Below are positions 1 to 64,000 of a stretch of 64,000 nt of DNA, one piece after another. The notes beneath the pieces were generated by a model that saw only the letters and a program-made list of their open reading frames with translations, made no database searches and was not told where the DNA came from. How positions within the stretch are numbered: the stretch's first letter is position 1; each line of letters begins with the position of its first letter. The translations under genes were made by a program, and so were the position numbers. This stretch comes from Escherichia phage dhabil. The stretch lies in sequence record MN850621.1. The stretch is one strand, 5' to 3'.

Positions 1-76
1 CTTTAGACCGGCAATATGAATCATACTTTTTATAATAGGCCATCTCAGTATTATAACGTGGGTGTCTATCAGCCAT
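1..76 (-). CDS. hypothetical protein, N-terminal fragment (ATG at 74-76, continues past window start)
   Basis: Minus-strand ATG at 74-76 opens a frame (MADRHPRYNTEMAYYKKYDSYCRSK...) that runs off the window; no clear RBS. Confidence 0.25.
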   Translation of the reverse strand, partial: MADRHPRYNTEMAYYKKYDSYCRSK

Positions 77-150
77 AATAATACTTAACGGCCAACCTTT
101 GGCATAATCGCGAAGACCGTTTATTTTATGAATGTATCTTTTCTTTAATT

Positions 151-375
151 TTAGCATGAGCTTGGGTACCAGATTTTACCATCGGAGCGAGCAACGAAGG
201 TACGACCAGCTTCTTCACCATAACAAGAGCTATTCAGCCAATCTTCAAGACGAACTTCACCATCATAATCATCAAGCTCAACACCAAAATCCTGAGCAGA
301 AGCCATATCTTTTACTTTCTTATACAGCGCAGCCAGTTCAAGAGCTGCTTTTTCTAATTCATTAATATTAGACAT
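151..375 (-). CDS. small acidic protein, member E of 5-gene paralogous array (74 aa, ends ...KIWYPSSC)
   Basis: ORF track; tight tandem spacing with upstream paralog (stop TAA inside the TAAGGTGATAAA-ATG RBS); C-terminal W-x-x-S-S-C tail shared with four neighbours. Confidence 0.6.
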   Translation of the reverse strand: MSNINELEKAALELAALYKKVKDMASAQDFGVELDDYDGEVRLEDWLNSSCYGEEAGRTFVARSDGKIWYPSSC

Positions 376-384
376 TTTATCACC

Positions 385-597
385 TTAGCAAGACATAGAG
401 GATGTAAACCAGAAACCTTCACCATCTGGGATACCGTAATCATCACGGACCCATTCGTAATCATCATATTCCGGATTCTTTGGGGAAATGTATTGTCCAC
501 GGCCGGAAACATGGAACTCTTCACCTGTTTCGTCAGCCACGGACTGACCTTTACGTACTAATTCACGGATTTGTTTTTCAATTTCATCAATAGTCAT
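385..597 (-). CDS. small acidic protein, member D of paralogous array (70 aa, ends ...FWFTSSMSC)
   Basis: ORF track; 9-10 nt gaps to neighbours; upstream gene stop sits in TGC-TAA-GGT-AAT-AAA-ATG; conserved C-terminal tail. Confidence 0.6.
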   Translation of the reverse strand: MTIDEIEKQIRELVRKGQSVADETGEEFHVSGRGQYISPKNPEYDDYEWVRDDYGIPDGEGFWFTSSMSC

Positions 598-606
598 TTT
601 ATTACC

Positions 607-804
607 TTAGCATTCGTAAGAGGAGGACACCCAAGAGGTACCACTAATAGTAATACAACCGTTATAAAGCGTTATATGTCGTTCTAAGTCACGAGCACCA
701 TCAATATAGATATCAGCTTCTTCGCGTTCTTCTTTACAAATTTGAATAACGTTTTCAATTGCCGCAGCGGCAGTTCGGATTGCACAATCTAATTCACGAG
801 ACAT
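607..804 (-). CDS. small acidic protein, member C of paralogous array (65 aa, ends ...SWVSSSYEC)
   Basis: ORF track; RBS GGA overlapping upstream stop (TGT-TAA-GGA-AAT-ATT-ATG); conserved WVSSS-x-E-C tail. Confidence 0.6.
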   Translation of the reverse strand: MSRELDCAIRTAAAAIENVIQICKEEREEADIYIDGARDLERHITLYNGCITISGTSWVSSSYEC

Positions 805-813
805 AATATTTCC

Positions 814-1095
814 TTAACATTCAGAAGAAGAGGACACCCAACCGCCAGTTGCGAGGTCAGTTGTATAGTCATGAGTATTAACAATAGCCCATTCAGGATG
901 ACCATCTTCTTCCCAATGGGCAAGGTCAGCTTTCAAGGCGCCAGGAGAATAATAGTCACCGCCCATACCGCGAGCAGGGTATATATTAAAATGAGTCTCA
1001 TATTTGTCTGCAATTTCCTCGGCACGACGAATAGCTTCATGAATTTCTTTTACTGCGGCCAGAAGCTCTGGATGGTTATGATTATCATTCATCAT
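814..1095 (-). CDS. small acidic protein, member B of paralogous array (93 aa, ends ...GGWVSSSSEC)
   Basis: ORF track; shares internal EEIADKY...G.DYY.PG block with member A and the C-terminal tail. Confidence 0.65.
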   Translation of the reverse strand: MMNDNHNHPELLAAVKEIHEAIRRAEEIADKYETHFNIYPARGMGGDYYSPGALKADLAHWEEDGHPEWAIVNTHDYTTDLATGGWVSSSSEC

Positions 1096-1104
1096 AGCTT
1101 TTCC

Positions 1105-1395
1105 TTAGCACATTGCCGAAGAGGAGACCCAGGCACCAACTGTAACGACGCCATTTTCAACTTCACCGCCATTGTTTTCAATTTCATCTTTAAACCACTG
1201 GGAGCATTCATAACCAACAGGGTAGTAGGTACGTCCTGAGCCATAATCACCTGTTCCGAATTGAATACCGTACTTATCGGCAATAGCTTCACATTTGGAT
1301 TCGATGATATCTACTTTACCGAGCAGGGCATAGATAGCTTTTTCTGCAGATTTCTCGTCGTTGTATTCAGGGATTTCAATTTCAATTTTATTCAT
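1105..1395 (-). CDS. small acidic protein, member A of paralogous array (96 aa, ends ...GAWVSSSAMC)
   Basis: ORF track; EAIADKYGIQFGTGDYGSGRTYYPVGYEC block paralogous to member B; conserved C-terminal tail. Confidence 0.65.
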   Translation of the reverse strand: MNKIEIEIPEYNDEKSAEKAIYALLGKVDIIESKCEAIADKYGIQFGTGDYGSGRTYYPVGYECSQWFKDEIENNGGEVENGVVTVGAWVSSSAMC

Positions 1396-1745
1396 GATTT
1401 ACATTCCTTAATAAAGGTTTCAAGGTCATTACGTTTGGTTTGTTTTACATACTCATTATAATTAGCCATCTCTAAAGCATATCTCTTACGGATGGGAGCA
1501 TTCAAAGCATTTGTATGGCAAATATCATACACGAGAGGGATAAAATAAGCCACGACAGCCGGAGCAATTATCATATAGAAACCCATCTCAATAGGCATGA
1601 CTCCTTCGATTGCAGCCATAACTGTGGTCATTACCAGACCAACCAGACCGCCGAGCATACCTGTGACAATTCCCGTGAATAAGGAAATAGCAATATCATA
1701 TTCAGCCAATTGATAAACATGCGATGAAAGACTAGGCCGTTCCAT
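1392..1745 (-). CDS. small integral membrane protein (about 117 aa from Met at 1745)
   Basis: ORF track; RBS AAGAGG 7 nt before ATG at 1743-1745; hydrophobic stretches (GIVTGMLGGLVGLVMTTVMAAI, YMIIAPAVVAYFIPLV) look like TM helices. Confidence 0.55.
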   Translation of the reverse strand: MERPSLSSHVYQLAEYDIAISLFTGIVTGMLGGLVGLVMTTVMAAIEGVMPIEMGFYMIIAPAVVAYFIPLVYDICHTNALNAPIRKRYALEMANYNEYVKQTKRNDLETFIKECKS

Positions 1746-2274
1746 TTTGGACCTCTTTAGCGTATTCACGGCATTCAGCAATAAAGCGATTAAGCTTCCG
1801 TTGTTGTTTACGACTTTCTAATGTGTACTCAGCAGTTAAGATACCAAGCTCGGCTTTATCATAATTTTTAATATCAGTGTAAGATGGTCGACGGTCGACC
1901 ATTCCAAATACATCACCATTTTCTAAAGCCACATAGCATACTAAATGGTAATCATCGTCTGCCATATTAAGAAGCACGCAATCATTGCTCTCATTTAAAG
2001 AATATACTGAATAACGTAGTCCAGCGAATTCCACTCGTTGAATAGCCAGATTTACGTCAATAATTTCCAAAGCATCTTCAAAAGAAAGGTCTTCAGCTAA
2101 AGCAAAAATAAAAGGTAATTTGGTAGTATCGCCACGGCTAGATGTTCTGCTTAAGAAATCGTTTGAATAGCCTAGGTCTTGGCGAATTCTATAAAGAACT
2201 GAATTGGTTTCATGGGAAAGACCACTATTTTTAAACCAATCAATATTTGATATAAGGTTATCATATAAACTCAT
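1732..2274 (-). CDS. hypothetical protein (180 aa)
   Basis: ORF track; strong RBS GGAGGAGAGGAG upstream; no family recognised. Confidence 0.55.
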   Translation of the reverse strand: MSLYDNLISNIDWFKNSGLSHETNSVLYRIRQDLGYSNDFLSRTSSRGDTTKLPFIFALAEDLSFEDALEIIDVNLAIQRVEFAGLRYSVYSLNESNDCVLLNMADDDYHLVCYVALENGDVFGMVDRRPSYTDIKNYDKAELGILTAEYTLESRKQQRKLNRFIAECREYAKEVQNGTA

Positions 2275-2295
2275 AATATTCTCCTCTCCTCCAAA

Positions 2296-2315
2296 TAGGG
2301 AGACCGAAGTCTCCC
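2296..2315 (-). terminator. GC hairpin GGGAGAC-TTCG-GTCTCCC (minus-strand sense); weak terminator or RNA-stability element
   Basis: Perfect 7-bp stem with tetraloop directly after the 2323-2916 gene, followed by TATTT. Confidence 0.4.
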
Positions 2316-2322
2316 GGTAATA

Positions 2323-2916
2323 TTACTTAAGTGAATTAATGTAGTCTTCGATATCGGCTGAAGTCGTATCCATTCCAACTTGTGGGCCTTTAAACGTTTC
2401 TACACGCAGCAGGGTATCTTCAATATCAATCTTAGTCAATGCAGCGATTTCAACCACATCATCGGCAGTAGCAATACCAAGGGCAGCCATATTACGAGTT
2501 TCACGAATGTACTCAAGCTTAACCGCTAGTTCCTGGCGAGAGTCATCAAGTTCCTTGACCTTCAGTTTAATTTCATTACGCATTTCGATATAATCGTCTG
2601 CTTTCTTACGAAGTTGATTAGCTGTACGACGATAAAGGAGGCCAAGTTTAGCATGCACCTGGACATCGGCGCCTTCTTTAATCAGTTTACGAATTTCACG
2701 CTCTTTTGAAGCGGCGAGTTGGTCTTTTTCATTCGCTAACTCGCGAATACGTTTTTCTTCATTCACAGACTTAACATGAGCAGTCTGGAGTTCAGTAATT
2801 TTATCAATCAGGGTAGAAGCAGCTTTAGTATACTGGTCTTCGATTGACAGGTTCTGAGTCATTGCGGTACCCAGTTTAGAACGGATGAATTCAACGATTT
2901 TCTTTAAAGTGTTCAT
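2323..2916 (-). CDS. alpha-helical coiled-coil protein (about 197 aa from MNTLKK)
   Basis: ORF track; start moved to ATG at 2916 with RBS GAAGGA, because 2917-2991 carries a promoter; K/E/R/L-rich heptad-like sequence. Confidence 0.55.
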
Positions 2917-2959
2917 AGTATTTCCTTCAGTCGGTTGATATTTTGTAATCCATGAGGAC

Positions 2960-2989
2960 ATTATACCCTGTCCTCTGAGGGTTGTAAAC
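2960..2989 (-). promoter_or_regulatory. early sigma70-type promoter (GTTTAC-N18-TATAAT, minus sense) with hairpin GAGGACA/TGTCCTC around the -10
   Basis: Read on minus strand: GTTTAC AACCCTCAGAGGACAGGG TATAAT; resembles T4 early promoters. Confidence 0.45.
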
Positions 2990-2992
2990 ATT

Positions 2993-3391
2993 TTATTTCA
3001 TTTTTGCTAGGCAAATTTCATTGGCTTCCCATTGAGCTTGCTTAATAATAGCTTTGGATACAGGAACCCTTTGACCATAAGTTTTTGACGTTGAGAGAAC
3101 AATATATTTGTTTGCCTCATTATGCCAACCTAGTGATTTTTCACCATGAGTACCTTTAACCACAGCTGACACCTCAACAGAGCAACCACCATCAGAAATC
3201 TTGGTTTCTACAATCCATTCATTTCTCTCGACAGCTTCAATTTCCGATCTCCTTTTTTCTTCATACATGGCGGCCCAATCAGTTTTTGCCAAGCTGAAAG
3301 TAAGAGCTTTCTCTAATTCTTTGGCAGCTTTTTGTTGTTCAGGCGTTAATGAATTATACAACTCTTGCATTTCTTTATCTTCGATATTCAT
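2993..3391 (-). CDS. hypothetical protein (132 aa)
   Basis: ORF track; RBS GAGGAGA before ATG at 3389-3391. Confidence 0.55.
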
Positions 3392-3416
3392 TATGCTCTC
3401 CTCAAATTACGGGCTC

Positions 3417-3446
3417 ATAATATCTCAATCATGAGCCCGTGTAAAC
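3417..3446 (-). promoter_or_regulatory. early promoter (GTTTAC-N18-TATTAT) inside hairpin ACGGGCTCAT...ATGAGCCCGT
   Basis: Minus sense: GTTTAC ACGGGCTCATGATTGAGA TATTAT; 10-bp inverted repeat encloses the -10. Confidence 0.4.
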
Positions 3447-3448
3447 AA

Positions 3449-3712
3449 TTATTTCATATTATTGAAATAATCTTCCGCATCAAAATCGTTATCGTGATAA
3501 ACTTTGGTAGACAATTTGACGTACCCTTCGGCAGCAAACATATTAACCACAACCTTTACGGTATACCACTGTCCATCGTCATTACCCATTACTGCGTAGG
3601 TTTCAAATATGGGATGGTCATCACCTATAACCTTAATATCGTTAACAGTAGCACCAAATTCTTCAGGAACGCATTTCATAAAGAAATTAAACAATTCACC
3701 ATAATTATCCAT
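3449..3712 (-). CDS. small acidic hypothetical protein (about 87 aa from MDNYGELF)
   Basis: ORF track uses a GTG start at 3727; ATG at 3710-3712 has RBS GAAGGAGAG and is preferred. Confidence 0.5.
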   Translation of the reverse strand: MDNYGELFNFFMKCVPEEFGATVNDIKVIGDDHPIFETYAVMGNDDGQWYTVKVVVNMFAAEGYVKLSTKVYHDNDFDAEDYFNNMK

Positions 3713-3747
3713 TTTACTCTCCTTCACTCTGTTGTTTTGATAGGTCT

Positions 3748-3776
3748 ATAGTATCACGTTTAAAGGAGGTGTAAAC
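3748..3776 (-). promoter_or_regulatory. early promoter (GTTTAC/TTTACA -35, TACTAT -10)
   Basis: One of three near-identical copies of ...TTTACA-N16/17-TACTATAG(G/A)CCTATCAAAA (also at 5902 and 6253). Confidence 0.5.
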
Positions 3777-3807
3777 AACTTTGTGAAATTATTTTTAGTT
3801 TAAACCC

Positions 3808-3829
3808 CCTAAAAGGAGACCGAAGTCTC
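3808..3829 (-). terminator. intrinsic terminator GGAGAC-TTCG-GTCTCC + TTTT (minus sense)
   Basis: Hairpin followed by TTTTAGGGGG, directly after the 3836-4459 gene. Confidence 0.5.
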
Positions 3830-3835
3830 CTTTCA

Positions 3836-4459
3836 TTATTTACGAGTCTTTTCGAACTGAGCTGCGTCACCGGCCAGTCGGCGTGCTTGACGAAGTTTGT
3901 TGTCAATTTCTTCGCGCATAGGCTGGGTGTACTTAAGGCCTTCAACCGTCAGATAGAGACGATAAAGGTCTGGTGTGTCCAGGTTGTTAATGTGTTGACC
4001 GTTACGAAGAACATTGAATTCACGAACAAGGTGTTTAGTTTCGGATTCTATTTCAGAAACCAAAGAAGCCAGTTGGTTATATTTTTTAACAATAGTGCTG
4101 GTGTCGAACTTGATTTTAGGTTTAGGAGCTTCTTTTACAGGCTCTGCTTTAGGTGCTGCCGCAGGTTTAGGTGGTGCAACTTTGGTTGGGGCTGCAGGTT
4201 TAGCAACAGGAGCTTTAGCTGGTTTAGCAGGTTTAGTAGCGCCACCGGCTACGATATCTTTAAAAGCTTTGGAAGCTTTGTAATATTCTTTCTGGTTACT
4301 AGTATCAAAACCATACATATCATAAACGTTTTTAAAGAACTCGGTAGTGGTTTTAGTCCCGGAAATTTTATCATAAGCAGCTTGCCACATATCTTTAGTC
4401 ATGCGCACGCTGGCTTCAGTCAGAACGCTTTCGTTCAAAAATTCATTGTAAGTTTTCAT
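3836..4459 (-). CDS. internal head protein, IPIII-like (207 aa) with N-terminal capsid-targeting sequence MKTYNEFLNE
   Basis: N-terminus matches the T4 internal-protein CTS (MKTYQEF-type, L-x-E gp21 cleavage context); Lys/Ala/Pro-rich basic core; T4 IPIII is similar in size. Confidence 0.7.
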   Translation of the reverse strand: MKTYNEFLNESVLTEASVRMTKDMWQAAYDKISGTKTTTEFFKNVYDMYGFDTSNQKEYYKASKAFKDIVAGGATKPAKPAKAPVAKPAAPTKVAPPKPAAAPKAEPVKEAPKPKIKFDTSTIVKKYNQLASLVSEIESETKHLVREFNVLRNGQHINNLDTPDLYRLYLTVEGLKYTQPMREEIDNKLRQARRLAGDAAQFEKTRK

Positions 4460-4499
4460 TATTGTTTCCTGTGTTAATTAACTTATCTATTTATACAAA

Positions 4500-4528
4500 A
4501 AAGGCCCAACCTTTCGGAAGGGCCTTTA
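4500..4528 (-). terminator. intrinsic terminator (GGCCC...GGGCC hairpin + T6, minus sense)
   Basis: Minus sense AAAGGCCCTTCCGAAAGGTTGGGCCTTTTTTG; core identical to the hairpin at 50656-50679. Confidence 0.6.
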
Positions 4529-4529
4529 A

Positions 4530-4694
4530 CCTAGGGTAACCTTGTCGGGGTTCCACCTGCTAGGCAAGTGTTCGGTGCGCCGTTTCAGCTGTGAGATAAG
4601 GGACTTTAAGAGGAACTCATGTACGCCTTAAAGTCGGGTCTTATTCAGGGAACTTCAGTCCGACGACTTACCGGTAGCGACCCGGTTTCTTGTT
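4530..4694 (-). ncRNA. candidate small stable RNA just 3' of tRNA-Arg (position analogous to T4 species 1/2 RNAs)
   Basis: 165-nt non-coding stretch between tRNA-Arg and the terminator, with nested inverted repeats (AAGTCG...CGACTT, CCTAG...CTAGG); no cloverleaf. Confidence 0.3.
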
Positions 4695-4770
4695 TGGTCG
4701 AGACAGTAGGGATCGAACCTACGACCCAGGACTTAGAAGGTCCTTGCTCTTCCTTCTGAGCTATGCCTCG
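4695..4770 (-). tRNA. tRNA-Arg (anticodon UCU), CCA encoded
   Basis: Manual fold: acceptor CGAGGCA/TGTCTCG, D-arm GCTC/GAGC, anticodon stem AGGAC/GTCCT with loop CTTCTAA, T-arm GTAGG-TTCGATC-CCTAC. Confidence 0.8.
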
Positions 4771-4774
4771 TATT

Positions 4775-4849
4775 TGGCGGACATGCATGGATTCGAACCA
4801 TGGACCAATTGATTAACAGTCAACTGCTCTACCACTGAGCTACACATCC
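4775..4849 (-). tRNA. tRNA-Asn (anticodon GUU), CCA encoded
   Basis: Manual fold: acceptor GGATGTG/CATGTCC, D-arm GCTC-AGTGGTA-GAGC, anticodon loop CTGTTAA, T-arm CATGG-TTCGAAT-CCATG. Confidence 0.75.
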
Positions 4850-4853
4850 AAAT

Positions 4854-4927
4854 TGGTGGCCCTGGGTGGAATCGAACCACCATCCAGCGATTATGAGTCG
4901 CTCGCTTGACCGTCCAGCTACAGGGCC
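4854..4927 (-). tRNA. tRNA with CAU anticodon (Met, or Ile if lysidine-modified), CCA encoded
   Basis: Manual fold: acceptor GGCCCTG/CAGGGCC, anticodon stem AGCGA/TCGCT with loop CTCATAA, T-arm GGTGG-TTCGATT-CCACC. Confidence 0.75.
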
Positions 4928-5012
4928 TTAATTCTATTATGAAAGGCTCTTTGAGGGAAGAACCTTTGGTAATAGAGGGTATTAATGATAGAGTAATAAT
5001 ATCACATAATTC

Positions 5013-5297
5013 TTAAAGCATATTAATATAGTCAAGTTTAATAGAAGCAATCTTCAAAGGGTTTTTAAAGATGTCGTATTCGACCAATCCATTTTCAGTT
5101 GCGGTATAAAAAGTAAAGTTAACAGAATTATAGCGATGGCTGTTAACTTTGAGTTTAACATCGCTTGAACTACGGCCAATATTAACCTGTTGAACATCAA
5201 GCACGGCATCTTTGCCGTAATTTCGAATCAACAACTCGGCTGCAACCTGATCGGATTTATAGCCATTCTCTGGATTAGTAACCTTAACGTATAACAT
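5013..5297 (-). CDS. hypothetical protein (94 aa)
   Basis: ORF track; abuts the upstream gene end. Confidence 0.5.
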   Translation of the reverse strand: MLYVKVTNPENGYKSDQVAAELLIRNYGKDAVLDVQQVNIGRSSSDVKLKVNSHRYNSVNFTFYTATENGLVEYDIFKNPLKIASIKLDYINML

Positions 5298-5678
5298 TTA
5301 ACCCTCGTCTACAATAGTGTGGGTATTGGCATTGACAATCTGCCACCAGTCAAAACGATTGGAACCGTAACAAGGCTTATTCTCGTTTTCTTTAATGATA
5401 TCGCGCAGTTCATCTTCAGTCGCGGCCTTTGCGATTAAGTCAGCATAACCGCCACGAGGATAATAGTTATCACCGGCAAAGAGCAAAAAGTTTGTTTTGA
5501 TATTCTTGAATTCTTCAAGAGTAATAACTGTTCCACCCGGTTGAACAATATCTACATAACTATATCCTAATTTCTGTGCTTCATTTACCGCTTCAAGCAG
5601 GGTGTCATGCGCCCACCCAATTTGGCAATCTGGTTTTTCAGATGGATTTGCTTGATAATCCGCATACACTTTATACAT
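5298..5678 (-). CDS. hypothetical protein (about 126 aa from MYKVYADY)
   Basis: Start moved to ATG at 5676-5678, which follows RBS AAAGGTGAG and overlaps the upstream stop (TAAAATG). Confidence 0.5.
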   Translation of the reverse strand: MYKVYADYQANPSEKPDCQIGWAHDTLLEAVNEAQKLGYSYVDIVQPGGTVITLEEFKNIKTNFLLFAGDNYYPRGGYADLIAKAATEDELRDIIKENENKPCYGSNRFDWWQIVNANTHTIVDEG

Positions 5679-5679
5679 T

Positions 5680-5877
5680 TTACTCACCTTTAGAGATTTT
5701 ATCCATAACGAAAGAGATTGAACCAATTAAGAATGCCACTACTAAAGAGATTATATTCTCGGAAGTTGTAAGCAAATCCAACATGAATCCTGCAAACATA
5801 CTAAAGCCAAAAGCAGTAACGGCGGCCAGTGCAGTAACATTTCTAATTAATTCACAACGTTTCATTTTATTCTCCAA
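5680..5877 (-). CDS. small membrane protein (65 aa, two hydrophobic helices)
   Basis: ORF track; ALAAVTAFGFSMFAGFML and [17 protein letters not shown] are TM-like. Confidence 0.5.
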   Translation of the reverse strand: MENKMKRCELIRNVTALAAVTAFGFSMFAGFMLDLLTTSENIISLVVAFLIGSISFVMDKISKGE

Positions 5878-5901
5878 TCACTCATTTGTTTTGATAGGGC
5901 T

Positions 5902-5930
5902 ATAGTATCATCACTAGAGCCCGTTGTAAA
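5902..5930 (-). promoter_or_regulatory. early promoter (TTTACA-N17-TACTAT, minus sense)
   Basis: Copy of the conserved promoter motif; inverted repeat GGGCT...AGCCC surrounds the -10. Confidence 0.5.
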
Positions 5931-5935
5931 TAACT

Positions 5936-6214
5936 TTAAAGTGCTTTTTTCAAAATATCAAAGTGCTTGGTGGCGATGTAAACGGTTTTCATTACAGAAG
6001 ATTCTTGAGCCGGGGAAATAACAATGCTCCCACCGTCTTTTTTAGCATGGTAACCGTCGCCCAGATAAACAGTACCTTTAAGTTCATCACCATTAAGACC
6101 GATAACCGGTTTACCTTCACGGCCTTTGTTTAGGGCTATAACTTCACTCATAACACTGGCTTCAGTGATAGGAGCCACTTTTTGAGATTTACTAAATTCT
6201 TGATAAGTTTTCAT
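5936..6214 (-). CDS. internal head protein (IPI/IPII-like, about 92 aa) with CTS MKTYQEF
   Basis: MKTYQEFSKSQKVAPITE N-terminus is a capsid-targeting sequence with an I-T-E cleavage context; the track's upstream MEIK start is less likely. Confidence 0.65.
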   Translation of the reverse strand: MKTYQEFSKSQKVAPITEASVMSEVIALNKGREGKPVIGLNGDELKGTVYLGDGYHAKKDGGSIVISPAQESSVMKTVYIATKHFDILKKAL

Positions 6215-6252
6215 TTTGATTTCCATTTGGTTAGTTTGTTTTTGATAGGCCT

Positions 6253-6281
6253 ATAGTATCATCACTAAAGCCCTTTGTAAA
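6253..6281 (-). promoter_or_regulatory. early promoter (TTTACA-N17-TACTAT, minus sense)
   Basis: Third copy of the conserved motif ...TGTAAAA(C/T)A...AGTGATGATACTATAG.... Confidence 0.5.
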
Positions 6282-6292
6282 ACATTTTTAAA

Positions 6293-7176
<884 letters not shown>

Positions 7177-7184
<8 letters not shown>

Positions 7185-7938
7185 TTTTATTTCCTAATAA
7201 TTTATCAATAGTAGTGTATAGTTCAGAAAGAGTGCCGTTATTTTCAATAACAACGTCACCAGGTAAAATTGGTAGACCCGCTTCAGTGATGTGCGAGTCT
7301 TGTACTTGACCGGTTTCAGCGCGAACTACATGAATAATCGTAGCACCCATCGCTCTGAGCGAATCAATTTCGTGTGTTTGACGAACATCAGGTACGACAT
7401 AGTATTTCGCATCAGAGTATATTTTATCAAAATAGTCTAAAGCGAACAACTTAACCCAATACATCTTATCAAATTGGTTAACAATAATATCAGTCCCAAG
7501 GGTCTGCATGAGACGACGTACTGACCAATTGTTATTTTTATTTATTACTTCAAATAGCTGGTCTTTTGTTTCTTCAGACAGATACTGGGCCGGGGTAAGA
7601 CCATAATGATATGCGATACGAACATCAATTCCTGGAATAGGAAGGATATTATTCAGCTTAACAATAGCATGTTCAAAAATATCAACCACATCATACGGTT
7701 TTAAAGGAATTATTTCTTCACGGTCATAACCGATACCTTCAAAACAATTAAAATCTAATTTAGGCATATAGCTACGGTCGAATACAGGGTCATCAGATAT
7801 GTATTCATAAGCTTCAGCCAGATACTTTTTAATAGGACCAGCGAGTTGGAATTTTACGGAATCCATATTCTCAATTACATAGTTAGCAACGGTATCCTTA
7901 CCGCTACGTTTGATTCCTACAATTGATATTAGTTTCAT
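7177..7938 (-). CDS. 1: deoxynucleoside monophosphate kinase
   Basis: P-loop GIKRSGKDT near N-terminus; size and position between 57A and 3 as in T4. Confidence 0.8.
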
Positions 7939-8528
7939 TATTTTCTCATAGATGGATGCATAGACATACGAGCCACACGTTGTTCGGCATACGAATCAAT
8001 TTGTGGACGACCTGTAACTATTGTACCATCTATTTCTACAGCAAACGACTTGAAGTTGAATGTTGCCGTAGCGATTATAGCAGGGTCAGAATCTTCTTTA
8101 TACGAGTATTGGATTTCCGATAAGTCGGATGGCCAACCGCCGTAGTAATGAATGCTCATTACGATTTTCTGTTTGTTGTTATCAAGGATATGGAGGGTAA
8201 TCGCTTCAGGCAAGCCTTTAGGATGCCAGGCTTCGGATTCATGTGTTACATAGTTGTTTAATGATAGCATCCATTTATAAACGTCCATCCATGATTTCAG
8301 CTCACGGTCTACAAGAAAGTTTACAATCAAGGGGTCGAATTCTACTGTAGAACCTGGCAGCTTAGCACGATGTATGCCCTGGGTCGATCCGGGGACGTCT
8401 GAGATAGGAATATGGATACCCGGTAGTGTTACATCTTGTACGTTCAATTTGAATGACTGCGTCATTCCTGAGTCACTAACCTCTAAGATAAAGTTGGTAG
8501 TGTTAGTTTGGTTAAATAAACCGTTCAT
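7938..8528 (-). CDS. 3: gp3 tail completion / sheath stabiliser protein
   Basis: Synteny (1-3-2-4) and size; start could instead be the internal Met at 8465. Confidence 0.65.
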   Translation of the reverse strand: MNGLFNQTNTTNFILEVSDSGMTQSFKLNVQDVTLPGIHIPISDVPGSTQGIHRAKLPGSTVEFDPLIVNFLVDRELKSWMDVYKWMLSLNNYVTHESEAWHPKGLPEAITLHILDNNKQKIVMSIHYYGGWPSDLSEIQYSYKEDSDPAIIATATFNFKSFAVEIDGTIVTGRPQIDSYAEQRVARMSMHPSMRK

Positions 8529-8610
8529 AGGATTCCTATATTGCTTAAGTCCCAGACAGTGTATAATGGTCCTAGGTCTATTCCATTCAATAACTGGCTG
8601 GGATAATAGA

Positions 8611-9261
8611 TTATTTTATAAATTCACGTAATCTTACAGGTGTCATAAAAGGCCATTTGGCTATAGTTGGTTTTATCCAGTATCTTTCATGACATGTAGC
8701 TTTAAACGCCCGAACCATATCCTTGGCCTCTTCTATAGTATCCACACCAAATTGTTCACAAGTTTTCTTTCTGGCTTTATCCCATCTCCGTTTAGCAAGC
8801 TCTGCTTGGAGGTCTTTATTGGCAAAATGGCCATTATTCCTGTTATGTGTGGTTCCTTTAGTAGGGCTCCATCCTCGTCCCTTTACAAATCCTTTAGGGA
8901 CAGGTTCGTCTGGGAATAATTTAATACACTTATCACCGTTATTATAATAAACCTTTCCGGTTTGGGTAGCTGTAATATTCTCAGAATGTTTACGTTTAAG
9001 CCACCCATAAAGCTTATTAGAACGACGAGGACCTTGAGTCATTGTCATAGCTGCAAAAGTTAGTCCAGGATGGCCCGGATGTATTTTAACTAATAGTTGA
9101 TGTGCCAAATAATGTTCTTCAGGGGTTAAATCAACTAGGTTTGTAGATTCATCACCTCCACCCATACATCTAGGTAAGATATGATGAGACTCTGTATAGC
9201 AGGATAGTGCTCGTCCTTGAGCACGTTTAATTAATGAAGAATATATTTTCTGGTAATCCAT
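8611..9261 (-). CDS. HNH-family homing endonuclease (free-standing, about 216 aa)
   Basis: HNH motif ESHHILPRCMGGGDESTNLVDLTPEEHYLAH; ATG at 9259-9261 overlaps the gene 2 stop (TAATG); sits between genes 3 and 2, which I recall as adjacent in T4. Confidence 0.7.
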   Translation of the reverse strand: MDYQKIYSSLIKRAQGRALSCYTESHHILPRCMGGGDESTNLVDLTPEEHYLAHQLLVKIHPGHPGLTFAAMTMTQGPRRSNKLYGWLKRKHSENITATQTGKVYYNNGDKCIKLFPDEPVPKGFVKGRGWSPTKGTTHNRNNGHFANKDLQAELAKRRWDKARKKTCEQFGVDTIEEAKDMVRAFKATCHERYWIKPTIAKWPFMTPVRLREFIK

Positions 9262-10097
9262 TATGCGTTCTTCCAAACTTTCTGAGCACTGTAACGCTTA
9301 CCTTTAGACATAAACTGCTGAAGAGGAAGTAGGGTTACGTTAGCCCAATCAGAAGGTTTTATCTCTACTAAAGGTCCCTTGATATTTCCAGGGATATAAG
9401 CCTTAATCATCGCGTCAGCACCAGCAAATCCTTTTACCTTACTCCAATCAATTTTTAATTTGGTCGAGTTCGTAATGGTAGGCGTACTCGCGTATTGCTT
9501 CAGCAATTCTTCTAGAAATTGTTGGCGTGCTTTAGGCGGAATATAGTGTAAGTTCAACCCATACATCAGATTATGCTTACCGAGCCCAAGATAAATGATT
9601 AAAGGATATTTGTCCCAGTAGGGTAATGTGTCCTTGTGTTTAGCATCATAGATATAAGCATAAAGCTTACCAGGAGATGGTTTAGATACCTGGTGTCCAC
9701 GAATTCCTTTCTTTAATGTTTCTGTAAACCATTTAGCTGATTTATTGTTTACAGCAGCGCCTTCGTTAGCAATCTTATCACGAATACTCTTTCTAAAACT
9801 ATTCACCAAAATTAATTGACGTTCGGCTTTGGTCAATTTATTGCCAGGTTTCTTCTGAAGTTTTTCGACCTGTACGGCAGTTTTAATTCGACTCGAGTAT
9901 CGAGACATCGCAGATGTAAAGCTAGAATACTTAATGCCTTTATCTTCAGCGAATTTCTTAGACGAGACACCTTTGGCCTTAGCTTTGGCATATTCAACAC
10001 CTAAAGCTATCCATTGTTGCTCTGAACGAGTAGGCTTAGAACCTTTTGTGGTTTCAGTGGCCTCATTGATGTAGGAAAATATACTCATCCTTTCCAT
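9261..10097 (-). CDS. 2: gp2 DNA end protector protein
   Basis: Synteny and size (278 aa) consistent with T4 gp2. Confidence 0.7.
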
Positions 10098-10534
10098 CCT
10101 AATTTTTTCAGTGAATGTTCGGTAATCAATCTAAAGTTGATACCCATTTTATCTGCGGTAGCTTTAGCGGCTTTCCACTTGTCACTATTCACAGACCAAG
10201 TATAATGTTCGTTAATATATCTCTTTTTAGCGGCAGTGGTCATTTTTACCGGAATCGCTGGAGGGTGGGTCTCTTTAAAAGGTTTGACTTCAAAAAAGAA
10301 TTGTTGACCATTATCAAACTTAACCCAGAAGTCCATATAATATCGACGTTTCTTTCCTTCAGCATTACAAAAATATGGAATCACAACCTCTTCTGAATTC
10401 CATTGGACTACATTAGGATGATTATCAAGCCATCTCATTAGCCATGCTTCCCAAGAGGAACGATATTGGATTTTCTTCCAGTCACCTTTATATTTTTGTA
10501 AGTTTGTAGGTTTAAATTTCCCTGAGTAAGCCAT
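10085..10534 (-). CDS. 4: gp4 head completion protein
   Basis: Synteny next to gene 53 and size (149 aa) consistent with T4 gp4. Confidence 0.7.
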
Positions 10535-10545
10535 AGTTGCCTCCT

Positions 10546-10553
10546 TATAAATA
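10546..10553 (+). promoter_or_regulatory. T4-type late promoter TATAAATA
   Basis: Exact TATAAATA 28 nt upstream of the gene 53 ATG. Confidence 0.6.
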
Positions 10554-10580
10554 TTAATATTATTTATACTCGGAGGCCCT

Positions 10581-11183
10581 ATGCTCTTCTCATTTTTCGA
10601 TCCTATCGATTACGAATCAAAAACAGTCAAGCCGGATTCGGGCTCATTAACAAATGCCGATGTATTGAGCGTGCCGATGACTGATATATTTAGAAATTAT
10701 AAAGAATATTTTGATAAAGTGGCTAAAAATTATACACTAAAGACTTATTATATCAATGGGGCCCCTCGTCCAGAAGAATTGGCCCATCTTCTTTATGGCA
10801 ATGTCCAATTATATTGGGTTCTACTTATGTGCAACAATATATATGACCCTTATTATGGATGGATTACCGGGCAAGAAGCAGCATATCAAGCGGCAATCCA
10901 AAGATATTCTACCGACGGCGGAAACCAGGTCCTTTACCATGTAAACGAAAAAGGTGAGAAATTCTGGAATCTTGTCAACACACCGGAAAATCCGTATACT
11001 TGGTATGATAAAGGCGATACAGAAAAACGTTATCCTCAATACGAAGGTCCATTAGCCGCAGTAGATATTTACGAGGATGCCATTCGTAAAAATGAATATA
11101 AGCGCGAAATAAAGATTATTGACCCTAATGATATTGAGTCTTTTATTTCTGCCCTTATTCGTGAAATGGAGAAAGCCCTCTAA
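10581..11183 (+). CDS. 53: gp53 baseplate wedge protein
   Basis: Synteny directly upstream of gene 5 (TAATG coupling) and size (200 aa). Confidence 0.75.
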   Translation: MLFSFFDPIDYESKTVKPDSGSLTNADVLSVPMTDIFRNYKEYFDKVAKNYTLKTYYINGAPRPEELAHLLYGNVQLYWVLLMCNNIYDPYYGWITGQEAAYQAAIQRYSTDGGNQVLYHVNEKGEKFWNLVNTPENPYTWYDKGDTEKRYPQYEGPLAAVDIYEDAIRKNEYKREIKIIDPNDIESFISALIREMEKAL

Positions 11184-12925
11184 TGATTAACATGTCTGAT
11201 AACGTAAGTTGGTTCGTCGGTGTAGTTGAAGACCGAATGGACCCACTCCAACAAGGTCGTGTACGCGTACGCGTATGGGGTATGCACCCGTATGAAAAAG
11301 TACAGGGCCCTGTAAAAGGCCTTCGTACGGAAGATTTACCATGGATGTCGGTATTAATGCCTACATCTTCTGCCTCTGTTTCCGGTATCCAAACCGCTAT
11401 GACTGGTATGGTCCCTGGTACACAAGTTTATGGCCATTTTCTTGATAAGTGGAAATTAAACGGGCTTGTCCTTGGTACGTACGGTTCAGCATCAAAACAA
11501 AAGGCAAATCCAAACGAAGGTTTTAGTGACCCTACAGGGCAGTATCCGCTTTATTTAGGTAATGATGCCGCTGCACTAAACCGAGGTGGTGAAGTTGGAT
11601 ATGATGCCACTTCTAACGTAATACAAGATGCAAACACTGATGTAGGTATTAATCCTGACGGTTTGGATTTAAGCCAAGTTAAGCCTGATGATAATCCTAA
11701 TTTCACAATAGAAAACATGCTTCATCGTGATGAAGGGCTTAGACTGAAGGTATATTGGGACACCGAAGGATACCCTACTATTGGTATAGGCCACCTTATT
11801 ACTCCACAACCTATTAGAGATATGACCCAGATAAACAAAATATTATCTAATCAAATAGGTCGAGAAGTTAAAGGTAATCCAGGTGCAATATCAATGGACG
11901 AGGCTTCTAAGTTATTCCAGGAAGACCTTAAAAAAGTTCAAAACGATATAGGTAGGCATAGTGTTGTAGGTCCGGTTTACAATAAAGAAAACCGTTCAAG
12001 ACAAATGGCTCTTGAAAACATGGCTTTCCAAATGGGTTTAGGTGGACTTGCTAAATTCCGTGGTATGCTCAGTGCTATGTTAATAGGCGATTATAAAAAG
12101 GCATTTGAGGAAGCTCGTAATTCAGTATGGTTTAACCAAACTAAGGGACGTGCCTCAAGGGTATCAATGATTATCCTTACCGGTAATATGGAATCATACG
12201 GTATTATGGCCCCTAAAGAAAGAGAATTTAATGGCCGTTCTTATAGGATGATTCAAACCTTTGCAGCCCCTACAAATTCAGACCCAGCCGACCCATGGAC
12301 TCCAGAAGATACAAGGATTCTTTTTAAAGAGCCGGATTCCAGTTATAAAGGCGAATATCCATATGTCCAAACCATGCAAACTGAAGGTGGGCATATCCAA
12401 GAATTCGATAACACACCAGGGCAAGAACGTTACCGATTAATTCACCCTACAGGTAGTTATGAAGAAGTTGCTCCTGATGGACGTAAAACTTCTAAGACCG
12501 TAGCCGACGGATATTATATGACCCAAGGCGATTCTAATACTTATGTTGGCGGTAATAATAAAGTCAATATAGGTGGTGATGAAACCTATTATAATATGGC
12601 AAACGTTCGACGTCAAACTGACGGTTCTGAAAGCATCCATATTCGTGGTAACGAAACCAAAACGGTAGAAGGCGACGGAACCCTTATTGTTAAAGGAAAT
12701 GTTACGGTTATTGTTGAAGGCAATGCTGATATAACTGTTAAAGGTGATGCAAAAACATTAGTTGAAGGCAACCATGATTATACAGTAAATGGAAACGTTA
12801 AATGGTCGGTAAACGGAAACGTTGATATGACCGTTGCTGGTAATTGGTCTGAAACTATGTCGACTATGAGTTCTATTGCATCCGGTCAATATACTATTGA
12901 TGGTTCGAGGATTGACATTGGCTAA
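11183..12925 (+). CDS. 5: gp5 baseplate hub / cell-puncturing protein with lysozyme domain
   Basis: Lysozyme block DEGLRLKVYWDTEGYPTIGIGHLI; C-terminal VxGxxxV beta-helix repeats; 580 aa. Confidence 0.9.
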   Translation: MINMSDNVSWFVGVVEDRMDPLQQGRVRVRVWGMHPYEKVQGPVKGLRTEDLPWMSVLMPTSSASVSGIQTAMTGMVPGTQVYGHFLDKWKLNGLVLGTYGSASKQKANPNEGFSDPTGQYPLYLGNDAAALNRGGEVGYDATSNVIQDANTDVGINPDGLDLSQVKPDDNPNFTIENMLHRDEGLRLKVYWDTEGYPTIGIGHLITPQPIRDMTQINKILSNQIGREVKGNPGAISMDEASKLFQEDLKKVQNDIGRHSVVGPVYNKENRSRQMALENMAFQMGLGGLAKFRGMLSAMLIGDYKKAFEEARNSVWFNQTKGRASRVSMIILTGNMESYGIMAPKEREFNGRSYRMIQTFAAPTNSDPADPWTPEDTRILFKEPDSSYKGEYPYVQTMQTEGGHIQEFDNTPGQERYRLIHPTGSYEEVAPDGRKTSKTVADGYYMTQGDSNTYVGGNNKVNIGGDETYYNMANVRRQTDGSESIHIRGNETKTVEGDGTLIVKGNVTVIVEGNADITVKGDAKTLVEGNHDYTVNGNVKWSVNGNVDMTVAGNWSETMSTMSSIASGQYTIDGSRIDIG

Positions 12926-12935
12926 TATTTTACCT

Positions 12936-13457
12936 ATGAGCACTGATTTAGGAGACTCCATGGAAGGAGCCTCAATCGATGTTACGTTTACCGCTCAATT
13001 AGAAACAAACGAAACATTAGTTGAAATAAATATAACAGAATATGAGCCAACAGAAGGCATTATTGTCGATGGGGCTCGTTTATACGGAACCTATGAATCG
13101 GTATTTGGATTCTCTGAAGATGCGTTAAAATATCGATTAGGTGATGAATTTAAAACAGCAGGTTCATGGAAAGATTTACCAGAGGACAAGAGCACTCAAT
13201 TATACCTCTGGAAAGCCCCTGGTAATCTTCAGAAGACTTTTTCCTATACTGTCACATTAATCTATGACTTTCAGGAAGAGTCATCAGGAGGTGATACAGG
13301 GAGCTCAGGAGGAAGTAATTCTAGAGCCGGTAGCGAAACCGACCCTCCTCCAGCACCAGTAAGAAAAACCCTTACTAAGGTTTATACCAAGGTTATAGTG
13401 GGTAATTGGAGCAAATGGGCTAATCAACTCAGAGAATATGTATATGCGAGGCCATAA
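12936..13457 (+). CDS. 5.1: gp5.1-like protein
   Basis: ORF between 5 and 5.4; start set at first ATG after the gene 5 stop (alternative ATG at 12960 has RBS AGGAGA). Confidence 0.55.
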
Positions 13458-13750
13458 TGTCGGGCTTAAGTTATAACCAATGCGTAACCGCAGGTCATGA
13501 AGCATGGCCTCCTACAGTAATAAATGCCACCCAGGGTAAAGTATTTACAGGCGGCATTCCTGTATTAGTCGATGGGGACCCAATAACTCCTCATACAGAA
13601 ATTAAAAAACCATATGAAACCCACGGTGGGGTAACCCAACCTAGAACATCAAAGGTATATGTTACAGGCAAAAAGGCTGTCCAGATGGCAGACCCTATTT
13701 CGTGCGGTGATACAGTCGCACAAGCCTCATCTAAAGTATTCATAAAATAG
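13457..13750 (+). CDS. 5.4: gp5.4 PAAR-type spike-tip protein
   Basis: 97-aa protein between 5.1 and 6, matching size and position of T4 gp5.4. Confidence 0.7.
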
Positions 13751-13758
13751 GAATTAAA

Positions 13759-15717
13759 ATGGCTACTCCTACGAATTACCAATTAACAAGAACCGTTAAC
13801 GCTATCCCAAAAGTATTTGTGGGAGCTACGTTTGAAGAAATTAAAAAGAATATTATAGACTGGCTTTCCAGCCAGGACGAATTTAAGGATTATGATTTCG
13901 TTGGTTCTCGAATGAATATCCTTATTGATATGCTTGCTTATAATACCCTTTATATGCAGCAATTTGCTAACACAGCTTTATACGAATCTTTTATAGGAAC
14001 AGCAAACCTTCGTTCTTCTGTTGTCCAAGCTGCACAAGACAATGGATATCTCCCTAGTTCTAAGTCTGCAGCTAAAACTACGGTAATGCTCACATGCACG
14101 CAAGCCCTTAATGAAAAGAATATTCGTATCCCTAGAGGTACCAAATTCTTGGCTTATGCACGTGATACATCAGCAGACCCATATTCTTTTGTGACAACTG
14201 ATAACGTTATCGCAGTGCGAGACGTTAATAATCAGTATTGGCCTATTGTTTCTTTGGCCCAGGGACGTATTATTCGTACTGAACTTAAATATGACCCTAA
14301 AACTCCTATTCTTATTCGTGACCCTGATATTGATAGACAAGAAGTTAGACTTTACGTTGATGGCGCAGAATGGATTAACTGGACCAATAAATCAATGGTC
14401 CACGCTGGCAGTACTTCAACAATTTATTATATGCGTGAAACCGTAGATGGTAATACAGAATTCTTCTTTGGTGAGGGTGAAGCCGAGAAATCTGTTGCGG
14501 GTGGAGTATTGGAAGCTAATTATATCGGCGGCCTAAAACCTGTTAAAGATTCTACTATCGTCATCGAATATCTTCGTACAGATGGTGAAGTTGCTAACGG
14601 TGCGGTGGACTTCAGTTATGCTGACTCCTTGGCTTATATTACTGTAGAAAAAATTACTGAAAACTATAACGACGACCCTGATTATGTGGGTGCTGATGGT
14701 GGTGGCGACCCTGAAGATATTGAACGAATCCGTGAATTGGCTGTAGTTAAGCGTGAAGCCCAGATGCGTGCTGTAACAGGAACCGACTACGATACATTCG
14801 TATCCGAACGTTTTGGTTCTATCGTGCAAGCAGTACAAACCTTTACAGACCCAAATAAACCCGGTTATGCTTTTGTCACCATTAAACCTAAATCAGGGCT
14901 ATATTTGACCGCGGTCCAACGTGAAGATATCCAAGACTATCTAAAAGAATTTAACTTAGCCCCTATTACCGCTTCTGTTATTTCTCCCGATTATTTGTTC
15001 TTAAAGCATAAAATTAAGGTATCGTATGCCTTGAATAAATTACAGGAATCTGAACAGTGGTTATCGGCCCAAATTCTTTCTCAGATAGACCGTTATTATA
15101 TTAACGAAGTAGAAATTTTTAACCACGGATTCGCTAAGTCAAAAATGCTGACTTATATTGATAATGCTGACCATAGTATTTTAGGCTCCTCTGCTACCAT
15201 AACAATGGTTCGTGAGGTATTGAACTTTTTCAAAACTCCTGAGTCAGGTATTAAATACTATAATCAATACACTAACCGTTCTGTGGTTTCTAGTGAATTT
15301 GAGTTTGTCCCTACTAACGTTTCTGAAGACCACCCGGCATATAATGTACGAATTGCCGCTACAGATAAAGACGAACGTGGTGATGGTAAAATGGTTATTG
15401 GGCCTTTCCGTCCAGGAGATGTAATTGAAAACCAATATATTAAACCATATACAGGAAATGACTTTGATAAAATGCCTGCTCCTGCAGACCAATCCGTTTA
15501 TTACGTTATAGGTGAAATCGATTATTATTCAGATTTCATTTTCTGGGACATCGCGGCTATTGGTTTAACGTCCGACCGTTTTGAAGTTCAATCTATAGAA
15601 CTTTATGCGGGACCTGACCAAGATAACATCTTTACAAAAGATGGTTCATTAATCGTATTTGAAGATGACCTCCGCCCTCAATACACGACCATTGAATTAG
15701 AACCTATTACAATATAA
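13759..15717 (+). CDS. 6: gp6 baseplate wedge protein
   Basis: Synteny and size (652 aa). Confidence 0.8.
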   Translation: MATPTNYQLTRTVNAIPKVFVGATFEEIKKNIIDWLSSQDEFKDYDFVGSRMNILIDMLAYNTLYMQQFANTALYESFIGTANLRSSVVQAAQDNGYLPSSKSAAKTTVMLTCTQALNEKNIRIPRGTKFLAYARDTSADPYSFVTTDNVIAVRDVNNQYWPIVSLAQGRIIRTELKYDPKTPILIRDPDIDRQEVRLYVDGAEWINWTNKSMVHAGSTSTIYYMRETVDGNTEFFFGEGEAEKSVAGGVLEANYIGGLKPVKDSTIVIEYLRTDGEVANGAVDFSYADSLAYITVEKITENYNDDPDYVGADGGGDPEDIERIRELAVVKREAQMRAVTGTDYDTFVSERFGSIVQAVQTFTDPNKPGYAFVTIKPKSGLYLTAVQREDIQDYLKEFNLAPITASVISPDYLFLKHKIKVSYALNKLQESEQWLSAQILSQIDRYYINEVEIFNHGFAKSKMLTYIDNADHSILGSSATITMVREVLNFFKTPESGIKYYNQYTNRSVVSSEFEFVPTNVSEDHPAYNVRIAATDKDERGDGKMVIGPFRPGDVIENQYIKPYTGNDFDKMPAPADQSVYYVIGEIDYYSDFIFWDIAAIGLTSDRFEVQSIELYAGPDQDNIFTKDGSLIVFEDDLRPQYTTIELEPITI

Positions 15718-15745
15718 GCCTCTTAGGAGGCTTTGAGGAGATTTA

Positions 15746-18700
15746 ATGTCTGTGCAAGCGCCTTCCGTTACTAGTTTGAGAATTGATAAACTCTCGGCTA
15801 ACCATGTAAGTATTCTTTGGGATGACGTAGGCGCCAATTTCTATTATTTCGTAGAACTGGCCCAAACCAAGGATGCGGGTGAATCTATACCCGATGATAA
15901 GTTATTTTGGAGAAATTTAGGTTACACCCCGAACAATAACTGGTTCGAAGAAAGATTTATTTCTCCTAATTCGTTTTATAAAATGCGTGTCGCTGTAGCT
16001 GCTCAAGGATTTGAACAATCTGAATGGGTTTATACAGAAGAATTCGAGACATTTTCTACCAACGCATATACCTTCGAGCATATGCGAGAATTCACTTTAT
16101 CCAATAAATTCATTGAAGAAAAATTTACCAAAAATAACCAGAATTACGTGGATTTTAATAGTGATGCCATTATGGCTTCTATGATGACAGAGGATTTTAC
16201 TTGGACTCCATCGTATTCTCACCTTTCTTCAATTTCTAATTATGTATTAAAGGCTGACCGCTTTCATGAGATTCAAGGAAGTATTCAAGCCGTATGTAAG
16301 GACCCTAATCGTTCCATTTTAATGGAGCTTGGTGGTGTACTTTATCTTTTAGAAAGATTTCAGAACACTGCTAAGGTATCTAATGACAAAGCTCAAAACT
16401 GGCACTATATTCGTTTGTTTAATGACCGAGTAGGTAACCCGGTTTCACGTACGGCCCATTACCAAACGGACACCACAACTTATGTTTTAGGTTATGACCG
16501 TATATTTTACGGACGTAAATCGAGCGATATCAGATGGTCTGCTGACGATGTACGTTTTAGCTCACAAGACGTGACATTTGCTAAAATTGGTAGTGATATC
16601 GACCTTGATTTTGAAATTGAAATTTTTGGTTCTTATGCCCGTTTACCATTAGCTATTTCTACTATAGCAGAGGCAATGTGTGCTTCGGATGATTTTATTT
16701 ACGTGGCTGCTAGAGACAGAGTTTATAAAGCAAAAACCACCGATGCGCCTATTGATACCGACCCAGGTTCTCCTACTTATGGTGAAAAAATATTTGAAAG
16801 TGGATATTCGACCATAACCGGCAACCCTAAAGCAGTTTGTTATAAATTGGACTCTATTCAAGGAAATACTTTTGCCTTAATTACGGGTGAAGTTAAAGAA
16901 GAAAGAATGGACCCTACTAAAGAAGAAAACGTGGTTGATTCTGAATCTAAAGGCGTTTATTGGTTGGATGCTGAAACTGATACATGGACCAGAGTATTTG
17001 GTAATACTGAAGAAGAGAGACGTCGTATTGAGCATGGTTATACCAGCATGTCTACAGACGGTGAAGAAATATTCTTTAGCTCAAGTAACTTCAAATACGA
17101 GGTGGAAGTTGACAACGAATTGCCTTTAGAATACCCTATCGTGGCTTCTGCCGTAAAATACGTTAAGGATGAGCAGTGGATTCATGATAAACATTATCTG
17201 ATGATGAGCTTTAGAGCCAACAGTAAATCAGATTTTAAAGAATTCAAACCTGGCCGAATGGCTTATTACGCCGAACCATTCTTTAGTTGGTCTAGACGCG
17301 ATGGAACCCGCTCTTGGATTACCACAAGTAATCATGCGATGGTAGTTTATAACGATGCATTATATCAGAAAATTATTGATTTAAACAGTGGTTCTTCTCC
17401 AGAGCGTATTATCCGTGAAATTTGGGATAAAGGCTTTTGTACCGTAACATGCCCTAACATTGAATTCAGCGGATTTAAAAAATATTCTTCAGGTATTATG
17501 ATTCACAAATCATCAGGTGAATTGGTAGGATATTTCGAGTTCGATTATCGAGTTCGAGATGAAGTTAGAATAATTTGGAAGCCTAAAGAAATAATGTTTA
17601 CCGCAGAGCTCCAAAACCAAGAGCATGAAATCCCATGGACCCCTAAAGAAGAAACAGGTGAACAAGACCCTGATTTGCGTCCTTTATTGGTTAAAATGGT
17701 CCCTGATAGTTATTTGCTTCAAGATTCTAACTTTGAAAAATTCTGCGAATATTATCTTCAGTTTATTAGTGATGGCTCTGGCACTCATTATAATAACCTA
17801 TTAAATCTTATTCGTAACCAATATCCTCGTGAAGAAGACTCGTGGGAATATTTGTGGTCCGAAATCTATAAACGTAATATCTACCTGTCTAAAGAAAAGC
17901 GCGACGAAGTGGTTCGTTTCTTCCAGGCTCGTCAATCGGATTTCTGGTCTACAAAAGGTACCGAGGCTTCTTATAAGTTCCTGTTTAAATTGCTTTATAA
18001 CGAAGATGTCGAAATTGATATAGAGTCTAAGAACTCTATTGAATATGATATCATTGTAGAATCCGATAACATCAGTGAAGATATTGTCGGCCAAACAATT
18101 TATACCCCTACAGGAAGAAGTAATGTTACTTATATAGAACGAAATTATAAAGATGGTAAATTGCAATGGCGTTTAACCATTCATAATCTTTTAGGTCGTT
18201 TTATAGTGGGTCAAGAGATTAAATCTGAACGCACATCATTTAAAGGTATGATAGTGCAGGGTGTACGCGGTAAAGAATTGTTAAGTAACAATATCGATTA
18301 TATTAACCGCAACCGTTCTTATTATGTTATGACTATTAAATCCAACCTCCCTACTTCTCGATATCGTAATGATGTATTGAGATTTGTCCACCCTGTAGGA
18401 TTTGGTTTTATAGGGATTACGTTGCTTTCTATGTTTGTTAACGTCGGTTTGACATTAAAGCACACGGAAACCATTATTAATATACTTAAGAACTATAAGT
18501 GGGACTCAGGTCTTCCATCTGAATGGTATGATAGAGTTGCTGTAATCGGATTTGATGGTAATATAGAACGAGACCCTAGAACAGGGCTCCCGGTTTATAA
18601 CGTTGGACCTAAAGCAGGTGAACCGTTTGATATTCCTGCTGATTATGACGCAGAAAATGATTTCTCTGTATTCCAAGGCCAATTACCTCATGAACGTATT

Positions 18701-18838
18701 AAAAAGCATAGTCCTTTATTTGACCAAAGTGCAGTAACATTTTCAAAATGGCGTGCTTTAGTTGATGACAGACTTAAAGCTGATATAGGAAACCCTAGAG
18801 ACCCGCAAGACCCAACTCAGGTAAAAATTGATGATTAA
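15746..18838 (+). CDS. 7: gp7 baseplate wedge protein
   Basis: Synteny and size (1030 aa). Confidence 0.8.
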   Translation: MSVQAPSVTSLRIDKLSANHVSILWDDVGANFYYFVELAQTKDAGESIPDDKLFWRNLGYTPNNNWFEERFISPNSFYKMRVAVAAQGFEQSEWVYTEEFETFSTNAYTFEHMREFTLSNKFIEEKFTKNNQNYVDFNSDAIMASMMTEDFTWTPSYSHLSSISNYVLKADRFHEIQGSIQAVCKDPNRSILMELGGVLYLLERFQNTAKVSNDKAQNWHYIRLFNDRVGNPVSRTAHYQTDTTTYVLGYDRIFYGRKSSDIRWSADDVRFSSQDVTFAKIGSDIDLDFEIEIFGSYARLPLAISTIAEAMCASDDFIYVAARDRVYKAKTTDAPIDTDPGSPTYGEKIFESGYSTITGNPKAVCYKLDSIQGNTFALITGEVKEERMDPTKEENVVDSESKGVYWLDAETDTWTRVFGNTEEERRRIEHGYTSMSTDGEEIFFSSSNFKYEVEVDNELPLEYPIVASAVKYVKDEQWIHDKHYLMMSFRANSKSDFKEFKPGRMAYYAEPFFSWSRRDGTRSWITTSNHAMVVYNDALYQKIIDLNSGSSPERIIREIWDKGFCTVTCPNIEFSGFKKYSSGIMIHKSSGELVGYFEFDYRVRDEVRIIWKPKEIMFTAELQNQEHEIPWTPKEETGEQDPDLRPLLVKMVPDSYLLQDSNFEKFCEYYLQFISDGSGTHYNNLLNLIRNQYPREEDSWEYLWSEIYKRNIYLSKEKRDEVVRFFQARQSDFWSTKGTEASYKFLFKLLYNEDVEIDIESKNSIEYDIIVESDNISEDIVGQTIYTPTGRSNVTYIERNYKDGKLQWRLTIHNLLGRFIVGQEIKSERTSFKGMIVQGVRGKELLSNNIDYINRNRSYYVMTIKSNLPTSRYRNDVLRFVHPVGFGFIGITLLSMFVNVGLTLKHTETIINILKNYKWDSGLPSEWYDRVAVIGFDGNIERDPRTGLPVYNVGPKAGEPFDIPADYDAENDFSVFQGQLPHERIKKHSPLFDQSAVTFSKWRALVDDRLKADIGNPRDPQDPTQVKIDD

Positions 18839-19835
18839 TTCAACAGTAATATATCGTTCTATTGTTACTTCTAAATTTAGAACGGAAAAGATGTACAACT
18901 TTTACAGAACAATCGGTGATGGTGAAGACCAGAACACGATGTATGTATCTTTCGGGAGAGCCCAACCATGGGCTCCTAACGAAAACGACCCAGGCTTTGC
19001 TCCACCGTATCCTGTAGATGATTCTGAGGGCGTAGAGGACGTCTGGACAAACATGATGGGTTGTGTTAAGGTTTATAAGAGTATGTTGGATTGTGTTGTT
19101 CCTCGCAAAGACTGGGGCGATACCTCTTATCCTAATCCTTTCACATTCCAGATTGGTGAAATTGTAGTGGCGAATAGCCAGCCGCAAAACCGTACTGATG
19201 TTGGTGCAGGTTGGATGGTTTATCGTTGTGTGGATGTTCCTGAATCCGGAGCATGCTCTATTTTATCTCTTGATAATAAAACCGAGTGTATTAAACTTGG
19301 CGGTAAATGGACCGCAAACGTCCCTTCAGTTAAAGCTCCAGCAGGACAAGGCGATACCGAAGGTATGGTTGATACCGGCGATGGGTATCTTTGGGAATAT
19401 CTTTATGAGATTCCACCTGATGTAAGTATCAACCGTTGTACCAATGAATATATTGTAGTTCCATGGCCGGAAGAAATTGCTGAAGACCCTGAACGTTGGG
19501 GATACGAGAATAACCTCACTTGGCAACAAGACGATTACGGATTGATTTATCGTATTAAAGGCAATACTATTCGTTTTAAAGCATTCTTAGATTCAGTTTA
19601 TTTCCCTGAATTTAGTTTGCCAGGGAATAAAGGATTTAGACAACTTTCAATAATTTCCAACCCATTGGAAGCTAAAGCCCACCCATCAGACCCGATCATT
19701 AAAGCCGAAAAAGAGTACTATGACGTTATAGACCTCTCCCGCCACTCCGGTGAAATGATTTATATGGAAAACCGTCCTCCGGTTATTCGTTCCATGGACC
19801 AAACCGAAGAAATTAACATTATCTTCGAATTCTAA
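18828..19835 (+). CDS. 8: gp8 baseplate wedge protein
   Basis: Synteny and size (335 aa). Confidence 0.8.
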   Translation: MMINSTVIYRSIVTSKFRTEKMYNFYRTIGDGEDQNTMYVSFGRAQPWAPNENDPGFAPPYPVDDSEGVEDVWTNMMGCVKVYKSMLDCVVPRKDWGDTSYPNPFTFQIGEIVVANSQPQNRTDVGAGWMVYRCVDVPESGACSILSLDNKTECIKLGGKWTANVPSVKAPAGQGDTEGMVDTGDGYLWEYLYEIPPDVSINRCTNEYIVVPWPEEIAEDPERWGYENNLTWQQDDYGLIYRIKGNTIRFKAFLDSVYFPEFSLPGNKGFRQLSIISNPLEAKAHPSDPIIKAEKEYYDVIDLSRHSGEMIYMENRPPVIRSMDQTEEINIIFEF

Positions 19836-19837
19836 TA

Positions 19838-19858
19838 AAGGGCCGCAAGGCCCTTTCG
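19838..19858 (+). terminator. hairpin GGGCC-GCAA-GGCCC + TTTC after gene 8
   Basis: Perfect 5-bp GC stem with tetraloop; T-tract is weak. Confidence 0.4.
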
Positions 19859-19862
19859 GGGG

Positions 19863-19870
19863 TATAAATA
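19863..19870 (+). promoter_or_regulatory. T4-type late promoter TATAAATA
   Basis: Exact TATAAATA 27 nt upstream of the gene 9 ATG. Confidence 0.6.
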
Positions 19871-19896
19871 CATTATATCAATAATGAGGCATACCT

Positions 19897-20757
19897 ATGA
19901 TTAAGCAAACTGGTAAATTACTAATTGACGTTGGTGAAATTGGTAATGCTAGCACCGGCGACATTCTTTATGACGGTGGTGTTAAACTAAACACCGACTT
20001 AAACAACATCTATAATACCTTTGGTGACCAACGTAAAACCGCTCTTACAGGCGAAACTACCGGTCAGAAATTACATGCCACTGGATACTATCAAAAATTT
20101 GGCGATACCGACCAAGCAAGTTCTGTTGACCTTGGTTCTTTGGTTGATATTGATGCTTCTACAGGTTCTATAGTGTTAACCACGGTAAAAGGAGCCGTAG
20201 GTGAAGGTATTGAAATAATTAACTCTAATGGAAGTATTTCAGCTACCAACTATCTTGAAATCCGTATATTGGATTCGTTTTTAAACCATCCTACATCAAC
20301 CCTAAGAATAGTAACTCCTTATACTAGAGTTCTATTATGGTGTGTAAGTGACATCAACGGTATAGCTGTATGGGATTATTCTATTGAGAGCATGTTTGGT
20401 GATAAACGAGTGCCGTTAAATAGAACATATAACATTTCTAACGTACCTAGAGATATACCGGTGGTTTTTTCAGGTCAATATTCTTTGGTCAAGCTTTTAG
20501 TTACCGCAGTAAATGCTAATGAAACCATTTATAAAGCTTCTGAATATCTTTTGTTTATGGATAACCAAGCTAAAAAAATATATTCCACCGAATATGCTGT
20601 TATCCGTCGTGGACAGACCACTGATGAAGACGAAATTTACAAACTCGATTTTAAATTTGATACCTCTAACTATATAGTGGCTACGGCATCATCTGAAACC
20701 CCTATGAGATTAGCAATTAAAGTCGTAGATACCCAAACTATTGGAGTTCCATTATAA
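19897..20757 (+). CDS. 9: gp9 baseplate protein (long tail fibre socket)
   Basis: Synteny and size (286 aa). Confidence 0.8.
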   Translation: MIKQTGKLLIDVGEIGNASTGDILYDGGVKLNTDLNNIYNTFGDQRKTALTGETTGQKLHATGYYQKFGDTDQASSVDLGSLVDIDASTGSIVLTTVKGAVGEGIEIINSNGSISATNYLEIRILDSFLNHPTSTLRIVTPYTRVLLWCVSDINGIAVWDYSIESMFGDKRVPLNRTYNISNVPRDIPVVFSGQYSLVKLLVTAVNANETIYKASEYLLFMDNQAKKIYSTEYAVIRRGQTTDEDEIYKLDFKFDTSNYIVATASSETPMRLAIKVVDTQTIGVPL

Positions 20758-22568
20758 TGAAACAAGAATTAAAAATAGGCCAGGCCGTTGATGATGGCTC
20801 CGGAGATTACCTGCGCGCAGGTGGTCTAAAAATCAATAATAACTTTAACGAGTTATACTATCAATTAGGTGATGGAGATAATCCTCACGCTGCTGGTGCC
20901 TGGAAACAATATTCTACTGCAGATGGTCCTTTACTTAATGCTGTTATGGGTCATAGCTATACGTTGAATACCCAGGGTGGAAGGATTAACGTTCAACTTC
21001 CTAAAGGTACCCCTTCAGAATATAACTTTGTAATTCGTTTGCGTGACGTTTATTCTTCTTGGCAAGCTAACCCTGTAACAATTATACCTGCTCCAGGTGA
21101 TACGATTAAAGGCTCTGCTGTACAGGTTGAAATAGCCCGTAACTTTGCTGACCTTGAACTTGTCTATTGTGCTCCGGGTCGCTGGGAATATGTTGAGAAC
21201 AAGCAAGTTAACCGTATTCCAAATAACGACCTCGCTACTGTAGCAACCAAACAGTTTATTGCTACTGAAGGCCAAACCGATTTCTTGGATATTTTCCCAG
21301 GATTAACCTATAATATTTCTAGTCTTAGCGTAATTCAACGTGGTAACACCTTGTTTTATGGTGTAGATGATATATTTGATGAAGCCACTTCAGAGTTCGG
21401 TAGCCCAGGCGCTAACCCAGGCGAATTGGTTGAATTGAACGGTAAAGATATCCGTTTGAAATATCCATGTGAAGCCGGTGATACAGTAATCATTAAATCC
21501 TATAACGATGGATTGGCCCAATGGCGTAGTTCTTATAATCGTCGTGATATTACTATTTTAGATAAAACCCTTACCCATGAAACCACAGTTAACGGTTCTA
21601 AAGTAGTATTAGACCTTTCTACCATACAGACTATTACCGCGGTGGAATTAAATGTTTCTCCTACAAGCCCTATTAACCCTAATGCTTGCCAGGTAATGCT
21701 TAACAGTACTTTATTGCACCAAGCTGGTACTGCAGGGTTCCCTGCTTTCTATTGTGAAGGTGTTGATACTGATGATGCAGCTCTTTGTGCTGATTCGGGT
21801 GGTGTATGGACACAATCTAAATCTGATTATATTTTGAATATTGCAGATGACGATAAAATCGAATCATTCGAATTTGGACGTAAATTAGAACATGGTGATA
21901 TCCTTACCGTAATTTGGTATAATAATGATATTGGTACTACCATGACTATTGATGAGATTTTGGATACTACAAATGATATCTACATTTCTCAAGGTCCTTC
22001 GGTGTCTTTAACCGGCCAGGTTCGTATTACTGATGTGGATAATCCATTTTCTCCTAACTTTGAACCTGTTGCAGAATCCGAAGTTTCTATTAATACGGCT
22101 GCAGTGATGTTCGATTTGTTCCATCCAATAGGGACAATTTACGAGAACACGGTGAACCCTAATAACCCTGCAACTTATATGGGTATGGGTAGTTGGAAAC
22201 GTTTATCTGATAGTTTCCTTGTAGGTTGGTCGCCGGATGCAGATTCATTGTTCAATGCGAACAATAACGATTTGGATTCTTCTGGTATTCCTAAATCTAC
22301 CGCAGGTGGAACAGGTGGTTCTCATAATATTTCGATTAAATATGAAAATGTTCCTGAACTTAATACAGATGACAAGGTATTAGTTGCTGATGATAATGGC
22401 CCTATTGTTATCGGTGGATGTTTGGTAGACCCGGATGCACAAGGTCCTGCTTATACCAAATATCGTGAAGATAAAGCTACAATAAACAAGCAGCAATCTA
22501 CAACGCCTATTCCAATTAATACATTGCCTCCATATACAACCGTTTATCGCTGGGTGAGGATTGCGTAA
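20757..22568 (+). CDS. 10: gp10 baseplate wedge protein
   Basis: Synteny and size (603 aa). Confidence 0.8.
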   Translation: MKQELKIGQAVDDGSGDYLRAGGLKINNNFNELYYQLGDGDNPHAAGAWKQYSTADGPLLNAVMGHSYTLNTQGGRINVQLPKGTPSEYNFVIRLRDVYSSWQANPVTIIPAPGDTIKGSAVQVEIARNFADLELVYCAPGRWEYVENKQVNRIPNNDLATVATKQFIATEGQTDFLDIFPGLTYNISSLSVIQRGNTLFYGVDDIFDEATSEFGSPGANPGELVELNGKDIRLKYPCEAGDTVIIKSYNDGLAQWRSSYNRRDITILDKTLTHETTVNGSKVVLDLSTIQTITAVELNVSPTSPINPNACQVMLNSTLLHQAGTAGFPAFYCEGVDTDDAALCADSGGVWTQSKSDYILNIADDDKIESFEFGRKLEHGDILTVIWYNNDIGTTMTIDEILDTTNDIYISQGPSVSLTGQVRITDVDNPFSPNFEPVAESEVSINTAAVMFDLFHPIGTIYENTVNPNNPATYMGMGSWKRLSDSFLVGWSPDADSLFNANNNDLDSSGIPKSTAGGTGGSHNISIKYENVPELNTDDKVLVADDNGPIVIGGCLVDPDAQGPAYTKYREDKATINKQQSTTPIPINTLPPYTTVYRWVRIA

Positions 22569-23233
22569 TGACTTTAACAGAAATGAAAAGCGGGTTAAAA
22601 TCCCGCCTTGCCGACTTTTTAGAATTTTCTTTTACAACTAATCAACCTGCCGCAGTGGCAGGTCAACGCCCTATTGGTGGTCCATCGGCAAACCAAACCC
22701 GAAAAGGCGTTTATTACCCTACAGTCCAAAGTGCTATTGATGATATTGCTTTCCGCGCAGAACTTCCTGTTAATGCGGTGGTAACTACTACCGAAAACAG
22801 AGCGCCTGGCTTTATCCAACAATCTGATAAATTAACTTTCTCTGGCTCCATTTCTTCTGGTGGCGAATTAGGCGATACGGTTATAATTAAGGTATTTGGT
22901 TTGCCTGTTGAAGTTATTGTGGGTGATTCTTCGGTTCTGGTTGCTTCTAAAGTTAACGATGTTTTTATAAGCGCTATTGCTAATAGTTATATTTTAGCAG
23001 AAACCTCTATCGACCCTCTGGACCAATCTACTTTAAACATTAAATATAACGACTACCAAAACCATATTTTTGAGCCATTTAAACAGGCTGGATGTACCAT
23101 TTCCCAAACTATAGTCCAAGAGCCTCGTGCAGGTTATGGATACTGGGAATATTTAGGTTCTACTACAGAATCTATGACCGGTGGAACTATAAATGGAACT
23201 ACAACTTTATATCACTATAAGCGAGTAAGTTAA
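22568..23233 (+). CDS. 11: gp11 baseplate wedge / short-fibre attachment protein
   Basis: Synteny and size (221 aa). Confidence 0.8.
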   Translation: MTLTEMKSGLKSRLADFLEFSFTTNQPAAVAGQRPIGGPSANQTRKGVYYPTVQSAIDDIAFRAELPVNAVVTTTENRAPGFIQQSDKLTFSGSISSGGELGDTVIIKVFGLPVEVIVGDSSVLVASKVNDVFISAIANSYILAETSIDPLDQSTLNIKYNDYQNHIFEPFKQAGCTISQTIVQEPRAGYGYWEYLGSTTESMTGGTINGTTTLYHYKRVS

Positions 23234-24765
23234 TGTCTACAAATACACTAAAACATATAAGTGATAAATCGGAATTTAAAACATTCGACCCTACCGGGTC
23301 GAATTTTGACCCTAGTATTACCAACGTCCAAGACGCCTTATCATCCATTTCTGCTATAGGTGTTACAGGTAATATTCCGGCCGCATCCGAAACAGAACAG
23401 GGTATTATTAGATTAGCCACCCAACAAGAAGTTATTGATGGCACTGATACTTTCTCTGCTGTGACCCCGGCTACTTTAAAAGGCCGCTTGGACATTCCTA
23501 CTCAAGCAACTGAAACCTATGTAGGTATCACACGTTATGCTACTAATGATGAGGCCATCGCTGGGACAGAGACCCAGGCTGCAATCGTAGCATCATCTTT
23601 GAAGGCTACTATAGATTATACATTCACCAATCGTTTAGCCACAGAGAACACTACAGGTGTACTCAAGATTTCAACCTTGCCAGCGGCTTTAGCGGGTACA
23701 GATGATACTACGGCTATGACGCCTCTTAAAACCGCACAGGCAATTGGAGCCGCTACATCGGCCTTACCAACTTATGCAAGTGCAACACAAACTACTGAAG
23801 GTATTGTTAGAATCGCGACAAATGCCGAAGTGGCAAATGGCACATTGACTAATGGCGTCGCAATTTCTCCATCAGGGCTTATTTCTTTAACTTCTAATAC
23901 TTCTCGACGTGGACTGGTTCAATTAGCCACTGGAGCTGAAGTTTCGGCCGGAATTGATGCAAATAAAGCTATTACGCCTCAAACCCTTTTGTCAAGAACG
24001 GGTAATACCGGTAGAATAGGCCTTCTTAAAACCACAACTACCGTGGGTTCTGGCGATGGAAGTACAGCATTGGCATATAATGCTAACGTTATTTCTACCA
24101 CCGGTGGTACTATTAATGGTACTTTAAACGTTAATGGTACTTTACGTCGTAATGGGCGTGATGTTGTTACTGTCGACCAATTAAAAGATTCTGTTCCTAT
24201 TGGTACTATCGTTATGTGGGGAGGCCAAATTAACAATATCCCTGCAGGTTGGGCCGTTTGTGATGGTGGTAACTCTGGTGAGCAAGGATTCCGAAACGTA
24301 GTTGGTAGTAAATGGGGCTCAACTGGTGCTCGTCCTGACTTCCGTGGATTATATCCTAGAGGTGCAAACCAAACTAATGACGGTGGATTAAAAGAATGGG
24401 ACGCCAACGTTAGAATTAGAGACGCCAAAGGTAACGACGCCAAAGGCAAACCAAAATTAGGTGTAGGTTGTGGTTCATATGGACACGGTACAGTACAAGC
24501 TCAACAACTTCGGTTCCATAAACATGCAGGTGGTTTTGGTGAACATGATAACGCAGGTGCTTTTGGTAACACTGTTCGTTCCAACTTTGCCGGTACTCGT
24601 AAAGGATTAGACTGGGATAACCGTTCTTACTTTACAAACGAAGGATACGAAATTGACGGTTCCGGTTCACGAGATTCAAGAACTACCCTAAACAGTGAAG
24701 GGTTAATTGGTAACGAAAACCGTCCTTGGACTATGTCCATCCTATTCATTATTAAAGTTGCTTAA
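23233..24765 (+). CDS. 12: gp12 short tail fibre
   Basis: Synteny and size (510 aa); repeated G-(I/V)-x-R-(L/I/Y)-AT-x-x-E blocks in the N-terminal half. Confidence 0.85.
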   Translation: MSTNTLKHISDKSEFKTFDPTGSNFDPSITNVQDALSSISAIGVTGNIPAASETEQGIIRLATQQEVIDGTDTFSAVTPATLKGRLDIPTQATETYVGITRYATNDEAIAGTETQAAIVASSLKATIDYTFTNRLATENTTGVLKISTLPAALAGTDDTTAMTPLKTAQAIGAATSALPTYASATQTTEGIVRIATNAEVANGTLTNGVAISPSGLISLTSNTSRRGLVQLATGAEVSAGIDANKAITPQTLLSRTGNTGRIGLLKTTTTVGSGDGSTALAYNANVISTTGGTINGTLNVNGTLRRNGRDVVTVDQLKDSVPIGTIVMWGGQINNIPAGWAVCDGGNSGEQGFRNVVGSKWGSTGARPDFRGLYPRGANQTNDGGLKEWDANVRIRDAKGNDAKGKPKLGVGCGSYGHGTVQAQQLRFHKHAGGFGEHDNAGAFGNTVRSNFAGTRKGLDWDNRSYFTNEGYEIDGSGSRDSRTTLNSEGLIGNENRPWTMSILFIIKVA

Positions 24766-24774
24766 GGAAATAAA

Positions 24775-26937
24775 ATGATTGACAAACTGAGTATTAAAGA
24801 ACTTCCGTTTGTCGATGGTGTACCTGATGCATCCCAAGAGCGTATCCGTTGGATACGCAATGGCGAATGTATTGAAGGAGCCACGACTAAATACGGTCAC
24901 GACGGTAATTTGAATGCCCCTGCTTTAGGAGTACAAACTAACGTAGTTAGATTAGAAGAAAACAGCATAGCTTCTAAAGACAAAATTAACGAGCTTGTGG
25001 ATAACGTTAATTTGATTAATGAAGCCCTTGATATTTCTACTGATACGGCTGTTATTCAGCAAATTGAAAAGAACCGTGTCGATATATTGGCTGTAGATGA
25101 AAAGGCTTCCGAGACTAAAAAGGACTTAGGCGACTTAACAGTTAATTTTAATTTTTTAGAAGAAGATGTCGGTTATTATGACCCGTCTTTAGATGGCCCG
25201 TATCTCACTGTTAGAGAAAATATAAATCTTCTTAAATCAGAAATTGGCCATTATGCAAACCAAGATATAAACAGCCAGCCGCTTCCTCCCGGTGAAACTT
25301 CTGAAGCCACCGGTATGAAACGTCGTATTATGGATAATACCAGTGCTATTGTCGACCATTCGCAACGTATAGATACCCTTGAAAAGAATTATGAAGATTC
25401 TGATGTAGGTCAACTTGGGCTTAAACTTAACGAAATTCGTGAAGAACTTGGTCCACATATTGATACGGTAGGTAAACAACCTGCTTATACTAGAATTTCA
25501 GCTCTCGAAACGGCAGCCGTAAACTTTAATGAATCGATAGATTCTATCAAAACCAGTATAGGCTTTAATAAGGGCTCTATTGATACCAGAGTAACTACAT
25601 TAGAAACTAAAACGTCTACTTTAGAAAACACTGTTAATAATGGATTGGTCCCTAGGGTTACTGCAGTAGAAACTGCCATCGGTACTGCCGATACCCCTAC
25701 GTCTATTAACGGCAGATTGGGCGGCTTGCGTACTGATGTTAATGAGTTAAAAACCATAGTTGGTGCTAGTTCATCTGAAGGGCTTCGTTTCCAGGTTTCT
25801 GATATAGACCGTAAAATCGGTGCGGATGTGAGTCCGGCAGCAGGAACAATCAATAAACGTTTGAACGACCTTACAACTCAAGGCAATACTTCAGCCTCTA
25901 CTATTCAGGATTTGCAGGCCGAAATTGGTAATAACCAAACAGGCATCAAAGGTTCTATTCTTAAAATCACCAACCAAATTGAAGGAACCAACCCTAACGG
26001 TAGTACCGTAGAAGAACGAGGATTAATAAACTCGGTTAAAGGCCTTGAAGCTCAGATGCCTACTAAATTGGGTGAAGCACCTACTGATGGTAAATTGTAT
26101 GGACGTAAGGATTCGGCATGGACGGAAATCCTTGATGGTACTACAGAAATCGATGCAGTAAAAGCTTCTTTATTGGTTACTGATGGTAAGGTATCAGCCT
26201 TAACGGCTAGAGTCGATACTAATGACGCCTCCATTTCTTCTCTTGATACCAGAACTGGTGCTTTAAACACTTCAGTAGGAGAAATTAAAGCCGATGTTGT
26301 TTTGTTAAAATCCAAAGACACTGAGCAAGATAATCGTATTACTGCTTTGGAAGAAAGTGACGTAACTATTAATGGCAAAATAACCGCATTGGAAACCAAG
26401 ACGGATACAACCGATTCTGATGTTACGGCTTTGGCTTTAGATGTGAGTTCTATAGAATCACAATTAACCCCTATTAAAGCCGATATAACCAAGAATAAAG
26501 GTGATATCGTTACTTTAACCGGGCGAGTAGCAGCTAATGAAGGCGAAATTACTGATATTAAATTAGATACCGCTAAAATAGCTCCTTTAACAACTCGTGT
26601 AACAACAGCTGAAGGTAAAATAACTACACTTCAGTCCGATTTAGCCGCAGTTAAGGTTGAATCGGATAAAGTAGAAGGAATTGATACTCGATTAGGTACA
26701 TCTGAAGGTAAAATAACTACCCTTGAAACAGGTTTGGCTGCCGTTAAAGTTGAATCTGATAAAGTTGCCGATTTAGGAACCCGTTTAACCGCCGCCGAAG
26801 GTAAAATTACAGCCTTAGAAACAGAATTAGCTAAACGTCCGCCGGTGGCTCCTGCTGCAGACGGACTCCCGTACGTTCTGGTTGATAACGCATGGGTATT
26901 ATTGTCTGATTTTGTGACTTTAAACTCAGCACCATAA
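24775..26937 (+). CDS. wac: fibritin (whisker), extended 720-aa form with C-terminal foldon-like segment
   Basis: Long heptad coiled-coil; C-terminus DGLPYVLVDNAWVLLSDFV resembles the T4 foldon; position between 12 and 13. Confidence 0.85.
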   Translation: MIDKLSIKELPFVDGVPDASQERIRWIRNGECIEGATTKYGHDGNLNAPALGVQTNVVRLEENSIASKDKINELVDNVNLINEALDISTDTAVIQQIEKNRVDILAVDEKASETKKDLGDLTVNFNFLEEDVGYYDPSLDGPYLTVRENINLLKSEIGHYANQDINSQPLPPGETSEATGMKRRIMDNTSAIVDHSQRIDTLEKNYEDSDVGQLGLKLNEIREELGPHIDTVGKQPAYTRISALETAAVNFNESIDSIKTSIGFNKGSIDTRVTTLETKTSTLENTVNNGLVPRVTAVETAIGTADTPTSINGRLGGLRTDVNELKTIVGASSSEGLRFQVSDIDRKIGADVSPAAGTINKRLNDLTTQGNTSASTIQDLQAEIGNNQTGIKGSILKITNQIEGTNPNGSTVEERGLINSVKGLEAQMPTKLGEAPTDGKLYGRKDSAWTEILDGTTEIDAVKASLLVTDGKVSALTARVDTNDASISSLDTRTGALNTSVGEIKADVVLLKSKDTEQDNRITALEESDVTINGKITALETKTDTTDSDVTALALDVSSIESQLTPIKADITKNKGDIVTLTGRVAANEGEITDIKLDTAKIAPLTTRVTTAEGKITTLQSDLAAVKVESDKVEGIDTRLGTSEGKITTLETGLAAVKVESDKVADLGTRLTAAEGKITALETELAKRPPVAPAADGLPYVLVDNAWVLLSDFVTLNSAP
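26590..26850 (+). repeat. about 2.5 tandem copies of a 93-bp (31-aa) repeat inside wac
   Basis: GAAGGTAAAAT recurs at 26611, 26704 and 26797; protein repeat ...EGKITTLE..LAAVKVESDKV...TRL.... Confidence 0.7.
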
Positions 26938-26940
26938 TAA

Positions 26941-26962
26941 AAAGGGCTTCGGCCCTTTTTTG
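26941..26962 (+). terminator. intrinsic terminator GGGC-TTCG-GCCC + T6 after wac
   Basis: AAAGGGCTTCGGCCCTTTTTTG. Confidence 0.6.
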
Positions 26963-26963
26963 C

Positions 26964-26971
26964 TATAAATA
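26964..26971 (+). promoter_or_regulatory. T4-type late promoter TATAAATA
   Basis: Exact TATAAATA 22 nt upstream of the gene 13 ATG. Confidence 0.6.
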
Positions 26972-26992
26972 CGGTTATTAGAGGAATAAAAT

Positions 26993-27925
26993 ATGGCAAG
27001 CGAATCATTCAACCCTAAGCAACTCAAGGACGCTATTCTGCGCCGCCTGGGTGCACCGATTACAAATATTGAAGTAACTACAGACCAAGTATATGATTGC
27101 ATCCAGCGTGCTCTAGAGCTCTACGGTGAATACCATTATAACGGGTATAACAAAGGATATCAGGCTTTTTATATCGGCCACGACGATGAAGAAAAATTCC
27201 GTAATGGTGTATTCGACCTTAAAGGACGTAATATATTTGCAGTAACACAAATTTTGAGAACTAACGTTGGTTCTTTAACATCTATGGATGGGCAAGCAAC
27301 TTATCCCTGGTTTACAGATTTTGTATTAGGCTTAGCTGGTATTAATGGTGGGCTTGGGTCTTCATGTAACAGTTTCGGACCTAATGCCTTCGGCGCCGAC
27401 CTTGGTTATTTTACGCAGCTAATGCAATATCGTTCTATGATGCAGGACCTTTTGGTTCCACTACCAGATTATTGGTATAACGATGCCACTGAACAATTGA
27501 AGGTAATGGGTAACTTTGTTAAAGGCGATTTTATTGTAATCGAAGTTTATACTCGTTCTTTTAATGGGGTTGATTCTATGGTTGGAAATACCGTAGGCTA
27601 TGGTTATGCTTCGGCCTGTGGTGAAAACGAATGGAGCCCAGGTGCTATTTGGGATAACCCATCTCGTCGTATTTCCGGTATGCGCGTAGGCGAGGACCTC
27701 GGCCTTCAGGACGGTGCATATAATAACCGTTGGGTTAAAGATTATGCCACTGCATTGGTTAAAGAAGTCAATGGCAATATTCTAGCCAAACACCAAGGCA
27801 TGCAACTTGCAGGTGGAACCACTGTAGATGGTATTCGATTGATTGAAGAGGCTCGTTTAGAAAAAGAACGTCTTCGTGAAGAATTAGATTTGCTCGACCC
27901 ACCAACACCTATTTTAATTGGATAA
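26993..27925 (+). CDS. 13: gp13 neck protein
   Basis: Synteny and size (310 aa). Confidence 0.8.
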
Positions 27926-27927
27926 TT

Positions 27928-28701
27928 ATGGCTACTTTCGATTCGAGTTTATTCGCTAAGCTAGAAGATAATACTGGCTATGCTAACACGAACGAAACTG
28001 AAATAATGAACCCATTCGTCAACTTTTATCGCCATGAGAACACCCAAACATTGGCTGATGCTTTAGTTGCTGAGTCTATTCAAATGCGTGGTATCGAGCT
28101 TTATTATATACCACGTGAATATGTTAAACCAGACCAGCTATTTGGCGAAGACCTTCAGAACAAATTTACTAAAGCCTGGAAGTTTGCAGGTTATTTAGAT
28201 TCCTTTGAAGGTTATTCCGGTGACAATACTTATTTCAGTAAGTTCGGTATGATGGTTAATGATGAAGTAACAATCACAATTAACCCTAACCTTTTTAAAC
28301 ATCAATGCAATGGTACTGAACCTGTTTCAGGTGACTTGATTTATTTCCCTATGGACAACAGTCTATTTGAAATTAATTGGGTTCAACCTTACGACCCGTT
28401 CTATCAAGTTGGTACAAACGTCCAGCGTCGTATTACTGCTACCAAGTTCATTTATAATGGTGAAGAACTTCGTCCTGAATTACAGAGAAATGAAGGTATT
28501 AATATTCCTGAATTCAGTGAGCTTGATTTAATGCCTGTTAAAAATATCGACGGGTTGGCTGATATCTCTGATATCCAATATGAAGAGGTTAATGAGATTA
28601 ATGCTGAAGCAGCGGAATTCGTACATCCTTATGTGGTGATTAATGGTAGAGGAGAAGATGCTCCTCCTACAGCATTTGATGATGCTTTTTTAGATGATTA
28701 A
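27928..28701 (+). CDS. 14: gp14 neck protein
   Basis: Synteny and size (257 aa). Confidence 0.8.
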
Positions 28702-28708
28702 ATAATAC

Positions 28709-28730
28709 ATGGCGCATAGTGCGCCATTTT
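28709..28730 (+). terminator. hairpin ATGGCGCA-TAGT-GCGCCAT + TTT after gene 14
   Basis: 8-bp inverted repeat followed by TTTTAGG; overlaps the gene 15 RBS region. Confidence 0.35.
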
Positions 28731-28737
28731 AGGAGGT

Positions 28738-29603
28738 TTGATGTTTGGACATTGGTATAATAGTTCGCTACGTCGCTATATTGTTTTGATGGGTGATTTA
28801 TTTTCCCATGTTCAAGTAGCACGTCAAAGAGAAGATACAGGGCTTAAATTTATTAAGGTTCCTATTACGTATGCTTCTAAAGAAAGATTTATGGCTAATT
28901 TAGGTAAGTGGACCGCAGTTCAAAATATCCCAAATCCTAATATGTCCCCAAAAGAAAGGGCTGAACAAAAAGCTAAAGTGGAAACTGTTCTTCCACGTAT
29001 GAACCTCCAAATGGTTGACATGCTTTATAACTCACAATACAAAACGGCTCTTCAAAATAGAACACAAATTCAATTTGAGAATGGAGACCCTCGGAAACGA
29101 GTCAGCCAATATTCTCCTACTCCAGTAAAAATGATTTTTGAACTGGGTATTTACACTAGAACTCAAGATGATATGTTCCAGATTGTGGAACAAATTATGC
29201 CGTATTTCCAACCTCACTTTAATACAACAATTACCGAACTCTATACAAACGAAATTAAATTTGACCGTGATATTCGTATTGTGTTCCAATCTATAGCAAT
29301 GGACGAACAATTAGAAGGTGATACCACTTCACGTCGTCGCTTAGAATGGTCTATGATGTTTGAGGTTAACGGATGGCTATATCCTCCTGTTAAAGAAATG
29401 GAAGGCGAAATCAAAACCATTTATCTTGATTTCTTTGCCAACTCTAAAGAACTCGCTCCTGAAGGTAATTTTGAATCGGTTGATAGCGAAGTAGTTCCTA
29501 GAGGCGTAGAAGAAAAAGAATGGGATGGTAAGTCCATTCAAACGTATTCACAAGATATTCCGGTGCCTGTTGAACCAGAGCCTCCAGCACCAAGGAGAAA
29601 CCC

Positions 29604-29607
<4 letters not shown>
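28738..29607 (+). CDS. 15: gp15 tail sheath stabiliser / tail completion protein
   Basis: Synteny and size (289 aa). Confidence 0.8.
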
Positions 29608-31917
<2,310 letters not shown>

Positions 31918-31946
31918 ACAATAAAGCATAACCAAGAGGATTCAAA

Positions 31947-33929
31947 ATGGCTTTATTATCACCGGGCATTGAGCTCAAAGAAACGTCCGTACAGAGTACT
32001 GTCGTTCGTAACGCAACGGGTCGTGCAGCGCTGGTAGGTAAATTCCAGTGGGGCCCTGCTTTCCAGGTAACTCAGATTACTAATGAAGTTGAACTGGTTG
32101 ATTTATTTGGAGGTCCTAATAACGAAGTAGCAGATTACTTTATGTCTGGTATGAACTTCCTCCAGTATGGTAATGACCTTCGCACAGTTCGTGTTGTTAG
32201 TCGCGAATTTGCTAAAAACGCATCTCCTATCGCTGGTAACATTGAGACCACTATTACTACGGCCGGTTCCAACTATGCAGTAGGCGATAAAATCAATATT
32301 AAATATAACCAAACTGTAGTCGAATCTGAAGGTCGTGTGACTTCTGTAGATACAGACGGTAAAATTCTTTCCGTGTTTATTCCGTCAGCAAAAATTATTG
32401 CTTATGCACGTTCTTTAAACCAGTATCCTACCCTTGGCCCAGCTTGGACCGCTGAAGTTACTTCTGCATCTTCCGGTGTTTCTGGTACTATTACCGTAGG
32501 TAAAATTGTTACGGATTCCGGTATTCTTTTGACTGAAGCAGAGAATAGTGAAGAAGCTATTACTTCTCTTGAATTCCAAGCTTCTCTTAAGAAATTTGCT
32601 ATGCCAGGCGTAGTGGCTCTTTATCCTGGTGAAATTGGTTCTACTCTGGAAGTAGAAATCGTTTCCAAAGCCGCTTATGATGCTGGTTCTTCTAAAATGC
32701 TGGATATTTATCCTGGCGGCGGTACCCGTGCTTCTATTGCCAAGGCAGTATTTAATTACGGACCACAAACAGATGACCAATACGCAATTATTGTTCGTCG
32801 CGATGGCGCTATCGTAGAATCTGTCGTACTTTCTACCAAAGAAGGTGAAAAAGACGTTTACGGTAATAACATTTATCTTGACGACTATTTCGCTAAAGGT
32901 ACTTCCAACTATATTTTTGCTACCTCTTTGAACTGGCCTAAAGGCTTCAGCGGTATCATTAATCTGATGGGCGGTGTTTCTGCTAACGATAAAGTTACTG
33001 CAGGCGATTTGATGCAAGGTTGGGATTTGTTTGCCGATCGTGAAGCACTCCATATTAACCTGCTTATTGCCGGTGCTGTTGCTGGTGAAGGCGACGAAGT
33101 GGCTTCTACTGTTCAGAAACACGTTGTGAGTATTGCTGATGAACGTCAGGATTGCTTAGCATTTATTTCTCCTCCTAAAGGACTGTTGGTTAACGTTCCA
33201 CTGACTCGTGCAGTAGATAACCTTATTGACTGGCGTACCGGTGCTGGTAATTTCGATGCCAACAACATGAACATCAGTACCACTTATGCTGCTATTGATG
33301 GTAACTATAAATATCAGTATGACAAATATAATGACGTAAACCGTTGGGTACCACTGGCTGCTGATATGGCTGGTTTGTGTGCACGTACTGATGATGTGTC
33401 TCAGCCTTGGATGTCTCCTGCTGGTTATAACCGTGGTCAGATTCTTAACGTTCTGAAATTGGCAATTGAACCACGCCAAGCACAACGCGACCGCATGTAC
33501 CAGGAAGCTATTAACCCAGTTGTTGGTTTTGCTGGTGGTGATGGTTTCGTATTGTTTGGTGATAAGACTGCAACTAAAGTTCCATCTCCGATGGACCACA
33601 TTAACGTTCGCCGTCTGTTCAACATGCTTAAGAAAAATATCGGTGATGCCTCTAAATATAAACTGTTTGAATTGAACGATAACTTCACTCGTTCAAGCTT
33701 CCGTATGGAAGTTTCTCAGTACTTAGATGGTATTAAGGCACTTGGTGGGATTTATGAAGGACGTGTGGTTTGTGATACTACAGTGAACACCCCTGCGGTT
33801 ATCGACCGTAACGAGTTTATTGCTAATATATACGTAAAACCTTCTCGTTCTATTAACTACATCACGTTGAACTTCGTTGCAACGAGCACTGGTGCTGATT
33901 TTGATGAATTGATTGGACCTTTAGTATAA
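31947..33929 (+). CDS. 18: tail sheath protein
   Basis: N-terminus MALLSPGIELKETSVQSTVV...GKFQWGPAFQ matches recalled T4 gp18; 660 aa. Confidence 0.95.
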   Translation: MALLSPGIELKETSVQSTVVRNATGRAALVGKFQWGPAFQVTQITNEVELVDLFGGPNNEVADYFMSGMNFLQYGNDLRTVRVVSREFAKNASPIAGNIETTITTAGSNYAVGDKINIKYNQTVVESEGRVTSVDTDGKILSVFIPSAKIIAYARSLNQYPTLGPAWTAEVTSASSGVSGTITVGKIVTDSGILLTEAENSEEAITSLEFQASLKKFAMPGVVALYPGEIGSTLEVEIVSKAAYDAGSSKMLDIYPGGGTRASIAKAVFNYGPQTDDQYAIIVRRDGAIVESVVLSTKEGEKDVYGNNIYLDDYFAKGTSNYIFATSLNWPKGFSGIINLMGGVSANDKVTAGDLMQGWDLFADREALHINLLIAGAVAGEGDEVASTVQKHVVSIADERQDCLAFISPPKGLLVNVPLTRAVDNLIDWRTGAGNFDANNMNISTTYAAIDGNYKYQYDKYNDVNRWVPLAADMAGLCARTDDVSQPWMSPAGYNRGQILNVLKLAIEPRQAQRDRMYQEAINPVVGFAGGDGFVLFGDKTATKVPSPMDHINVRRLFNMLKKNIGDASKYKLFELNDNFTRSSFRMEVSQYLDGIKALGGIYEGRVVCDTTVNTPAVIDRNEFIANIYVKPSRSINYITLNFVATSTGADFDELIGPLV

Positions 33930-34054
33930 TCTATTATCCCAGGCTGTAATATAAAGAACCTAAAACCATTATACCATGGGTTTGGTTACAGCGTACATCA
34001 CGTAGAATTGCGCCTGGGATTGATTAACTATCAGGAATATGATTTATCAACTGT

Positions 34055-34062
34055 TATAAATA
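34055..34062 (+). promoter_or_regulatory. T4-type late promoter TATAAATA
   Basis: Exact TATAAATA 41 nt upstream of gene 19. Confidence 0.6.
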
Positions 34063-34102
34063 AATTAATCAGAACGTTCCTGGTGTGGCCAGGAACTGAC
34101 TT

Positions 34103-34606
34103 ATGAGGCATCCCATGGAGTTGACAGATATCACTCGTGCGTTTGAGTCAGGTGACTTTGCACGCCCTAACCTTTTCGAAGTGGAAATTCCATTTCTTGG
34201 TAAAAACTTTAGCTTTAAATGTAAAGCAGCACCTATGCCGGCAGGCATTGTAGAAAAAGTACCGGTTGGCTACATGAACCGTAAAATTAACGTAGCTGGC
34301 GACCGTACGTTTGATGATTGGACTATTACCATTTATAACGATGATGCCCATGACACCCGTCAGGCAATTGTCGATTGGCAAAACCTCTGCCACGGTATGA
34401 CCAATGAAATTACCGGTGCTGCACCTGCAGAATATAAGAAACAAGCAATTGTTCGACAGTTCCACCGTGATGGTAAGACTGTGACTAAAGAAGTTACAAT
34501 TTATGGCTTATGGCCTACTAACGTTGGTGAAGTCCAGATGGATTGGGATTCAAACAACGAGGTAGAAACTTTCGAATCTACGTTCGCTATCGATTGGTGG
34601 GAATGA
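34103..34606 (+). CDS. 19: tail tube protein
   Basis: TRAFESGDFARPNLF...IVEK.PVG.MNRKINVAGDRTFDDWT matches recalled T4 gp19; 167 aa. Confidence 0.95.
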   Translation: MRHPMELTDITRAFESGDFARPNLFEVEIPFLGKNFSFKCKAAPMPAGIVEKVPVGYMNRKINVAGDRTFDDWTITIYNDDAHDTRQAIVDWQNLCHGMTNEITGAAPAEYKKQAIVRQFHRDGKTVTKEVTIYGLWPTNVGEVQMDWDSNNEVETFESTFAIDWWE

Positions 34607-34607
34607 G

Positions 34608-34615
34608 TATAAATA
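34608..34615 (+). promoter_or_regulatory. T4-type late promoter TATAAATA
   Basis: Exact TATAAATA 49 nt upstream of gene 20. Confidence 0.6.
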
Positions 34616-34623
34616 GAATTATA

Positions 34624-34645
34624 AAGGAGCTTCGGCTCCTTATCC
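34624..34645 (+). terminator. hairpin GGAGC-TTCG-GCTCC + TT after gene 19
   Basis: AAAGGAGCTTCGGCTCCTTATCC; lies between late promoter and gene 20 start, likely a partial terminator or RNA structure. Confidence 0.35.
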
Positions 34646-34663
34646 CATTCATCGGAGACTCTA

Positions 34664-36238
34664 ATGGCAAACTTTAATACAATATTAAGTTTTCTTAAGC
34701 CATGGGCTAATGAAGACGAAAAAGAATATAAACAACAATTAAATAACAATTTAGAGTCTGTCACTGCACCTAAGCTTGATGATGGCGCTCGCGAAATTGA
34801 AACCCAAGAGCAAAATATTCCTTATAATGCTCTTATGCAACAAATGTTTGGTAGTAATGAGCCTGAAGTTAAAAACACCAGGGAACTCATTGATACCTAC
34901 CGTAATTTGATGAACAACTATGAAGTCGACAATGCCGTTCAAGAAATTGTGTCTGACGCTATTGTCTACGAGGATGATAAAGAAGTAGTTGCATTGAATT
35001 TAGACGGCACGGAATTTAGTCAATCAATTAAAGATAAAATTTTGGCTGAATTTAGTGAAGTTTTAAACCTTTTAAATTTCCAACGTAAAGGCACTGACCA
35101 TTTCCAACGTTGGTATGTAGACTCGAGAATATTCTTTCATAAAATTATAAACCCTAAAAAAATGAAAGATGGCGTACAAGAGCTTCGACGCTTAGACCCG
35201 CGCCAAGTCCAATATATTCGTGAAATCGTTACACGTATGGAAGACGGCGTTAAAATTGTAGACGGGTATCGCGAGTTTTTCGTTTACGACACAGGCCATG
35301 AAAGTTATTGCGCTGATGGACGCATTTATTCAGCCGGGACTAAAGTTAAAATTCCTCGTGCTGCCGTAGTTTATGCACATTCCGGATTATTAGATTGTTG
35401 CGGTAAAAACATCATTGGCTATTTGCAACGTGCTATTAAGCCTGCAAACCAGCTTAAATTGATGGAAGACGCAATGGTCATCTACCGTATTACACGTGCT
35501 CCTGACCGTCGTGTGTTTTATATCGATACAGGTAATATGCCTTCACGTAAGGCTGCAGCACAAATGCAACATATCATGAACACGATGAAAAACCGTGTGG
35601 TGTATGATGCTTCGACAGGTAAAATTAAAAACCAACAACATAATATGTCTATGACTGAAGACTATTGGTTGCAACGTCGTGACGGTAAAGCGGTAACAGA
35701 AGTTGATACAATGCCAGGTGCTACTGGTATGAGTGATATGGATGATGTTCTTTATTTCCGCACAGCACTTTATCGTGCACTGCGTATTCCAGAGTCACGT
35801 ATCCCTAGTGAATCTAATTCAGGCGTTATGTTTGATGCCGGTACAGCAATCACTCGTGATGAGTTGAAATTTGCTAAATGGATTCGCCAGCTACAAAACA
35901 AATTTGAAGAAATTTTCCTAGACCCGTTAAAAACAAACCTCATTCTTAAAAAGATTATTACAGAAGATGAGTGGGAAAAGGAAATAAATAATATTAAAGT
36001 TACGTTCAATCGTGATAGCTATTTCAGTGAAATGAAAGATGCGGAAATCATGGAACGCAGAATCAATATGCTAACGATGGCTGAACCATTTATTGGTAAG
36101 TATATTTCACATCAAACGGCTATGAAAGATTTCCTTCAGATGACTGACGAAGAAATTAATCAAGAAGCTAAGCAAATTGAAGAAGAGTCTAAAGAGGCTC
36201 GTTTCCAAAACCCAGATGAAGAAGAAGAGGATTTCTAA
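34664..36238 (+). CDS. 20: portal vertex protein
   Basis: 524 aa, same length as T4 gp20; position between 19 and 67. Confidence 0.9.
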
Positions 36239-36516
36239 TGGAAGATTTAATCGAAGCTATTAAATCAAACGACCTCGTAGCAGTTCGTAAAGCAGCAGCC
36301 CCGCTTATCGAATCTCGAGTAGCCGCTTTGATTGAAGCCCGTAAAGCAGAAATTGCTCGCTCCGTTATGATTGAAGGCGAAGAAGCCGACGAAGATGACG
36401 AAGACGAAGATAAAGACGAAAAATCCGATAAAGCAGATAAGAAAGACAAAAAAGAATCTGACGATGCGGATGAAGGTGATGACGGCGATGATGATGAAGA
36501 CGAGGACGACGAATAA
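36238..36516 (+). CDS. 67: prohead core protein with poly-acidic C-terminus
   Basis: 92 aa ending in a long D/E run; position as T4 gp67. Confidence 0.8.
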
Positions 36517-36944
36517 TGTTCCTTATCCCTGATGATTACGAATTAACTCTAGAAAGCGTAGAGGCCAAAATTCCAGAAGCACAGGGACGTTTTGCTACTC
36601 TTTCTGAAGCCCTCGAGAAAAGCGATATAAATAATCTTGTAGAGAACATGATTGCTGATGGTGATATCGATACAGCTATCGCCATTGCCTCTTTGAATGA
36701 AAATATGGCTCTTAACGAATTTATCGTTAAGCACGTCTCTTCTAAAGGTGAGCTTACTCGTACTAAAGATATTAAAACCCGTCAACGCAACGCTTATCAA
36801 ACGACTGGGTTGTCTAAAGCAAAACGCCGTCAGATTGCTCGCAAAGCGTCTAAAACCAAACGTGCTAACCCGTCTACTCAAGTACGTGCTGAACGTAAGC
36901 GTAAGAAAGCTCGTTCTAAACGTAAAGCCTTTGGACTTAACTAA
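36516..36944 (+). CDS. 68: prohead core protein
   Basis: 142 aa with basic C-terminus; position as T4 gp68. Confidence 0.8.
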
Positions 36945-37579
36945 TGAAACCTGAATTGCTCATCGAACATTGGGGACAACCAGGTGAAATTATCGATGGG
37001 GTTCCGATGTTGGAATCTCATGATGGAAAAGATTCTGGACTTGCCCCGGGCCTTTATATAGAAGGCATATTCATGCAAGCCGAAGTGGTTAACCGTAATA
37101 AACGCCTTTATCCAAAACCTATTTTGGAAAAAGCTGTTGCTGATTATATGGCAGAACAGGTTGCTACTAAACAAGCTTTAGGAGAATTAAATCATCCGCC
37201 TCGTGCTAACGTCGACCCTATGCAAGCCGCTATTATTATTGAAGATATGTGGTGGAAAGGTAATGACGTTTATGGACGTGCTCGTATTATTGAAGGCGAC
37301 CATGGTCCTGGTGATAAACTAGCTGCTAATATTAGAGCCGGTTGGGTGCCTGGTGTTAGTTCTCGTGGTCTAGGTTCTTTAACTGAAACCAATAAAGGAT
37401 ATAAGCGTGTAAACGAAGGTTATAAATTAACCGTCGGTGTTGATGCAGTATGGGGTCCATCTGCTCCTGATGCTTATGTAACTCCTAAACAAATTACAGA
37501 ATCACAAACGGTAGATACCGATACCAGTGCCGATGACGCCTTTATGGCTCTCGCAGAGGCCATGAAAAAAGCGTTATAA
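36944..37579 (+). CDS. 21: prohead core protease
   Basis: LIE.WGQPGEIIDGVPMLESHDGKD...GLYIEGIFMQAEVVNRNKRLYP matches recalled T4 gp21; 211 aa. Confidence 0.95.
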   Translation: MKPELLIEHWGQPGEIIDGVPMLESHDGKDSGLAPGLYIEGIFMQAEVVNRNKRLYPKPILEKAVADYMAEQVATKQALGELNHPPRANVDPMQAAIIIEDMWWKGNDVYGRARIIEGDHGPGDKLAANIRAGWVPGVSSRGLGSLTETNKGYKRVNEGYKLTVGVDAVWGPSAPDAYVTPKQITESQTVDTDTSADDAFMALAEAMKKAL

Positions 37580-37582
37580 ATA
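37575..37582 (+). promoter_or_regulatory. T4-type late promoter TATAAATA
   Basis: Exact TATAAATA overlapping the gene 21 stop, 28 nt upstream of gene 22. Confidence 0.6.
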
Positions 37583-37609
37583 TTATTATCTAAACAACAG
37601 GACTACAAA

Positions 37610-38425
37610 ATGCTTAAAGAACAACTGATCGCCGAAGCACAGAATATTGATGCTTCCGTTGCTCTTGACAGTATTTTCGAATCAGTTAATATTTCTCCGG
37701 AAGCAAAAGAAACTTTCGGCACTGTATTCGAAGCTACCGTCAAGCAACACGCCGTTAAACTGGCTGAATCTCATATCGCTAAAATCGCTGAAAAAGCGGA
37801 AGAAGAAGTTGAGAAAAATAAAGAAGAAGCTGAAGAAAAAGCTGATAAGAAAATCCAAGAAGCTGCCGGTCGTTTCCTTGACCACGTCGCTAAAGAATGG
37901 ATGGCTGAAAACCAGCTGGCTGTTGATAAAGGTATTAAAGCCGAACTGTTCGAATCCATGTTGATGGGTATGAAAGAACTGTTTGTTGAACATAACGTGG
38001 TTGTTCCAGAAGAAGCAGTAGACGTTGTCGCTGAAATGGAAGAAGAATTGGCTGAACAGAAAGCTGAAACCGCTCGTTTGTTCGAAGAAGTTGGCAAGCG
38101 TGACGCATATATTAATTACGTACAGCGTGAACAAGCTGTTATGGAAGCAACCAAAGACCTGACTGAATCTCAGAAAGAAAAAGTTAGTTCTCTGGTAGAA
38201 GGCATGGATTATTCCGATGCATTTGGTAAAAAAATTGGCGCTATCGTTGAAATGGTTAAGGGTCAGACCGACGTTGAAAAACCAATCACTGAAGCCGCTA
38301 TAAATAAAACTGAAGACGATGCTGCAGCACTGAATTATATTTCGGAAGCAGTTGAAGAAAAAGGCGCTAAGCCTACCCTGTCCTTCGCGGACCTGTCTGC
38401 AATCGCAGCATCTCGAATTTCTTAA
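37610..38425 (+). CDS. 22: prohead core scaffold protein
   Basis: 271-aa E/K/A-rich helical protein between 21 and 23. Confidence 0.9.
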   Translation: MLKEQLIAEAQNIDASVALDSIFESVNISPEAKETFGTVFEATVKQHAVKLAESHIAKIAEKAEEEVEKNKEEAEEKADKKIQEAAGRFLDHVAKEWMAENQLAVDKGIKAELFESMLMGMKELFVEHNVVVPEEAVDVVAEMEEELAEQKAETARLFEEVGKRDAYINYVQREQAVMEATKDLTESQKEKVSSLVEGMDYSDAFGKKIGAIVEMVKGQTDVEKPITEAAINKTEDDAAALNYISEAVEEKGAKPTLSFADLSAIAASRIS

Positions 38426-38446
38426 TTTAATAAGGTTATACAACAC

Positions 38447-40006
38447 ATGAAAAAGAATGCATTAGTACAAAAATGGTCCGCTCTGCTGGAAAACGAAGCT
38501 CTTCCTGAAATCGTTGGTGCTTCTAAACAAGCTATCATCGCTAAAATCTTTGAAAACCAGGAACAAGATATTCTGACCGCTCCTGAATATCGTGACGAAA
38601 AAATCTCCGAAGCATTTGGTTCTTTCCTGACTGAAGCTGAAATCGGTGGTGACCACGGTTATGATGCTACCAATATCGCAGCTGGCCAGACCTCTGGTGC
38701 TGTAACTCAGATTGGGCCGGCAGTAATGGGTATGGTTCGTCGTGCTATTCCTCATCTGATTGCTTTTGATATTTGTGGTGTTCAGCCTCTGAATAACCCT
38801 ACCGGCCAGGTATTTGCACTGCGCGCAGTATACGGTAAAGACCCTATCGCTGCTGGCGCTAAAGAAGCTTTCCACCCGATGTATGCTCCGAATGCTATGT
38901 TCTCTGGTCAGGGTGCTGCTCAGACTTTTGAAGCACTGGCTGCAGGTAAAGTTCTGGAAGTTGGTAAAATTTATTCTCACTTCTTCGAAGCTACCGGTTC
39001 TGCACACTTCCAGGCTGTTGAAGCCGTAACCGTTGATGCTGCTGCTACCGATGCTGCTAAACTGGATGTTGCCGTAACCGCTCTGTTGGAAGCTGGTCAG
39101 CTGGCTGAATTGGCTGAAGGTATGGCTACTTCTATCGCTGAACTTCAGGAAGGCTTTAACGGTTCTCAGGACAACCCGTGGAACGAAATGGGCTTCCGTA
39201 TCGATAAACAAGTTATCGAAGCTAAATCCCGTCAGCTGAAAGCAAGTTACTCCATCGAACTGGCACAGGACCTTCGTGCAGTACACGGTATGGATGCAGA
39301 TGCTGAACTGTCCGGTATCCTTGCTACCGAAATTATGCTCGAAATCAACCGTGAAGTTATTGATTGGATTAACTACTCTGCACAGGTTGGTAAATCTGGT
39401 ATGACCAACACCGTTGGCGCTAAAGCTGGTGTGTTTGACTTCCAGGACCCGATCGATATCCGTGGTGCTCGTTGGGCCGGTGAGAGCTTTAAAGCCCTTC
39501 TGTTCCAGATTGATAAAGAAGCAGCCGAAATCGCTCGTCAGACCGGTCGTGGTGCTGGTAACTTCATCATCGCTTCCCGTAACGTAGTTAACGTACTGGC
39601 TGCAGTTGATACTTCTGTAAGTTATGCAGCTCAAGGTCTGGGTCAAGGTTTCAACGTTGACACCACTAAAGCAGTATTTGCCGGTGTTCTTGGTGGTAAA
39701 TATCGCGTTTACATCGACCAGTATGCCCGTGCTGATTACTTCACCATCGGTTATAAAGGTTCCAACGAAATGGACGCAGGTATCTACTACGCCCCTTACG
39801 TTGCACTGACCCCGCTGCGCGGTTCCGATCCGAAGAACTTCCAGCCGGTAATGGGCTTCAAAACTCGTTACGGTATCGGTATTAACCCGTTCGCTGACCC
39901 AGCTGCTCAGGCACCTACCAAACGTATTCAGAATGGTATGCCGGACATCGTTAACAGCCTCGGTCTGAATGGTTACTTCCGTCGCGTTTATGTTAAAGGT
40001 ATCTAA
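38447..40006 (+). CDS. 23: major capsid protein
   Basis: Long blocks (QAIIAKIFENQE, AFGSFLTEAEIGGDHGY, ATNIAAGQTSGAVTQIGPAVMGMVRRAIP, C-terminal FRRVYVKGI) match recalled T4 gp23. Confidence 0.97.
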   Translation: MKKNALVQKWSALLENEALPEIVGASKQAIIAKIFENQEQDILTAPEYRDEKISEAFGSFLTEAEIGGDHGYDATNIAAGQTSGAVTQIGPAVMGMVRRAIPHLIAFDICGVQPLNNPTGQVFALRAVYGKDPIAAGAKEAFHPMYAPNAMFSGQGAAQTFEALAAGKVLEVGKIYSHFFEATGSAHFQAVEAVTVDAAATDAAKLDVAVTALLEAGQLAELAEGMATSIAELQEGFNGSQDNPWNEMGFRIDKQVIEAKSRQLKASYSIELAQDLRAVHGMDADAELSGILATEIMLEINREVIDWINYSAQVGKSGMTNTVGAKAGVFDFQDPIDIRGARWAGESFKALLFQIDKEAAEIARQTGRGAGNFIIASRNVVNVLAAVDTSVSYAAQGLGQGFNVDTTKAVFAGVLGGKYRVYIDQYARADYFTIGYKGSNEMDAGIYYAPYVALTPLRGSDPKNFQPVMGFKTRYGIGINPFADPAAQAPTKRIQNGMPDIVNSLGLNGYFRRVYVKGI

Positions 40007-40021
40007 GACCTAACCTTATTA

Positions 40022-40044
40022 TGGGAGACTTCGGTCTCCCATTC
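40022..40044 (+). terminator. intrinsic terminator GGGAGAC-TTCG-GTCTCCC + CATTCTTGTTTCT after gene 23
   Basis: Perfect 7-bp stem with UUCG loop followed by a T-rich tract. Confidence 0.6.
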
Positions 40045-40093
40045 TTGTTTCTGTACTATAGTAACACGTGGGAACCTTGCTGTAAACAACTTT

Positions 40094-40101
40094 TATAAAT
40101 A
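40094..40101 (+). promoter_or_regulatory. T4-type late promoter TATAAATA
   Basis: Exact TATAAATA 28 nt upstream of the first gene 24 copy. Confidence 0.6.
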
Positions 40102-40129
40102 AACATATACCCTCAATAAGGAAAGCGCA

Positions 40130-41413
40130 ATGGCAAAGATTAACGAATTACTGCGCGAGTCAACAACTACTACCAGCAACTCATTGGGTCGCCCTAATCT
40201 TGTTGCTTTGACCCGTGCTACCACTAAACTAATTTATCGCGATATCATCGCTGAACAACGTACAAACCAACCTATCGCTGCGTTGTATGGTGTCAAATAT
40301 CTTACCCCTGATAATGAATTCAGTTTCCAAACCGGTGCAGTTTATGGTGGTGAAGTTGGTTCTAAAGACCGTGAAACTATCCCGGAACTCACAGATAAAG
40401 CCCAGGCGATTGCCAAGGGTGACTACTTTAAGTATCAGAATGTGGTTTATAAGGCTCTTCAAGCAAGCCCACTCGCATCCACTAGCGCTACAGAATTGGC
40501 CGATGCTCTTCAAGAAGGTTTGGTGTCATTAACGTGTCGTTTGGTTCCTGATGCAGCCCATACCACTAAATTTGAAGAGAGTGATGTAGAAATCTCTGAT
40601 GCTGTATTCCAGGTTAATAAATGGAATGCCCCTGTTAAGACCCGTAAATTGAAGACTGCTTTGACCGTAGAATTAGCACAGGATATGGAATCAAATGGCT
40701 TCGACGCCCCTGCATTCTTAGAAGACCTCCTGGCTACAGTAATGGCAGATGAAATTAATAAAGATGTTCTGCAATCCCTAATAACCGTATCCAAACGCTA
40801 TAAAGTTACGGGTGTATCTGATAATGGCATCATCGATTTGACTTATGATAGTGCTCCAGAATCTGCACGTAAACTTTATGAAATTGTTTGTGAGATGAAT
40901 TCTGAAATCCAGAAAACTACTTCTTATTCGGGTACGTTTGTTGTGGCTTCAAGTCGTGTGGCTGCAATGCTTGCAGGTTCTGGCTGGTTAAAACATAGAC
41001 CTGAAGATAATAATTGGCTCCCAGAAACGGCCTATGGTTATTTGTTGAATGGATTACCTCTGTTCTGTGACGTTAACAGCCCATTGGATTATGTTATCGT
41101 AGGTGTTAAAGAGAACTATGGTGGTAATGAAGTTGTCGGTTCTATTTTCTATGCCCCATATACAGAAGGCCTGGATTTAGACGACCAAGAACACGTTGGT
41201 GCTTATAAGGTTATTGTCGACCCGGATTCATTACAGCCTTCTATTTCTCTGATGGTTCGTTATGCACTGTCCGCTAACCCGTACACCGTAGCTAAAGACG
41301 ATAAAGAAGCTCGTGTTATCGATGCAACCAATATGGATTTAATGGCTGGTCAGAGTAATATGTCTTATCTGCTTGGTGTTAAACTTCCAGCAATTATTTA
41401 CGAGGCTGATTAA
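40130..41413 (+). CDS. 24: capsid vertex protein gp24, copy 1
   Basis: 427 aa (T4 gp24 length); gp23-like blocks (FRIDKW..EVK.RKLKT.LTVELAQD, YAPYTEGLD, LSANPYTVAKDDKEARVID). Confidence 0.85.
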   Translation: MAKINELLRESTTTTSNSLGRPNLVALTRATTKLIYRDIIAEQRTNQPIAALYGVKYLTPDNEFSFQTGAVYGGEVGSKDRETIPELTDKAQAIAKGDYFKYQNVVYKALQASPLASTSATELADALQEGLVSLTCRLVPDAAHTTKFEESDVEISDAVFQVNKWNAPVKTRKLKTALTVELAQDMESNGFDAPAFLEDLLATVMADEINKDVLQSLITVSKRYKVTGVSDNGIIDLTYDSAPESARKLYEIVCEMNSEIQKTTSYSGTFVVASSRVAAMLAGSGWLKHRPEDNNWLPETAYGYLLNGLPLFCDVNSPLDYVIVGVKENYGGNEVVGSIFYAPYTEGLDLDDQEHVGAYKVIVDPDSLQPSISLMVRYALSANPYTVAKDDKEARVIDATNMDLMAGQSNMSYLLGVKLPAIIYEAD

Positions 41414-42693
41414 TGTCTAAGATTATAGACCTAATTAAAGAATCCACATTGACGGCTGCCAACTCGGTTGGCCGTCCTGCTCTTCTTTCATACACCCAAG
41501 CAACTAATAAACGAATCTTTAAAGCCCTAGTTGCTGAACAAAAAACAAGCCAACCTGTTGCTGCTCTGTACGGGGTTCGTGTACTTAACCCTGACGACAA
41601 AATGACTTATCTTGGTGGCGCTACATTTGCAGGCCAGATTGGTATGTCGGAACGTGAAAATATTCCTGAATTTACCGATTCGTCTACAGCTTATGCAGCC
41701 GGCGATATGTTCCAGTTTGAAAGTGTAGTGTTTAAAGTTCTAGAAGCATCTCCTTTCGCCGGAACCACGGAAACCGACCTCGGTGAAGTTATTTCTGAAG
41801 CAGTGGCCGCTGGGCATATTCGTATGGTATCAGATGCTGCTATTACTTCTAAATTCGAACAAGGCCATCCTGAAATTGCTGAAGCAGGCTTCCGTATTGA
41901 CAAATGGCAATCTGAAGTTAAATCACGTAAACTGAAAACTTCATTGACAGTCGAATTGGCCCAAGACCTAGAATCAAACGGGTTTAATGCTCCTAATTTC
42001 ATTGAAAATCTGCTAGGCATTCAAATGGCAGAAGAAATTAATAAGGACGTATTACAGTCATTAATTACAGTGAGTTCTCGTTTTAAAGTCCAGGGTGTTT
42101 CTGAAAAGGGCGTATTGGACCTTACTAACCCACGTTATGATAATGCCCAGGACCGTGCTCGTACATTATATTATTACATGTGTGAGATGAACTCTGCCGT
42201 CCAACGTCAAACTTCTTTCGCTGGGACTTATGCCGTAGCTAGTTCTCGTTGTGCTGCTATTCTCGCTGCATCCGGTTGGGTTGAGAAAAAGGAAGACCAA
42301 GATGAATTGGCTTATGGTGTATTAAAGAATGGTCTACCTCTTTATGCCGATATGAATAGTCCATGTGATTATGTTATTGTTGGTGTAAATGCTCAGATGG
42401 GTGAAGGACAGACGGTCGCATCTTTATATTATGCGCCTTATACGGAAGGTTTGGATGTGGTTGATGAAGAAGGTGATACTTCAGTAGGTGAATTTAAGGT
42501 TATTGTTGACCCAGAAAGCTTACAACCTACAGTAGCATTGCTTGCTCGTTATGCATTGACTGCAAACCCTTATACCGTCGCTAAGGACGATAAAGAAGCC
42601 CGCATTATTGATGGTTCTGATATGGACAAAATGGCTAACCAAAGCCAGTTGAGTTCTTATCTCGGTGTTAAACTTCCACCACTAGAAAAATAA
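41413..42693 (+). CDS. 24: capsid vertex protein gp24, copy 2 (tandem paralog)
   Basis: 426 aa, alignable with copy 1 over full length; translationally coupled (TAATG). Confidence 0.85.
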   Translation: MSKIIDLIKESTLTAANSVGRPALLSYTQATNKRIFKALVAEQKTSQPVAALYGVRVLNPDDKMTYLGGATFAGQIGMSERENIPEFTDSSTAYAAGDMFQFESVVFKVLEASPFAGTTETDLGEVISEAVAAGHIRMVSDAAITSKFEQGHPEIAEAGFRIDKWQSEVKSRKLKTSLTVELAQDLESNGFNAPNFIENLLGIQMAEEINKDVLQSLITVSSRFKVQGVSEKGVLDLTNPRYDNAQDRARTLYYYMCEMNSAVQRQTSFAGTYAVASSRCAAILAASGWVEKKEDQDELAYGVLKNGLPLYADMNSPCDYVIVGVNAQMGEGQTVASLYYAPYTEGLDVVDEEGDTSVGEFKVIVDPESLQPTVALLARYALTANPYTVAKDDKEARIIDGSDMDKMANQSQLSSYLGVKLPPLEK

Positions 42694-42718
42694 AAGGGAC
42701 CGTAAGGTCCCTTTATTG
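42693..42718 (+). terminator. intrinsic terminator GGGACC-GTAA-GGTCCC + TTTATTGTTTATT
   Basis: Hairpin plus T-rich tract directly after gp24 copy 2. Confidence 0.6.
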
Positions 42719-42719
42719 T

Positions 42720-43727
42720 TTATTTGGATACTAATTCAATCCATACAGCTCGTAGCGTATCTTTAACGCACTCAATAAGCTGCTTTTTAACTTCAACAGG
42801 GTTTTCTGCATCGGTTAATTCTAATTCTTCGCGGGCTGCCTCTTCCAAAATATCTTGGACCGTCAGTCCCATTACCTTTCCAAAATCTTTAGGTGATACT
42901 TCACCAATCTTACTGATAACGTTGTTAATACGGTTAACAGTCACATAATCTGTGAATTGTTGTAATAAATCTAAATCGTCTTGGGATAATACTACTGCAA
43001 CTTTAATAGGCTTATCAGATTTTTTCTTCTCGCTGAATTTAGAGTTCTTGCATTTAATTGCTACACGATTTCCATTAGGCAGCCAAAGCGGATAACAAGG
43101 TTTTAATACGTACCCTTCAGCGGTAAATACTTCGCCTTTTGCTTCGGCATTCCACACATGAGCATTAGCTTCGGCTAGCCCGACATTATCTACTGTAAAA
43201 TTATAATCAGGAAGGACGGAATCTAAATCATTTGGCAATTTAATAAGGTCTTCAAATTTACCACGACCTAAAAGTGGTGCCATTTTAAATTTGAACGTCT
43301 TACAAAATGATTCCATCATATAATCGTCGACATAAGTCACATCGCCGCTTTCGGTGGTAACAATAATGTCAAATACATAAAAATCTTTATCACCGTAATC
43401 AACGTTCTTCTGAATGCCTGTTCCAGCGAATTCACCGAAAACTTGATAAGATACGGCTGCTGAAGTTTCCATAATATCTTGTATAGATTTAATAGAATCA
43501 GCGTAGTTCTTAAGTACAATTTCATAACCATAGAAATCTTCAGCAGGGAGAATTGGGCCAGTGCGCTTGGCGCATGTGACTGCGTCACGTTCTATGATTA
43601 AACTAAAGTTGGTTCCATGAATCTTCTCACGTGCTACCCATTCACCACCAGTCAAACCATTGGTACGGAGTTTTTCGATAAACTTACTGTTGTAGTGGTT
43701 TTCCAGACTGCTATATTTCTTGAACAT
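42720..43727 (-). CDS. rnlB: RNA ligase 2
   Basis: [20 protein letters not shown]...[10 protein letters not shown] (ligase KxHG lysine motif); 335 aa; position after gene 24 as in T4. Confidence 0.9.
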
Positions 43728-43841
43728 AAATCACCATAATAAATATAATTAAATAGAAGAGCTAGTAATCTTCTGTCACCAAGCCAAATGGTTTAACGGA
43801 AGGACCTAGACCCATTATAACACACCTAAATTTAAAGCATA

Positions 43842-44054
43842 TTACTTTAGACCAAAAACGCGCTTTGCGCTGACCTTTTTGTTGTTTAATCTTTTACGAT
43901 ACACAACTTTCTCTTTTGCTTTAAACTTGGCCTTAGCATTCTCAACTTCGGCCCAGGCTTTAGCCATATCTCTGGCAGTTCCGCCAATCTTTTTAGCAAT
44001 ATCAATAAAATTCATACCCGATTCATGTAAAAAATGTACTTTAATCTTATCCAT
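43842..44054 (-). CDS. small helix-turn-helix-like protein (about 70 aa from MDKIKV)
   Basis: Start at 44052-44054 is downstream of the predicted promoter; GMNFIDIAKKIGGTARDMAKAW resembles an HTH. Confidence 0.45.
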   Translation of the reverse strand: MDKIKVHFLHESGMNFIDIAKKIGGTARDMAKAWAEVENAKAKFKAKEKVVYRKRLNNKKVSAKRVFGLK

Positions 44055-44083
44055 AACAGTTCTCTTGTGATTTGAACTATTCA

Positions 44084-44113
44084 ATAGTAACATGAGAATT
44101 TTAACTTGTAAAC
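44084..44113 (-). promoter_or_regulatory. early promoter (GTTTAC-N18-TACTAT, minus sense)
   Basis: Same architecture as the early promoters at 3748, 5902 and 6253. Confidence 0.45.
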
Positions 44114-44123
44114 AGGAGATTTT

Positions 44124-45629
44124 ATGTCAGACAATCCATTATACGGGCATGATGGTAGAGGCCACTTTAGAGGCGTATCATTAGTAGAAGTTCCACAGAA
44201 CAAATCATTGGAATTTGTGGACATACTCACTAGTGAAAGCACCTTAGACCCTACTATGCTAGATTCTTCTCAAAGCTATGGACTTGAATTTATAAAACAA
44301 GCTTCTAGGGAAGGCGCGTTGGCCCATTTAGGTATAACTAATGAGATGCTAACACCTGGTACTGAAGGTCCACAAGGCCCTAAAGGAGACCCAGGGCCGC
44401 AAGGTATTCAAGGTAACCCCGGTCCTAAAGGAGAAAAGGGCGAACCAGGACCAGTAGGTCCAGAAGGTCCTAAAGGAGACCCGGGTTCACCAGGAAAAGA
44501 AGGCCCTCAGGGTTTACAAGGGGCCCAAGGAGAAGTAGGACCGCAAGGACCACAAGGTCCTATAGGCCCGGCAGGTTTGGTGTGGAAGGGAGCCTGGGAT
44601 GAATCTACCCAATACTCTAAAGACGATGCAGTTGGATACCAGGGAGCTTCTTATTTTTGCATCAGTTCTAATACAGGAACAATACCTCCTAGCGAAGGAG
44701 TTTGGGCACTATTGGCTAATATCGGTGCACCAGGTCCTCAAGGACCAACAGGCCCAACCGGCCCTCAAGGTCCACAAGGCGCGCCAGGCCAAGATGGTAA
44801 TGGGTTTATCTGGGCCGGAAACTGGGCCCTTGGTTCGTCTTATTATATAAACGATTTGGTCCAGTGCGAAGGGTCTTCTTGGATTTGTATCCAGGATAAT
44901 ATAGCAAATAATGATAGTTATCCTGGGAGTGGAGACCTGTGGGCCGATTATTGGAATTTATTTGTAAAAGAAGGGCGTCCAGGAAATCCCGGAGAAGATG
45001 GTGCACCTGGAGAGCAAGGTGCCCAAGGACCGCAAGGCGACCCAGGTCCTAAAGGTGAAAAGGGTGAACCCGGGCCACAAGGTATTCAAGGTCCTATAGG
45101 TCCTGCAGGTGCGCCAGGCAAAGATGCAGTATTTGATGTCGATTCTTTAACCCAGTCTCAATTAAAATCTTTATATGATAAACTTTTCCCATTCTATCCA
45201 CCTAGATATTGGAAAGGCTCTTTAAGATTTGATAAGCCTCTGAACACTTCAGAGTGGAAGGAAATACGTTTGTGGGACCTTAATATGGTTCTTCATGTTC
45301 GCATGTACTCATCTGTAGGCATCCATATAAGGGCTACTAATGCAGGTCTTACTAATAGGCTTGATATTAAAAGATTTACCAACTATGAAAACGGAATAGA
45401 ATGTGCCAACTGGAGTAATGTGTTGTGGTCATCATCTCCTGAATTATTCGACGATTTGGCTTATTCTAGTGCAAGACAATTTAACCGTTACGAAATATTT
45501 GACCGTGATACTAGAAAATACTACACTGTATCTGTGTTTATTGTAGGCGGCCCTCTTAATACGACTACAGATATCCCTGTTGAAGTTTTATTTTCTGTCG
45601 AAGACCATACCAATATGAGCACGTTTTAA
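44124..45629 (+). CDS. collagen-like triple-helix repeat protein with two carbohydrate-binding-like (CBM5/12-type) inserts and a C-terminal globular domain (501 aa)
   Basis: Three Gly-X-Y runs (aa about 81-152, 203-229, 286-336) separated by two W....Y..(D)D.V.Y.G.SY.C...N.G..P....W motifs; RBS AGGAGA. Confidence 0.75.
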
Positions 45630-45638
45630 GGAGGTTAA

Positions 45639-46505
45639 ATGATTGTACTTAAAATAAATGGTCCTAGATATGAATTGGTTGGCAGGACAGTAACCTTTTA
45701 TACCGGGTTTGTATTACCACCCGGTTCTACTCTAGATGACGTAGAAATTAATTGGTATAAAAACGATGTCCATATTCCACAACTTCCTACCGAAGACCCT
45801 TTTGAATTAAATTTATGGGAAGTAGGATTCCCGGCGGCAGGAACATTTTATGCGACCATAACAAATAAGAAAAGTGGTGAAATAACAAAGAGTAACGAAA
45901 TAGAACTTGAAATAGGTACCCTTCCAAGAAGAATAGTCCTAGATATAAACTCTAGGGAATTAATATATGCCAATATAGGAGAAACAGTTTCACTTCGCCC
46001 GTCGTGTAGAGTGGAACCCACTTATGCCGAAAGAATTTGTAGATGGTATAGAGATGGAGTAGAATTATCTAAAGACGAAGATATTGATATATTAATAGAC
46101 GACCCTGATAAATTTGGAGATTATACATTAAAATCTATAGCGACCTGCGAAGGAGCATATATCCCTGCTTCTGAAGAACTTTTAGTTGAAATAAAACCTA
46201 GGGATGATGTATTGCAGTGCCCTTTCATATATGATAACGACCTTAATGCTTATTTACCATATGGCGGTGGAAGAAATGAATCGTATATGTGGATAGGTTG
46301 GTGGGTATGGGACGAAATAAGAGAAGCCGTTAGATTGGGAGAAGATTGGACTTTGGATATAAACAACAGCCCATACAAGTATAAATGTGAGTTACAAAAA
46401 GTAGCCGACCTTTTGTCTAAGTATCCTGAAGTAGAGATACAAGAGTCGAGAAATGGCTACATCTTAGAAAGGAAAGACTTAGTTTACGTCCCTCCTGAAA
46501 AATAA
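45639..46505 (+). CDS. Hoc-like capsid decoration protein paralog (288 aa)
   Basis: C-terminal about 90 aa (YMWIGWWVWDEI...EDW...LQKVADL...YPEVEIQESRNG) parallels the Hoc C-terminus at 46779-47066; RBS AGGAGG. Confidence 0.7.
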   Translation: MIVLKINGPRYELVGRTVTFYTGFVLPPGSTLDDVEINWYKNDVHIPQLPTEDPFELNLWEVGFPAAGTFYATITNKKSGEITKSNEIELEIGTLPRRIVLDINSRELIYANIGETVSLRPSCRVEPTYAERICRWYRDGVELSKDEDIDILIDDPDKFGDYTLKSIATCEGAYIPASEELLVEIKPRDDVLQCPFIYDNDLNAYLPYGGGRNESYMWIGWWVWDEIREAVRLGEDWTLDINNSPYKYKCELQKVADLLSKYPEVEIQESRNGYILERKDLVYVPPEK

Positions 46506-46507
46506 TA

Positions 46508-46529
46508 AAGGGCCTACGGGCCCTTTTTG
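46508..46529 (+). terminator. intrinsic terminator GGGCC-TAC-GGGCCC + T5
   Basis: AAAGGGCCTACGGGCCCTTTTTGG directly after the Hoc-like gene. Confidence 0.6.
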
Positions 46530-46693
46530 GTATGTAAAATTTTATCTATAGTAGCTATTATCCCAAAAAAGGAACTAATGCATGTGAAAAGAGCCAATAT
46601 AGAAGCAAACAACCCACTAGTTAATGAAATTAACGAAAACAAAAACAGCACTATAAAGAAAACCAACAACCCTATATCTTTGTTAAATTTCAT
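46514..46693 (-). CDS. small hydrophobic membrane protein (59 aa)
   Basis: Hand-translated: MKFNKDIGLLVFFIVLFLFSLISLTSGLFASILALFTCISSFFGIIATIDKILHTKKGP; RBS AGGTGG 4 nt before ATG. Confidence 0.4.
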   Translation of the reverse strand: MKFNKDIGLLVFFIVLFLFSLISLTSGLFASILALFTCISSFFGIIATIDKILHTKKGP

Positions 46694-46754
46694 ATATCCA
46701 CCTATTAAAAATTATTCGTCAATAACTTAATCTCCCGAAACATTATCATAAACT

Positions 46755-46780
46755 AAATAAGGGCCTTGCGGCCCTTTATT
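46755..46780 (-). terminator. hairpin GGGCC-TTGC-GGCCC flanked by T-rich tracts (possibly bidirectional)
   Basis: AAATAAGGGCCTTGCGGCCCTTTATT directly 3' of hoc. Confidence 0.45.
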
Positions 46781-48191
46781 AATAAACGTAATCGTAAATA
46801 ATTCCAGCATCCAAAGCGGTTCTGTGAATAATTCTACCATTACGAGATTCCTGTACATCAACCTCAGGATAATCGGCTACCATTTTTTGAAGGGTATAAC
46901 GATGGAGATAATATTCACTATCAGGTTCGTCAGTTTTCCAGTCTTTGCCTTCAAGGGTCATTTTCTGAATTTCGTCCATAACCCACCAACCACACCAAAT
47001 ATAAGCTGAATTACGAACTGGTAGCGGATGAACGTAAGGTAGTTCGCCCTCTGGTTCAGGAGCGACTTTAGCCGTAATTGTTACATTACCGGATTTTGTG
47101 ACGGTCACAGAATTATAGTCGGTAGCCGAAACCACAACAGAAACTTCAATAACCTGTGAACCTTCAGCGCTTGTGTCAATTACTAATGTATCCGTAGCAC
47201 CCACAACAGGTGAACCATCTTTCTTCCAAGAATAAGCAAAAGTAGCACCACTAGGCGCACCGACTACCGTGGCTTTAAAAGAAGCCGGGATTCCTTCAGA
47301 GACAGTAATAGAAGCAGGCGTTAAATTAACAGAAACACCTGCCATAGTCTTTTTAGTAATTGTTACACTTCCTGTTTTGGTAACGGTTAAATCATTATAA
47401 TCCGTACCTTTTAGGAGTACCGAAACTTCAATAGAGTAAGAACCTATTGTAGACGTATCAACAGCAAGAGTATTACTGCTTTCGCCCGGAATAATAGAAC
47501 CGTTTTTCTTCCAAGAATAAGTTGCATTTACGCCGGAAGGAGCGCCGACTACATCCGCTTTAAACTGTGCAGATGAGTCTTTCTCTGTACTAATTGAGGC
47601 CGGTGTTAAAGTAACAGAAACACCTGATATAGTTTTCTTAACAAAAGTTACCGCAGCACCTTTAGTAGCGGTACCCGGGTTATATTCAGGGGCGGTAACA
47701 GTAACTTCACAGTTCAACGTGTAATTTGCTTCCGCGGCTTCGGTTACAGTAATAGTTTTACCAGTTTGGCCAGAGATTACGCTGGTGTTACGTTTCCAAA
47801 CATAAGCAATTGTTGCACCTGCAGGTGCACCCGTCACGTTAGCAGTAACAACTTGAGATTGGCCAACTTCTTTAGAAACAGAAATAGGGTCCAAAGCCAA
47901 AGAAATAGACATGGTCTTATTAGCTACGGTAACTTCAAAAGTATCTTCAGCTACCTCAGGTTCGCCTTCAGCCGGAGTAGAAGTTGCTACTACTTTTAAA
48001 ACTTTCTTACCTACAGGTGCAGCACCTGTATATTTCAAAACATTGGTTGCTTCTGGATTAGAAGCACCATCAATAGACCATACATATGTAATGGTTCCTT
48101 CTACAGCTGCACCTGTTGCGGTAGCAGTGTAGTTAGCACTTTCGCCTATTTTAATAGACGCTGTGCCGGCTATACTTACAGTAAAAGCCAT
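46779..48191 (-). CDS. hoc: Hoc outer capsid protein with four Ig-like repeats plus C-terminal capsid-binding domain (470 aa)
   Basis: Four about 95-aa Ig-like repeats each containing Y-x-W-K/S-x-(D/N)G; position next to inh as in T4. Confidence 0.85.
   Translation of the reverse strand: MAFTVSIAGTASIKIGESANYTATATGAAVEGTITYVWSIDGASNPEATNVLKYTGAAPVGKKVLKVVATSTPAEGEPEVAEDTFEVTVANKTMSISLALDPISVSKEVGQSQVVTANVTGAPAGATIAYVWKRNTSVISGQTGKTITVTEAAEANYTLNCEVTVTAPEYNPGTATKGAAVTFVKKTISGVSVTLTPASISTEKDSSAQFKADVVGAPSGVNATYSWKKNGSIIPGESSNTLAVDTSTIGSYSIEVSVLLKGTDYNDLTVTKTGSVTITKKTMAGVSVNLTPASITVSEGIPASFKATVVGAPSGATFAYSWKKDGSPVVGATDTLVIDTSAEGSQVIEVSVVVSATDYNSVTVTKSGNVTITAKVAPEPEGELPYVHPLPVRNSAYIWCGWWVMDEIQKMTLEGKDWKTDEPDSEYYLHRYTLQKMVADYPEVDVQESRNGRIIHRTALDAGIIYDYVY
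47067..47621 (-). repeat. internal tandem duplication of Ig-like domains 3 and 4 within hoc
   Basis: ATYSWKKNGSIIPGESSNTLAVDTSTIGSYSIEVSV... versus FAYSWKKDGSPVVGATDTLVIDTSAEGSQVIEVSV... are closely similar. Confidence 0.6.
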
Positions 48192-48200
48192 ATTTTACCC

Positions 48201-48872
48201 TTATTTTAAAGTTACGAAAGATGAATTACGCGTTTCACGTACTAATACTGAACCATTACGATTGATGTAATAAATCAGACTGAATAGTGTTTGGTGGGCA
48301 GATGGGTGTTGGAAATCTTTAGGGCGTTCTTTCCAATCAGGGGTTTCGGTAATCCATTGATAAATCCACCAAGGCACAGTACAATACCCTGGGTTTTTAC
48401 CAATGAGTAAAAGATTAGGGCTAAAGTTTTCAGGTAAAGAGAATACAGGTTTTTCAGATTCAATAACCTCGGCCACAGCCTCTTTGAATTTCTCTTCGAC
48501 AAACGGGACGTCTTCTTCAATAATCTCTACCTTAGGAAGTTCGGCTACCTCAATAACTTCAACTACCGCTTCAGGGGCATCAAATAATAGGGTAGCCTCT
48601 TCTTTGGCGGGTTCGGCACCATCAACAAATTCGTTAGCGCCTGTGAGTTCGTCGGCGGCATCAATCAAATCAGAAATAGACAAACCTTCGGTTTCTGGAA
48701 GTGGTTCATCAGCCAGGGCTTTAAGGCCTTCAGAGATATCGATAATCAAATTATCAAACGAACGGGTTTTCTTAAGTTTCAAACCGAATTGTTCGCCGTA
48801 TTCGATTAACTTAGCTTTAGCTTCTTTTTTATCTTCGAGTGCACGAAGCTCTTCAATATATTGAGTATCCAT
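48201..48872 (-). CDS. inh: Inh, inhibitor of prohead protease
   Basis: 223 aa (T4 Inh is similar), acidic N-terminal half; position between hoc and uvsW. Confidence 0.7.
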   Translation of the reverse strand: MDTQYIEELRALEDKKEAKAKLIEYGEQFGLKLKKTRSFDNLIIDISEGLKALADEPLPETEGLSISDLIDAADELTGANEFVDGAEPAKEEATLLFDAPEAVVEVIEVAELPKVEIIEEDVPFVEEKFKEAVAEVIESEKPVFSLPENFSPNLLLIGKNPGYCTVPWWIYQWITETPDWKERPKDFQHPSAHQTLFSLIYYINRNGSVLVRETRNSSFVTLK

Positions 48873-48892
48873 AATTAGTCTCTTGTTGGTGT

Positions 48893-48913
48893 ATAAATAT
48901 AATTATATTTATA
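48893..48913. promoter_or_regulatory. divergent pair of late promoters (TATAAATA on plus 48893-48900; TATAAATA on minus 48906-48913)
   Basis: Plus copy 27 nt upstream of uvsW; minus copy upstream of inh and hoc. Confidence 0.55.
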
Positions 48914-48927
48914 ACTGAGAATTAGAC

Positions 48928-50424
48928 ATGCAAATTCAAGTACATTTTGATAATTTTAGTCATGTTCGTGTTGAGTGTGATGAATCCACCTTCTACGAAC
49001 TCAGAGACTATTTCAGCTTTGAAGCTGATGGATATAAATTTAACCCTAAATACCGTTACGGGCAATGGGACGGGAGAATTCGTCTTCTAGATTATAACCG
49101 TAAACTTCCGTATGGTCTAGTCCCACAAATTAAAAAATTCGCTGACCAGTTTGAATACTCTCTTTGGATAGACCCACGTATTCTTGAACAGGAAGATATT
49201 TCTCGCGAAGATTTTGACTCATGGGTGGCTTCACAAGAGATTTATTCAGGTTCTACCAAGATTGAGCCACATTGGTACCAGAATGAAGCCGTATACAACG
49301 GTCTGACAAAACGTCGTGCAATTCTGAATTTACCTACATCCGCAGGTAAATCATTGATTCAGGCGCTCCTGAGTCGATATTACGTTGAGAACTATGAAGG
49401 TAAAATTCTTATCTTAGTTCCTACTACTGCACTTGTCGACCAGATGATTAATGACTTCATCGATTATCGTTTGTTCCCTAAAGCCGCTATGCTTGGTATT
49501 CGTTCAGGTACTGCTCGTGATTCTGATGCAATGATTTATGTTTCAACTTATCAAACGGCTATTAAACAACCTAAAGAATGGTTTGCTCAGTTTGGTATGT
49601 TTATGAATGACGAATGCCATTTGGCAACAGGTAAATCAATTTCTACCATCATCGAAGGCCTTACCAATTGTATGTTTAAATTCGGTTTGTCCGGTTCTTT
49701 AAAAGACGGTAAAGCCAATTTAATGCAATATATGGGTTTGTTTGGTGATGTGTTTAAGCCAGTATCCACTTCACAGTTAATGGAAGAAGGACAGGTAACT
49801 GATTTAAAAATAAACAGTATTTTCCTTCGTTATCCGGATGAATTCACTGTTAAGATGAAAGGTAAAGATTACCAATCAGAAATTAAAGTCATTACTAAGG
49901 CTACTCGTCGTAATAAATGGGTTGCTAATTTAGCTGTTAAACTCGCTAAGAAAGAAGAGAACGTATTCCTGATGTTTAAAAACATCGAGCACGGTAAAAC
50001 TCTTTTTGAAATGGTTAAAGAGCAACATAAAGAAGTTTATTACGTATCAGGTGAAGTTAATACAGAAACTCGTAATGCTCTTAAAGTAATGGCGGAAAAT
50101 GGTAAGGGTATTATTGTTGTGGCAAGTTATGGTGTGTTCTCTACTGGTATTTCCGTTAAGAACCTCCACCATGTAATATTTGCACATCCGGTAAAATCCA
50201 AAATCATTGTACTCCAGACAATAGGTCGTGTGCTCCGTAAACATGCTTCTAAATCAACAGCACAAGTTTGGGACATTATAGACGACATGGGCGTTAAGCC
50301 TAAATCAGCAAATGCTAAAAAGAAATATGTTCATTTGAATTATGCATTAAAACATGCCTTAGAACGTATTCAACGTTATGCTGACGAGAAATTTAATTAC
50401 GTAATGAAACAGGTGGATTTATGA
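48928..50424 (+). CDS. uvsW: UvsW RNA-DNA / DNA helicase
   Basis: HFDNFSHVRVECDESTF.ELRD.FSFEADGY.FNP..RYG.WDGRIRLLDYNR, NLPTSAGKS (Walker A), MNDECH (Walker B) match recalled T4 UvsW. Confidence 0.95.
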   Translation: MQIQVHFDNFSHVRVECDESTFYELRDYFSFEADGYKFNPKYRYGQWDGRIRLLDYNRKLPYGLVPQIKKFADQFEYSLWIDPRILEQEDISREDFDSWVASQEIYSGSTKIEPHWYQNEAVYNGLTKRRAILNLPTSAGKSLIQALLSRYYVENYEGKILILVPTTALVDQMINDFIDYRLFPKAAMLGIRSGTARDSDAMIYVSTYQTAIKQPKEWFAQFGMFMNDECHLATGKSISTIIEGLTNCMFKFGLSGSLKDGKANLMQYMGLFGDVFKPVSTSQLMEEGQVTDLKINSIFLRYPDEFTVKMKGKDYQSEIKVITKATRRNKWVANLAVKLAKKEENVFLMFKNIEHGKTLFEMVKEQHKEVYYVSGEVNTETRNALKVMAENGKGIIVVASYGVFSTGISVKNLHHVIFAHPVKSKIIVLQTIGRVLRKHASKSTAQVWDIIDDMGVKPKSANAKKKYVHLNYALKHALERIQRYADEKFNYVMKQVDL

Positions 50425-50648
50425 AGTCCTTTAAAGAAGTTATCTATGAAGCCTCTATCGAGAGCTTCATGTCTAAAATTAGTTCTTGTCAAACCATGGA
50501 CGGTTTGAAGGAATTGGAGAAGTATTACAAAACTCGTAGTAAAGAAGCTGAACTTCGAGATTCGGATGATATCAGTGTTCGTGATGCCCTGGCAGGTAAA
50601 CGGGCTGAATTAGAATCCATGGATGACGAAGAGCAAGAAGAGTTCTAA
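50421..50648 (+). CDS. uvsW.1: UvsW.1 small acidic protein
   Basis: 75-aa ORF overlapping the uvsW stop (ATGA). Confidence 0.7.
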   Translation: MKSFKEVIYEASIESFMSKISSCQTMDGLKELEKYYKTRSKEAELRDSDDISVRDALAGKRAELESMDDEEQEEF

Positions 50649-50652
50649 AAAC

Positions 50653-50680
50653 AAAAAGGGCCCAACCTTTCGGAAGGGCC
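50653..50680 (-). terminator. intrinsic terminator (GGCCC...GGGCC hairpin + TTTTTGTTTTT, minus sense)
   Basis: Core GGGCCCAACCTTTCGGAAGGGCC identical to the 4503-4524 terminator. Confidence 0.6.
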
Positions 50681-50710
50681 AATAACCATAAAATGGCTAT
50701 ACACACTAGA

Positions 50711-50878
50711 CTAAAGTAATAATTGGGTTTCGTTCAGCTGTTCTTCAGTGTTTTCCGTAACAGGCATGCTTTGAACGTAATTATAACATGGACCCGGATG
50801 AACCGGACCTTTTTCTGTTTCAACAACCAATGCAGCATCGATTGGAGTTTTACAGACAACGCAAATCTTATCTGACAT
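50711..50878 (-). CDS. small Cys-containing protein (55 aa), uvsY.-2 position
   Basis: Hand-translated: MSDKICVVCKTPIDAALVVETEKGPVHPGPCYNYVQSMPVTENTEEQLNETQLLL; below the ORF-track length cutoff. Confidence 0.45.
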   Translation of the reverse strand: MSDKICVVCKTPIDAALVVETEKGPVHPGPCYNYVQSMPVTENTEEQLNETQLLL

Positions 50879-51004
50879 GATTGTCTCCTTAGTTTATCTT
50901 ACATATCTATTTATTACTTGCTAAAGCGGCATTAATGAATTCTTGGAGAAGTTTCATCTTATCGGCATCTACTTTAATGGGTTTGGTATTTTTAGTACGT
51001 CTCA

Positions 51005-51439
51005 TTATTTACCTGCCTCAAATTGCCTCATCTCATGCATGGTCTTAAGGTTAAAACCTCGCGCTTTAATAGCATCAAGGGCTGAACTACAAAAGTCCTG
51101 TAATAAAGCCCAATATTGAATTGATGTATCTATTTTAATCACGCTAGAATCTGCGGCCATTACAGTCTTTAATTCTGACTTCTCATACTGGTCCATACAA
51201 ACCTCATCACCGGGCTCTCCACGTCCCGTGTAGAAATCTAATCGCTTCTTAAGAGAGGTCTTTTTCTGGATTTCTAATCGCATTATCTCTTTCTTACAAT
51301 TCGTATACAGCCTTAGCCATTTGCTGTGCAGCAAAACGTTGTTCTGTACTTCATACTGTAAACGGGTCCCATCAATCTTTAAATCTTCATCTAATGCATC
51401 TTGGAATGATTCCAATTTATATTCAATCTCTTTACTCAT
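51005..51439 (-). CDS. uvsY: UvsY recombination mediator protein
   Basis: GTRLQYEVQNNVLLHSKWL, MRLEIQKKTSLKKRLDFYTGRG, C-terminal KARGFNLKTMHEMRQFEAGK match recalled T4 UvsY; start moved to Met at 51439. Confidence 0.9.
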   Translation of the reverse strand: MSKEIEYKLESFQDALDEDLKIDGTRLQYEVQNNVLLHSKWLRLYTNCKKEIMRLEIQKKTSLKKRLDFYTGRGEPGDEVCMDQYEKSELKTVMAADSSVIKIDTSIQYWALLQDFCSSALDAIKARGFNLKTMHEMRQFEAGK

Positions 51440-51444
51440 CGCAT

Positions 51445-51480
51445 GTTTCCTGTGTAATAACCATAGGACCATTATACACT
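51445..51480 (-). promoter_or_regulatory. possible MotA-dependent middle promoter for uvsY
   Basis: Minus sense ATTGCTGTTCA (MotA-box-like) followed 11 nt later by TATAAT. Confidence 0.35.
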
Positions 51481-51497
51481 ATTCATTTGAACAGCAA

Positions 51498-51887
51498 TTA
51501 ACCACTCTGTGAGAGCTGGATTCTAATTTGCTCTAATGTATCCGGGTCATCAACAATACTAAACTGGACAGTTACTATAATAGAGTTGTCATCATAAACA
51601 GGGGTAACGCCTACGGCAAGAGCAGAAATTCTGGGTTCGAAGTTCCGCACAGCGGAAACTATATTACGCTTAATGGTATCTGTGATTAATGGAGTAATAT
51701 TCTCAAATAGTTGATTACTGATATCACAACCAAATTCAGGCATAAAAGGGCGAGAACCCTTACGGGTGGTAATAATGCCTAGCAAACTGTTTTTTACTGC
51801 ACGGGCCCCTGTAGCTTTAGCGACGTCTCTATTCCAAGACGTCCTCATTTCAGGGTCTAAATCTGAATACATTTTATTGATATTCAT
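51498..51887 (-). CDS. 25: gp25 baseplate wedge protein
   Basis: INK.YSD.DPEM...WN.DV, GIITTRKGSRPF.PEFGCD.S.QLFEN matches recalled T4 gp25; 129 aa. Confidence 0.9.
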   Translation of the reverse strand: MNINKMYSDLDPEMRTSWNRDVAKATGARAVKNSLLGIITTRKGSRPFMPEFGCDISNQLFENITPLITDTIKRNIVSAVRNFEPRISALAVGVTPVYDDNSIIVTVQFSIVDDPDTLEQIRIQLSQSG

Positions 51888-52510
51888 TACATCACCTTAA
51901 AGAACTCTTTAAGTCCCTCAATAACATGGACGGTATGTTCACCACATTCACAAGAAATAGGTATGGCCAAAATAGGCTTAGGGGCAACTAGAGCATCATA
52001 AACTTCTTTTATATCTTTTTCTGTTATCACAGAATAAAGGTCATCAAGTTCCGCATCACTTAAATCGGAAAGAAAAAGCTTTTCGCCTGCAGAAGTTAAA
52101 ATATAATCGATACACCCTGCGACCATCATAGCTCTATTTTTATCTTCAAAGAGTTTAGGATATCTGAACACGATTTTAAAGTTGCCAAAGTCTTTAATAA
52201 CATCTGGCTCTTTACCTAATGTTGCGCGAGTTAGTGTCATAGGAACAACCTGTGAGCGACCACAACTACAAACCCACTCACGTTCTATATTAACTTCAGC
52301 TAATGAATGGGCCCACAGGTTTATCACCAGGAGCTCAGATTCTTGCTTGTTTAAATCACGAGCATCTGTGCAATTCGAAATGAGTTCATTGATAAAGGAC
52401 TCTATTCTGCCTTCTAATTTAGCTTGGAGCAAGTCCTTATACTCTCTGAGGGTAAATGCTCTGCATTTTATGGTTTTGTTTTTAATTTTTACGTCAAAAG
52501 TATAATTCAT
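51887..52510 (-). CDS. 26: gp26 baseplate hub protein
   Basis: Synteny (25-26 then divergent 51) and size (207 aa). Confidence 0.75.
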   Translation of the reverse strand: MNYTFDVKIKNKTIKCRAFTLREYKDLLQAKLEGRIESFINELISNCTDARDLNKQESELLVINLWAHSLAEVNIEREWVCSCGRSQVVPMTLTRATLGKEPDVIKDFGNFKIVFRYPKLFEDKNRAMMVAGCIDYILTSAGEKLFLSDLSDAELDDLYSVITEKDIKEVYDALVAPKPILAIPISCECGEHTVHVIEGLKEFFKVM

Positions 52511-52528
52511 TGTCTTCTCCTTTAAGCT

Positions 52529-52540
52529 TATTTATAAATA
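52529..52540. promoter_or_regulatory. bidirectional palindromic late promoter TATTTATAAATA
   Basis: Palindrome gives TATAAATA on both strands between divergent genes 26 and 51. Confidence 0.65.
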
Positions 52541-52560
52541 CATCAATAAGAGGACACCCT

Positions 52561-53313
52561 ATGGCTAATATAGTACGTTGTGAAATGCCCGATGGAGTCC
52601 ACCGATTTAAACCTTTTACAGTAGCTGATTATCGTGATTTTATTTTGATTCGAAATGACATGAATAATAAATCACCTGAAGAGCAAAAACAAATTTTAGA
52701 TGAGTTACTGGAAGAATACTTCGGTGAATATCCTATGTCATGGCGCCCGTATATGTTCATTGAACTTTACACGTCATCACTCGGCAAGACCAAAATTCCT
52801 ATCCGATACACTTGCAGTAAGTGTGAAAAGGATAAACAAGTCTTATTCAATTTGAAACAGGCCAAGTTAGATAACCCTACAATTGAAGTGGCTGGCTTGA
52901 AACTAACATTCAAATTTCCGGAAATAGAATATCACGACAAATCTGAATTGATTTTGAACACCCTCCAAACCGTCGAAGATGAAAATGGGACATATAATTG
53001 GACTGACCTTTCTGAAGAAGACCAGTTGGCCGTAATAGATGCTATAGACTTATCCACTTTAGAGGATATAGTCAAACAAACAAGCCCTATTCATTTCGAA
53101 CTCAAATATGGATGCTGTAATCGTAGAACAATTACGTATACCGATATTTTAGAGGTGTTTAAGCTTATAGTCAATCCGGATGAGATATTTTTATTTTACC
53201 AAATAAACCATTTATTGGTAAAGAACAATTATTCATTAGAAAGCATTATGCAGATGATTCCAATCGAACGCGGTATTGCTTTGTCTTTGGTTGAAAAGGA
53301 CCTTAAGAAATGA
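52561..53313 (+). CDS. 51: gp51 baseplate hub assembly protein
   Basis: Start at ATG 52561 (RBS AAGAGGA, downstream of the late promoter); about 250 aa; synteny. Confidence 0.75.
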
Positions 53314-54479
53314 GTTCAAAAACTATGCAGCGTGAAGGCTTTCCTAATATTAGTATACGCCTTTACGAAGATTATGACGCCTGGTTAGAGCATCGTTTTG
53401 TTGAACTAGGCGCGACATTTACTACCCTAACAATGCGTGATGGCCTTTACGGTAGTAATGAAGGATTGCTCCAGTTTTATGATGCAAAAAACCTTCATAC
53501 TAAAATGGATGGTGAACAAATTATCCAAGTTTCTGTTAAGAATGCCAACTCTGAACGTACCCAATCAAGAATTTACGGAAGTAAACACTTTGCAGTAGGG
53601 GTGGATTCTAAGGGCGACAATATCATAACAATACAACTCGCCCCTATCCACTTTTTAGAAAATCTTAAATTCGGACGTATGTTCTTCCCTAGCGTTCAAG
53701 AAACATTAACAGAAATGATTGGTGTTATTTACCAAGACCGTCCGTTACTTGCTCCTCCTTTGAACGGAATAAACGTTTACGTTCCTAATGTTCCGTGGTG
53801 TGATTCTATGGACAGATATATGGAATTTGTGCGAGAAGTAGGTATGGCTGTTGAATCCGATAAATTTGTATTTGTCTGGGAAGATATAGATGGTATTTCT
53901 ATCATGGACTACGAATTTATGGTTAATCAGGAGCCTATCAATTTTGTGGTTGGTGAGCCTCGTTTAATAGGCCAATACGTCCAAGATATGGATACCCCTA
54001 TTGCATTTGATTTTGAGTGGCTAACTAAAGCTAACCAACATACCAGAAAGCCATACGAAAATGCTACAGTATATGCCCATTCGTTCCTAGATAAAAACGC
54101 TACACGAATTACTTTTGGTGATGGACAAAACAGTATATTGGTTTCTCGTTCAGGTGGATATTCTGATTATACCTACCGAAACGGATTTGAAGAAGCTGAT
54201 AGATTAGTTACAATGGCCCAGTATGATGGCTATGCTCATTGTAAGGTATACGGTAACTTTGAATTAACTCCAGGTGATAAGATTAATTTCTATGACCCTA
54301 AAAACCAATTCCAGTACGATTTTTATGTAGACGAAGTTATTCATGAAGTGAGTAACAATACATCAATTACAAACCTTTATATGTTTACTAATGGTAAGCC
54401 TATTAAGATTGAAGAACCACCGAAGGTTAAAAATGAACTTAAAACTGATACTCCCGATCAAGAAAATAACGCTGGGTGA
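53310..54479 (+). CDS. 27: gp27 baseplate hub protein
   Basis: Synteny and size (389 aa). Confidence 0.8.
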
Positions 54480-54954
54480 TAAAGAGATTTCCATTCCTAA
54501 ATTAGGTCTTAAACACCAAAAATTGGTTAAAGATGAAAAAGACCCATATAAAGCTCTTCATATATTAATGAATTCCATTTATAAGGGTTTAACTGCGGCC
54601 GAAACCGATTTCGCTGCTCTTCATCTTTTAGAATTCAACGGACGGTTGAAAGAAAAGGTAACTAAGGACGGGTTTACGTATAACCTAAATGACCTTTATA
54701 TCTGCCAGCGACTTGAATTCCAATTCCAAGGTAAAACATTTAAATTCAAATCGCACGAACCATTCCAAACCTTTGGTCCGGTTGATAGTGTATTACAATC
54801 TCTTTACCTTGGTAACGATGTACCAGATTTTCTGGATATGCCTGCCTTTGTTGCTACATGGGCCGACGATATAACTTCTACTGTAGCTATCCCTGGTCCT
54901 AATGGTCCTATCAAAGGATTGCTTAAAATCATGGATATCTTAAATGAAGAATGA
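54433..54954 (+). CDS. 28: gp28 baseplate hub distal protein
   Basis: Start moved to internal Met at 54433 (RBS GAAGGT); about 173 aa; synteny. Confidence 0.7.
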
Positions 54955-56680
54955 ATCTAATCAGAATAGTTTTCGTCGCAATAAACTGATTGAAGAAATG
55001 GCTCCTCAGCGTCGTGCTGAGGCGCTAGCCCAAACTCAGAACGATGAATTAGGAAATATATCAGATGTTTTATCTGATTCCCAGGCGGCGTCTGAATTGC
55101 TCTCTGAAGTGGTTGAGACAAAGTCCAATCAGATTATTAATTCTGTAGATAGAGTAGATAAAAGCGTCCAAGACGTTGTCGCTGGAACAGAATTAACAGC
55201 TGAAGCTATATCAGAACAAACCCAACAGTCTAAAGCTCTTTCGGATGCATTAAACGAAAAGATTAATAAGCTTTCTAATATGTTGGAGGCTAAATTTTCC
55301 GGTATTTCTATTCCACCGGACGGGAGCTCATTAAAGGTTATTGAAGACTCTATTCCGGAAGAACCCAAGGCCGAAACTCCTAAAGTCCCTGCTGTTGTTG
55401 AAGATATTCTTCCGCCTGAAGATAATAAACCTGACGCCGAATTTATGCCAGAGCCTCCTAAAAATTCGGATGAAGGTAAAGAAGGTGATAAGTCTTCTCT
55501 TTCTGATAAAATCGAAGCCCTTACAAAAATAACCGAAAAAGGATTTAAAGCTTCTATAGGCGTCGCTGATAGAATTTCAGGCATGCTTTTTAAGTATACT
55601 ATTACTGCTGCTGCAGAAGCCGCTAAACTTGCCGCAGGTTTAGCCCTTTTAATATTTGGTATAGATGCTATTCGTGTATACTTCCAATATTTCATGGACC
55701 AATTTAATGAAGGATGGAAAAAATTTAACGATAAGTTTAAAGAATGGGGACCTGTACTTGAAGGCTTAATGACCTGGGCCAAGAATGCTGAAGCTATGTT
55801 TAGCGAAAGAAATTGGCTAGGTCTGGCAGAAGCTATTATTCGCGGTATGGTTAATCTTACCAAAAATATGGCACAACTGTTAATGCTCGGTATTTCTAAA
55901 TTGATTTCTGCCATTTTAAGTAAAATACCAGGTATGGGCGAGTTGGCTGAAAACGTAGAGGCATCCGCTTTAATGTCATATCAACAAAATACCGGAGCCA
56001 CTTTAGATGACGAAGACCAAACTAAAGTAGCCAAGTATCATGATAGACGTTCTGCCGAGGCTTTAGAAGCAGCCGAGAAAATGAATAAGAAGTATAAGGA
56101 TAAACCCGAGCTTATAAACCAGGCAGAGAAATACGGTAACCTTACTAAAGAACAAGCTGACCAATTACGCGCAGGTGGAATTGACACAAGCTTCCGTGAC
56201 CTCCCTGAAGAAGAACGTTTAGAGTATTTCAAGAAACGTGATAAAGCACAGGCCGATATTATTCGTTTAACTCAAACCGCCGATAATATAATGAAGCCTG
56301 ATTCTAAAGATATCGAAAATGCCAAGGCATTTAAAGCGGATATCGAGAAACAATTGGCTGACCCTATTATGGCTAAAGGTGGAGCACCTAAGGACCTTAA
56401 TATCCAGCAATTACTTGATAAGATGAATAAATCTTTAGAGAAATTTAACGAAGCTGAAAAGCCTAAACCTGCTTCTGTAGCGGAATCTCCTGAAAACACC
56501 CAGGTTAAAAAGGTTGACGAGCAAATGAGAGCAAAGGAAAATGCTAAATATAGTCAGCAAGCTCCAACTCAAATAAATCAGCAAACGAATATCAAGAAAA
56601 CGAGTAAGACCAGTTATAATTTACCACCACAGTCTTCTACTCCTGCTCCTGGTATGCGTCAAGCTACTAAAGTTAATTAG
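54944..56680 (+). CDS. 29: gp29 tail tube length / tape-measure protein
   Basis: Synteny and size (578 aa); extended helical low-complexity protein. Confidence 0.8.
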   Translation: MKNESNQNSFRRNKLIEEMAPQRRAEALAQTQNDELGNISDVLSDSQAASELLSEVVETKSNQIINSVDRVDKSVQDVVAGTELTAEAISEQTQQSKALSDALNEKINKLSNMLEAKFSGISIPPDGSSLKVIEDSIPEEPKAETPKVPAVVEDILPPEDNKPDAEFMPEPPKNSDEGKEGDKSSLSDKIEALTKITEKGFKASIGVADRISGMLFKYTITAAAEAAKLAAGLALLIFGIDAIRVYFQYFMDQFNEGWKKFNDKFKEWGPVLEGLMTWAKNAEAMFSERNWLGLAEAIIRGMVNLTKNMAQLLMLGISKLISAILSKIPGMGELAENVEASALMSYQQNTGATLDDEDQTKVAKYHDRRSAEALEAAEKMNKKYKDKPELINQAEKYGNLTKEQADQLRAGGIDTSFRDLPEEERLEYFKKRDKAQADIIRLTQTADNIMKPDSKDIENAKAFKADIEKQLADPIMAKGGAPKDLNIQQLLDKMNKSLEKFNEAEKPKPASVAESPENTQVKKVDEQMRAKENAKYSQQAPTQINQQTNIKKTSKTSYNLPPQSSTPAPGMRQATKVN

Positions 56681-56682
56681 GA

Positions 56683-57777
56683 TTGATAATGAAAGTAAAA
56701 GAAATTGACATTGACGTAGCCTCCTTGTTTAAAGGAGGTTCAAAGACCTCCGCCGGCCAGTCTAAAGCTAAACCGGTCCAAACTACAGTAACGGCCCAAT
56801 ACCCAGCAGAAAGGGCCTCTGGTAATGACACCTCTACGGATATGGTGTTAAGCGATTTATATAAAAACGGGCTACTTTTTACAGCATATAATTTTAGCTC
56901 TCGTGTATCACCCGATTTGCGTAATGACCGTTCAAGCCAAATGACTAAAAAGTTTTCAAAAGCCGCTAGTAAACTTACCGGTAATACCGGAGGATTCAGT
57001 GCGGTTAAAAACTTGTTTAGTAACAACTCTAAAGGAGTTAAATTTGATAGCCAGGCTTTAGCCAATATTTTGCTCCCACGTTCTAAATCTGATGTTGATT
57101 CGGTTACCCATAAATTTAATGATGTAGGCGAATCATTAATTACTAAAGGTGGTGGTACTGCTACCGGTATTTTGAGTAACGTTGCCAGTACTGCTGTATT
57201 TGGAGCATTGGAATCCGTAACTAACGGCGTAATGGCCGATTCAGGTGAGCAAATATACACAACCGCCCGTAGTATGTATGCAGGGCCAGATAACCGTACT
57301 AAGGTATTTACTTGGGAAATGACCCCTAGAAACGCCCAAGACCTTATTCAGATTATTAAAATATACGAAATCTTTAATTACTATTCTTATGGTGAAACCG
57401 GTAACTCTGCCTTCGCCGGTGAATTAAAAGAGAAGATTGATACTTGGTACCGTTCCACATTTAAAAAAGAAGCTATTGATAACTTTGACGGCAAACTATT
57501 AGGCGAAGGTATTACGAGCTTCCTTTCTAATGTTATTGTGGTAAGTAACCCAACTATTTGGTATATTCGAAACTTTGGTGATAGTAGTTCATACGATGGC
57601 CGTGAAGATATTTTCGGACCCTGCCAAATCCAAAGTATACGATTTGATAAAACTCCTGATGGACATTTTAACGGTTTGGCTATTGCTCCTAACTTACCAT
57701 CTACGTTTAGTTTAGAAGTTACTTTCCGTGAAATCATTACTTTGAACCGTGGCTCACTTTATACGGAAGGATTCTAA
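56683..57777 (+). CDS. 48: gp48 baseplate-tail tube junction protein
   Basis: 364 aa (T4 gp48 length); synteny. Confidence 0.8.
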   Translation: MIMKVKEIDIDVASLFKGGSKTSAGQSKAKPVQTTVTAQYPAERASGNDTSTDMVLSDLYKNGLLFTAYNFSSRVSPDLRNDRSSQMTKKFSKAASKLTGNTGGFSAVKNLFSNNSKGVKFDSQALANILLPRSKSDVDSVTHKFNDVGESLITKGGGTATGILSNVASTAVFGALESVTNGVMADSGEQIYTTARSMYAGPDNRTKVFTWEMTPRNAQDLIQIIKIYEIFNYYSYGETGNSAFAGELKEKIDTWYRSTFKKEAIDNFDGKLLGEGITSFLSNVIVVSNPTIWYIRNFGDSSSYDGREDIFGPCQIQSIRFDKTPDGHFNGLAIAPNLPSTFSLEVTFREIITLNRGSLYTEGF

Positions 57778-58730
57778 TGTATACTTTACAAGAATTTCAA
57801 AACCAGGCAATTAATATTGACCTACAGAGGAATAACCTGTTTAGTGTAGTATTTGCTACAGTTCCTTCTTCTAAATCCCAAGCGCTCCTCGACCAGTTCG
57901 GTGGAGCTTTATTTAACAATATCCCATTGAACACTGATTTGTTTGGAATTACTCAAGGAGAGTTGACTCAAGGTGTTACGACATTAGTGACCGCGGGCAC
58001 TCAGAAGTTGATTCGTAAGTCAGGCATAAGTAAATATCTGATTGGTGCTATGTCATCCAGGGTTGTGCAGAGCTTACTAGGTGAGTTTGAAGTCGGGACT
58101 TATCTGATGGATTTTTTCAATATGGCTTATCCTACGGCAGGTCTTTTAGTCCATGCTGTTAAAATCCCAGATAATACTTTGAACTATGAAATGGATTTGA
58201 ATCACAACTCGCCTAATATCAAAATTACCGGAAGAGAATATTCTCCATTGGTATTAAGCTTCCGTATGGATTCTGAAGCTGCTAACTACCGTGCTTTTAA
58301 TGATTGGGTCAACAGTGTCCAAGACCCTATTACACAATTAAGAGCATTGCCAGAGGATGTTGAAGCCGATATCCAAGTCAACCTTCATTCTCGTAATGGA
58401 TTGCCACATACGGTAGTAATGCTTAATGGATGTGTTCCTGTAAGTGTTTCATCGCCGGAATTATCTTATGATGGCGATAACCAGATTGCTTCGTTTGATG
58501 TTACATTTGCTTATAGAAGTGTACAGACGGGTGCAGTCGGTAAACAAGCTGCTTATGAATGGCTGGAAGATAAAGTCCTTAAAGGCGTAGCAGGTATAAG
58601 TGAGAGTAACTCATTAAGTTCTTCTGTAGCTAAATTAAGTAGACTTTCAGGAGCTTCTAGTGGATTGACCGGGTTGGTTAATACATTTGGTGGGCGTGCT
58701 ATTAATAATGGAGTATCCAGGTTGTTATAA
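57777..58730 (+). CDS. 54: gp54 baseplate-tail tube initiator
   Basis: Synteny and size (317 aa). Confidence 0.8.
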   Translation: MYTLQEFQNQAINIDLQRNNLFSVVFATVPSSKSQALLDQFGGALFNNIPLNTDLFGITQGELTQGVTTLVTAGTQKLIRKSGISKYLIGAMSSRVVQSLLGEFEVGTYLMDFFNMAYPTAGLLVHAVKIPDNTLNYEMDLNHNSPNIKITGREYSPLVLSFRMDSEAANYRAFNDWVNSVQDPITQLRALPEDVEADIQVNLHSRNGLPHTVVMLNGCVPVSVSSPELSYDGDNQIASFDVTFAYRSVQTGAVGKQAAYEWLEDKVLKGVAGISESNSLSSSVAKLSRLSGASSGLTGLVNTFGGRAINNGVSRLL

Positions 58731-58735
58731 CAAAA

Positions 58736-58760
58736 AAGGAGAGCTTACGCTCTCCTTTAG
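58736..58760. terminator. bidirectional terminator GGAGAGC-TTAC-GCTCTCC flanked by A6 / T-rich tracts
   Basis: CAAAAAAGGAGAGCTTACGCTCTCCTTTAGGGGTTTATTT between convergent genes 54 and 58765-59055. Confidence 0.6.
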
Positions 58761-58764
58761 GGGT

Positions 58765-59055
58765 TTATTTACGGAACGAGATAAAACCTGCAGCGGTCAT
58801 TAATGGCTGCTTTTTAACAAAGACCGTGATAGAAATAGGAGCTTCAGATTCAAACTGACCGGTTACTACACCATTAAAAATATTTTCGGTTTGCTCAGGT
58901 TGTGAAAAATTTTCAACCGGGCGTAAGTCGAACTGTTTGTCTTCGCCGAAAACTCGACGTAATTCATTACCTACTGCACTGTCGAACTCTTCAGAAGCAG
59001 GGATAACGTTTTCAACTACCAGTTCTTGACCATTAAAACGGAATGCAGATTTCAT
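58765..59055 (-). CDS. hypothetical acidic protein (96 aa)
   Basis: ORF track; RBS GAGGAG before ATG; own early-type promoter upstream. Confidence 0.5.
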   Translation of the reverse strand: MKSAFRFNGQELVVENVIPASEEFDSAVGNELRRVFGEDKQFDLRPVENFSQPEQTENIFNGVVTGQFESEAPISITVFVKKQPLMTAAGFISFRK

Positions 59056-59083
59056 AATGTTCTCCTCATGTTTGTGTAAGGTA

Positions 59084-59113
59084 ATAGTACCACATCCTTG
59101 TGGTGTTGTAAAC
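59084..59113 (-). promoter_or_regulatory. early promoter (GTTTAC-N18-TACTAT, minus sense)
   Basis: Minus sense GTTTAC AACACCACAAGGATGTGG TACTAT; spacer contains hairpin CCACA/TGTGG. Confidence 0.45.
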
Positions 59114-61236
59114 TACATTTTGAATTTATTTGGTAAAGAAGAGATGTCCAAAGATGCAGCAAGGATTTCCATAGCCTCGTTACTTTCTGAAACAGATTCT
59201 GAAACTAGGAATTCTTTAAACCCATTCATCAATTTAACTTCGCCGGTTTCCATCAGATGGTCACCATCGTAAACGGACTCACTGAGTTCTGAAGGAGATG
59301 TCACTGTAGCTTCCATAAGGTATTTGTGAGATACCCTATCATTCATAGCAAAAGCTGCTACTTTATCAACCTTCAACAATAATCCGCGCGGAAGGATAAT
59401 TTCCGCTTCTTCGGCATATTCTGTAAGGTCACCAGGAGCGATAACTTTAACTGCTTCAGCACCTCGAATAACCATACCAATTTCAGCAATCCTGTCTGCA
59501 GGGCCTTCAGGTGCAATTGGATTACCAAACTCGTCTTCTTCCCATTCTACCTCTTCATCATCAACTTCACCTACGTCAGATGAACTACCACTGGCCAATT
59601 TAAACAACTCATCGGCGGAGGATAAAGAACCTTCATCACCAACAAAAACTGCTTGGTTGTCGAGGGCCATATAATTTTTACCAAATTCACCAAAGATATT
59701 AGGCTTTAATGAAGCGGATACAAAGTTCTTAAAGTAAAAGGTTTTGTTATCAATATTATGGCGCAGAATTTTGTATGGTAAATCCTGACCACGATACAAA
59801 ATAGTACCCTTAGGAAGTTTAATACCCTTGGTAAATGCTGAGTCTAAATCCTTAATCAATTTAATAGCTGTTGTATTGTTTTCGGATTCAGGTTTACCTA
59901 AAAGGAATAAGTTCATAGGAGCATATTCAGCCGCACAATATTCAATAATGGCATTACTTTCGTCTTTGGTCAAGCCCTTAGGTTTAATGAGCTCGCCTGA
60001 ATAAGCATATGCATCGCTAATAGAATCGTTAATCAGTTTATAAACGGCTTCCATAGCGAAAGCAATTCGGGATGCTTTCTCTGAAGGAGACCCCTGAAAA
60101 CGGGCACTCAGGTTATTAACAATTCTCTTAATAATATCCAGACTATTGGTAGTATTGATTTGAGAAAGGCCGCTTAAAAGTCTATCGACTTCCGTATTAA
60201 AAAATGCCATATTATTAGAGTAAATTTCAAACCCTTGTTTATCTCTATTAGCATAATTTAGTTTAAATTTACTATCAGTCATTAAAGCGTGTGTGAGAGC
60301 AATGGTGTATCTAAAGTTGGCAAGGTCCTCACTCTTAGATTTAAACTGAGAGGCCTGACGCATTTTAGTAATAGCACCTTTTTTAAAGTTCTGGCTAATT
60401 TGTTCAATACCTTCGTTCTCAGGGCCTTCGGCCGAGTGAACAGGGACGGAAGCTTCAAACTCGTTATAAACCTGCAATTCTTTAGGTGATAAAGTTTCAG
60501 GTTCGGCAGTAGAATACTGCGCTGCTGCAGCCATACGACGGGAAATTTTAGTACGAGAGATAACAGCCTTATCGGTACGTTTCTCTTCAACCTGTGCAAT
60601 AGATGCTGCTACGGCTTCGACCTTACTTACGGCCTGGCCGGTTTTCTTAGAAACATAAACTTCACCGACTTTAGACTCAACCTTGGTATAAAGGTCCGCA
60701 TCAATTTCAGGCATACCCTTGATATCTTCGATATTAGTGCCACGACGTGCTAAAAGAACGTATGTATGTTTACCACTAAACTGGAACATGCTATCGACAA
60801 CTTTAAACTTACCACCGGTACGTGCCATCGCCAAACGAGCTAATACACGCTGAACAGTAGGGCCCTTACCTTTCATTTTCTTGGTAGGGAAACGGAACAA
60901 AACCGCATCCATTTTAAGTTTATTTACCTGTTCGTATATCGTATCAAAAATAGTATTCAATGTACCAAGTGGGTCGGAACCAAGGCCACCTTTGAGTTCA
61001 GCTGGAGCACCCTTGCTCGACAAACTCATTAAAATAACATGAATGTATTTGTCACCAGGCTTAACCATTTTAATAGCGTCTCCTTGAGACGCATAAGATA
61101 CCATACGAGCAACCAGGTTATCGTTACCTGGTGCTTGAATAGAGAAAATCTGTGGGATACCGGAGCCTGGTTTAAGATTTGTTACTGGATAGTTTTTAGC
61201 GGAATCACTATCAAAAACTTCGTTTAAATTTTCCAT
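59113..61236 (-). CDS. alt: Alt-like ADP-ribosyltransferase, paralog 1 (707 aa)
   Basis: Size and position beside gene 54 and ligase as T4 alt; C-terminal candidate ART motifs (Arg in YRGQ, FVSASL, EEAEIILPRG). Confidence 0.75.
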   Translation of the reverse strand: MENLNEVFDSDSAKNYPVTNLKPGSGIPQIFSIQAPGNDNLVARMVSYASQGDAIKMVKPGDKYIHVILMSLSSKGAPAELKGGLGSDPLGTLNTIFDTIYEQVNKLKMDAVLFRFPTKKMKGKGPTVQRVLARLAMARTGGKFKVVDSMFQFSGKHTYVLLARRGTNIEDIKGMPEIDADLYTKVESKVGEVYVSKKTGQAVSKVEAVAASIAQVEEKRTDKAVISRTKISRRMAAAAQYSTAEPETLSPKELQVYNEFEASVPVHSAEGPENEGIEQISQNFKKGAITKMRQASQFKSKSEDLANFRYTIALTHALMTDSKFKLNYANRDKQGFEIYSNNMAFFNTEVDRLLSGLSQINTTNSLDIIKRIVNNLSARFQGSPSEKASRIAFAMEAVYKLINDSISDAYAYSGELIKPKGLTKDESNAIIEYCAAEYAPMNLFLLGKPESENNTTAIKLIKDLDSAFTKGIKLPKGTILYRGQDLPYKILRHNIDNKTFYFKNFVSASLKPNIFGEFGKNYMALDNQAVFVGDEGSLSSADELFKLASGSSSDVGEVDDEEVEWEEDEFGNPIAPEGPADRIAEIGMVIRGAEAVKVIAPGDLTEYAEEAEIILPRGLLLKVDKVAAFAMNDRVSHKYLMEATVTSPSELSESVYDGDHLMETGEVKLMNGFKEFLVSESVSESNEAMEILAASLDISSLPNKFKM

Positions 61237-61239
61237 TAT

Positions 61240-63300
61240 TTACCCTTGGATGAATTTTTCTGGGATGTCATAGAGGTCTATGCATGAAGCCAAAAGAGGC
61301 AGTACGTCAAACCGTGTAGATTTAACAAATGAATCAAAAGATACAGGGCTTTCGGAAGTATCGAAGTCATCTTGGTATACAACCAATTCACCAGTTTCCA
61401 TTAGTACATCACCATCATATACCACTGACTCTTGAAGCTCATCTGTTGTCATAACTTCAGCTTGAATGAGTTTTGTATTGTTGGATATTATACCGTCATT
61501 ATTGGATGCATCTGTTATTTTATTAATTTTTACCATTAGTCCACGCGGGAGAATGATTTCAGCTTCAGTAGCAATGCCAAGTTGCCCAGGGAATACTACG
61601 TTAACCTTAGAAGCCCCATCAATAGCCCAACCAACTTTAACCAACTTGTCGCCGGAACCTTGGACCTTAGTATAACCTTCATCATTTTTATCTACGGTAA
61701 GTTCGGCTCTAACTTCAGGCTCTAAAAGACCCACACCCGCATGAGTAACACCAAAACGGCCGAAAATAATAGGAGTCAGTGAAGTGGATACAAAGTTTCT
61801 AAAATAGAATACTTTATTTTTGACTAAAGCATTATATATGGCCCACGTCATACTCTGTGCACGATAAACAGTAATGCCTTCAGGTAATCTATCACCGTTT
61901 TCAAAAGCAGAATCCAAATTATTAACTGCAGATTCGATATCTTTTTCGCTCATAACCTCATAGTTCTGAGGATTATATCGTCCTAAAAGAAGGTTATTGA
62001 TATCGCCATATCCGGAGCCACAATATTCACGAATACCACGTTTTTGAGAAGGGGTGTATTTATCTGCACTATGACCTAAAGTAATATCAACCATAATACC
62101 ACCACCTACACCAGCAAAACTATACACACGTTTTTTAATGAACTTGGTCTTGGCTGCTTTCCACTTGGACTCGGTTAATTCATTCCAGACGTCATCAGGC
62201 TGACCTTTACGAGTTTTGTTATGCTTAGCCAGCCATTCACCTTTGTATTCTTCGAAAACGGTATTAATAACAGAGGCATATTTTTCTAGAGCTTTAACAG
62301 ATGTCAAAGGTTCGTTTTTGATGGCCGTAAGGATTCTCTCTTTAATTTTCTCTTGGATTTCACCTATACCGTGAAGAGGAAACATTTTATAATCGTAATG
62401 CAACTCTTCAGCAGTGCCTTCAGCTACTATATTAGCAACCTTATTTTTAGCCGCAGGAGAATTGTTATTAGTAACCATTTCTTGGGCATCAGGGATTAAT
62501 GGAGCTGTTGCCGGTTTATTAAAATCAGCGGCAGTGGCTTCATATTTCTTAAACAGTTCACTTTCATTACGATAGGATTCTAAAGACTGGCTTGCTGCAA
62601 TAGCGCGACGAGAAATCTTAGTCTTGGTTATAACCATTTTATCAGTGCGACGTTCTTCAACTTTAGCAATACTGCCGGTAATAGCAGTTTCTTTAGTAAC
62701 CTGCAGGCCTTCTTTTTTAGAAATATAAACTTCACCAACATCAGAATCTACCTTAGTATACAATTCGGCATTAATTCCAGGCATACCTTTGATATCTTCG
62801 ATATCAGCTTGTTTACGAACTACTAGGATATAAGTATGTTTACCGGTAAATTGGTACATAGCCGGAACTACTTTAAAACGTCCACCGGTTTTCTGTGCTA
62901 CCAAACGTTGGATAATCCGTTGGACAATAGGTCCTTGCCCTTTCATTTTCTTGGTTGGAAAACGGAACATCACAGCATCCATACGAAGCTTTTTAACTTG
63001 TTCGAATACTACGTCGAAAATGGTATTAATAGCATCAATAGGAGTAGGGCCTAAGCCACCTTTAAGTTCGGCCGGAGAACCTTTAGCTGAAAGGCTCATA
63101 AGGATAACATGGGCGTATTTATCACCTAATTTAACCTGTTTAATAGCATCGCCTTCAGAGGCATAAGATACCATACGGGCCACTAATTGGGATTCGGCGT
63201 CGCCAATCTTCCAAATCTGCGGTACTTTAAGTTTTGGGTTTAAGTTTACAGTAGGCAGGGTGCCTTCGGACTCAAACACCTCATTCAATTGTTCGGTCAT
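61240..63300 (-). CDS. alt: Alt-like ADP-ribosyltransferase, paralog 2 (686 aa)
   Basis: N-terminal 230 aa closely parallel paralog 1 (LVARMVSYAS.GDAIK.VK.GDKY.HVILMSLS.KG.PAELKGGLG); motifs YRAQ, FVSTSL, TEAEIILPRG. Confidence 0.75.
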   Translation of the reverse strand: MTEQLNEVFESEGTLPTVNLNPKLKVPQIWKIGDAESQLVARMVSYASEGDAIKQVKLGDKYAHVILMSLSAKGSPAELKGGLGPTPIDAINTIFDVVFEQVKKLRMDAVMFRFPTKKMKGQGPIVQRIIQRLVAQKTGGRFKVVPAMYQFTGKHTYILVVRKQADIEDIKGMPGINAELYTKVDSDVGEVYISKKEGLQVTKETAITGSIAKVEERRTDKMVITKTKISRRAIAASQSLESYRNESELFKKYEATAADFNKPATAPLIPDAQEMVTNNNSPAAKNKVANIVAEGTAEELHYDYKMFPLHGIGEIQEKIKERILTAIKNEPLTSVKALEKYASVINTVFEEYKGEWLAKHNKTRKGQPDDVWNELTESKWKAAKTKFIKKRVYSFAGVGGGIMVDITLGHSADKYTPSQKRGIREYCGSGYGDINNLLLGRYNPQNYEVMSEKDIESAVNNLDSAFENGDRLPEGITVYRAQSMTWAIYNALVKNKVFYFRNFVSTSLTPIIFGRFGVTHAGVGLLEPEVRAELTVDKNDEGYTKVQGSGDKLVKVGWAIDGASKVNVVFPGQLGIATEAEIILPRGLMVKINKITDASNNDGIISNNTKLIQAEVMTTDELQESVVYDGDVLMETGELVVYQDDFDTSESPVSFDSFVKSTRFDVLPLLASCIDLYDIPEKFIQG

Positions 63301-63319
63301 AATAATTCCTCTTTAATAA

Positions 63320-63350
63320 CCGTATTTATGCCATAAAAGGCCCGAAGGCC
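63320..63350 (-). promoter_or_regulatory. terminator hairpin (AAGGCC-TTCG-GGCCTT + TTTAT) followed by near-consensus late promoter CATAAATA
   Basis: Minus sense AAGGCCTTCGGGCCTTTTATGGCATAAATAC directly upstream of alt paralog 2. Confidence 0.4.
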
Positions 63351-63521
63351 TTAAAGTGGTAGCAACGTACGATATACTTCGAATGTCGGGCCTTTTTCAT
63401 AGCCATCAAACACGTCTTTAAAATCGGCAAAAGCTATTTCATCCTCAAACTCTAGGATGATTTGAGAGGCCGCGGTGGTATTTGTATTTGTTACAACAAT
63501 TGTTTCTAAATAAGCTTTCAT
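63351..63521 (-). CDS. small hypothetical protein (about 56 aa from MKAYLET)
   Basis: ATG at 63519-63521 lies 1 nt after the ligase stop codon; the longer track ORF would overlap the ligase 3' end. Confidence 0.4.
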   Translation of the reverse strand: MKAYLETIVVTNTNTTAASQIILEFEDEIAFADFKDVFDGYEKGPTFEVYRTLLPL

Positions 63522-63522
63522 A

Positions 63523-64000
63523 TTATAGTCCAGTTTGAGACCAATCACCAAATACATCTTCAAATGTATCAGCTTCTGTTTTATCGAAACGCCAACCTTT
63601 AATAATTGGAAGGAAAATACCTACAGTATCTGTACGTCCTTTAGAATGAACCCAACCATTACATTCACAGTCAGCAATACGTCCAATCAACTTACCTTCA
63701 CGAGCTTGTTTCATAAGAAGTTCACGGTCTAAATCAGGACGGTCTTCCAATGGAATCAATACCTTTTTACCTGATTTATCTTTCTTATGGGTAGTATCTT
63801 TAAAGCCTGAACCACAGTCGGATGTAATTCGACGACACCGCGATACTAGCTCGACACCACCAAGTTTGTTAGGGTCCTTCGAGTGTTCATAATAACCCAC
63901 CACTTCTAAAGCGATATCAATTACTTCTTTGAACTTGATAAGATTCTTAGAACGGCGGTTTTCCCAGTAGGAGTCCATGTTCTTAAGGATAATACCTTCC
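63523..64000 (-). CDS. 30: DNA ligase, C-terminal portion (gene continues beyond window end)
   Basis: EGIILKN.D..WEN.RSKNL.KFKEVID...ECNGW..S.GRTD...FLPI...R.DKT.A.TFEDVFGD matches recalled T4 DNA ligase C-terminus; frame stays open to position 64000. Confidence 0.9.
   Translation of the reverse strand, partial: EGIILKNMDSYWENRRSKNLIKFKEVIDIALEVVGYYEHSKDPNKLGGVELVSRCRRITSDCGSGFKDTTHKKDKSGKKVLIPLEDRPDLDRELLMKQAREGKLIGRIADCECNGWVHSKGRTDTVGIFLPIIKGWRFDKTEADTFEDVFGDWSQTGL

Follow-up and report, generated by a model that had tools for sequence, protein, structure and literature searches.

The wac locus of phage dhabil

The gene wac of Escherichia phage dhabil encodes a 720-aa product and occupies 24775-26937 on the plus strand of the 64,000-nucleotide window, the window being the whole stretch of DNA (record MN850621.1) that was analysed; the reading frame is exactly as the preliminary description had given it. 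The features that matter for what follows are these.

24775..26937, plus strand: wac, fibritin (neck collar/whisker protein) of the JS98 type, an ORF of 720 aa
24790..26064, plus strand: N-terminal neck-attachment domain and segmented coiled-coil shaft (aa 6-430), collinear with T4 fibritin 5-432
26068..26139, plus strand: foldon 1, internal foldon-like motif, aa 432-455 (LGEAPTDGKLYGRKDSAWTEILDG), from Pfam and T4 alignment
26140..26520, plus strand: non-repetitive spacer coiled coil, aa 456-582, from heptads, AF2 and the unit profile
26521..26592, plus strand: single 24-aa unit (GRVAANEGEITDIKLDTAKIAPLT), the unit that is expanded in Gaprivervirus fibritins, recognised by the motif K[LVI]DTAKI
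26593..26685, plus strand: 31-aa/93-bp repeat unit 1 (TRVTTAEGKITTLQSDLAAVKVESDKVEGID), 65.2 bits to the unit profile
26686..26778, plus strand: 31-aa/93-bp repeat unit 2 (TRLGTSEGKITTLETGLAAVKVESDKVADLG), 66.1 bits to the unit profile
26779..26835, plus strand: partial unit 3 (TRLTAAEGKITALETELAK), 19 aa, the last coiled-coil segment before foldon 2, 21.6 bits
26839..26916, plus strand: foldon 2, C-terminal foldon-like motif, aa 689-714 (PPVAPAADGLPYVLVDNAWVLLSDFV), from T4 foldon alignment
26939..26960, plus strand: UUCG-loop hairpin and adjoining T-run, right after the wac stop codons, from sequence reading and RNA folding
26964..26971, plus strand: TATAAATA, the consensus of T4 late promoters, located 22 nt ahead of where gene 13 starts

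In a phmmer comparison the wac product matches T4 fibritin (2bsg_A) with E 1.5e-73, the database genes nearest to it are annotated as fibritin and come from Dhakavirus phages, and its nucleotide identity to wac of Dhakavirus CLB_P2 and dhaeg is 99%. On its 5′ side is gp12 (23233-24765, with Pfam short-tail-fibre domains), and it is followed by gp13 and gp14 (26993-27925 and 27928-28701, with Pfam T4_neck-protein matches); the order gp12-wac-gp13-gp14, which is the placement of T4-type fibritin genes, is read from ORFs and Pfam in dhabil and from annotations in its relatives. Judged by sequence, dhabil wac is the fibritin of a Dhakavirus, a JS98-like T4-type coliphage.

The hairpin that follows the wac stop codons folds with 9 pairs at -12 kcal/mol (z -2.4) and is not among the hits of a consensus terminator scan; it is probably a transcription terminator or an RNA-stabilising hairpin. 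A late-promoter motif like that ahead of gene 13 was also sought between gene 12 and wac, and none was found there. A minus-strand ORF at 26631..27008 (125 aa), fully antisense to wac and spanning the intergenic hairpin, was considered as a gene and set aside as without support. Between wac and gene 13 there is no additional ORF, and this is consistent with the chaperone-free trimerisation reported for JS98 fibritin (Letarov & Krisch 2013, Ecol Evol 3:3628, PMC3797505).

The T4-like part and the two foldons

A single HMMER alignment runs from dhabil 6-430 against T4 5-432 with small indels only, and within it aa 6-84 match the N-terminal T4 fragments crystallised as 1ox3 and 2ibl (E ~1e-14). 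T4-type fibritins have a conserved N-terminal neck-attachment domain of about 50 aa that in T4 docks on gp13. By analogy with T4 the dhabil shaft would be a parallel trimeric coiled coil. The N-terminal domain, the segmented shaft, a C-terminal foldon and the position between genes 12 and 13, by which a T4-type fibritin is recognised, are all present in the dhabil sequence, and so are the two foldon motifs per chain and the length-variable coiled-coil spacer of the JS98 type.

The foldon is a beta-hairpin trimerisation motif of about 27 aa. The internal one, foldon 1, is covered in dhabil for its greater part by a Pfam Fibritin_C match (aa 373-452, E 3e-22, profile positions 4-90 of 93), and it also aligns with the T4 foldon as the second domain of the T4 alignment. 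Its signature, AP.D[GN]K[LM]Y.R....W, begins at aa 435 in each of the 16 Dhakavirus genes examined and at aa 432 in the 4 from Gaprivervirus. Residues 432-455 would be expected to form a folded foldon if they behave as their T4 counterpart does. Behind it, downstream of the T4-collinear shaft, come some 230 further residues of coiled coil and then the C-terminal foldon. A conserved internal foldon with more coiled coil behind it has some interest for protein engineering, where the foldon serves as a trimerisation tag.

The foldon-like C-terminus proposed in the preliminary description is borne out at the level of sequence, where PVAPAADGLPYVLVDNAWVLLSDFV can be aligned to the T4 foldon of 1avy and 1rfo (PDB chains) and of many foldon fusion constructs, with E values of 0.01-0.1 when foldon 2 alone is the query (45 aa), which is weak statistical support. 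DGLPYVLV.NAW is present in 20 of 20 genes examined, and foldon 2 together with the last partial unit is retained in every allele, the shortest included. In T4 foldon, E461 and R471 form an inter-subunit salt bridge; foldon 2 has V and L at these positions, while foldon 1 retains E and R. Most likely foldon 2 nucleates in-register trimerisation as the T4 foldon does. An AF2 single-sequence monomer model of aa 425-720 has pLDDT below 50 at both foldon motifs. Assignment of one of the two as the orthologue of the T4 foldon was tried and given up, as the last T4 segment with its foldon scores 34.7 bits with the terminal dhabil foldon and 32.0 bits with the internal one, so that both fit about equally.

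Anatomy and age of the repeat array

The stretch between the foldons opens with coiled coil of non-repetitive sequence (aa 456-582). The AF2 single-sequence model makes aa 441-593 helical and gives about aa 465-535 a pLDDT above 90, and the heptad frame is continuous over approximately aa 463-605 and then shifts by +3 with each repeat unit. AnYang, JS98-C3 and Bp7 have lost the non-repetitive segment. The 24-aa unit that follows is present once in dhabil, and the K[LVI]DTAKI count rises to 2 in Esco_phi_B-01, 3 in VR26 and 6 in MN01. Each 31-aa unit of the array comprises four heptads and the 3-residue register shift, and would be about 4.6 nm long if extended.

The copy number of about 2.5 put forward in the preliminary description for the distal coiled coil corresponds to two full units and one partial unit at 26593-26835. 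GAAGGTAAAAT recurs at 26611, 26704 and 26797 with a spacing of 93 bp and has one other match in the 64 kb, where 0.08 are expected per shuffle and none of 100 shuffles reached 4 matches. Tandem Repeats Finder, even at a minimum score of 30, does not report the array because its copies, being about 70% alike, are too diverged for it, and the periodicity was therefore established by a direct-repeat search and a lag scan. The former yields a 93-nt direct repeat (26593-26685/26686-26778). In the latter, a self-comparison at lags 3-399, lag 93 ranks first (49/60) and lag 186 second (41/60), whereas codon shuffles average 33.7 and reach at most 38, and so the self-comparison that had been proposed as a check upholds the period. 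When 22 distinct 31-aa units from related phages are combined in a profile, nothing in the dhabil protein outside the three copies exceeds 3.3 bits, a score inside the shuffle range. The idea that the entire spacer consists of older 31-aa copies was set aside as not demonstrable on the same grounds, the last T4 segment scoring 4.6 bits and shuffles reaching 5.8.

Units 1 and 2 share 72% of their nucleotides and 68% of their amino acids, and 15 of the 26 differences between them in sequence fall at third codon positions; partial unit 3, which matches unit-profile positions 1-18 and is present in every relative, short alleles included, is 65% identical in nucleotides to each of them over 57 nt. 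The near-identity of adjacent copies expected of a recent, VNTR-like expansion is thus not what the dhabil array displays, and given the low DNA identity together with the third-position bias, the units are old duplications kept under protein-level constraint. The preliminary description had taken the expansion to be recent, and in this it is not supported.

Nor do the repeats account for most of the extra length. The product is indeed much longer than T4 fibritin, as had been said, exceeding its 487 aa (PDB 2bsg_A) by 233 aa. Two full units contribute 62 aa of this, or 81 aa with the partial unit, and the remainder is about 150 aa of non-repetitive coiled coil behind the internal foldon; the internal foldon had been overlooked when lengthening of the whisker was attributed to the repeats.

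Variation among relatives

A protein homologue search with aa 425-720, in which 8000 candidates were scored, returned one short Dhakavirus fibritin and weak coiled-coil matches and so gave no length survey, for which reason a phage GenBank collection was used instead. The survey covers 20 genes from that one collection, 16 from Dhakavirus and 4 from Gaprivervirus, with copy numbers taken from the deposited assemblies. Among them the inter-foldon distance ranges from 40 to 353 aa while the position of foldon 1 is fixed within each genus, and the length polymorphism is confined to the inter-foldon spacer. Most of the range is made up of whole or partial repeat units, either 31 aa or 14-, 17-, 24-, 45- and 52-aa derivatives, and every indel observed preserves both reading frame and repeat register. 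That fibritin length polymorphism is all inter-foldon and mostly in discrete coiled-coil units is a modestly useful point.

Copy number does differ among related isolates, a comparison that had been suggested earlier: there is 1 full 31-aa unit in dhaeg and PSD2002, 2 in dhabil, ESCO10 and MX01, 3 in JS98 and 4 in IME08 and JS10. The sampled range extends from 0 to about 5, with dhabil near its low end. The order of units is common across the genus, the first being TRVTTAEGKI... and the last ending ...VADLG. An architecture of 799 aa is common to IME08, IME341 and JS10, and one of 720 aa to dhabil, ESCO10 and MX01, on different backbones. The gene is also mosaic, in that UP19 and Esco_phi_B-01 are 97-100% identical to dhabil at gene positions 1500-1800 and 63-81% identical over the shaft.

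The closest alleles bear on direction. From dhaeg, which is shorter, dhabil wac differs by 2 substitutions and a 93-bp indel, and from CLB_P2, which is longer, by 8 substitutions and a 156-bp indel. The breakpoints fall within sequence common to adjoining units, and the extra DNA, which matches its neighbours at only about 72%, is too diverged to be a fresh duplicate. The pattern fits nested deletion or allele exchange rather than expansion in the dhabil lineage, contrary to the direction first proposed, and from the three alleles compared the dhabil allele is best explained by contraction of, or exchange with, a longer CLB_P2-like array. The three near-identical phages, dhaeg, dhabil and CLB_P2, carry 1, 2 and about 3.7 units, a natural allelic series in which any effect of whisker length on tail-fibre retraction or adsorption could be tested.

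How the spacer may change, and rival readings

The fibre envisaged is a trimer with, from N to C terminus, a T4-like N-terminal domain, the T4-collinear shaft, the internal foldon, the spacer and the C-terminal foldon. Spacer length would change by out-of-register homologous recombination or slippage between diverged units, which may meet at short common stretches such as GTTAAAGTTGAATC-GATAAAGT; by a second route, the whole distal module might be swapped between co-infecting relatives. Very probably, then, this is a JS98-type fibritin with two foldons and a repeat-array spacer, of which the dhabil allele is the product of contraction or exchange and not of recent expansion.

That a recent tandem expansion of the 93-bp unit in the dhabil lineage lengthened a T4-like whisker is very unlikely, even though the periodicity is real and copy number varies among isolates with 99% identical wac, so that array length can change over short times. 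A fresh duplication would have left copies about 100% identical, not 72% and 65%, the array makes up 62-81 of the 233 extra residues, the order of units is genus-wide with dhabil low in the copy range, and deletions between diverged units explain the differences from its nearest relatives. It is more improbable still, to the point of being hardly credible, that the copy-number differences are assembly artefacts, from collapse or expansion of repeats, around an array of constant true length. Tandem repeats are a classic cause of short-read misassembly and some of the relatives' records are unverified or unannotated, but 93-bp units that are about 65-75% identical are easily resolved by ordinary reads, two separate CLB_P2 records both have a 2319-bp gene, the same architectures recur on different backbones and the alleles are in frame.

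The spacer could be a selected length-tuning device in which copy number sets the reach of foldon 2 on the retracted long tail fibre, thereby adjusting environmental control of infectivity, the polymorphism being adaptive and not neutral. T4 fibritin touches the long tail fibre near the knee with its C-terminal part and keeps the fibres 'up' (PMC3797505), no sampled allele lacks foldon 2 or the final partial unit, and the distal module passes between lineages and is better conserved than the shaft. The indels, all in frame and in register, would also be expected of tuning; however, purifying selection against frameshifts would leave the same trace, and as spacers of 40-353 aa coexist within one genus on the same host species, relaxed length constraint fits better than a tuned optimum. 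Length tuning is on balance unlikely, though worth keeping in mind. Quite improbable, if somewhat less so than recent expansion, is a division of labour between the foldons, with foldon 1 a node at an invariant distance from the neck that preserves the T4-like geometry for collar and tail-fibre docking and the distal arm a separate appendage. If it were true, the foldon 2 arm would serve as an additional sensor or surface-binding reach whose length is rapidly switched as repeats recombine, and the distal arm would be in effect a contingency locus for virion behaviour.

Comparison with known fibritins

T4 fibritin (gpwac; PDB 2bsg, 3j2o, 1aa0, 1avy, 1rfo) is like that of dhabil in its N-terminal domain, shaft, foldon signature and heptad segments. 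It has a single, C-terminal foldon, whereas in dhabil a foldon-like motif is internal and has behind it ~230 additional residues of coiled coil and a second foldon. The wac genes of JS98 and dhabil are 73-100% identical along their length, and that of JS98-C3 is 91% identical over the first 1415 nt; JS98C3 is reportedly the subject of a study by Latypov et al. 2007.

RB43-type fibritins have 1 or 3 Ig-like domains (PMC3797505), and in these and other phage and bacterial fibrous proteins length is altered, as is proposed for dhabil, by gain or loss of whole modules via repeat recombination, with the difference that the RB43-type module is a globular Ig-like domain and that of dhabil a short 31-aa coiled-coil segment. 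The closest counterpart is the JS98-type fibritin, in which a coiled-coil spacer that 'may vary in length' accompanies two T4-like foldon motifs; JS98 fibritin itself is reported to trimerise by these motifs only (Letarov & Krisch 2013, PMC3797505). The dhabil protein shares with this type both foldons, the variable spacer and the T4-like N-terminal domain and shaft, and belongs to the same phage group; nothing essential differs. Its significance is slight and mostly one of bookkeeping, as a standard JS98-type fibritin whose length and double foldon are already in the literature, and a two-foldon, variable-spacer fibritin is a described variant, real but ordinary. The word 'repeat' is absent from PMC3797505, and what is added here to the JS98-type picture is the breakdown of spacer variation into units (31 aa for Dhakavirus, 24 aa for Gaprivervirus), together with the polarity of the indels and the constant placement of foldon 1.

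A fibritin with two foldon-like motifs

At 720 aa, the wac product is 233 residues longer than T4 fibritin (PDB 2bsg_A, 487 aa), and the preliminary description was right both in its call of the open reading frame at 24775-26937 and in regarding the product as much longer than that of T4. T4 residues 5-432 correspond to aa 6-430 in a single collinear alignment (E 1.5e-73). The short tail fibre gene, gp12, is 5′ of wac and gp13 and gp14 are 3′ (Pfam T4_neck-protein, E 2e-107), the same order as in T4. Since wac shares 99% DNA identity with its counterparts in CLB_P2 and dhaeg, both Dhakavirus phages, and 89-93% with those in ESCO10 and IME08, the source phage is, judged by sequence, a JS98-like (Dhakavirus) T4-type coliphage.

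Features of wac and its 3′ flank
24775-26937, +: wac (fibritin), ORF, 720 aa
26521-26592, +: single 24-aa unit, match to the Gaprivervirus unit
26593-26685 and 26686-26778, +: direct repeat, 93 nt, 72% identity, from repeat search
26779-26835, +: third, partial copy, 19 aa, 65% identity over 57 nt to either full copy
26939-26960, after the wac stop codons: hairpin of 9 bp with UUCG tetraloop, then T-run (RNA fold, -12 kcal/mol)

The Pfam Fibritin_C model, which includes the foldon, matches at aa 373-452, mid-protein rather than at the end (E 3e-22), and an internal motif, foldon 1 (GEAPTDGKLYGRKDSAWTEIL, aa 433-453), aligns with a 20-residue stretch of T4 fibritin. Past it come about 230 residues of further coiled coil and then a second foldon-like motif, foldon 2 (PVAPAADGLPYVLVDNAWVLLSDFV, aa 690-714); this is the foldon-like C-terminus noticed at the outset, when the internal foldon was missed. 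Because coiled coil and foldon 2 come after foldon 1, the 233 residues beyond T4 are a post-foldon extension module. The last T4 segment with its foldon aligns equally well to both motifs (34.7 versus 32.0 bits). In an AlphaFold2 monomer the spacer, the coiled coil between the foldons, is helical with high confidence at approximately aa 465-535; at both foldons, where pLDDT is below 50, the model is uninformative. Foldon 1 (26068-26139) retains residues matching T4 E461 and R471, presumably partners in an inter-subunit salt bridge of the T4 foldon; foldon 2 (26839-26916) has V and L there, possibly a paired swap to a hydrophobic contact.

Three nucleotides past the hairpin and ahead of gene 13 is TATAAATA (at 26964), the T4 late-promoter consensus, the two together forming a compact wac/gene 13 intergenic signal at 26939-26971. 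TATAAATA is absent between gene 12 and wac, the closest upstream copy on the + strand being at 19863, and this suggests that wac is transcribed by read-through from an upstream late promoter.

The 93-bp array

GAAGGTAAAAT occurs at 26611, 26704 and 26797, an exact 93-bp spacing, with one other match elsewhere in the 64-kb window; a shuffle is expected to give 0.08 matches, and four were not reached in any of 100. On self-comparison of wac at lags of 3 to 399, the check set as decisive for the periodicity, lag 93 ranked first (49/60 matches) and lag 186 second (41/60), while the count in codon-shuffled controls never exceeded 38. The array in wac went undetected by Tandem Repeats Finder, as expected given the divergence of its copies. 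Units 1 and 2, the two full copies, are 72% identical, with 15 of their 26 differences at third codon positions. The heptad frame is continuous over aa 463-605 and then shifts by +3 with each 31-aa unit, as 31 is 4×7+3. The proposed lengthening of the whisker by repeats accounts for only part of the excess: the two full units add 62 residues, or 81 with the partial unit, and the rest of the 233 is other post-foldon coiled coil.

Variation among isolates

Comparison of 20 wac genes from a phage collection (16 Dhakavirus, 4 Gaprivervirus) places the length polymorphism entirely between the two foldons. Foldon 1 begins at aa 435 in the 16 Dhakavirus genes without exception and at aa 432 in each of the four from Gaprivervirus, a constant position although the shaft lineages share just 63-81% DNA identity. 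The two foldons lie between 40 aa (AnYang, a protein of 514 aa) and 353 aa (Esco_phi_B-01, a protein of 827 aa) apart. Dhakavirus arrays consist of 31-aa units and 14-, 17-, 24-, 45- and 52-aa derivatives, and copy number does vary among related isolates, with one to four full units in the alleles tabulated below. Gaprivervirus fibritins (e.g. VR26, MN01) also have the two-foldon plan, with DN instead of DG in foldon 1, and multiply another unit, of 24 aa/72 bp (xRVxxxExEITAIKLDTAKIAPLx).

Repeat units in wac alleles
1 full 31-aa unit: dhaeg, PSD2002
2 full 31-aa units: window, ESCO10, MX01
3 full 31-aa units: JS98
4 full 31-aa units and a 17-aa remnant: IME08, JS10
24-aa unit copies: TH15 1, RZ 1, VR26 3, MN01 6, Esco_phi_B-01 2, window 1

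Three elements keep their place in the array throughout the genus: the first unit (TRVTTAEGKI...), the close of the last full unit (...VADLG) and the terminal partial unit. Conserved edges of this kind usually mark an array whose interior evolves by unequal exchange.

Several public records of these genes merit care. In the ESCO10 record wac bears the product name 'phospholipase', gp12 that of 'baseplate wedge subunit' and gp14 that of 'baseplate hub subunit and tail lysozyme'; for CLB_P2, wac is entered as a 'hypothetical protein'. The annotated start of IME08 wac lies 69 nt upstream of the correct one, overlapping gene 12, vB_EcoM_005 has its gene 13 broken into two ORFs, and JS98-C3, with a Dhakavirus-like wac, is filed under Tequatrovirus.

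Origin of the length differences

The nearest wac alleles are those of dhaeg, separated from the window over the whole gene by 2 substitutions and a 93-bp indel, and of CLB_P2, separated by 8 substitutions and a 156-bp indel. Breakpoints are inside short stretches common to adjacent units, GTTGAATC-GATAAAGT and GGTTTGGC-GC-GTTAAAGTTGAATCTGA-AAAGT, and the dhaeg unit cleanly combines a 5′ part from window unit 1 with a 3′ end from window unit 2. Recent expansion, as originally proposed for the 93-bp periodicity, is contradicted both by the divergence of the units and by polarity: among these three alleles the additional DNA of the longer ones is a diverged unit that differs from its neighbor, and since it is no copy, the sequences indicate that longer alleles cannot have come from shorter ones by fresh duplication. 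Nested deletions, or exchange with other alleles, best explain the series CLB_P2 > window > dhaeg. The observation of the repeats stands, and its interpretation is partly supported. That copy-number differences are artefacts of assembly is unlikely, as the units are short and 65-75% identical, two CLB_P2 records agree and the same array architectures recur on different backbones. Adaptive tuning of spacer length is conceivable but fits less well than relaxed constraint, given that spacers of 40 to 353 aa coexist in one genus and on one host species.

In UP19 and Esco_phi_B-01 the spacer is 97-100% identical to that of the window (26275-26575, gene positions ~1500-1800) on a JS98-like shaft of 63-81% identity, and over the last 300 nt JS98 and JS10 match the window at 94-100% identity, against 61-80% elsewhere. 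Because of these matches amid diverged sequence, exchange between wac alleles can, from the alignments, be regarded as certain, and wac is a mosaic whose distal module is swapped between shaft lineages. An endonuclease or homing-endonuclease (SegC-like) gene is annotated right after gene 13 in several relatives, at positions 4656-5163 of the MX01 locus, 3532-4079 of the VR26 locus and 3145-3780 of the RZ locus; window gp13 and gp14 abut (27925/27928) without such an insert. Homing-endonuclease co-conversion could add to the mosaicism of the neighboring wac 3′ end.

Relation to known fibritins

Coiled coil rises 1.5 Å per residue. In an extended arm, every 31-aa unit would contribute a further coiled-coil segment of ~4.6 nm with a 3-residue register shift, and the sampled alleles would cover roughly 45 nm of additional reach.

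In T4, gp13 is bound by twelve fibritin trimers, of which six make up the collar and six the whiskers (PMC12929629). The T4 foldon starts trimerisation, the C-terminal part of the protein touches the long tail fibre in the knee region and aids fibre attachment, and fibritin holds the long tail fibres retracted under unfavourable conditions (PMC3797505). With N-terminal domain and shaft collinear with T4, the window fibritin would have the same roles, foldon 2 probably serving as its C-terminal folding nucleus.

Proteins P0002, P0003 and P0004 (312-374 aa), encoded on ENA/NCBI contigs no longer than 127 kb, have Pfam Fibritin_C and DUF7310 and are 32-39% identical to the window distal module. 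They may represent fibres with a foldon beyond classical T4-like fibritins.

Letarov & Krisch (2013) define a "JS98-type" fibritin, citing Latypov et al. 2007 on JS98C3: two T4-like foldon motifs with, between them, a coiled-coil spacer that can differ in length. They report that JS98 fibritin forms trimers through these motifs alone and that a deletion could have turned the JS98 type into the T4 type (PMC3797505); the word "repeat" is absent from that article. The window fibritin is a member of this published type. What is added, incrementally, is the constant placement of foldon 1, the tracing of spacer variation to 31-aa and 24-aa units and a near-isogenic series of wac alleles suited to experiment.

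Follow-up and report, generated by a model that had tools for sequence, protein, structure and literature searches.

A conserved JS98-type tandem pair of gp24-like genes predicted to encode two non-redundant vertex proteins in a T4-like Escherichia phage

Introduction

Prolate capsid assembly is modelled chiefly on phage T4, in which a single vertex protein, gp24, occupies all 11 vertices. The T4 head holds 55 copies of gp24 compared with 930 of gp23 (PMC9546572), and T4 gp24 carries a short N-terminal propeptide that is cut by the gp21 protease after Glu10 (PMC9546572). T4 has one gene 24, as an earlier reading of the present DNA (hereafter the sequence-only reading) had stated, and in the T4 record this gene is preceded by segD, which is inserted between genes 23 and 24 on the minus strand. 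T4-like phages with a single gp24 build the same head type and so manage it with one vertex protein. The relationship between gp23 and gp24 itself offers a parallel to the locus described here, being a case of a duplicated HK97-fold capsid gene that sits beside its parent and is specialised for another lattice position; gp23, 24a and 24b all belong to Pfam family PF07068. The parallel is incomplete, since gp23 and gp24 are only ∼26% identical and their hexon and penton labour is demonstrated, whereas 24a and 24b are 56% identical and a division between them is hypothetical.

A two-gene version of the vertex locus is already known, and JS98-type phages have long carried the annotation 24a/24b. 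JS98 (EF469154), JS10 and IME08 carry the same pair under the names 24a and 24b, VR7 as 24(1)/24(2), VR5, VR20, VR25 and VR26 as ‘capsid vertex protein I/II’, and Salmonella phage CGG4-1 as ‘head vertex protein I/II’. A 2004 J Bacteriol article on JS98 (Chibani-Chennoufi and colleagues) is reported to mention the gene 24 duplication already. As the tandem pair is annotated in six sampled T4-like lineages (five named Tevenvirinae genera and Marfavirus), it is not new, and its existence, recorded in many genomes, has no discovery value. We found a 24b orthologue in 116 phage records, so the pair is no peculiarity of the present genome.

A full-text literature search, with the primary JS98 papers outside it, returned nothing on what the second gp24 does, whether it is in virions or how it is folded. 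Neither proteomics nor a solved structure was found for any two-copy phage, and the gp24 entries matched in the PDB were all of the T4 type. We considered the wording ‘structural virion protein’ in the VR7 annotation as proteomic evidence and rejected it, the text having been copied from the T4 annotation.

Organisation of the 24a–24b locus

The window, meaning the whole 64,000-nucleotide stretch of Escherichia phage dhabil DNA that was analysed (MN850621.1), is 99.9% identical to Escherichia phage dhaeg (Dhakavirus). The features of the locus are as follows.

40021..40042, plus strand: terminator-like hairpin and T-run 3′ of gene 23 (9-pair stem ATGGGAGAC TTCG GTCTCCCAT, T-rich tail)
40094..40101, plus strand: T4-type late promoter motif TATAAATA, for the 24a–24b transcript (sequence motif)
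40118..40125, plus strand: Shine-Dalgarno-like AAGGAAAG for 24a (read off the sequence)
40130..41413, plus strand: gene 24a, capsid vertex protein of 427 aa (ORF)
41402..41405, plus strand: GAGG Shine-Dalgarno for 24b, within the 3′ end of 24a, 7 nt 5′ of the ATG
41411..41415, plus strand: TAATG stop/start overlap, one shared base, 24a/24b translational coupling
41413..42693, plus strand: gene 24b, second and more diverged gp24 paralog of 426 aa (ORF)
42693..42714, either strand: bidirectional terminator hairpin with a 9-pair stem, closing the 24a–24b operon and the convergent rnlB
42720-43727, minus strand: rnlB, convergent with 24a–24b (ORF)

The sequence-only reading had described two adjacent, translationally coupled, full-length gp24-type ORFs of 427 and 426 aa, and this description holds, with exact coordinates, the TAATG overlap and an alignment that runs end to end. 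It had also noted the absence of segD, in agreement with a spacer of 123 bp between genes 23 and 24a that contains no ORF. Judged by its motifs, the pair belongs to a late transcription unit that immediately follows gene 23 and has terminators on both flanks. The upstream hairpin begins 15 nt past the gene 23 stop (40006), the TATAAATA motif is 28 nt 5′ of the 24a ATG, and the downstream hairpin has T-runs on either strand. A search within 24a found no late promoter motif, so 24b has no late promoter of its own, and no terminator was found between 24a and 24b. The order promoter, 24a, 24b, terminator is that of one predicted late operon, its promoter, terminators and coupling all being identified as sequence motifs.

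The closest described counterpart is JS98, which has the same gene order of 23, 24a, 24b and convergent rnlB. Orthology is one to one (94.8% identity for 24a and 91.3% for 24b, compared with 57% for the cross-pairs), and within either phage the two paralogs share about 57% of their residues. The two loci differ in that the JS98 genes are adjacent (TAA then ATG), whereas those of dhaeg overlap by one base in TAATG, and in that JS98, like VR7, has a small reverse ORF between 23 and 24a that dhaeg lacks. For 24b, dhaeg carries an allele of JS10/CLB_P2 type (99.5–100% identical). A swapped gene order in JS98, where the products are 426 then 427 aa as opposed to 427 then 426 aa here, was considered and discarded, since gene order is unchanged and only the lengths differ. 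With T4, the locus shares the full-length fold, cleavage after residue 10 (predicted here), the place after gene 23 and the late promoter.

Identity and conserved features of the two products

Aligned end to end, 24a and 24b are identical at 241 of 428 positions (56%), with 77% positives and a BLASTP score of 502 bits, a similarity far beyond chance. Structures of T4 gp24 are available under 1YUE, 5VF3, 7VRT and 7VS5, and both paralogs match the first three along their full length. Against 1YUE, 24a scores 666 bits (E = 1.5e-199, residues 1–424) and 24b scores 510 bits (E = 4.2e-152, residues 1–423), while gp23 chains in the same PDB searches reach only ∼45 bits. Identity to T4 gp24 is 70.4% for 24a and 57.9% for 24b; 24a is 26% identical to gp23, and both paralogs are far nearer gp24 than gp23. 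The PF07068 profile, for which the gathering threshold is 24.4 bits, is matched at 330.7 bits by 24a and 326.8 bits by 24b, from position 2 or 3 to position 376 of 376. With a solved structure that is 57–70% identical, the fold of both proteins can be taken as settled, and on this homology 24a and 24b are T4 gp24-type vertex proteins with an HK97 fold and an insertion domain.

Aligning the N-termini with T4 gp24 placed a predicted gp21 prohead-protease site in each paralog.

40151..40162, plus strand: predicted gp21 prohead-protease site of 24a, codons L8-R9-E10-S11 (alignment)
41434..41445, plus strand: predicted gp21 cleavage site of 24b, codons I8-K9-E10-S11 (alignment; (L/I)-x-E-S in 7/7 24b sequences)

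The motif, LLRE↓S in 24a but LIKE↓S in 24b, conforms to (L/I)xE↓S in each of the 14 paralog sequences. By alignment, the gp23 bypass sites N381, A387 and K420 correspond to R277, A283 and G309 of T4 gp24. These three residues are invariant, and the same as in T4 gp24, in 12 of 12 paralog sequences (six 24a and six 24b) from six of the seven two-copy genomes, VR7 being left out. At the bypass-equivalent residues, therefore, both 24a and 24b are penton-type by sequence. A further 130 group-conserved columns are identical in both paralogs.

Selection and integrity of both copies

Genes 24a and 24b are intact in all seven genomes analysed, with stop codons in none of the 14 copies, and 24b counts as full-length, with query coverage of at least 80%, in every one of the 116 records. 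Between dhaeg and JS98, dN/dS is 0.054 for 24a, 0.056 for 24b and 0.060 for gp23; across all comparisons either copy gave values of 0.02–0.25. Purifying selection is equally strong on both copies, with dN/dS about 0.05. The comparison of one paralog with the other gave a pS of 0.64–0.72 and a dN of 0.36–0.41 in each of the seven genomes, and synonymous sites are saturated, which bears out the view of the sequence-only reading that the duplication is old. That reading had also said that inactivating lesions in one copy would refute it, and the 14 copies contain none. The idea that one copy is decaying or non-functional is opposed by the intact ORFs (seven genomes), the full-length 24b (116 records), the low dN/dS and the kept motifs; nothing turned up in its favour, and we consider its probability negligible.

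Phylogeny and origin of 24b

In neighbour-joining trees of a modest taxon sample, 24a groups with the gp24 proteins of T4, RB69 and Karamvirus to the exclusion of 24b (94–96% bootstrap), and site patterns for the grouping of 24a with T4-type gp24 range from 15:3:4 up to 6:0:0. On this placement, 24a is the orthologue of T4 gp24. Each paralog forms a clade (24a, 100% bootstrap; 24b, 99%), and the placement of 24b relative to Winklervirus, Jiaodavirus and the Acinetobacter phages has 54% bootstrap. Because 24a groups with T4-type gp24 and not with 24b, the split between 24a and 24b is older than the T4–JS98 divergence; 24b probably split off near the base of the Tevenvirinae. Comparison with the gp24 of other T4-like phages, which the sequence-only reading had proposed, gives 70.4% and 57.9% identity to T4, with 24b in its separate 99% clade. 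It also overturns a duplication within the present lineage, as the paralogs are not sisters. Given a split of this age, the single copy of T4 would reflect either a loss of 24b or a lateral gain of 24b elsewhere.

Several other accounts of this pattern were tried and did not hold up. A long-branch or acceleration artefact behind the deep position of 24b is not supported, since neither paralog lies farther than the other from four outgroups and their orthologue dN values agree. Gene conversion between the copies was rejected on a nucleotide identity of 61.5%, a best 90-nt window of 73% and a longest exact in-register run of 15 nt. A recent foreign origin of 24b finds no signal in its composition, with a GC content of 0.422 in both copies and a codon-usage correlation with other late genes of r = 0.90.

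The history of the pair is discordant with that of its flanks, with site patterns of 40:3:4 for 24a and 2:11:9 for gp23, and this conflict shows that the locus recombines. A species tree from gp23 only lacked resolution and was replaced by a seven-protein concatenation; this tree is itself weakly tree-like (flank site patterns 33:62:54), and loss counts on it are not reliable.

These data bear on a different origin for the second gene, though not on its role, in which 24b is a xenologue from a distant, unsampled T4-like lineage that was placed next to the resident gene 24 by unequal recombination, and did not arise by tandem duplication in place. In keeping with this, 24b falls outside all single-copy gp24 and 24a sequences of the Tevenvirinae, and weakly outside those of the Acinetobacter phages; it is no farther from the outgroups than 24a, so that its depth is not a matter of rate. 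The conflict between pair and flanks fits a recombining locus, and the dhaeg rnlB, directly downstream, is T4-like (82.9%) and unlike that of other two-copy phages. Against a xenologue, the 1,416 phage records contain no recognisable donor lineage, and the single-copy gp24 nearest to 24b (Jiaodavirus, 63%) is just as close to 24a (64%). In GC content and codon usage, 24b is like the other late genes, the deep node has 54% support, and Cronus, the earliest-branching two-copy phage, is basal in the species tree, as fits a two-copy ancestor. An ancient transfer of 24b may have occurred, and we hold this origin as a tentative minority view.

Differences between the paralogs

Compared with the T4/24a type, 24b has 15 fixed substitutions and three loop indels; side chains specific to it include those at L34R, Y57V, F66Y and L415Y. 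Nine of the 15 fixed paralog-specific differences fall within one segment (Fisher odds ratio 9.3, p = 0.0002).

41434..41610, plus strand: 24b residues 8–66, N-arm and start of I-domain linker 1 (9/15 fixed substitutions)

Lineage-conserved indels occur in the loop 348–359, where 24b is 3 aa longer, and beside the AP loop (past residue ∼239), where it is 4 aa shorter. The AP-loop position of this 24b deletion was assigned by alignment, and in Cronus it is 24a, not 24b, that has the shorter loop there. The paralogs also differ in where they are constrained, with residues 106–165 and 226–300 more conserved in 24b, and residues 1–30 and 331–375 more conserved in 24a. Structural roles have been described for residues 11–29 and 60–81 of T4 gp24, where the N-arm and I-domain-linker segments touch the vertex subunit alongside, while contact with the adjacent gp23 hexamer is made by the N-arm and AP loop (PMC9546572). 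Contact residues of 24a and 24b were carried over from T4 by alignment. As the fixed differences lie mainly in the N-arm, in I-domain linker 1 and in or next to the AP loop, which are contact regions in T4, they suggest that the vertex job is split between the two proteins. Mixed or specialised vertices are compatible with the sequences because both copies are constrained and their constraint profiles are different.

The same comparison can be set against a redundant dosage pair, in which the two proteins are interchangeable at any vertex and the second copy is kept to raise or buffer supply. Such a pair would fit the shared operon with its translational coupling, and the fold, cleavage motif and penton-type core residues common to both proteins; T4 relatives, moreover, manage with one copy. 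A redundant copy is, on the other hand, not expected to stay intact through synonymous saturation and across six sampled lineages at a dN/dS of about 0.05, and neither the clustering of the 15 fixed residues in a contact region, nor the conserved indels, nor the differing constraint is expected under redundancy. The need for dosage is not obvious either, with only 55 gp24 copies in a T4 head. We judge the dosage pair improbable.

Proposed role of the two proteins

The reading we prefer, with a probability of roughly 0.6, is that 24a and 24b form a conserved JS98-type vertex operon whose non-redundant products split the vertex job, the pair having been inherited since an early split. Both products are most likely non-redundant structural vertex proteins, given the homology and constraint described above. 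One bicistronic late mRNA would start from TATAAATA and be bounded by the terminator hairpins, so that 24a and 24b would be made together late in infection in a fixed proportion. Both would enter the prohead shell as HK97-fold penton-type subunits, the gp21 protease would take the first 10 residues off each, and together they would form the 11 non-portal vertices. We favour either separate homopentamers at different vertex classes or a fixed mixed arrangement, with each paralog maintained under a distinct pattern of purifying selection. The pair would have been inherited as a unit, with recombination later removing, replacing or exchanging it in one lineage or another.

If this is correct, two non-redundant vertex proteins have been retained over a very long period in a sizeable group of T4 relatives, and, should the paralogs sort to different vertices, they would show how a capsid tells geometrically different five-fold positions apart. 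A bolder form of the proposal is that 24a and 24b occupy defined, different classes of the 11 vertices, or build an obligate mixed penton, and that the ancestor of T4 had this arrangement and lost it. We think this form unlikely, but if true, position-specific vertices would be built from two dedicated proteins, and the uniform gp24 vertex of T4 would be a derived, simplified state. As an example of such a partition, one paralog could sit at the portal-side ring and the other at the distal ring and apex.

The preferred reading has both proteins in the finished shell. Alternatively, 24b may not be stable in mature vertices and may serve as a prohead assembly or scaffold-like factor, as an alternative vertex protein for particular conditions (low temperature or a particular host, for example), or as a decoy against host defences that recognise capsid proteins. 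Several of the two-copy phages of the VR5, VR7 and VR20 group are low-temperature coliphages, which would fit such a role, and 24b also varies more than 24a over residues 1–30 and 331–375; the literature search found no evidence that places 24b in virions. We nevertheless regard a role of this kind as a small chance. Expression of 24b only under particular conditions fits poorly with its predicted co-transcription with, and translational coupling to, 24a, the invariant capsomer-core residues speak against any such separate role, and the kept cleavage motif and full-length fold, complete with I domain and linkers, are those of a shell subunit as opposed to a soluble factor or decoy.

Two adjacent gp24-type genes in one predicted late operon

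The sequence-only reading had described two adjacent, full-length genes of the type encoding gp24, the capsid vertex protein, and this description holds. The first copy is referred to as 24a and the second as 24b, and the locus comprises:

40021-40042, hairpin with a 9-bp stem and a T-run, after gene 23 (major capsid protein, gp23)
40094-40101, T4-type late promoter motif TATAAATA, 28 nt before the 24a ATG
40130-41413, + strand, 24a, ORF call of 427 aa
41411-41415, TAATG, 24a stop and 24b start overlapping by one base
41413-42693, + strand, 24b, ORF call of 426 aa, adjacent to 24a
42693-42714, bidirectional hairpin directly after 24b, also serving the convergent rnlB

The two proteins align end to end with three short gaps, 241/428 positions being identical (56%) and 77% similar. 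The T4 gp24 structure (1YUE) is matched end to end by both 24a (666 bits) and 24b (510 bits), and both match Pfam PF07068 at ~330 bits. Chains of gp23 reach only about 45 bits against either copy, and the window's upstream gp23 is 26% identical to 24a. By every sequence-level criterion tested, both copies belong to the T4 gp24 family; assembly as vertex pentamers in virions, the family's one other defining property, is predicted for both.

A Shine-Dalgarno-like sequence lies between the promoter motif and 24a, and GAGG is found 7 nt upstream of the 24b ATG which, with the TAATG overlap, agrees with the translational coupling proposed earlier. No late promoter motif was found inside 24a and no terminator between 24a and 24b. 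A promoter only before 24a, no terminator ahead of 24b, the hairpin after 24b and the TAATG together predict that the two genes form a single bicistronic late operon and are translationally coupled, on the basis of sequence motifs rather than expression measurements.

Distribution and existing annotation

Over a 5.4-kb query spanning the locus, identity is 99.9% to Escherichia phage dhaeg (MN850609, genus Dhakavirus), whose name stands for the window's own genes in the comparisons here, and 88–97% to other JS98-like phages. The pair is annotated in dhaeg as ‘precursor of head vertex subunit’ (24a) and ‘capsid vertex protein I’ (24b), is named 24a/24b in the JS98, JS10 and IME08 records and 24(1) and 24(2) in VR7, and appears as vertex protein I and II in VR5, VR20, VR25, VR26 and CGG4-1. 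The feature is therefore already annotated. A gene 24 duplication is reportedly mentioned as early as the JS98 paper of 2004 (J Bacteriol). The first copy is the orthologue of JS98 24a (94.8%) and the second of JS98 24b (91.3%), with cross-comparisons at 57%. The locus belongs to the JS98-type 24a/24b pair.

A tblastn search with 24b returned gp24 homologues in 1,416 phage records (1,534 matching places), and 116 records contained 24b orthologues, set apart by E < 1e-175; the pair is thus widespread and not special to one genome. The layout was inspected in one representative per two-copy lineage (24a and 24b both present), and the order 23, 24a, 24b was identical in each.

Two-copy and single-copy lineages
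Two-copy: Dhakavirus; Gaprivervirus; Gelderlandvirus (Salmonella S16, STML-198, Melville); Kanagawavirus (Enterobacter CIP9) and Kosakonia phage 305; Marfavirus (Klebsiella Marfa, Potts1, P545); Roskildevirus (Erwinia Cronus, IT22)
Single-copy (one gene 24): Tequatrovirus (T4, RB14), Mosigvirus, Karamvirus, Jiaodavirus, Winklervirus, Yersinia phage MHG19, Acinetobacter phages, Krischvirus, Pseudotevenvirus, Slopekvirus, Chrysonvirus

The T4 annotation agrees with the sequence-only reading on the single gene 24 and on segD, the order being 23, segD (minus strand, GIY-YIG), a single gene 24, then rnlB. The window differs in its two gp24 genes and in a 123-bp 23-24a spacer without an ORF, segD being absent as first noticed. 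The 23-24 spacer (window 40007-40129 and equivalents) is an insertion hot spot: T4 has segD there, MHG19 a homing endonuclease, GAP161 a Seg-like GIY-YIG gene, Meroveus a 1.4-kb nuclease/acetyltransferase gene, and JS98, VR7 and JS09 a small reverse ORF, while in dhaeg it is empty (123 bp). In the Dhakavirus UP19, a homing endonuclease is annotated somewhere within the matched gp23-to-rnlB stretch.

Age and phylogeny of the pair

The divergence is old, as the sequence-only reading had it: the paralogs have reached saturation at synonymous sites (pS 0.64–0.72), and the paralog dN of 0.36–0.41 in every genome exceeds that of the most distant orthologues (~0.28–0.30). With 61.5% nucleotide identity and exact in-register matches of at most 15 nt, gene conversion between the copies is ruled out and there is little substrate for recombinational collapse.

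Percent identities and a phylogeny against other T4-like gp24 proteins, one of the checks suggested at the outset, were obtained, the latter as a neighbour-joining tree built from 26 sequences with 500 bootstraps. In this tree the 24b sequences fall into a single clade (99%) whose internal order mirrors that of 24a. A 100% clade unites the 24a proteins of Marfa, CIP9, S16, VR7, JS98 and dhaeg; its sister group is Karamvirus, Mosigvirus and Tequatrovirus (94%), and Cronus 24a follows (96%). The 24b clade joins below all of these groups, and weakly (54%) below the Acinetobacter phages. In a count of site patterns, the arrangement of 24a with T4/RB69/Karam and 24b with the outgroup leads by 15:3:4 under a loose threshold and by 6:0:0 under a strict one; at deeper placements no arrangement is favoured. 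Both copies are equidistant from the outgroups (~43.5–44% to Krisch-, Pseudoteven- and Slopekvirus, 30–32% to Chrysonvirus), and because this holds for all four, we rejected a rate artefact as the cause of the deep 24b position. Together, the tree, site patterns and outgroup distances make 24a the orthologue of T4 gp24 and show that the two copies separated before T4 and JS98 diverged; the pair is not a duplication within this lineage.

Among the closest relatives the two topologies disagree, VR7 24b grouping with JS98 24b (98%) and JS98 24a with dhaeg 24a (99%), which points to allele exchange within or between both genes in Dhakavirus and Gaprivervirus. The 24b of dhaeg matches CLB_P2 24b at 100% identity, but JS98 24b at 91%.

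The pair and the genome backbone

In a backbone tree of concatenated gp17, 18, 19, 20, 21, 22 and 23 (2,766 ungapped columns), two-copy Cronus is the first Tevenvirinae branch (93%), the single-copy groups Karamvirus and Jiaodavirus are joined by S16 (98%) and Marfa (97%), respectively, and CIP9 pairs with dhaeg (100%), adjoining single-copy Winklervirus (74%). For most flanking genes the nearest relative of S16 is a single-copy phage; its 24a is 87% identical to dhaeg 24a and only 59–70% to any single-copy gp24. In a quartet of S16, dhaeg, Karamvirus and Cronus, site patterns in 24a support S16 with dhaeg by 40:3:4, against 2:11:9 in the adjacent gp23 and 33:62:54 for all flanks summed. The pair therefore has one coherent history, different from that of its weakly tree-like, mosaic flanks.

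We incline to the view that an old duplication arose in place, close to the base of the Tevenvirinae, in which case an ancestral two-copy state would have been followed by several losses and by cassette exchange through recombination. That 24b is instead a xenologue, a foreign gp24 captured laterally before the pair spread, seems less likely, as no donor lineage is visible among the tblastn matches, the best single-copy match to 24b (Jiaodavirus, 63%) is equally close to 24a (64%), and the composition of 24b is like that of other late genes.

Downstream, rnlB (window 42720-43727, minus strand) encodes an RNA ligase 2 that in dhaeg shares 82.9% identity with its counterpart in T4-type RB14 and only 59–67% with those of the other two-copy phages, which suggests a recombination breakpoint immediately after 24b.

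Constraint and divergence of the two copies

In the seven phages compared, each of the 14 copies is intact. Between dhaeg and JS98, the closest pair, dN/dS is 0.054 for 24a, 0.056 for 24b and 0.060 for gp23, and across all comparisons it ranges from 0.02 to 0.25 for both copies; orthologue dN is also alike (dhaeg versus Cronus, 0.287 and 0.278). An (L/I)-x-E↓S motif, the site at which the gp21 protease removes 10 N-terminal residues from T4 gp24 (PMC9546572), is present in every 24a and 24b examined. The gp23 mutations N381S, A387T and K420R, at the intracapsomer interface, allow gp23 to replace gp24 at vertices (PMC9546572), and the equivalent T4 gp24 residues, R277, A283 and G309, are invariant in 12/12 paralog sequences checked. 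Intactness, low dN/dS and retained motifs exclude a pseudogene, and with these invariant residues both paralogs look like processed, penton-type shell subunits.

Fixed substitutions at 15 positions (T4 numbering) set the 24b clade apart from 24a and the single-copy proteins taken together; another 130 conserved columns are identical across groups. The substitutions are:

Residues 8-66: L8I, V25L, A26S, T32N, L34R, Y36F, K56R, Y57V, F66Y
Remainder: Y108F, P244Q, I261V, Y267F, E335Q, L415Y

Residues 8–66 thus hold 9/15 (odds ratio 9.3, p = 0.0002). In T4 gp24, residues 11–20 reach onto the neighbouring gp23 hexamer, residues 26–29 pair with an I-domain linker of the adjacent gp24 subunit, and residues ~60–81 are part of I-domain linker 1 (PMC9546572). 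Conserved 24b indels are an insertion of 2 to 3 aa after residue ~239, a 4-aa deletion adjoining the segment aligned to the gp23 AP-loop region, and a 3-aa insertion in loop 348–359; Cronus is an exception, with the shorter AP-adjacent loop in 24a, not 24b. Conservation is higher in 24b at residues 106–165 and 226–300, and higher in 24a at residues 1–30 and 331–375. The copies are probably not redundant, and their substitutions, indels and constraint profiles fit two proteins with partly different contacts.

In the older gp23/gp24 duplication, a neighbouring capsid-gene copy specialised for another lattice position, a principle that 24a/24b repeats; unlike gp23 and gp24, however, both are penton-type, and their specialisation is hypothetical, whether as separate homopentamers at different vertices or as mixed pentons. 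The literature searched yielded neither proteomics nor a structure for any two-copy phage, and gp24 in the PDB is T4-type only. The VR7 notes call both gene 24 copies ‘structural virion protein’, wording taken from the T4 RefSeq annotation, and we rejected it as proteomic evidence for that reason. The pair is real and ancient, and its existence will not surprise a specialist; how 11 vertices would be shared by two conserved vertex proteins is a well-posed and easily testable question.

Other features of the head-gene region

Three further ORFs were noted in the window:

36238-36516, + strand, gp67-like prohead core ORF with a very long acidic Asp/Glu C-terminal tail
44124-45629, + strand, 501-aa ORF with long collagen-like G-X-Y runs, GC 0.49-0.50 against ~0.40 for the window
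45639-46505, + strand, hoc-like gene downstream of the collagen-like ORF

In the dhaeg record another hoc-like gene follows, on the minus strand. VR7 carries the same collagen-repeat gene, whereas JS98 has a minus-strand hoc directly after 24.3. In Klebsiella phage Marfa (~8240–9800), the gp20 portal gene has an annotated ribosome-binding site but no CDS annotation, and the best ORF is only 382 aa against ~520 aa elsewhere, which may reflect a frameshift or sequencing error. Between gp68 and gp21, S16 (9911-10516) and Serratia phage X20 (9983-10588) carry an I-TevIII-like endonuclease gene, which is absent from this position in dhaeg, RB14, CIP9, Cronus and EnC07.

Follow-up and report, generated by a model that had tools for sequence, protein, structure and literature searches.

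The collagen-like fibre gene of Escherichia phage dhabil has a constant companion. Starting 9 nt 3' of it lies a second gene, termed here hoc-2, that encodes a paralogue of the head decoration protein Hoc, and a gene of this kind abuts all 17 of the intact fibre genes examined, in more than six genera and at several genomic positions. Judged from sequence, the proposal that the product would trimerise into a fibre some 50 nm long and be displayed on the capsid by way of Hoc-2 stands in our estimation at an even balance. The window analysed is the whole 64,000-nt stretch of record MN850621.1. The preliminary description of the locus overlooked both the partner gene and the conserved 78-aa domain, with its GHDGRG motif, at the N terminus of the fibre protein. 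The features of the region are collected in Table 1.

Table 1. Positions of the fibre/hoc-2 gene pair, its parts and its surroundings in the window
Feature	Position	Strand	Basis or remark
DUF2774 (24.3-like) gene, neighbour of the fibre gene	43842-44093	-	
Divergent early-type promoter	44084..44112	-	TTTACA-17-TACTAT with upstream TG
Shine-Dalgarno sequence of the fibre gene	44114..44118	+	AGGAG, seen in sequence; 5 nt 5' of ATG 44124
Collagen-like fibre gene, 501 aa	44124..45629	+	ORF call, Pfam, homologue search
Fibre N-terminal domain, aa 1-78 (proposed anchor)	44124..44357	+	Invariant G-H-D/N-G-R-G motif
Collagen run 1, aa 79-153	44358..44582	+	25 Gly-X-Y triplets
CBM5/12-like insert 1, aa 154-200	44583..44723	+	Pfam, AF2, Foldseek
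Collagen run 2, aa 201-227	44724..44804	+	9 triplets
CBM5/12-like insert 2, aa 228-283	44805..44972	+	Pfam, AF2, Foldseek
Collagen run 3, aa 284-334	44973..45125	+	17 triplets
Conserved neck helix (aa 344-357) and 10-strand beta-sandwich head (aa 362-496)	45126..45626	+	
Shine-Dalgarno sequence of hoc-2	45630..45634	+	GGAGG, seen in sequence; within the 9-nt spacer
hoc-2, 288-aa Hoc paralogue	45639..46505	+	N-terminal Ig-like domain (putative), middle Ig-like domain, capsid-binding C-terminal domain with ESRNG
Terminator hairpin closing the fibre/hoc-2 operon	46507..46526		AAAGGGCCTACGGGCCCTTT then T run; automated scan assigned it to the minus strand
Main hoc (Hoc-1), 470 aa	46779..48191	-	PHROG 1149, E 2e-123; Pfam I-set/Ig_3 domains

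The fibre ORF is real, as first described, and its product matches dhabil_240 of Escherichia phage dhabil (Dhakavirus) at 100% identity, a protein labelled hypothetical in the record; relatives are labelled "tail fiber protein" in the databases. Its collagen-like character is confirmed by Pfam (E 8.8e-24; PF01391 at 83.5 bits in four stretches, against a cut-off of 27.2), and the three perfect Gly-X-Y runs noticed earlier hold a total of 51 uninterrupted triplets, with proline in the X position of 22 and the Y position of 13. As expected, these parts have pLDDT values below 50 in the monomer AF2 model. The globular C-terminal domain that had been pointed out occupies the roughly 167 aa after the last collagen run, and structure prediction returns a confident model of a helix followed by a 10-strand beta-sandwich. 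A C1q/TNF-like or BclA-like nature of this head was not borne out, the sandwich showing no structural similarity to the gC1q/TNF jelly-roll. In its overall layout of collagen stalk, short conserved helix (neck) and globular beta head, the fibre resembles the collectins, C1q and BclA of Bacillus.

The two inserts that interrupt the stalk, the sequences of which had been quoted correctly, were read in the preliminary description as CBM5/12-type domains. This stands as far as the whole-protein score (CBM_5_12, PF02839, 37.8 bits against a cut-off of 26.2) and the fold are concerned, but the profile is only partly covered and is weak in most relatives. Taken by itself, insert 1 scores 26.6 bits (E 6e-6), marginal with respect to the same cut-off, and insert 2 falls under it at 23.2 bits (E 7e-5). 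All matches run over profile positions 1-28 or 1-31 of 44, the C-terminal third of the module being unmatched. ABTNLsp5 is the one relative to pass; JS10 and L022 stay sub-threshold, and for six others no match at E <= 0.01 was obtained. AF2 gives pLDDT values of ~65-73 for insert 1 and ~69-85 for insert 2, and Foldseek aligns ~130 columns across both with a tandem CBM12 (4NYU/4NY2) from the chitin oligosaccharide deacetylase of Vibrio, at a probability of 1.00 (E 1.5e-4). Because the profile match is partial, and sub-threshold or undetected in most of the family, binding of carbohydrate by the inserts is rated here as no more than plausible.

Across the family the N-terminal domain is constant, while the stalk carries from 0 to 3 CBM nodes and the head is replaceable; it is the sole region common to all members, whatever their stalk or head. 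A constant N-terminal domain followed by a variable stalk and head is the usual layout of an anchor and a variable receptor-binding end. The first 82 aa have no match in Pfam at E <= 10, the best hit of a profile search of the PDB reaches only E 0.21, and the AF2 model is poor (pLDDT 30-39). Neither search revealed a recognised tail- or baseplate-attachment domain. With the N-terminal or the C-terminal domain alone as query, word-indexed homologue searches gave no matches, and homologues were gathered instead by a full-length query and an exhaustive HMMER search; a scan of IMG/VR with the N-terminal profile yielded 3 loci only, and tblastn against the phage collection yielded more. Nothing similar to the proposed anchor, the fibre head or the N-terminal Ig domain of Hoc-2 was found elsewhere in the window. 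The fibre N-terminal domain is present in no Tequatrovirus (T4) record, in agreement with the earlier remark that T4 is not known to have a gene like this at its gene 24-hoc junction.

That remark went with a placement of the gene between rnlB and hoc, which needs one correction: the immediate neighbours are the DUF2774 gene and the second hoc-like gene rather than main hoc. Hoc-2 matches PHROG 1149, 'Hoc-like head decoration', over residues 35-282 (E 6e-43), and its C-terminal domain is a Hoc capsid-binding domain, aligned by phmmer, ESRNG included, with T4 Hoc (PDB 5VF3 and others; residues 297-365, E 1.6e-14). The putative Ig-like domains reach only 17.1 bits (E 0.0068) with Pfam Ig_2, the cut-off of which is 27. 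The distal Ig domain, with a mean pairwise identity of 38% against 29% for the middle one, is never lost, and the middle Ig domain is missing in Cronus and L022. The ESRNG motif of the Hoc capsid-binding domain has been described, and the domain proposed as a means of displaying other ligands (Fokine et al. 2023, PMC10385173). T4 Hoc and the second Hoc-like proteins of Muldoon and PG7 (PMC10385173) are like Hoc-2 in having an ESRNG C-terminal domain and Ig-like domains, putative in Hoc-2, and in being non-essential accessory decorations. There are two differences: the ligand here would be a separate collagen trimer encoded by a neighbouring gene, not a domain fused to Hoc, and the distal Ig domain of Hoc-2 is conserved and specific to the two-gene cassette, in contrast to the variable Ig domains of ordinary Hoc. 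Hoc-1 and Hoc-2 would compete for the same capsid sites. A fused fibre-Hoc protein made by read-through was considered and rejected; both genes share one reading frame, yet with two stop codons between them, and in other phages the genes overlap out of frame.

The genetic linkage of the two genes is strict. A gene with a Hoc C-terminal domain follows, at a distance of -11 to +11 nt, each of the 13 intact fibre genes from isolate and metagenomic genomes, and in several pairs the start and stop codons overlap. Four further pairs come from metagenomic contigs, one of which holds two tandem cassettes, and in one metagenomic contig the gene order is reversed with the spacing still 9 nt. The usual site of the fibre gene is the 23-24-rnlB-hoc-inh head region, but the cassette is also found adjoining tk (Aeromonas phage 65), after gene 24b (Cronus, FBB1) and beside NAMPT (Phynn); in the genomes examined it is never among tail-fibre or baseplate gene clusters. 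Seen from the other side, the N-terminal Ig domain of Hoc-2 is restricted to fibre-bearing genomes: it occurs in 22 phage records, and all 22 carry the fibre N-terminal domain, that of IME08 having been established by translation rather than tblastn.

The pair is also lost and moved together. JS98 is without both genes and the near-identical JS10 has both; in PspYZU05 one deletion has apparently removed the 3' portion of the fibre gene together with the 5' portion of hoc-2; and in AP1 the cassette is reduced to remnants. An exception to the linkage is IME08, in which the two genes lie apart and the fibre gene is frameshifted. Between the window and JS10, gp24b is 100% identical, compared with 49% for the fibre N-terminal domain and 56% for that of Hoc-2, and between ABTNLsp5 and TH15, which belong to different genera, these two domains are 87% and 91% identical, respectively. 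Identity of the fibre N-terminal domain is correlated with that of the Hoc-2 N-terminal domain (r = 0.85) and not with that of gp24b (r = -0.03). By such sequence comparisons, fibre gene and hoc-2 are exchanged as a unit between near-identical backbones. A link to the duplication of gp24 was rejected, given that two gp24 genes occur in JS98, which lacks the cassette, and a single one in AS4 and in PspYZU05. The literature search found no study of the gene pair, no paper tying Hoc to a collagen-like gene, and no publication on the proteome or structure of a phage that carries the cassette.

As for expression, the absence of a late promoter 5' of the fibre gene was correctly noted: exact TATAAATA does not occur on the plus strand between 40101 and 48892, and sites with one mismatch all lie at or beyond 124 nt upstream. 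These late-like sites, AATAAATA at 43738 and TATCAATA at 44000, were rejected as promoters, together with a MotA-like box at 43915, for being too distant, antisense to 24.3 or non-canonical in spacing. The short intergenic region is occupied by the minus-strand early-type promoter, which probably serves the 24.3/rnlB operon and the sequence of which is kept 5' of the cassette in relatives; the conserved upstream 'ttaacttgtaaacagg' is better read as the reverse complement of this promoter than as a promoter of the fibre gene. Read-through from the gene 24 late promoter is unlikely because of a hairpin terminator at 42693-42714, after gene 24b. No promoter for the fibre/hoc-2 operon was found in the window, and exact TATAAATA T4 late promoters stand 5' of four orthologues, those of TH15, ABTNLsp5, Phynn and one metagenomic contig.

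The constant adjacency of Hoc-2, in relatives with an uninterrupted fibre gene, suggests a sugar-binding "hair" of the head rather than a tail fibre, and the partner narrows the likely location, left at 'capsid or neck' by the earlier reading, to a specific form of capsid display. We infer from sequence that the fibre trimerises, is incorporated into the virion, makes contact with Hoc-2 and has a ligand. In the proposed arrangement, the two genes would form an operon, the first encoding one chain of a homotrimeric collagen-like fibre made up, in order, of the 78-aa anchor, a triple helix of ~44 nm in three segments with two CBM nodes, the neck and the beta-sandwich tip. Each node would present three CBM5/12-like knobs, and the short conserved helical neck probably nucleates trimerisation. 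Hoc-2 would act as a capsid adaptor that fills a fraction of the Hoc sites, its C-terminal domain binding at the centre of the gp23 hexamer like that of T4 Hoc and its distal Ig domain gripping the N-terminal domain of the fibre. The head would then bear long, flexible, glycan-binding hairs extending well past ordinary Hoc, and by adhering weakly and reversibly to polysaccharide of host cells, biofilm or mucus they may raise the encounter rate. The specific division of labour between a monomeric Hoc-2 adaptor at hexamer centres and a separate, exchangeable trimeric fibre is put forward more tentatively, at slightly under even chances. The docking of a trimer on a monomeric Hoc-2 is awkward, and tight synteny can arise without physical contact, through shared regulation or co-transfer.

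Attachment elsewhere on the virion would be the first alternative, with the N-terminal domain seated on the baseplate, collar or whisker of an accessory tail or neck fibre and Hoc-2 an unrelated decoration sharing the operon. We consider this unlikely. It would agree with the family label of PHROG 5073, 'tail fiber protein' (E 7.5e-86), with the same name in many RefSeq records, and with the Foldseek matches of the inserts to solved tail/baseplate fibres of the Agrobacterium phages 7-7-1 and Milano. The alternation of Gly-X-Y runs with ~45-aa W..Y..DD.V.Y.G.SY modules is shared with other phage fibres that are annotated as tail fibres (many with PF01391 and PF02839, some with PF03906), and it is common in proteins with the T7-tail-fibre N terminus, PF03906. 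Those proteins, however, have T7-type tail-attachment N termini or bacterial contexts, whereas the present family has a GHDGRG N-terminal domain of its own, without a match among known tail-attachment domains, as well as its own head and an obligate Hoc-2 neighbour; the 'tail fiber' names derive from the collagen and CBM parts and not from the anchor. The gene is, moreover, never amid tail-fibre genes, abuts the Hoc paralogue despite relocation, order reversal and duplication, and is lost or exchanged jointly with it.

A capsid fibre could also dispense with the adaptor and bind gp23 directly, as a trimer at hexamer centres or quasi-threefold sites, Hoc-2 being co-regulated and independent. 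A precedent is gp12 of SPP1, a collagen-like trimeric decoration at capsid hexamer centres (Zairi et al. 2014, as cited in PMC7602432 and PMC5292684), and the head-gene neighbourhood of the cassette and the late promoters of orthologues would fit. As presented in these two citing papers, gp12 shares with the proposed fibre a collagen-like trimer on an HK97-fold capsid, dispensability and a supposed role in surface adhesion, a resemblance of function and architecture only; their passages on gp12 describe a small protein that binds the capsid directly via its helical C-terminal part, without CBM nodes or a globular tip. The fibre considered here differs in its 501 aa, its novel N-terminal domain and the adaptor gene alongside. 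Other trimeric or filamentous capsid appendages, namely the gp8.5 head fibres of phi29 and the capsid fibres of phiCbK and 7-7-1, likewise aid the first, reversible step of attachment and are not required in the laboratory, but they differ in fold (an alpha-helical supercoil in phi29) and attach directly at quasi-threefold positions with no adaptor. Direct binding to gp23 leaves unexplained both the constant company of a Hoc paralogue, one whose distal Ig domain is conserved and dedicated, and the presence of a separate Hoc-2 for each fibre of the tandem duplication, and fibre and Hoc-2 would compete if both occupied hexamer centres; we hold it to be quite improbable.

That the protein is a non-virion collagen-like adhesin or decoy released at lysis, or the product of a decaying gene of little function in dhabil, is very doubtful. 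In its favour, the window offers no recognisable promoter, the cassette is dispensable (absent from JS98, remnants in AP1 and PspYZU05, frameshifted in IME08) and the nearest NCBIfam models are bacterial collagen-like adhesins (Scl, Lcl). These models score far under their cut-offs (73 bits against 325), however, and the protein has neither a signal peptide nor an anchor motif such as those of Scl and Lcl. The ORF is also unbroken, with 96-100% conservation in dhabil, dhaeg, Ec2-ASingh and CLB_P2; strong ribosome-binding sites precede both genes, a clean terminator ends the operon, and the partner Hoc-2 carries a capsid-binding domain.

Display of the fibre through Hoc-2 would have consequences of several kinds. 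Phage display has Hoc as its standard platform, and what Hoc does in nature, be it mucus or cell adhesion, continues to be debated. If the proposal is true, the Hoc site already serves phages in nature as a modular point of docking, and the fibre/Hoc-2 pair is a ready-made, non-covalent capsid-display module for engineering. The label "tail fiber protein" on the fibre gene in ~20 phage genomes is probably wrong, which matters for host-range prediction pipelines that rely on such labels. The cassette is present in CLB_P2, a phage of gut-colonisation and therapy studies, and the close relatives JS10 and JS98, with and without it, constitute a natural experiment; a true model would provide a direct handle on the role of capsid decoration in the gut or the environment. 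T4-like phages would, in that case, carry modular, horizontally swappable glycan-binding 'head hairs' of ~50-60 nm, which could set adherence to mucus, biofilm and host capsule independently of the tail fibres.

Nine nucleotides 3' of the fibre gene begins a second Hoc paralogue, hoc-2, with its own GGAGG ribosome-binding site, a partner that the preliminary description overlooked. The two genes share a reading frame across 44124-46505, with TAA GGA GGT TAA as the sole separator; in AS4, phage 65, and GomatiRiver_11, they overlap by 4 nt.

Features of the fibre gene region (window positions)
Feature	Coordinates	Strand	Description
gp24 (head vertex) paralogue, first	40130-41413	+	stop overlaps start of second
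gp24 paralogue, second (gene 24b)	41413-42693	+	
Terminator hairpin	42693-42714		strong, bidirectional, 9-bp stem; between gene 24b (+) and rnlB (-)
Early-type promoter	44084-44112	-	TTTACA-17-TACTAT with upstream TG; faces 24.3/rnlB
Fibre gene	44124-45629	+	501 aa
hoc-2	45639-46505	+	Hoc paralogue, PHROG 1149, E 6e-43
Terminator hairpin	46507-46526		closes fibre/hoc-2 operon
Hydrophobic ORF (MKFNKDIGLLVFFIVLFLFSLISL...)	46514-46693	-	59 aa, very hydrophobic; between hoc-2 and hoc-1
Terminator hairpin	46759-46776		

The C-terminal domain of Hoc-2 aligns with the capsid-bound structure of T4 Hoc over residues 297-365 (E 1.6e-14), the ESRNG motif included. Its N-terminal Ig domain has no detectable similarity to the Ig domains of Hoc-1 and turns up in just 22 of the 50,697 phage records, essentially the fibre-bearing genomes. 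This distal domain is kept in all Hoc-2 proteins, with a mean pairwise identity of 38%, versus 29% for the middle Ig domain, which is missing from Cronus and the metagenomic locus L022. Such constraint is unusual, because the Ig domains of ordinary Hoc are described as variable (PMC10385173).

Fibre and hoc-2 are linked well beyond dhabil. In 13/13 intact fibre genes, from Dhakavirus, Gelderlandvirus, Gaprivervirus, Roskildevirus, Pantoea and Aeromonas phages (including subfamily Emmerichvirinae), and two metagenomic contigs, a gene with a Hoc C-terminal domain comes next, at -11 to +11 nt (phmmer E 1e-13 to 1e-20), and start and stop codons overlap in several. Four further pairs from metagenomic contigs bring the tally to 17/17, with L007 counted for the second of its two tandem cassettes, each fibre having its own Hoc-2. 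At this locus (6001-10970; contig SRR10097265_5069, 119 kb), the order is fibre (488 aa), Hoc-2 (278 aa), fibre (586 aa), Hoc-2 (286 aa). At L022 (3404-5659; contig ERZ27235511 k119_70257), the two genes have changed places: hoc-2 comes first, its short product (195 aa) having a single Ig domain and the C-terminal domain, and the fibre gene, 9 nt further on, encodes a different head together with two CBM-like inserts.

The sole exception to adjacency is Escherichia phage IME08 (L021, 4514-5939), the fibre gene of which is frameshifted after the N-terminal domain, which could reflect a genuine pseudogene or a mistake in the sequencing. There, the gene lies directly 3' of gene 24b, the annotated CDS begins downstream of the frameshift, and rnlB and 24.3 separate it from hoc-2. 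Remnants occur in Pseudomonas phage PspYZU05 (L017, 3989-4653), where a 49-aa N-terminal fibre fragment and a 132-aa C-terminal Hoc-2 fragment fit one single deletion, and in Aeromonas phage AP1 (L014, 3995-4231), where a 78-aa fragment is left and hoc-2 is absent.

The pair remains joined at differing genomic positions, and JS98 has neither gene, its close relative JS10 both. Window and JS10 are 100% identical in gp24b, 49% in the fibre N-terminal domain, and 56% in that of Hoc-2; ABTNLsp5 and TH15, of different genera, are 87 and 91% identical in the same two domains. Over 21 pairs, fibre N-terminal identity correlates with that of Hoc-2 (r = 0.85) and not with that of gp24b (r = -0.03). By these comparisons, the cassette moves as a unit. 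The tandem gp24 arrangement, also seen in JS98, JS10, CGG4-1, Cronus, and IME08, shows no correlation with the cassette among the genomes compared.

Turning to the fibre itself, the reading frame proved real, and the quoted protein sequences were correct. The window is from a Dhakavirus, and the protein matches dhabil_240 of Escherichia phage dhabil at 100% identity and dhaeg_81 at 99.8%; both carry the label hypothetical. The three perfect Gly-X-Y runs are confirmed as uninterrupted (aa 79-153, 201-227, and 284-334; Pfam Collagen E 8.8e-24), their 51 triplets corresponding to a triple helix of ~44 nm at 0.286 nm per residue. Between the runs lie the two inserts, aa 154-200 and 228-283, and the last run leads into a C-terminal region of 167 aa. 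Proteins in which collagen and CBM5/12 alternate are widespread: many top matches contain both Pfam domains, and some additionally have a T7-tail-fibre N terminus.

The reading of the inserts as CBM5/12-type domains holds at the level of family and fold, given the Pfam CBM_5_12 scores (37.8 bits for the whole protein, 26.6 and 23.2 bits for inserts 1 and 2 singly; cut-off 26.2) and the joint Foldseek alignment of both to the tandem CBM12 pair of a Vibrio chitin oligosaccharide deacetylase (probability 1.00). It does not extend along the full profile, all matches ending by position 28-31 of 44, and most relatives whose insert is clearly homologous give a sub-threshold score or none. Foldseek also aligns the inserts, the confident portion of the stalk in the AF2 model (pLDDT 65-85), to solved structures of fibres from Agrobacterium phages 7-7-1 and Milano. 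Glycan binding by them is plausible.

Overlooked previously was a conserved domain at aa 1-78, with an invariant G-H-D/N-G-R-G motif and no relative found in Pfam or the PDB. It is the sole region common to every family member; the stalk lacks collagen altogether in Phynn (239 aa) and has as many as three CBM nodes in ABTNLsp5 (609 aa), and one head can take the place of another. Such constancy followed by variability is the usual pattern of an anchor and a variable receptor-binding end. In Pantoea phage Phynn (L018, 3989-4708), the anchor domain is joined straight to neck and head; hoc-2 still follows, mis-annotated there as 'capsid vertex protein'.

Modelled alone from 17 sequences (mean pLDDT 83, pTM 0.73), the head has a helix (aa 344-357) and then a 10-strand beta-sandwich. 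It is a rare domain: a search of 1.84 billion representative proteins gave 13 relatives, of which 12 are fibre-family proteins and one is a borderline match of 31 residues. The eight retrieved are all family members, seven with its N-terminal domain. The JS10 head has the same fold without detectable sequence similarity to the head encoded in the window, and the fold also occurs on a siphophage collagen-like protein. Invariant residues (L342, Q344, L347, L350, Y351, K353, L354, and F357) cluster in the helix directly after the last collagen run, which may serve as a trimerisation neck like that of collectins.

As had been noted, no late promoter TATAAATA precedes the fibre gene in the window, and the strong hairpin after gene 24b should block late read-through toward it. 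The short intergenic region is taken up by what resembles a divergent early promoter for 24.3/rnlB. JS10, TH15, ABTNLsp5, and metagenomic relatives, the hoc-2-first one among them, all keep this sequence ahead of the cassette. Exact late promoters lie ahead of four orthologues (TH15, -43; ABTNLsp5, -42; Phynn, -75; one metagenomic contig, -63), which argues for late expression of the family, alongside structural genes. The hydrophobic ORF between the two hoc genes, flanked by terminator hairpins, has no annotation in phage dhaeg and would not fit in JS10.

The best-supported model, to which we give an even chance, has Hoc-2 display a trimeric fibre of ~50 nm on the capsid. Hoc-2 would take up some of the gp23 hexamer centres by its C-terminal domain and hold the N-terminal domain of the fibre by its conserved distal Ig domain. 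The sequences establish the anatomy of the domains, the capsid-binding domain of the partner, the linkage of the genes, and the late promoters of orthologues; trimer formation, a place in the virion, contact between fibre and Hoc-2, and the ligand are inferred. Among the main weaknesses are the mismatch of a trimeric fibre with a monomeric Hoc-2 and an anchor domain that models poorly. In databases, the family is called "tail fiber(-like) protein" or "hypothetical" only, an annotation that is probably wrong; an accessory fibre of the tail or neck is unlikely beside the linkage to a capsid-binding partner. Slightly less likely still is direct capsid binding like that of SPP1 gp12, a collagen-like trimer able to occupy hexamer centres (PMC7602432, PMC5292684) and a precedent for such placement. 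A non-virion protein or a decaying gene is improbable.

Two Hoc-like proteins are known in some phages, and the capsid-binding domain has been proposed to be able to display other ligands (Fokine et al. 2023, PMC10385173); our literature search found no paper tying Hoc to a collagen-like gene. The two-component display hypothesis is open to testing, and the tandem cassettes of L007 offer a natural test case for cognate-pair specificity.

Follow-up and report, generated by a model that had tools for sequence, protein, structure and literature searches.

A second, short Hoc of Escherichia phage dhabil, encoded next to a collagen-like fibre, and its possible role as a capsid anchor

Introduction

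Hoc is the standard model of phage mucus adherence and the main scaffold for display on the T4 capsid. T4 heads carry one Hoc per hexamer (PMC10385173), and Fokine et al. (PMC10385173) have listed which residues of T4 Hoc touch gp23* or keep the binding loop in place, with a Glu-Ser-Arg-Asn-Gly loop between beta-strands 3 and 4 and an Arg357-Asp313 pair as features of the family. The same study (Fokine et al. 2023, PMC10385173) describes a short second Hoc of 314 aa with two Ig domains and a C-domain in Serratia phage Muldoon and two Hoc-like proteins in Enterobacter phage PG7, and contains the idea that the Hoc capsid-binding domain can display other ligands on the head. A collagen-like head protein is found in SPP1: in the account given in PMC7602432, which refers to Zairi et al. 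2014, gp12 is a trimer at the quasi-six-fold centres of the capsid hexamers and is thought to be adhesive. The gp8.5 protein of phi29 forms a beta-tulip trimer at the quasi-three-folds.

Here we analyse a window of 64,000 nucleotides from Escherichia phage dhabil (MN850621.1) which contains, besides a canonical hoc gene (hoc1), a second and shorter one (hoc2) directly behind a gene for a collagen-like fibre.

Results

Gene order of the locus

The window comprises the gp23-gp24-rnlB-hoc-inh-uvsW block of a T4-like phage. A megablast search with positions 43700-46800 matched Escherichia phage dhaeg over the full length with 99.9% identity and the phages CLB_P2 and Ec2-ASingh with about 98% identity, all of them members of the genus Dhakavirus (Straboviridae). 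The plus-strand genes gp23 (38447-40006), gp24a (40130-41413) and gp24b (41413-42693) are followed on the minus strand by rnlB (42720-43727) and a gp24.3-like DUF2774 gene (43842-44093). The collagen-like fibre gene (44124-45629, 501 aa) and hoc2 (45639-46505) are located on the plus strand again. The reading frame of hoc2 starts with ATG, encodes 288 aa and agrees exactly with the original prediction, including the peptides quoted there. An AT-rich spacer of 273 bp (46506-46778) separates hoc2 from the convergent hoc1 gene on the minus strand (46779-48191), which encodes a canonical Hoc of 470 aa (PHROG 1149, E 2e-123; Pfam I-set above the cut-off). Inh (48201-48872) is encoded on the minus strand as well, followed by uvsW (48928-50424) on the plus strand. 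The fibre gene and hoc2 are oriented opposite to hoc1 and inh, as had been claimed, and the view of the pair as a two-gene insertion also holds: it is an accessory pair that is missing in the congeneric phages JS98 and IME341.

Some further features of the locus were recorded. The tandem gp24 paralogues (40130-42693) code for vertex proteins with 56% mutual identity and are present as 24a and 24b in existing Dhakavirus records. RnlB is only about 82-83% identical to the versions of CLB_P2, JS10, IME08 and JS98, unlike the flanking gp24b, which is 99-100% identical to CLB_P2 and JS10; this divergence beside a near-identical gene points to a second mosaic boundary adjoining the fibre/hoc2 pair. 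The 273-bp spacer holds a hydrophobic ORF of 59 aa with a pI of 9.5 (46514-46693, minus strand); near-identical GC hairpins lie on either side of it (46507-46526 and 46759-46776). This spacer was seen only in dhaeg, CLB_P2, Ec2-ASingh and IME341 and is missing in JS10 and IME08.

Domain structure of Hoc2

Hoc2 was characterized by its reading frame, by homology and by an AlphaFold2 model. The similarity of its C-terminus to Hoc, a central point of the original prediction, is far beyond chance: residues 212-281 of Hoc2 align with residues 393-460 of the 470-aa Hoc with 46% identity (E 8e-18), and homology to residues 281-376 of T4 Hoc is also present. Hoc2 matches PHROG 1149 (Hoc-like head decoration) with an E value of 6e-43 and the T4 Hoc chain of PDB 5vf3_Z with 1.6e-14. 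AlphaFold2 modelling with an alignment of 13 sequences resulted in a pLDDT of 86, compared with a poor single-sequence model (pLDDT 41). The model consists of two beta-sandwiches (residues ~1-93 and 97-187) and an alpha/beta C-domain (~195-288) with beta-alpha-alpha-beta-beta topology, whose fold matches the capsid-bound domain of T4 Hoc in a structure comparison. Sequence, profile and structure comparisons therefore agree in placing the C-terminal part within the Hoc capsid-binding family.

On the plus strand the domains correspond to positions 45639-45920 for the Ig-like domain D1 (aa 1-94), which is distal from the capsid, 45927-46202 for the Ig-like domain D2 (aa 97-188) and 46218-46502 for the capsid-binding domain (aa 194-288). 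Hoc2 thus has Ig-like domains N-terminal to the capsid-binding domain, as usual in the Hoc family. The Ig-like nature of the N-terminus, which had been read from a signature in the sequence, stands by the structure model but not by sequence, where the Pfam Ig_2 match reaches 17 bits with a cut-off of 27. The N-terminal domains are unrelated in sequence to those of Hoc1. Concerning Ig-like motifs, a preprint about gut phage-bacteria coexistence (bioRxiv 10.1101/810705) reports them as missing in three of four phages, CLB_P2 included. The Hoc1 studied here scores above the Pfam I-set cut-off and is 96.6% identical to Hoc1 of CLB_P2; for Hoc2 the structure model shows Ig-like domains.

Conservation of the predicted capsid contacts

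Equivalent residues of Hoc2 and T4 Hoc were assigned from HMMER and MAFFT alignments. The T4 residues Y293, R300, Y304, W306, W309/W310 and D313 are identical in Hoc2 (Y198, R212, Y216, W218, W221/W222 and D225), and so is the complete stretch Q354-E-S-R-N-G-Y360, which corresponds to Q268-Y274. The Hoc2 alignment shows no variation at E269, S270, R271, G273 and D225 and hardly any at N272. Four of the five highly conserved contact residues of T4 Hoc (Tyr293, His295, Arg300, Trp309 and Trp310) are identical; the fifth, His295, is exchanged for Asn200 in the subgroup to which this Hoc2 belongs and is a histidine in most other Hoc2 members. H299 is replaced by G211 and is also missing in Hoc1 of this phage. 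In addition, the subgroup contains an insertion of seven residues, modelled with low confidence, in the beta1-beta2 loop just before Arg212. The exchange of His295 for Asn together with the insertion beside Arg212 could change the affinity. Hoc2 is, His295 aside, a Hoc-family protein by sequence and fold.

The counterpart on the capsid is conserved as well. Residues 324-342 of gp23 (39416-39472, plus strand) correspond to the Hoc docking loop Gly326-Arg344 of T4 gp23 with 18 of 19 residues identical, and both D336 and R344 (T4 numbering) are kept. Since the contact residues and the docking loop are conserved, Hoc1 and Hoc2 would address the same capsid site and compete for it. Judged from these residues, Hoc2 very likely binds the capsid.

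The collagen-like fibre

The upstream neighbour had been described as collagen-like and predicted to bind glycans, and Pfam supports both points with a Collagen match (E 9e-24) and two CBM_5_12 modules (E 2e-9). The N-terminal domain (aa 1-78; 44124-44357, plus strand) carries the motif GHDGRGxFxG...LGIT. It is followed by a collagen part (44358-45125, plus strand) with three Gly-X-Y runs (aa 79-153, 201-227 and 284-334), between which the two CBM5/12-like modules are located (aa ~154-200 and ~228-283), and by a C-terminal globular domain (aa 335-501; 45126-45626, plus strand). Searched alone, neither the N- nor the C-domain matched a Pfam or a PHROG family, and the fibre matched nothing in the PDB sequences besides collagen. 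Among Pfam, PHROG and the PDB sequences, no known tail-fibre or baseplate-attachment domain and no recognisable capsid-binding domain was found in the fibre. Its annotation in relatives is "hypothetical", "tail fiber-like" or "tail fiber", and the match to PHROG 5073, labelled tail fiber, is likewise an annotation only.

The N-domain of about 75 aa, a candidate attachment domain to the virion or to Hoc2, is kept in all fibre/hoc2 pairs. A tblastn search with it found 25 phage records, all from Straboviridae. With the N-domain of the window as the only query, a search of 1.84 billion representative proteins yielded no more than 21 matches. About 16 of them look genuine and have the domain at their extreme N-terminus; matches to long repeat proteins (ankyrin, FG-GAP-like, junk repeat) look spurious and were discarded. 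A scan of IMG/VR with an N-domain profile recovered CGG4-1 only. The motif GHDGRGxFxG (44124-44200) resembles the FG-GAP/VCBS motif NDGxGxFxD, with a weak match to a repeat protein (P0032), which is probably coincidental. The C-domain, presumed to be the distal ligand-binding tip, was found by tblastn in 17 records and has a mean pairwise identity of about 0.25 between alleles; in JS10 it is replaced by an unrelated domain.

Junction, distribution and diversity of the cassette

The stop codon TAA of the fibre gene (45627-45629) is followed by GGAGG (45630-45634) and the ATG of hoc2 at 45639, and the ribosome-binding site AAGGAGG (45628-45634, plus strand) overlaps the fibre stop codon. The claimed coupling of both genes is real, with a common strand and a ribosome-binding site, but the spacer measures 9 nt instead of 10. 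The two genes are probably translationally coupled.

By our definition of the cassette, a fibre gene with the GHDGRGxFxG...LGIT motif directly precedes a short Hoc gene in the same orientation, and the two overlap or are separated by no more than 11 nt. This arrangement was found here and in at least 14 other cassettes, in which the genes lie up to 11 nt apart or overlap by up to 11 nt. The carriers in the genus Dhakavirus are, besides this phage, JS10, ABTNLsp5 and VR5, the last with a very divergent allele; the others are TH15 (Gaprivervirus), CGG4-1 (Gelderlandvirus), phage 65 (Ishigurovirus), AhFM11 (Biquartavirus), Aeromonas phage AS4, FBB1 and Cronus (Roskildevirus), Pantoea phage Phynn and three metagenome contigs. 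The short-Hoc lineage is located almost always directly behind the collagen-like fibre gene, in about eight genera and with highly diverged alleles. In all cases examined the upstream fibres have the N-domain in common, followed by collagen repeats, often with CBM5/12-like modules, and a C-terminal globular domain. One metagenomic T4-like contig (SRR10097265; L017 892-8695) contains two tandem pairs of fibre and short Hoc in addition to a canonical Hoc of 932 aa. In VR5 (L026 4801-6930) a collagen/CBM fibre of 433 aa with a shortened N-domain and a Hoc-like protein of 272 aa, both annotated as hypothetical, occupy the same position in the same orientation, which indicates that the cassette is more widespread than the tblastn lists show.

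Degenerate forms were also detected. Directly upstream of an intact hoc2 with 88% identity, IME08 has an in-frame fibre relic of 24 codons that ends in STF* (L003 3359-3504). After gp24b it carries another collagen-like fibre gene of this family (L003 595-1991), with the N-domain in a different frame, which could be due to a frameshift or a sequencing error. In Pseudomonas phage PspYZU05 (L013 4989-5653) an interrupted fibre N-domain runs into a truncated Hoc of 132 aa, and Aeromonas phage AP1 (L014 4995-5231) contains a lone ORF of 78 aa for a fibre N-domain; both are decayed remnants. A comparison of the window with JS10 revealed 99% identity for gp24b and Inh and 90% for Hoc1, but only 50% for Hoc2 and 28-44% for the fibre. 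Judged by these identities, the cassette locus is a hot spot of diversity.

Expression signals

The pair had been described as bracketed by terminators. A palindromic GC hairpin, AAAGGGCC-TACG-GGCCCTTT, is present directly after hoc2 (46507-46526), whereas none exists directly upstream, where the nearest hairpin follows gp24b at about 42695-42716. In a terminator scan the downstream hairpin was terminator-like on the minus strand, and a T run follows on the plus strand too. The late promoter of inh and hoc1, TATAAATA, is located upstream of inh on the minus strand (48906-48913). The 130 nt in front of the fibre gene contain no canonical T4 late promoter TATAAATA; the region from gp24b to the fibre start offers nothing closer than one-mismatch sites at 43738, 43744 and 44000. 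In the Roskildeviruses the cassette follows directly after gp24 with a hairpin in between, so that read-through from the late capsid operon is possible.

Relationship of Hoc2 to other Hoc proteins

The product of hoc2 is already annotated in related phages. The identical protein of dhaeg (dhaeg_80) is called head outer capsid protein, and the protein of CLB_P2, with an intact ORF and 100% identity, head decoration protein. IME08 and JS10 each have two CDS named hoc, Salmonella phage CGG4-1 has "Hoc I" and "Hoc II", and the homologue in Aeromonas phage 65 is labelled "hoc-2, second copy of the hoc gene". The second Hocs recorded in phage 65, CGG4-1, JS10, IME08 and dhaeg belong to the same lineage, with 37-100% identity in the N-terminal part and the same cassette; for these we found annotations only and no functional or structural study. 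CGG4-1 also encodes a "hypothetical protein" of 944 aa (L008 5886-8720) which ends in a Hoc C-domain and brings this phage to three Hoc-family genes.

A tblastn search with the Hoc C-domain detected 1590 places in 1387 phage records, so that several Hoc-family genes in one genome are nothing unusual. A second Hoc gene as such is therefore not new. The N-terminal 204 residues of Hoc2, used as query, matched only 23 phage records. Muldoon and PG7 are missing from the tblastn matches to the Hoc2 N-terminal part and to the fibre N-domain; judged by this comparison, their second Hocs seem to form other lineages that lack the fibre partner. A word-indexed protein search with the C-domain alone gave no match, and a profile search contributed only two further sequences.

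In a neighbour-joining tree of C-domains the coliphage Hoc2 groups with Hoc2 of Aeromonas, Erwinia and Pantoea phages. The T4-type Hoc1 clade, including Hoc1 of this phage, is set apart with 99% bootstrap support, and a single Hoc2 clade receives less than 50%. According to this tree hoc2 is an old separate lineage and no recent copy of hoc1. The canonical position of T4 hoc, directly downstream of inh on the same strand and behind the late promoter, is held by hoc1; with hoc2 on the plus strand behind the fibre gene, hoc2 is a paralogue and not the orthologue of T4 hoc.

Co-variation of Hoc2 and the fibre

Pairwise identities were compared over 14 cassettes, which are related sequences and hence not independent of each other. 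The identities of the fibre N-domain correlate with those of Hoc2 D1 (r 0.82, Spearman 0.69; r 0.90 with 10 cassettes), compared with 0.54 for the C-domain of the same fibre and 0.55 for the Hoc2 C-domain. With the Hoc2 C-domain controlled for, D1 and the fibre N-domain show a partial correlation of 0.73; with D1 controlled for, that between the Hoc2 C-domain and the fibre N-domain is about zero. On the DNA, D1 and the fibre N-domain are separated by the variable fibre tip. Cronus, whose Hoc2 has only one Ig domain, keeps D1. The co-variation and the retained D1 fit, short of proof, an arrangement with the proximal fibre end on D1, Hoc2 as anchor and an exchangeable tip. The conserved residues of D1 are largely Ig-core positions, and conservation of D1 alone was for this reason rejected as proof of a protein partner.

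Discussion

The best overall explanation of the locus is a capsid-bound short Hoc within an old fibre cassette, which works together with the fibre and may anchor it; taken as a whole, we give this reading an even chance. In such a scheme Hoc2 would dock as a monomer at the centres of gp23* hexamers after head expansion and share these sites with the longer Hoc1. The heads would carry a mixture of long and short Hoc with a ratio set by expression and affinity. Hoc2 would serve as the capsid anchor whose distal Ig domain D1 holds the N-terminal domain of the fibre. The result would be a head that presents a glycan-binding collagen fibre, with which the phage could adhere to mucus, cell surfaces or other polysaccharide. 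The parts of this scheme differ in strength. Gene linkage and co-variation argue that Hoc2 and the fibre are quite likely functional partners; a physical anchoring of the fibre by Hoc2 is a more tentative proposal, to which we give slightly less than an even chance. Extending it to short-Hoc adaptors with exchangeable two-component collagen head fibres in phages of Escherichia, Salmonella, Aeromonas, Erwinia and Pantoea is plausible but somewhat more speculative still. If Hoc2 is such an adaptor, the contig with two tandem pairs would encode two orthogonal sets of anchor and fibre. The pairing of both genes in a cassette and the anchor hypothesis appear to be undescribed: no study of the cassette was found in the literature searched, nor any virion proteomics, microscopy or genetics for a cassette member.

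Hoc2 might instead be capsid-bound but an independent second short Hoc with a ligand of its own. The fibre would then be attached elsewhere, at the neck, the baseplate or directly at the capsid, or would not be part of the virion, and the linkage would reflect only the co-expression of accessory adhesins from one variable locus. We regard this as a serious possibility, although a rather doubtful one. The intact hoc2 of IME08 beside a deleted fibre gene suggests that Hoc2 may function alone, but IME08 still possesses another fibre gene of the family. The published second Hocs of Muldoon and PG7 were described without partner fibres (PMC10385173), and the fibre is labelled as tail fiber or tail fiber-like protein in relatives and in PHROG 5073. 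Swapping of fibre tips by recombination can also produce the co-variation of D1 and the N-domain, and a monomeric Hoc that holds a trimeric collagen poses a stoichiometry problem for an anchor. Against an independent Hoc2, the genes have stayed adjacent and tightly coupled in about eight genera, even where protein identity has fallen to about 25-35%. They are also duplicated as pairs, and in PspYZU05 and AP1 they have decayed together. Moreover, the fibre N-domain is confined to such genomes; a domain for docking on a core tail or neck protein, which all T4-like phages possess, would not be expected to have so narrow a distribution.

Chaperone genes follow many phage tail-fibre genes, and hoc2 occupies just this place directly downstream of a fibre gene, behind a region that lacks a canonical late promoter. 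Hoc2 could accordingly be a non-structural protein with a co-opted Hoc-like domain, either an assembly chaperone or adaptor of the fibre or a decoy. We consider this improbable, because the ESRNG loop, R300 and the WW pair, all gp23 contacts in T4, are kept across the whole Hoc2 lineage, a pattern that would hardly be expected in the absence of selection for capsid binding, and because the fold matches the capsid-bound T4 domain. A recent origin of hoc2 by tandem duplication of hoc1 is hardly credible, as is the view of it as a decaying gene without a function of its own, in spite of its position next to hoc1 and the common C-domain: the C-domain tree, with Hoc2 of coli-, Aeromonas, Erwinia and Pantoea phages outside the Hoc1 clade (99% bootstrap), speaks against a recent duplication, the N-terminal domains are unrelated in sequence to Hoc1, the intact ORF is 100% identical in CLB_P2 beside an rnlB of only 83%, and purifying selection on the family is evident in many genera.

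The capsid surface of this phage had been expected to be unusual. With respect to the second Hoc this was overstated: by itself it adds little, as hoc2 is already annotated as hoc, Muldoon and PG7 provide a precedent and multi-Hoc genomes are common. The significance would come from the partnership of a capsid-bound Hoc2 with the fibre. If it is true, heads of T4-like phages can bear two-component modular adhesins with a swappable collagen/CBM fibre, and Hoc2 would be a natural orthogonal anchor for T4-type capsid display, since the gp23 docking loop is so nearly identical to that of T4. Such a partnership would also be relevant to how therapeutic Dhakaviruses such as CLB_P2 persist in the gut.

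Compared with known systems, Hoc2 resembles T4 Hoc (PDB 8t1x and 5vf3; RB49 Hoc 3shs) in the C-terminal capsid-binding fold and its contact residues, in the order of Ig-like domains and C-domain, in its acidic character and in the conserved docking loop of gp23. It has two Ig-like domains where T4 Hoc has three, and Hoc1 of this phage is longer still with its 470 aa. Unlike T4 Hoc, it has the exchange H295 to N, a longer beta1-beta2 loop and no C-terminal GIIYxY tail, and unlike T4 hoc, its gene is located away from inh on the opposite strand and is almost always paired with a fibre gene. Muldoon and PG7 set the precedent for more than one protein with a Hoc capsid-binding domain in a T4-like phage (PMC10385173). 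SPP1 gp12, as described in PMC7602432, attaches to the capsid on its own, as do the phi29 head fibres; in the proposed pair this role would fall to a separate Hoc paralogue. Between gp12 and the fibre there is no sequence relationship beyond the Gly-X-Y repeats. The proteins phi29 gp8.5 and T5 pb10 are comparable as non-essential fibres or Ig-like adhesins displayed on the capsid without stabilizing the head, but they differ from the proposed pair in folds, symmetry sites and anchoring, and each is a single polypeptide. The closest functional analogies of the proposed pair would be SPP1 gp12 and the head fibres of phi29.
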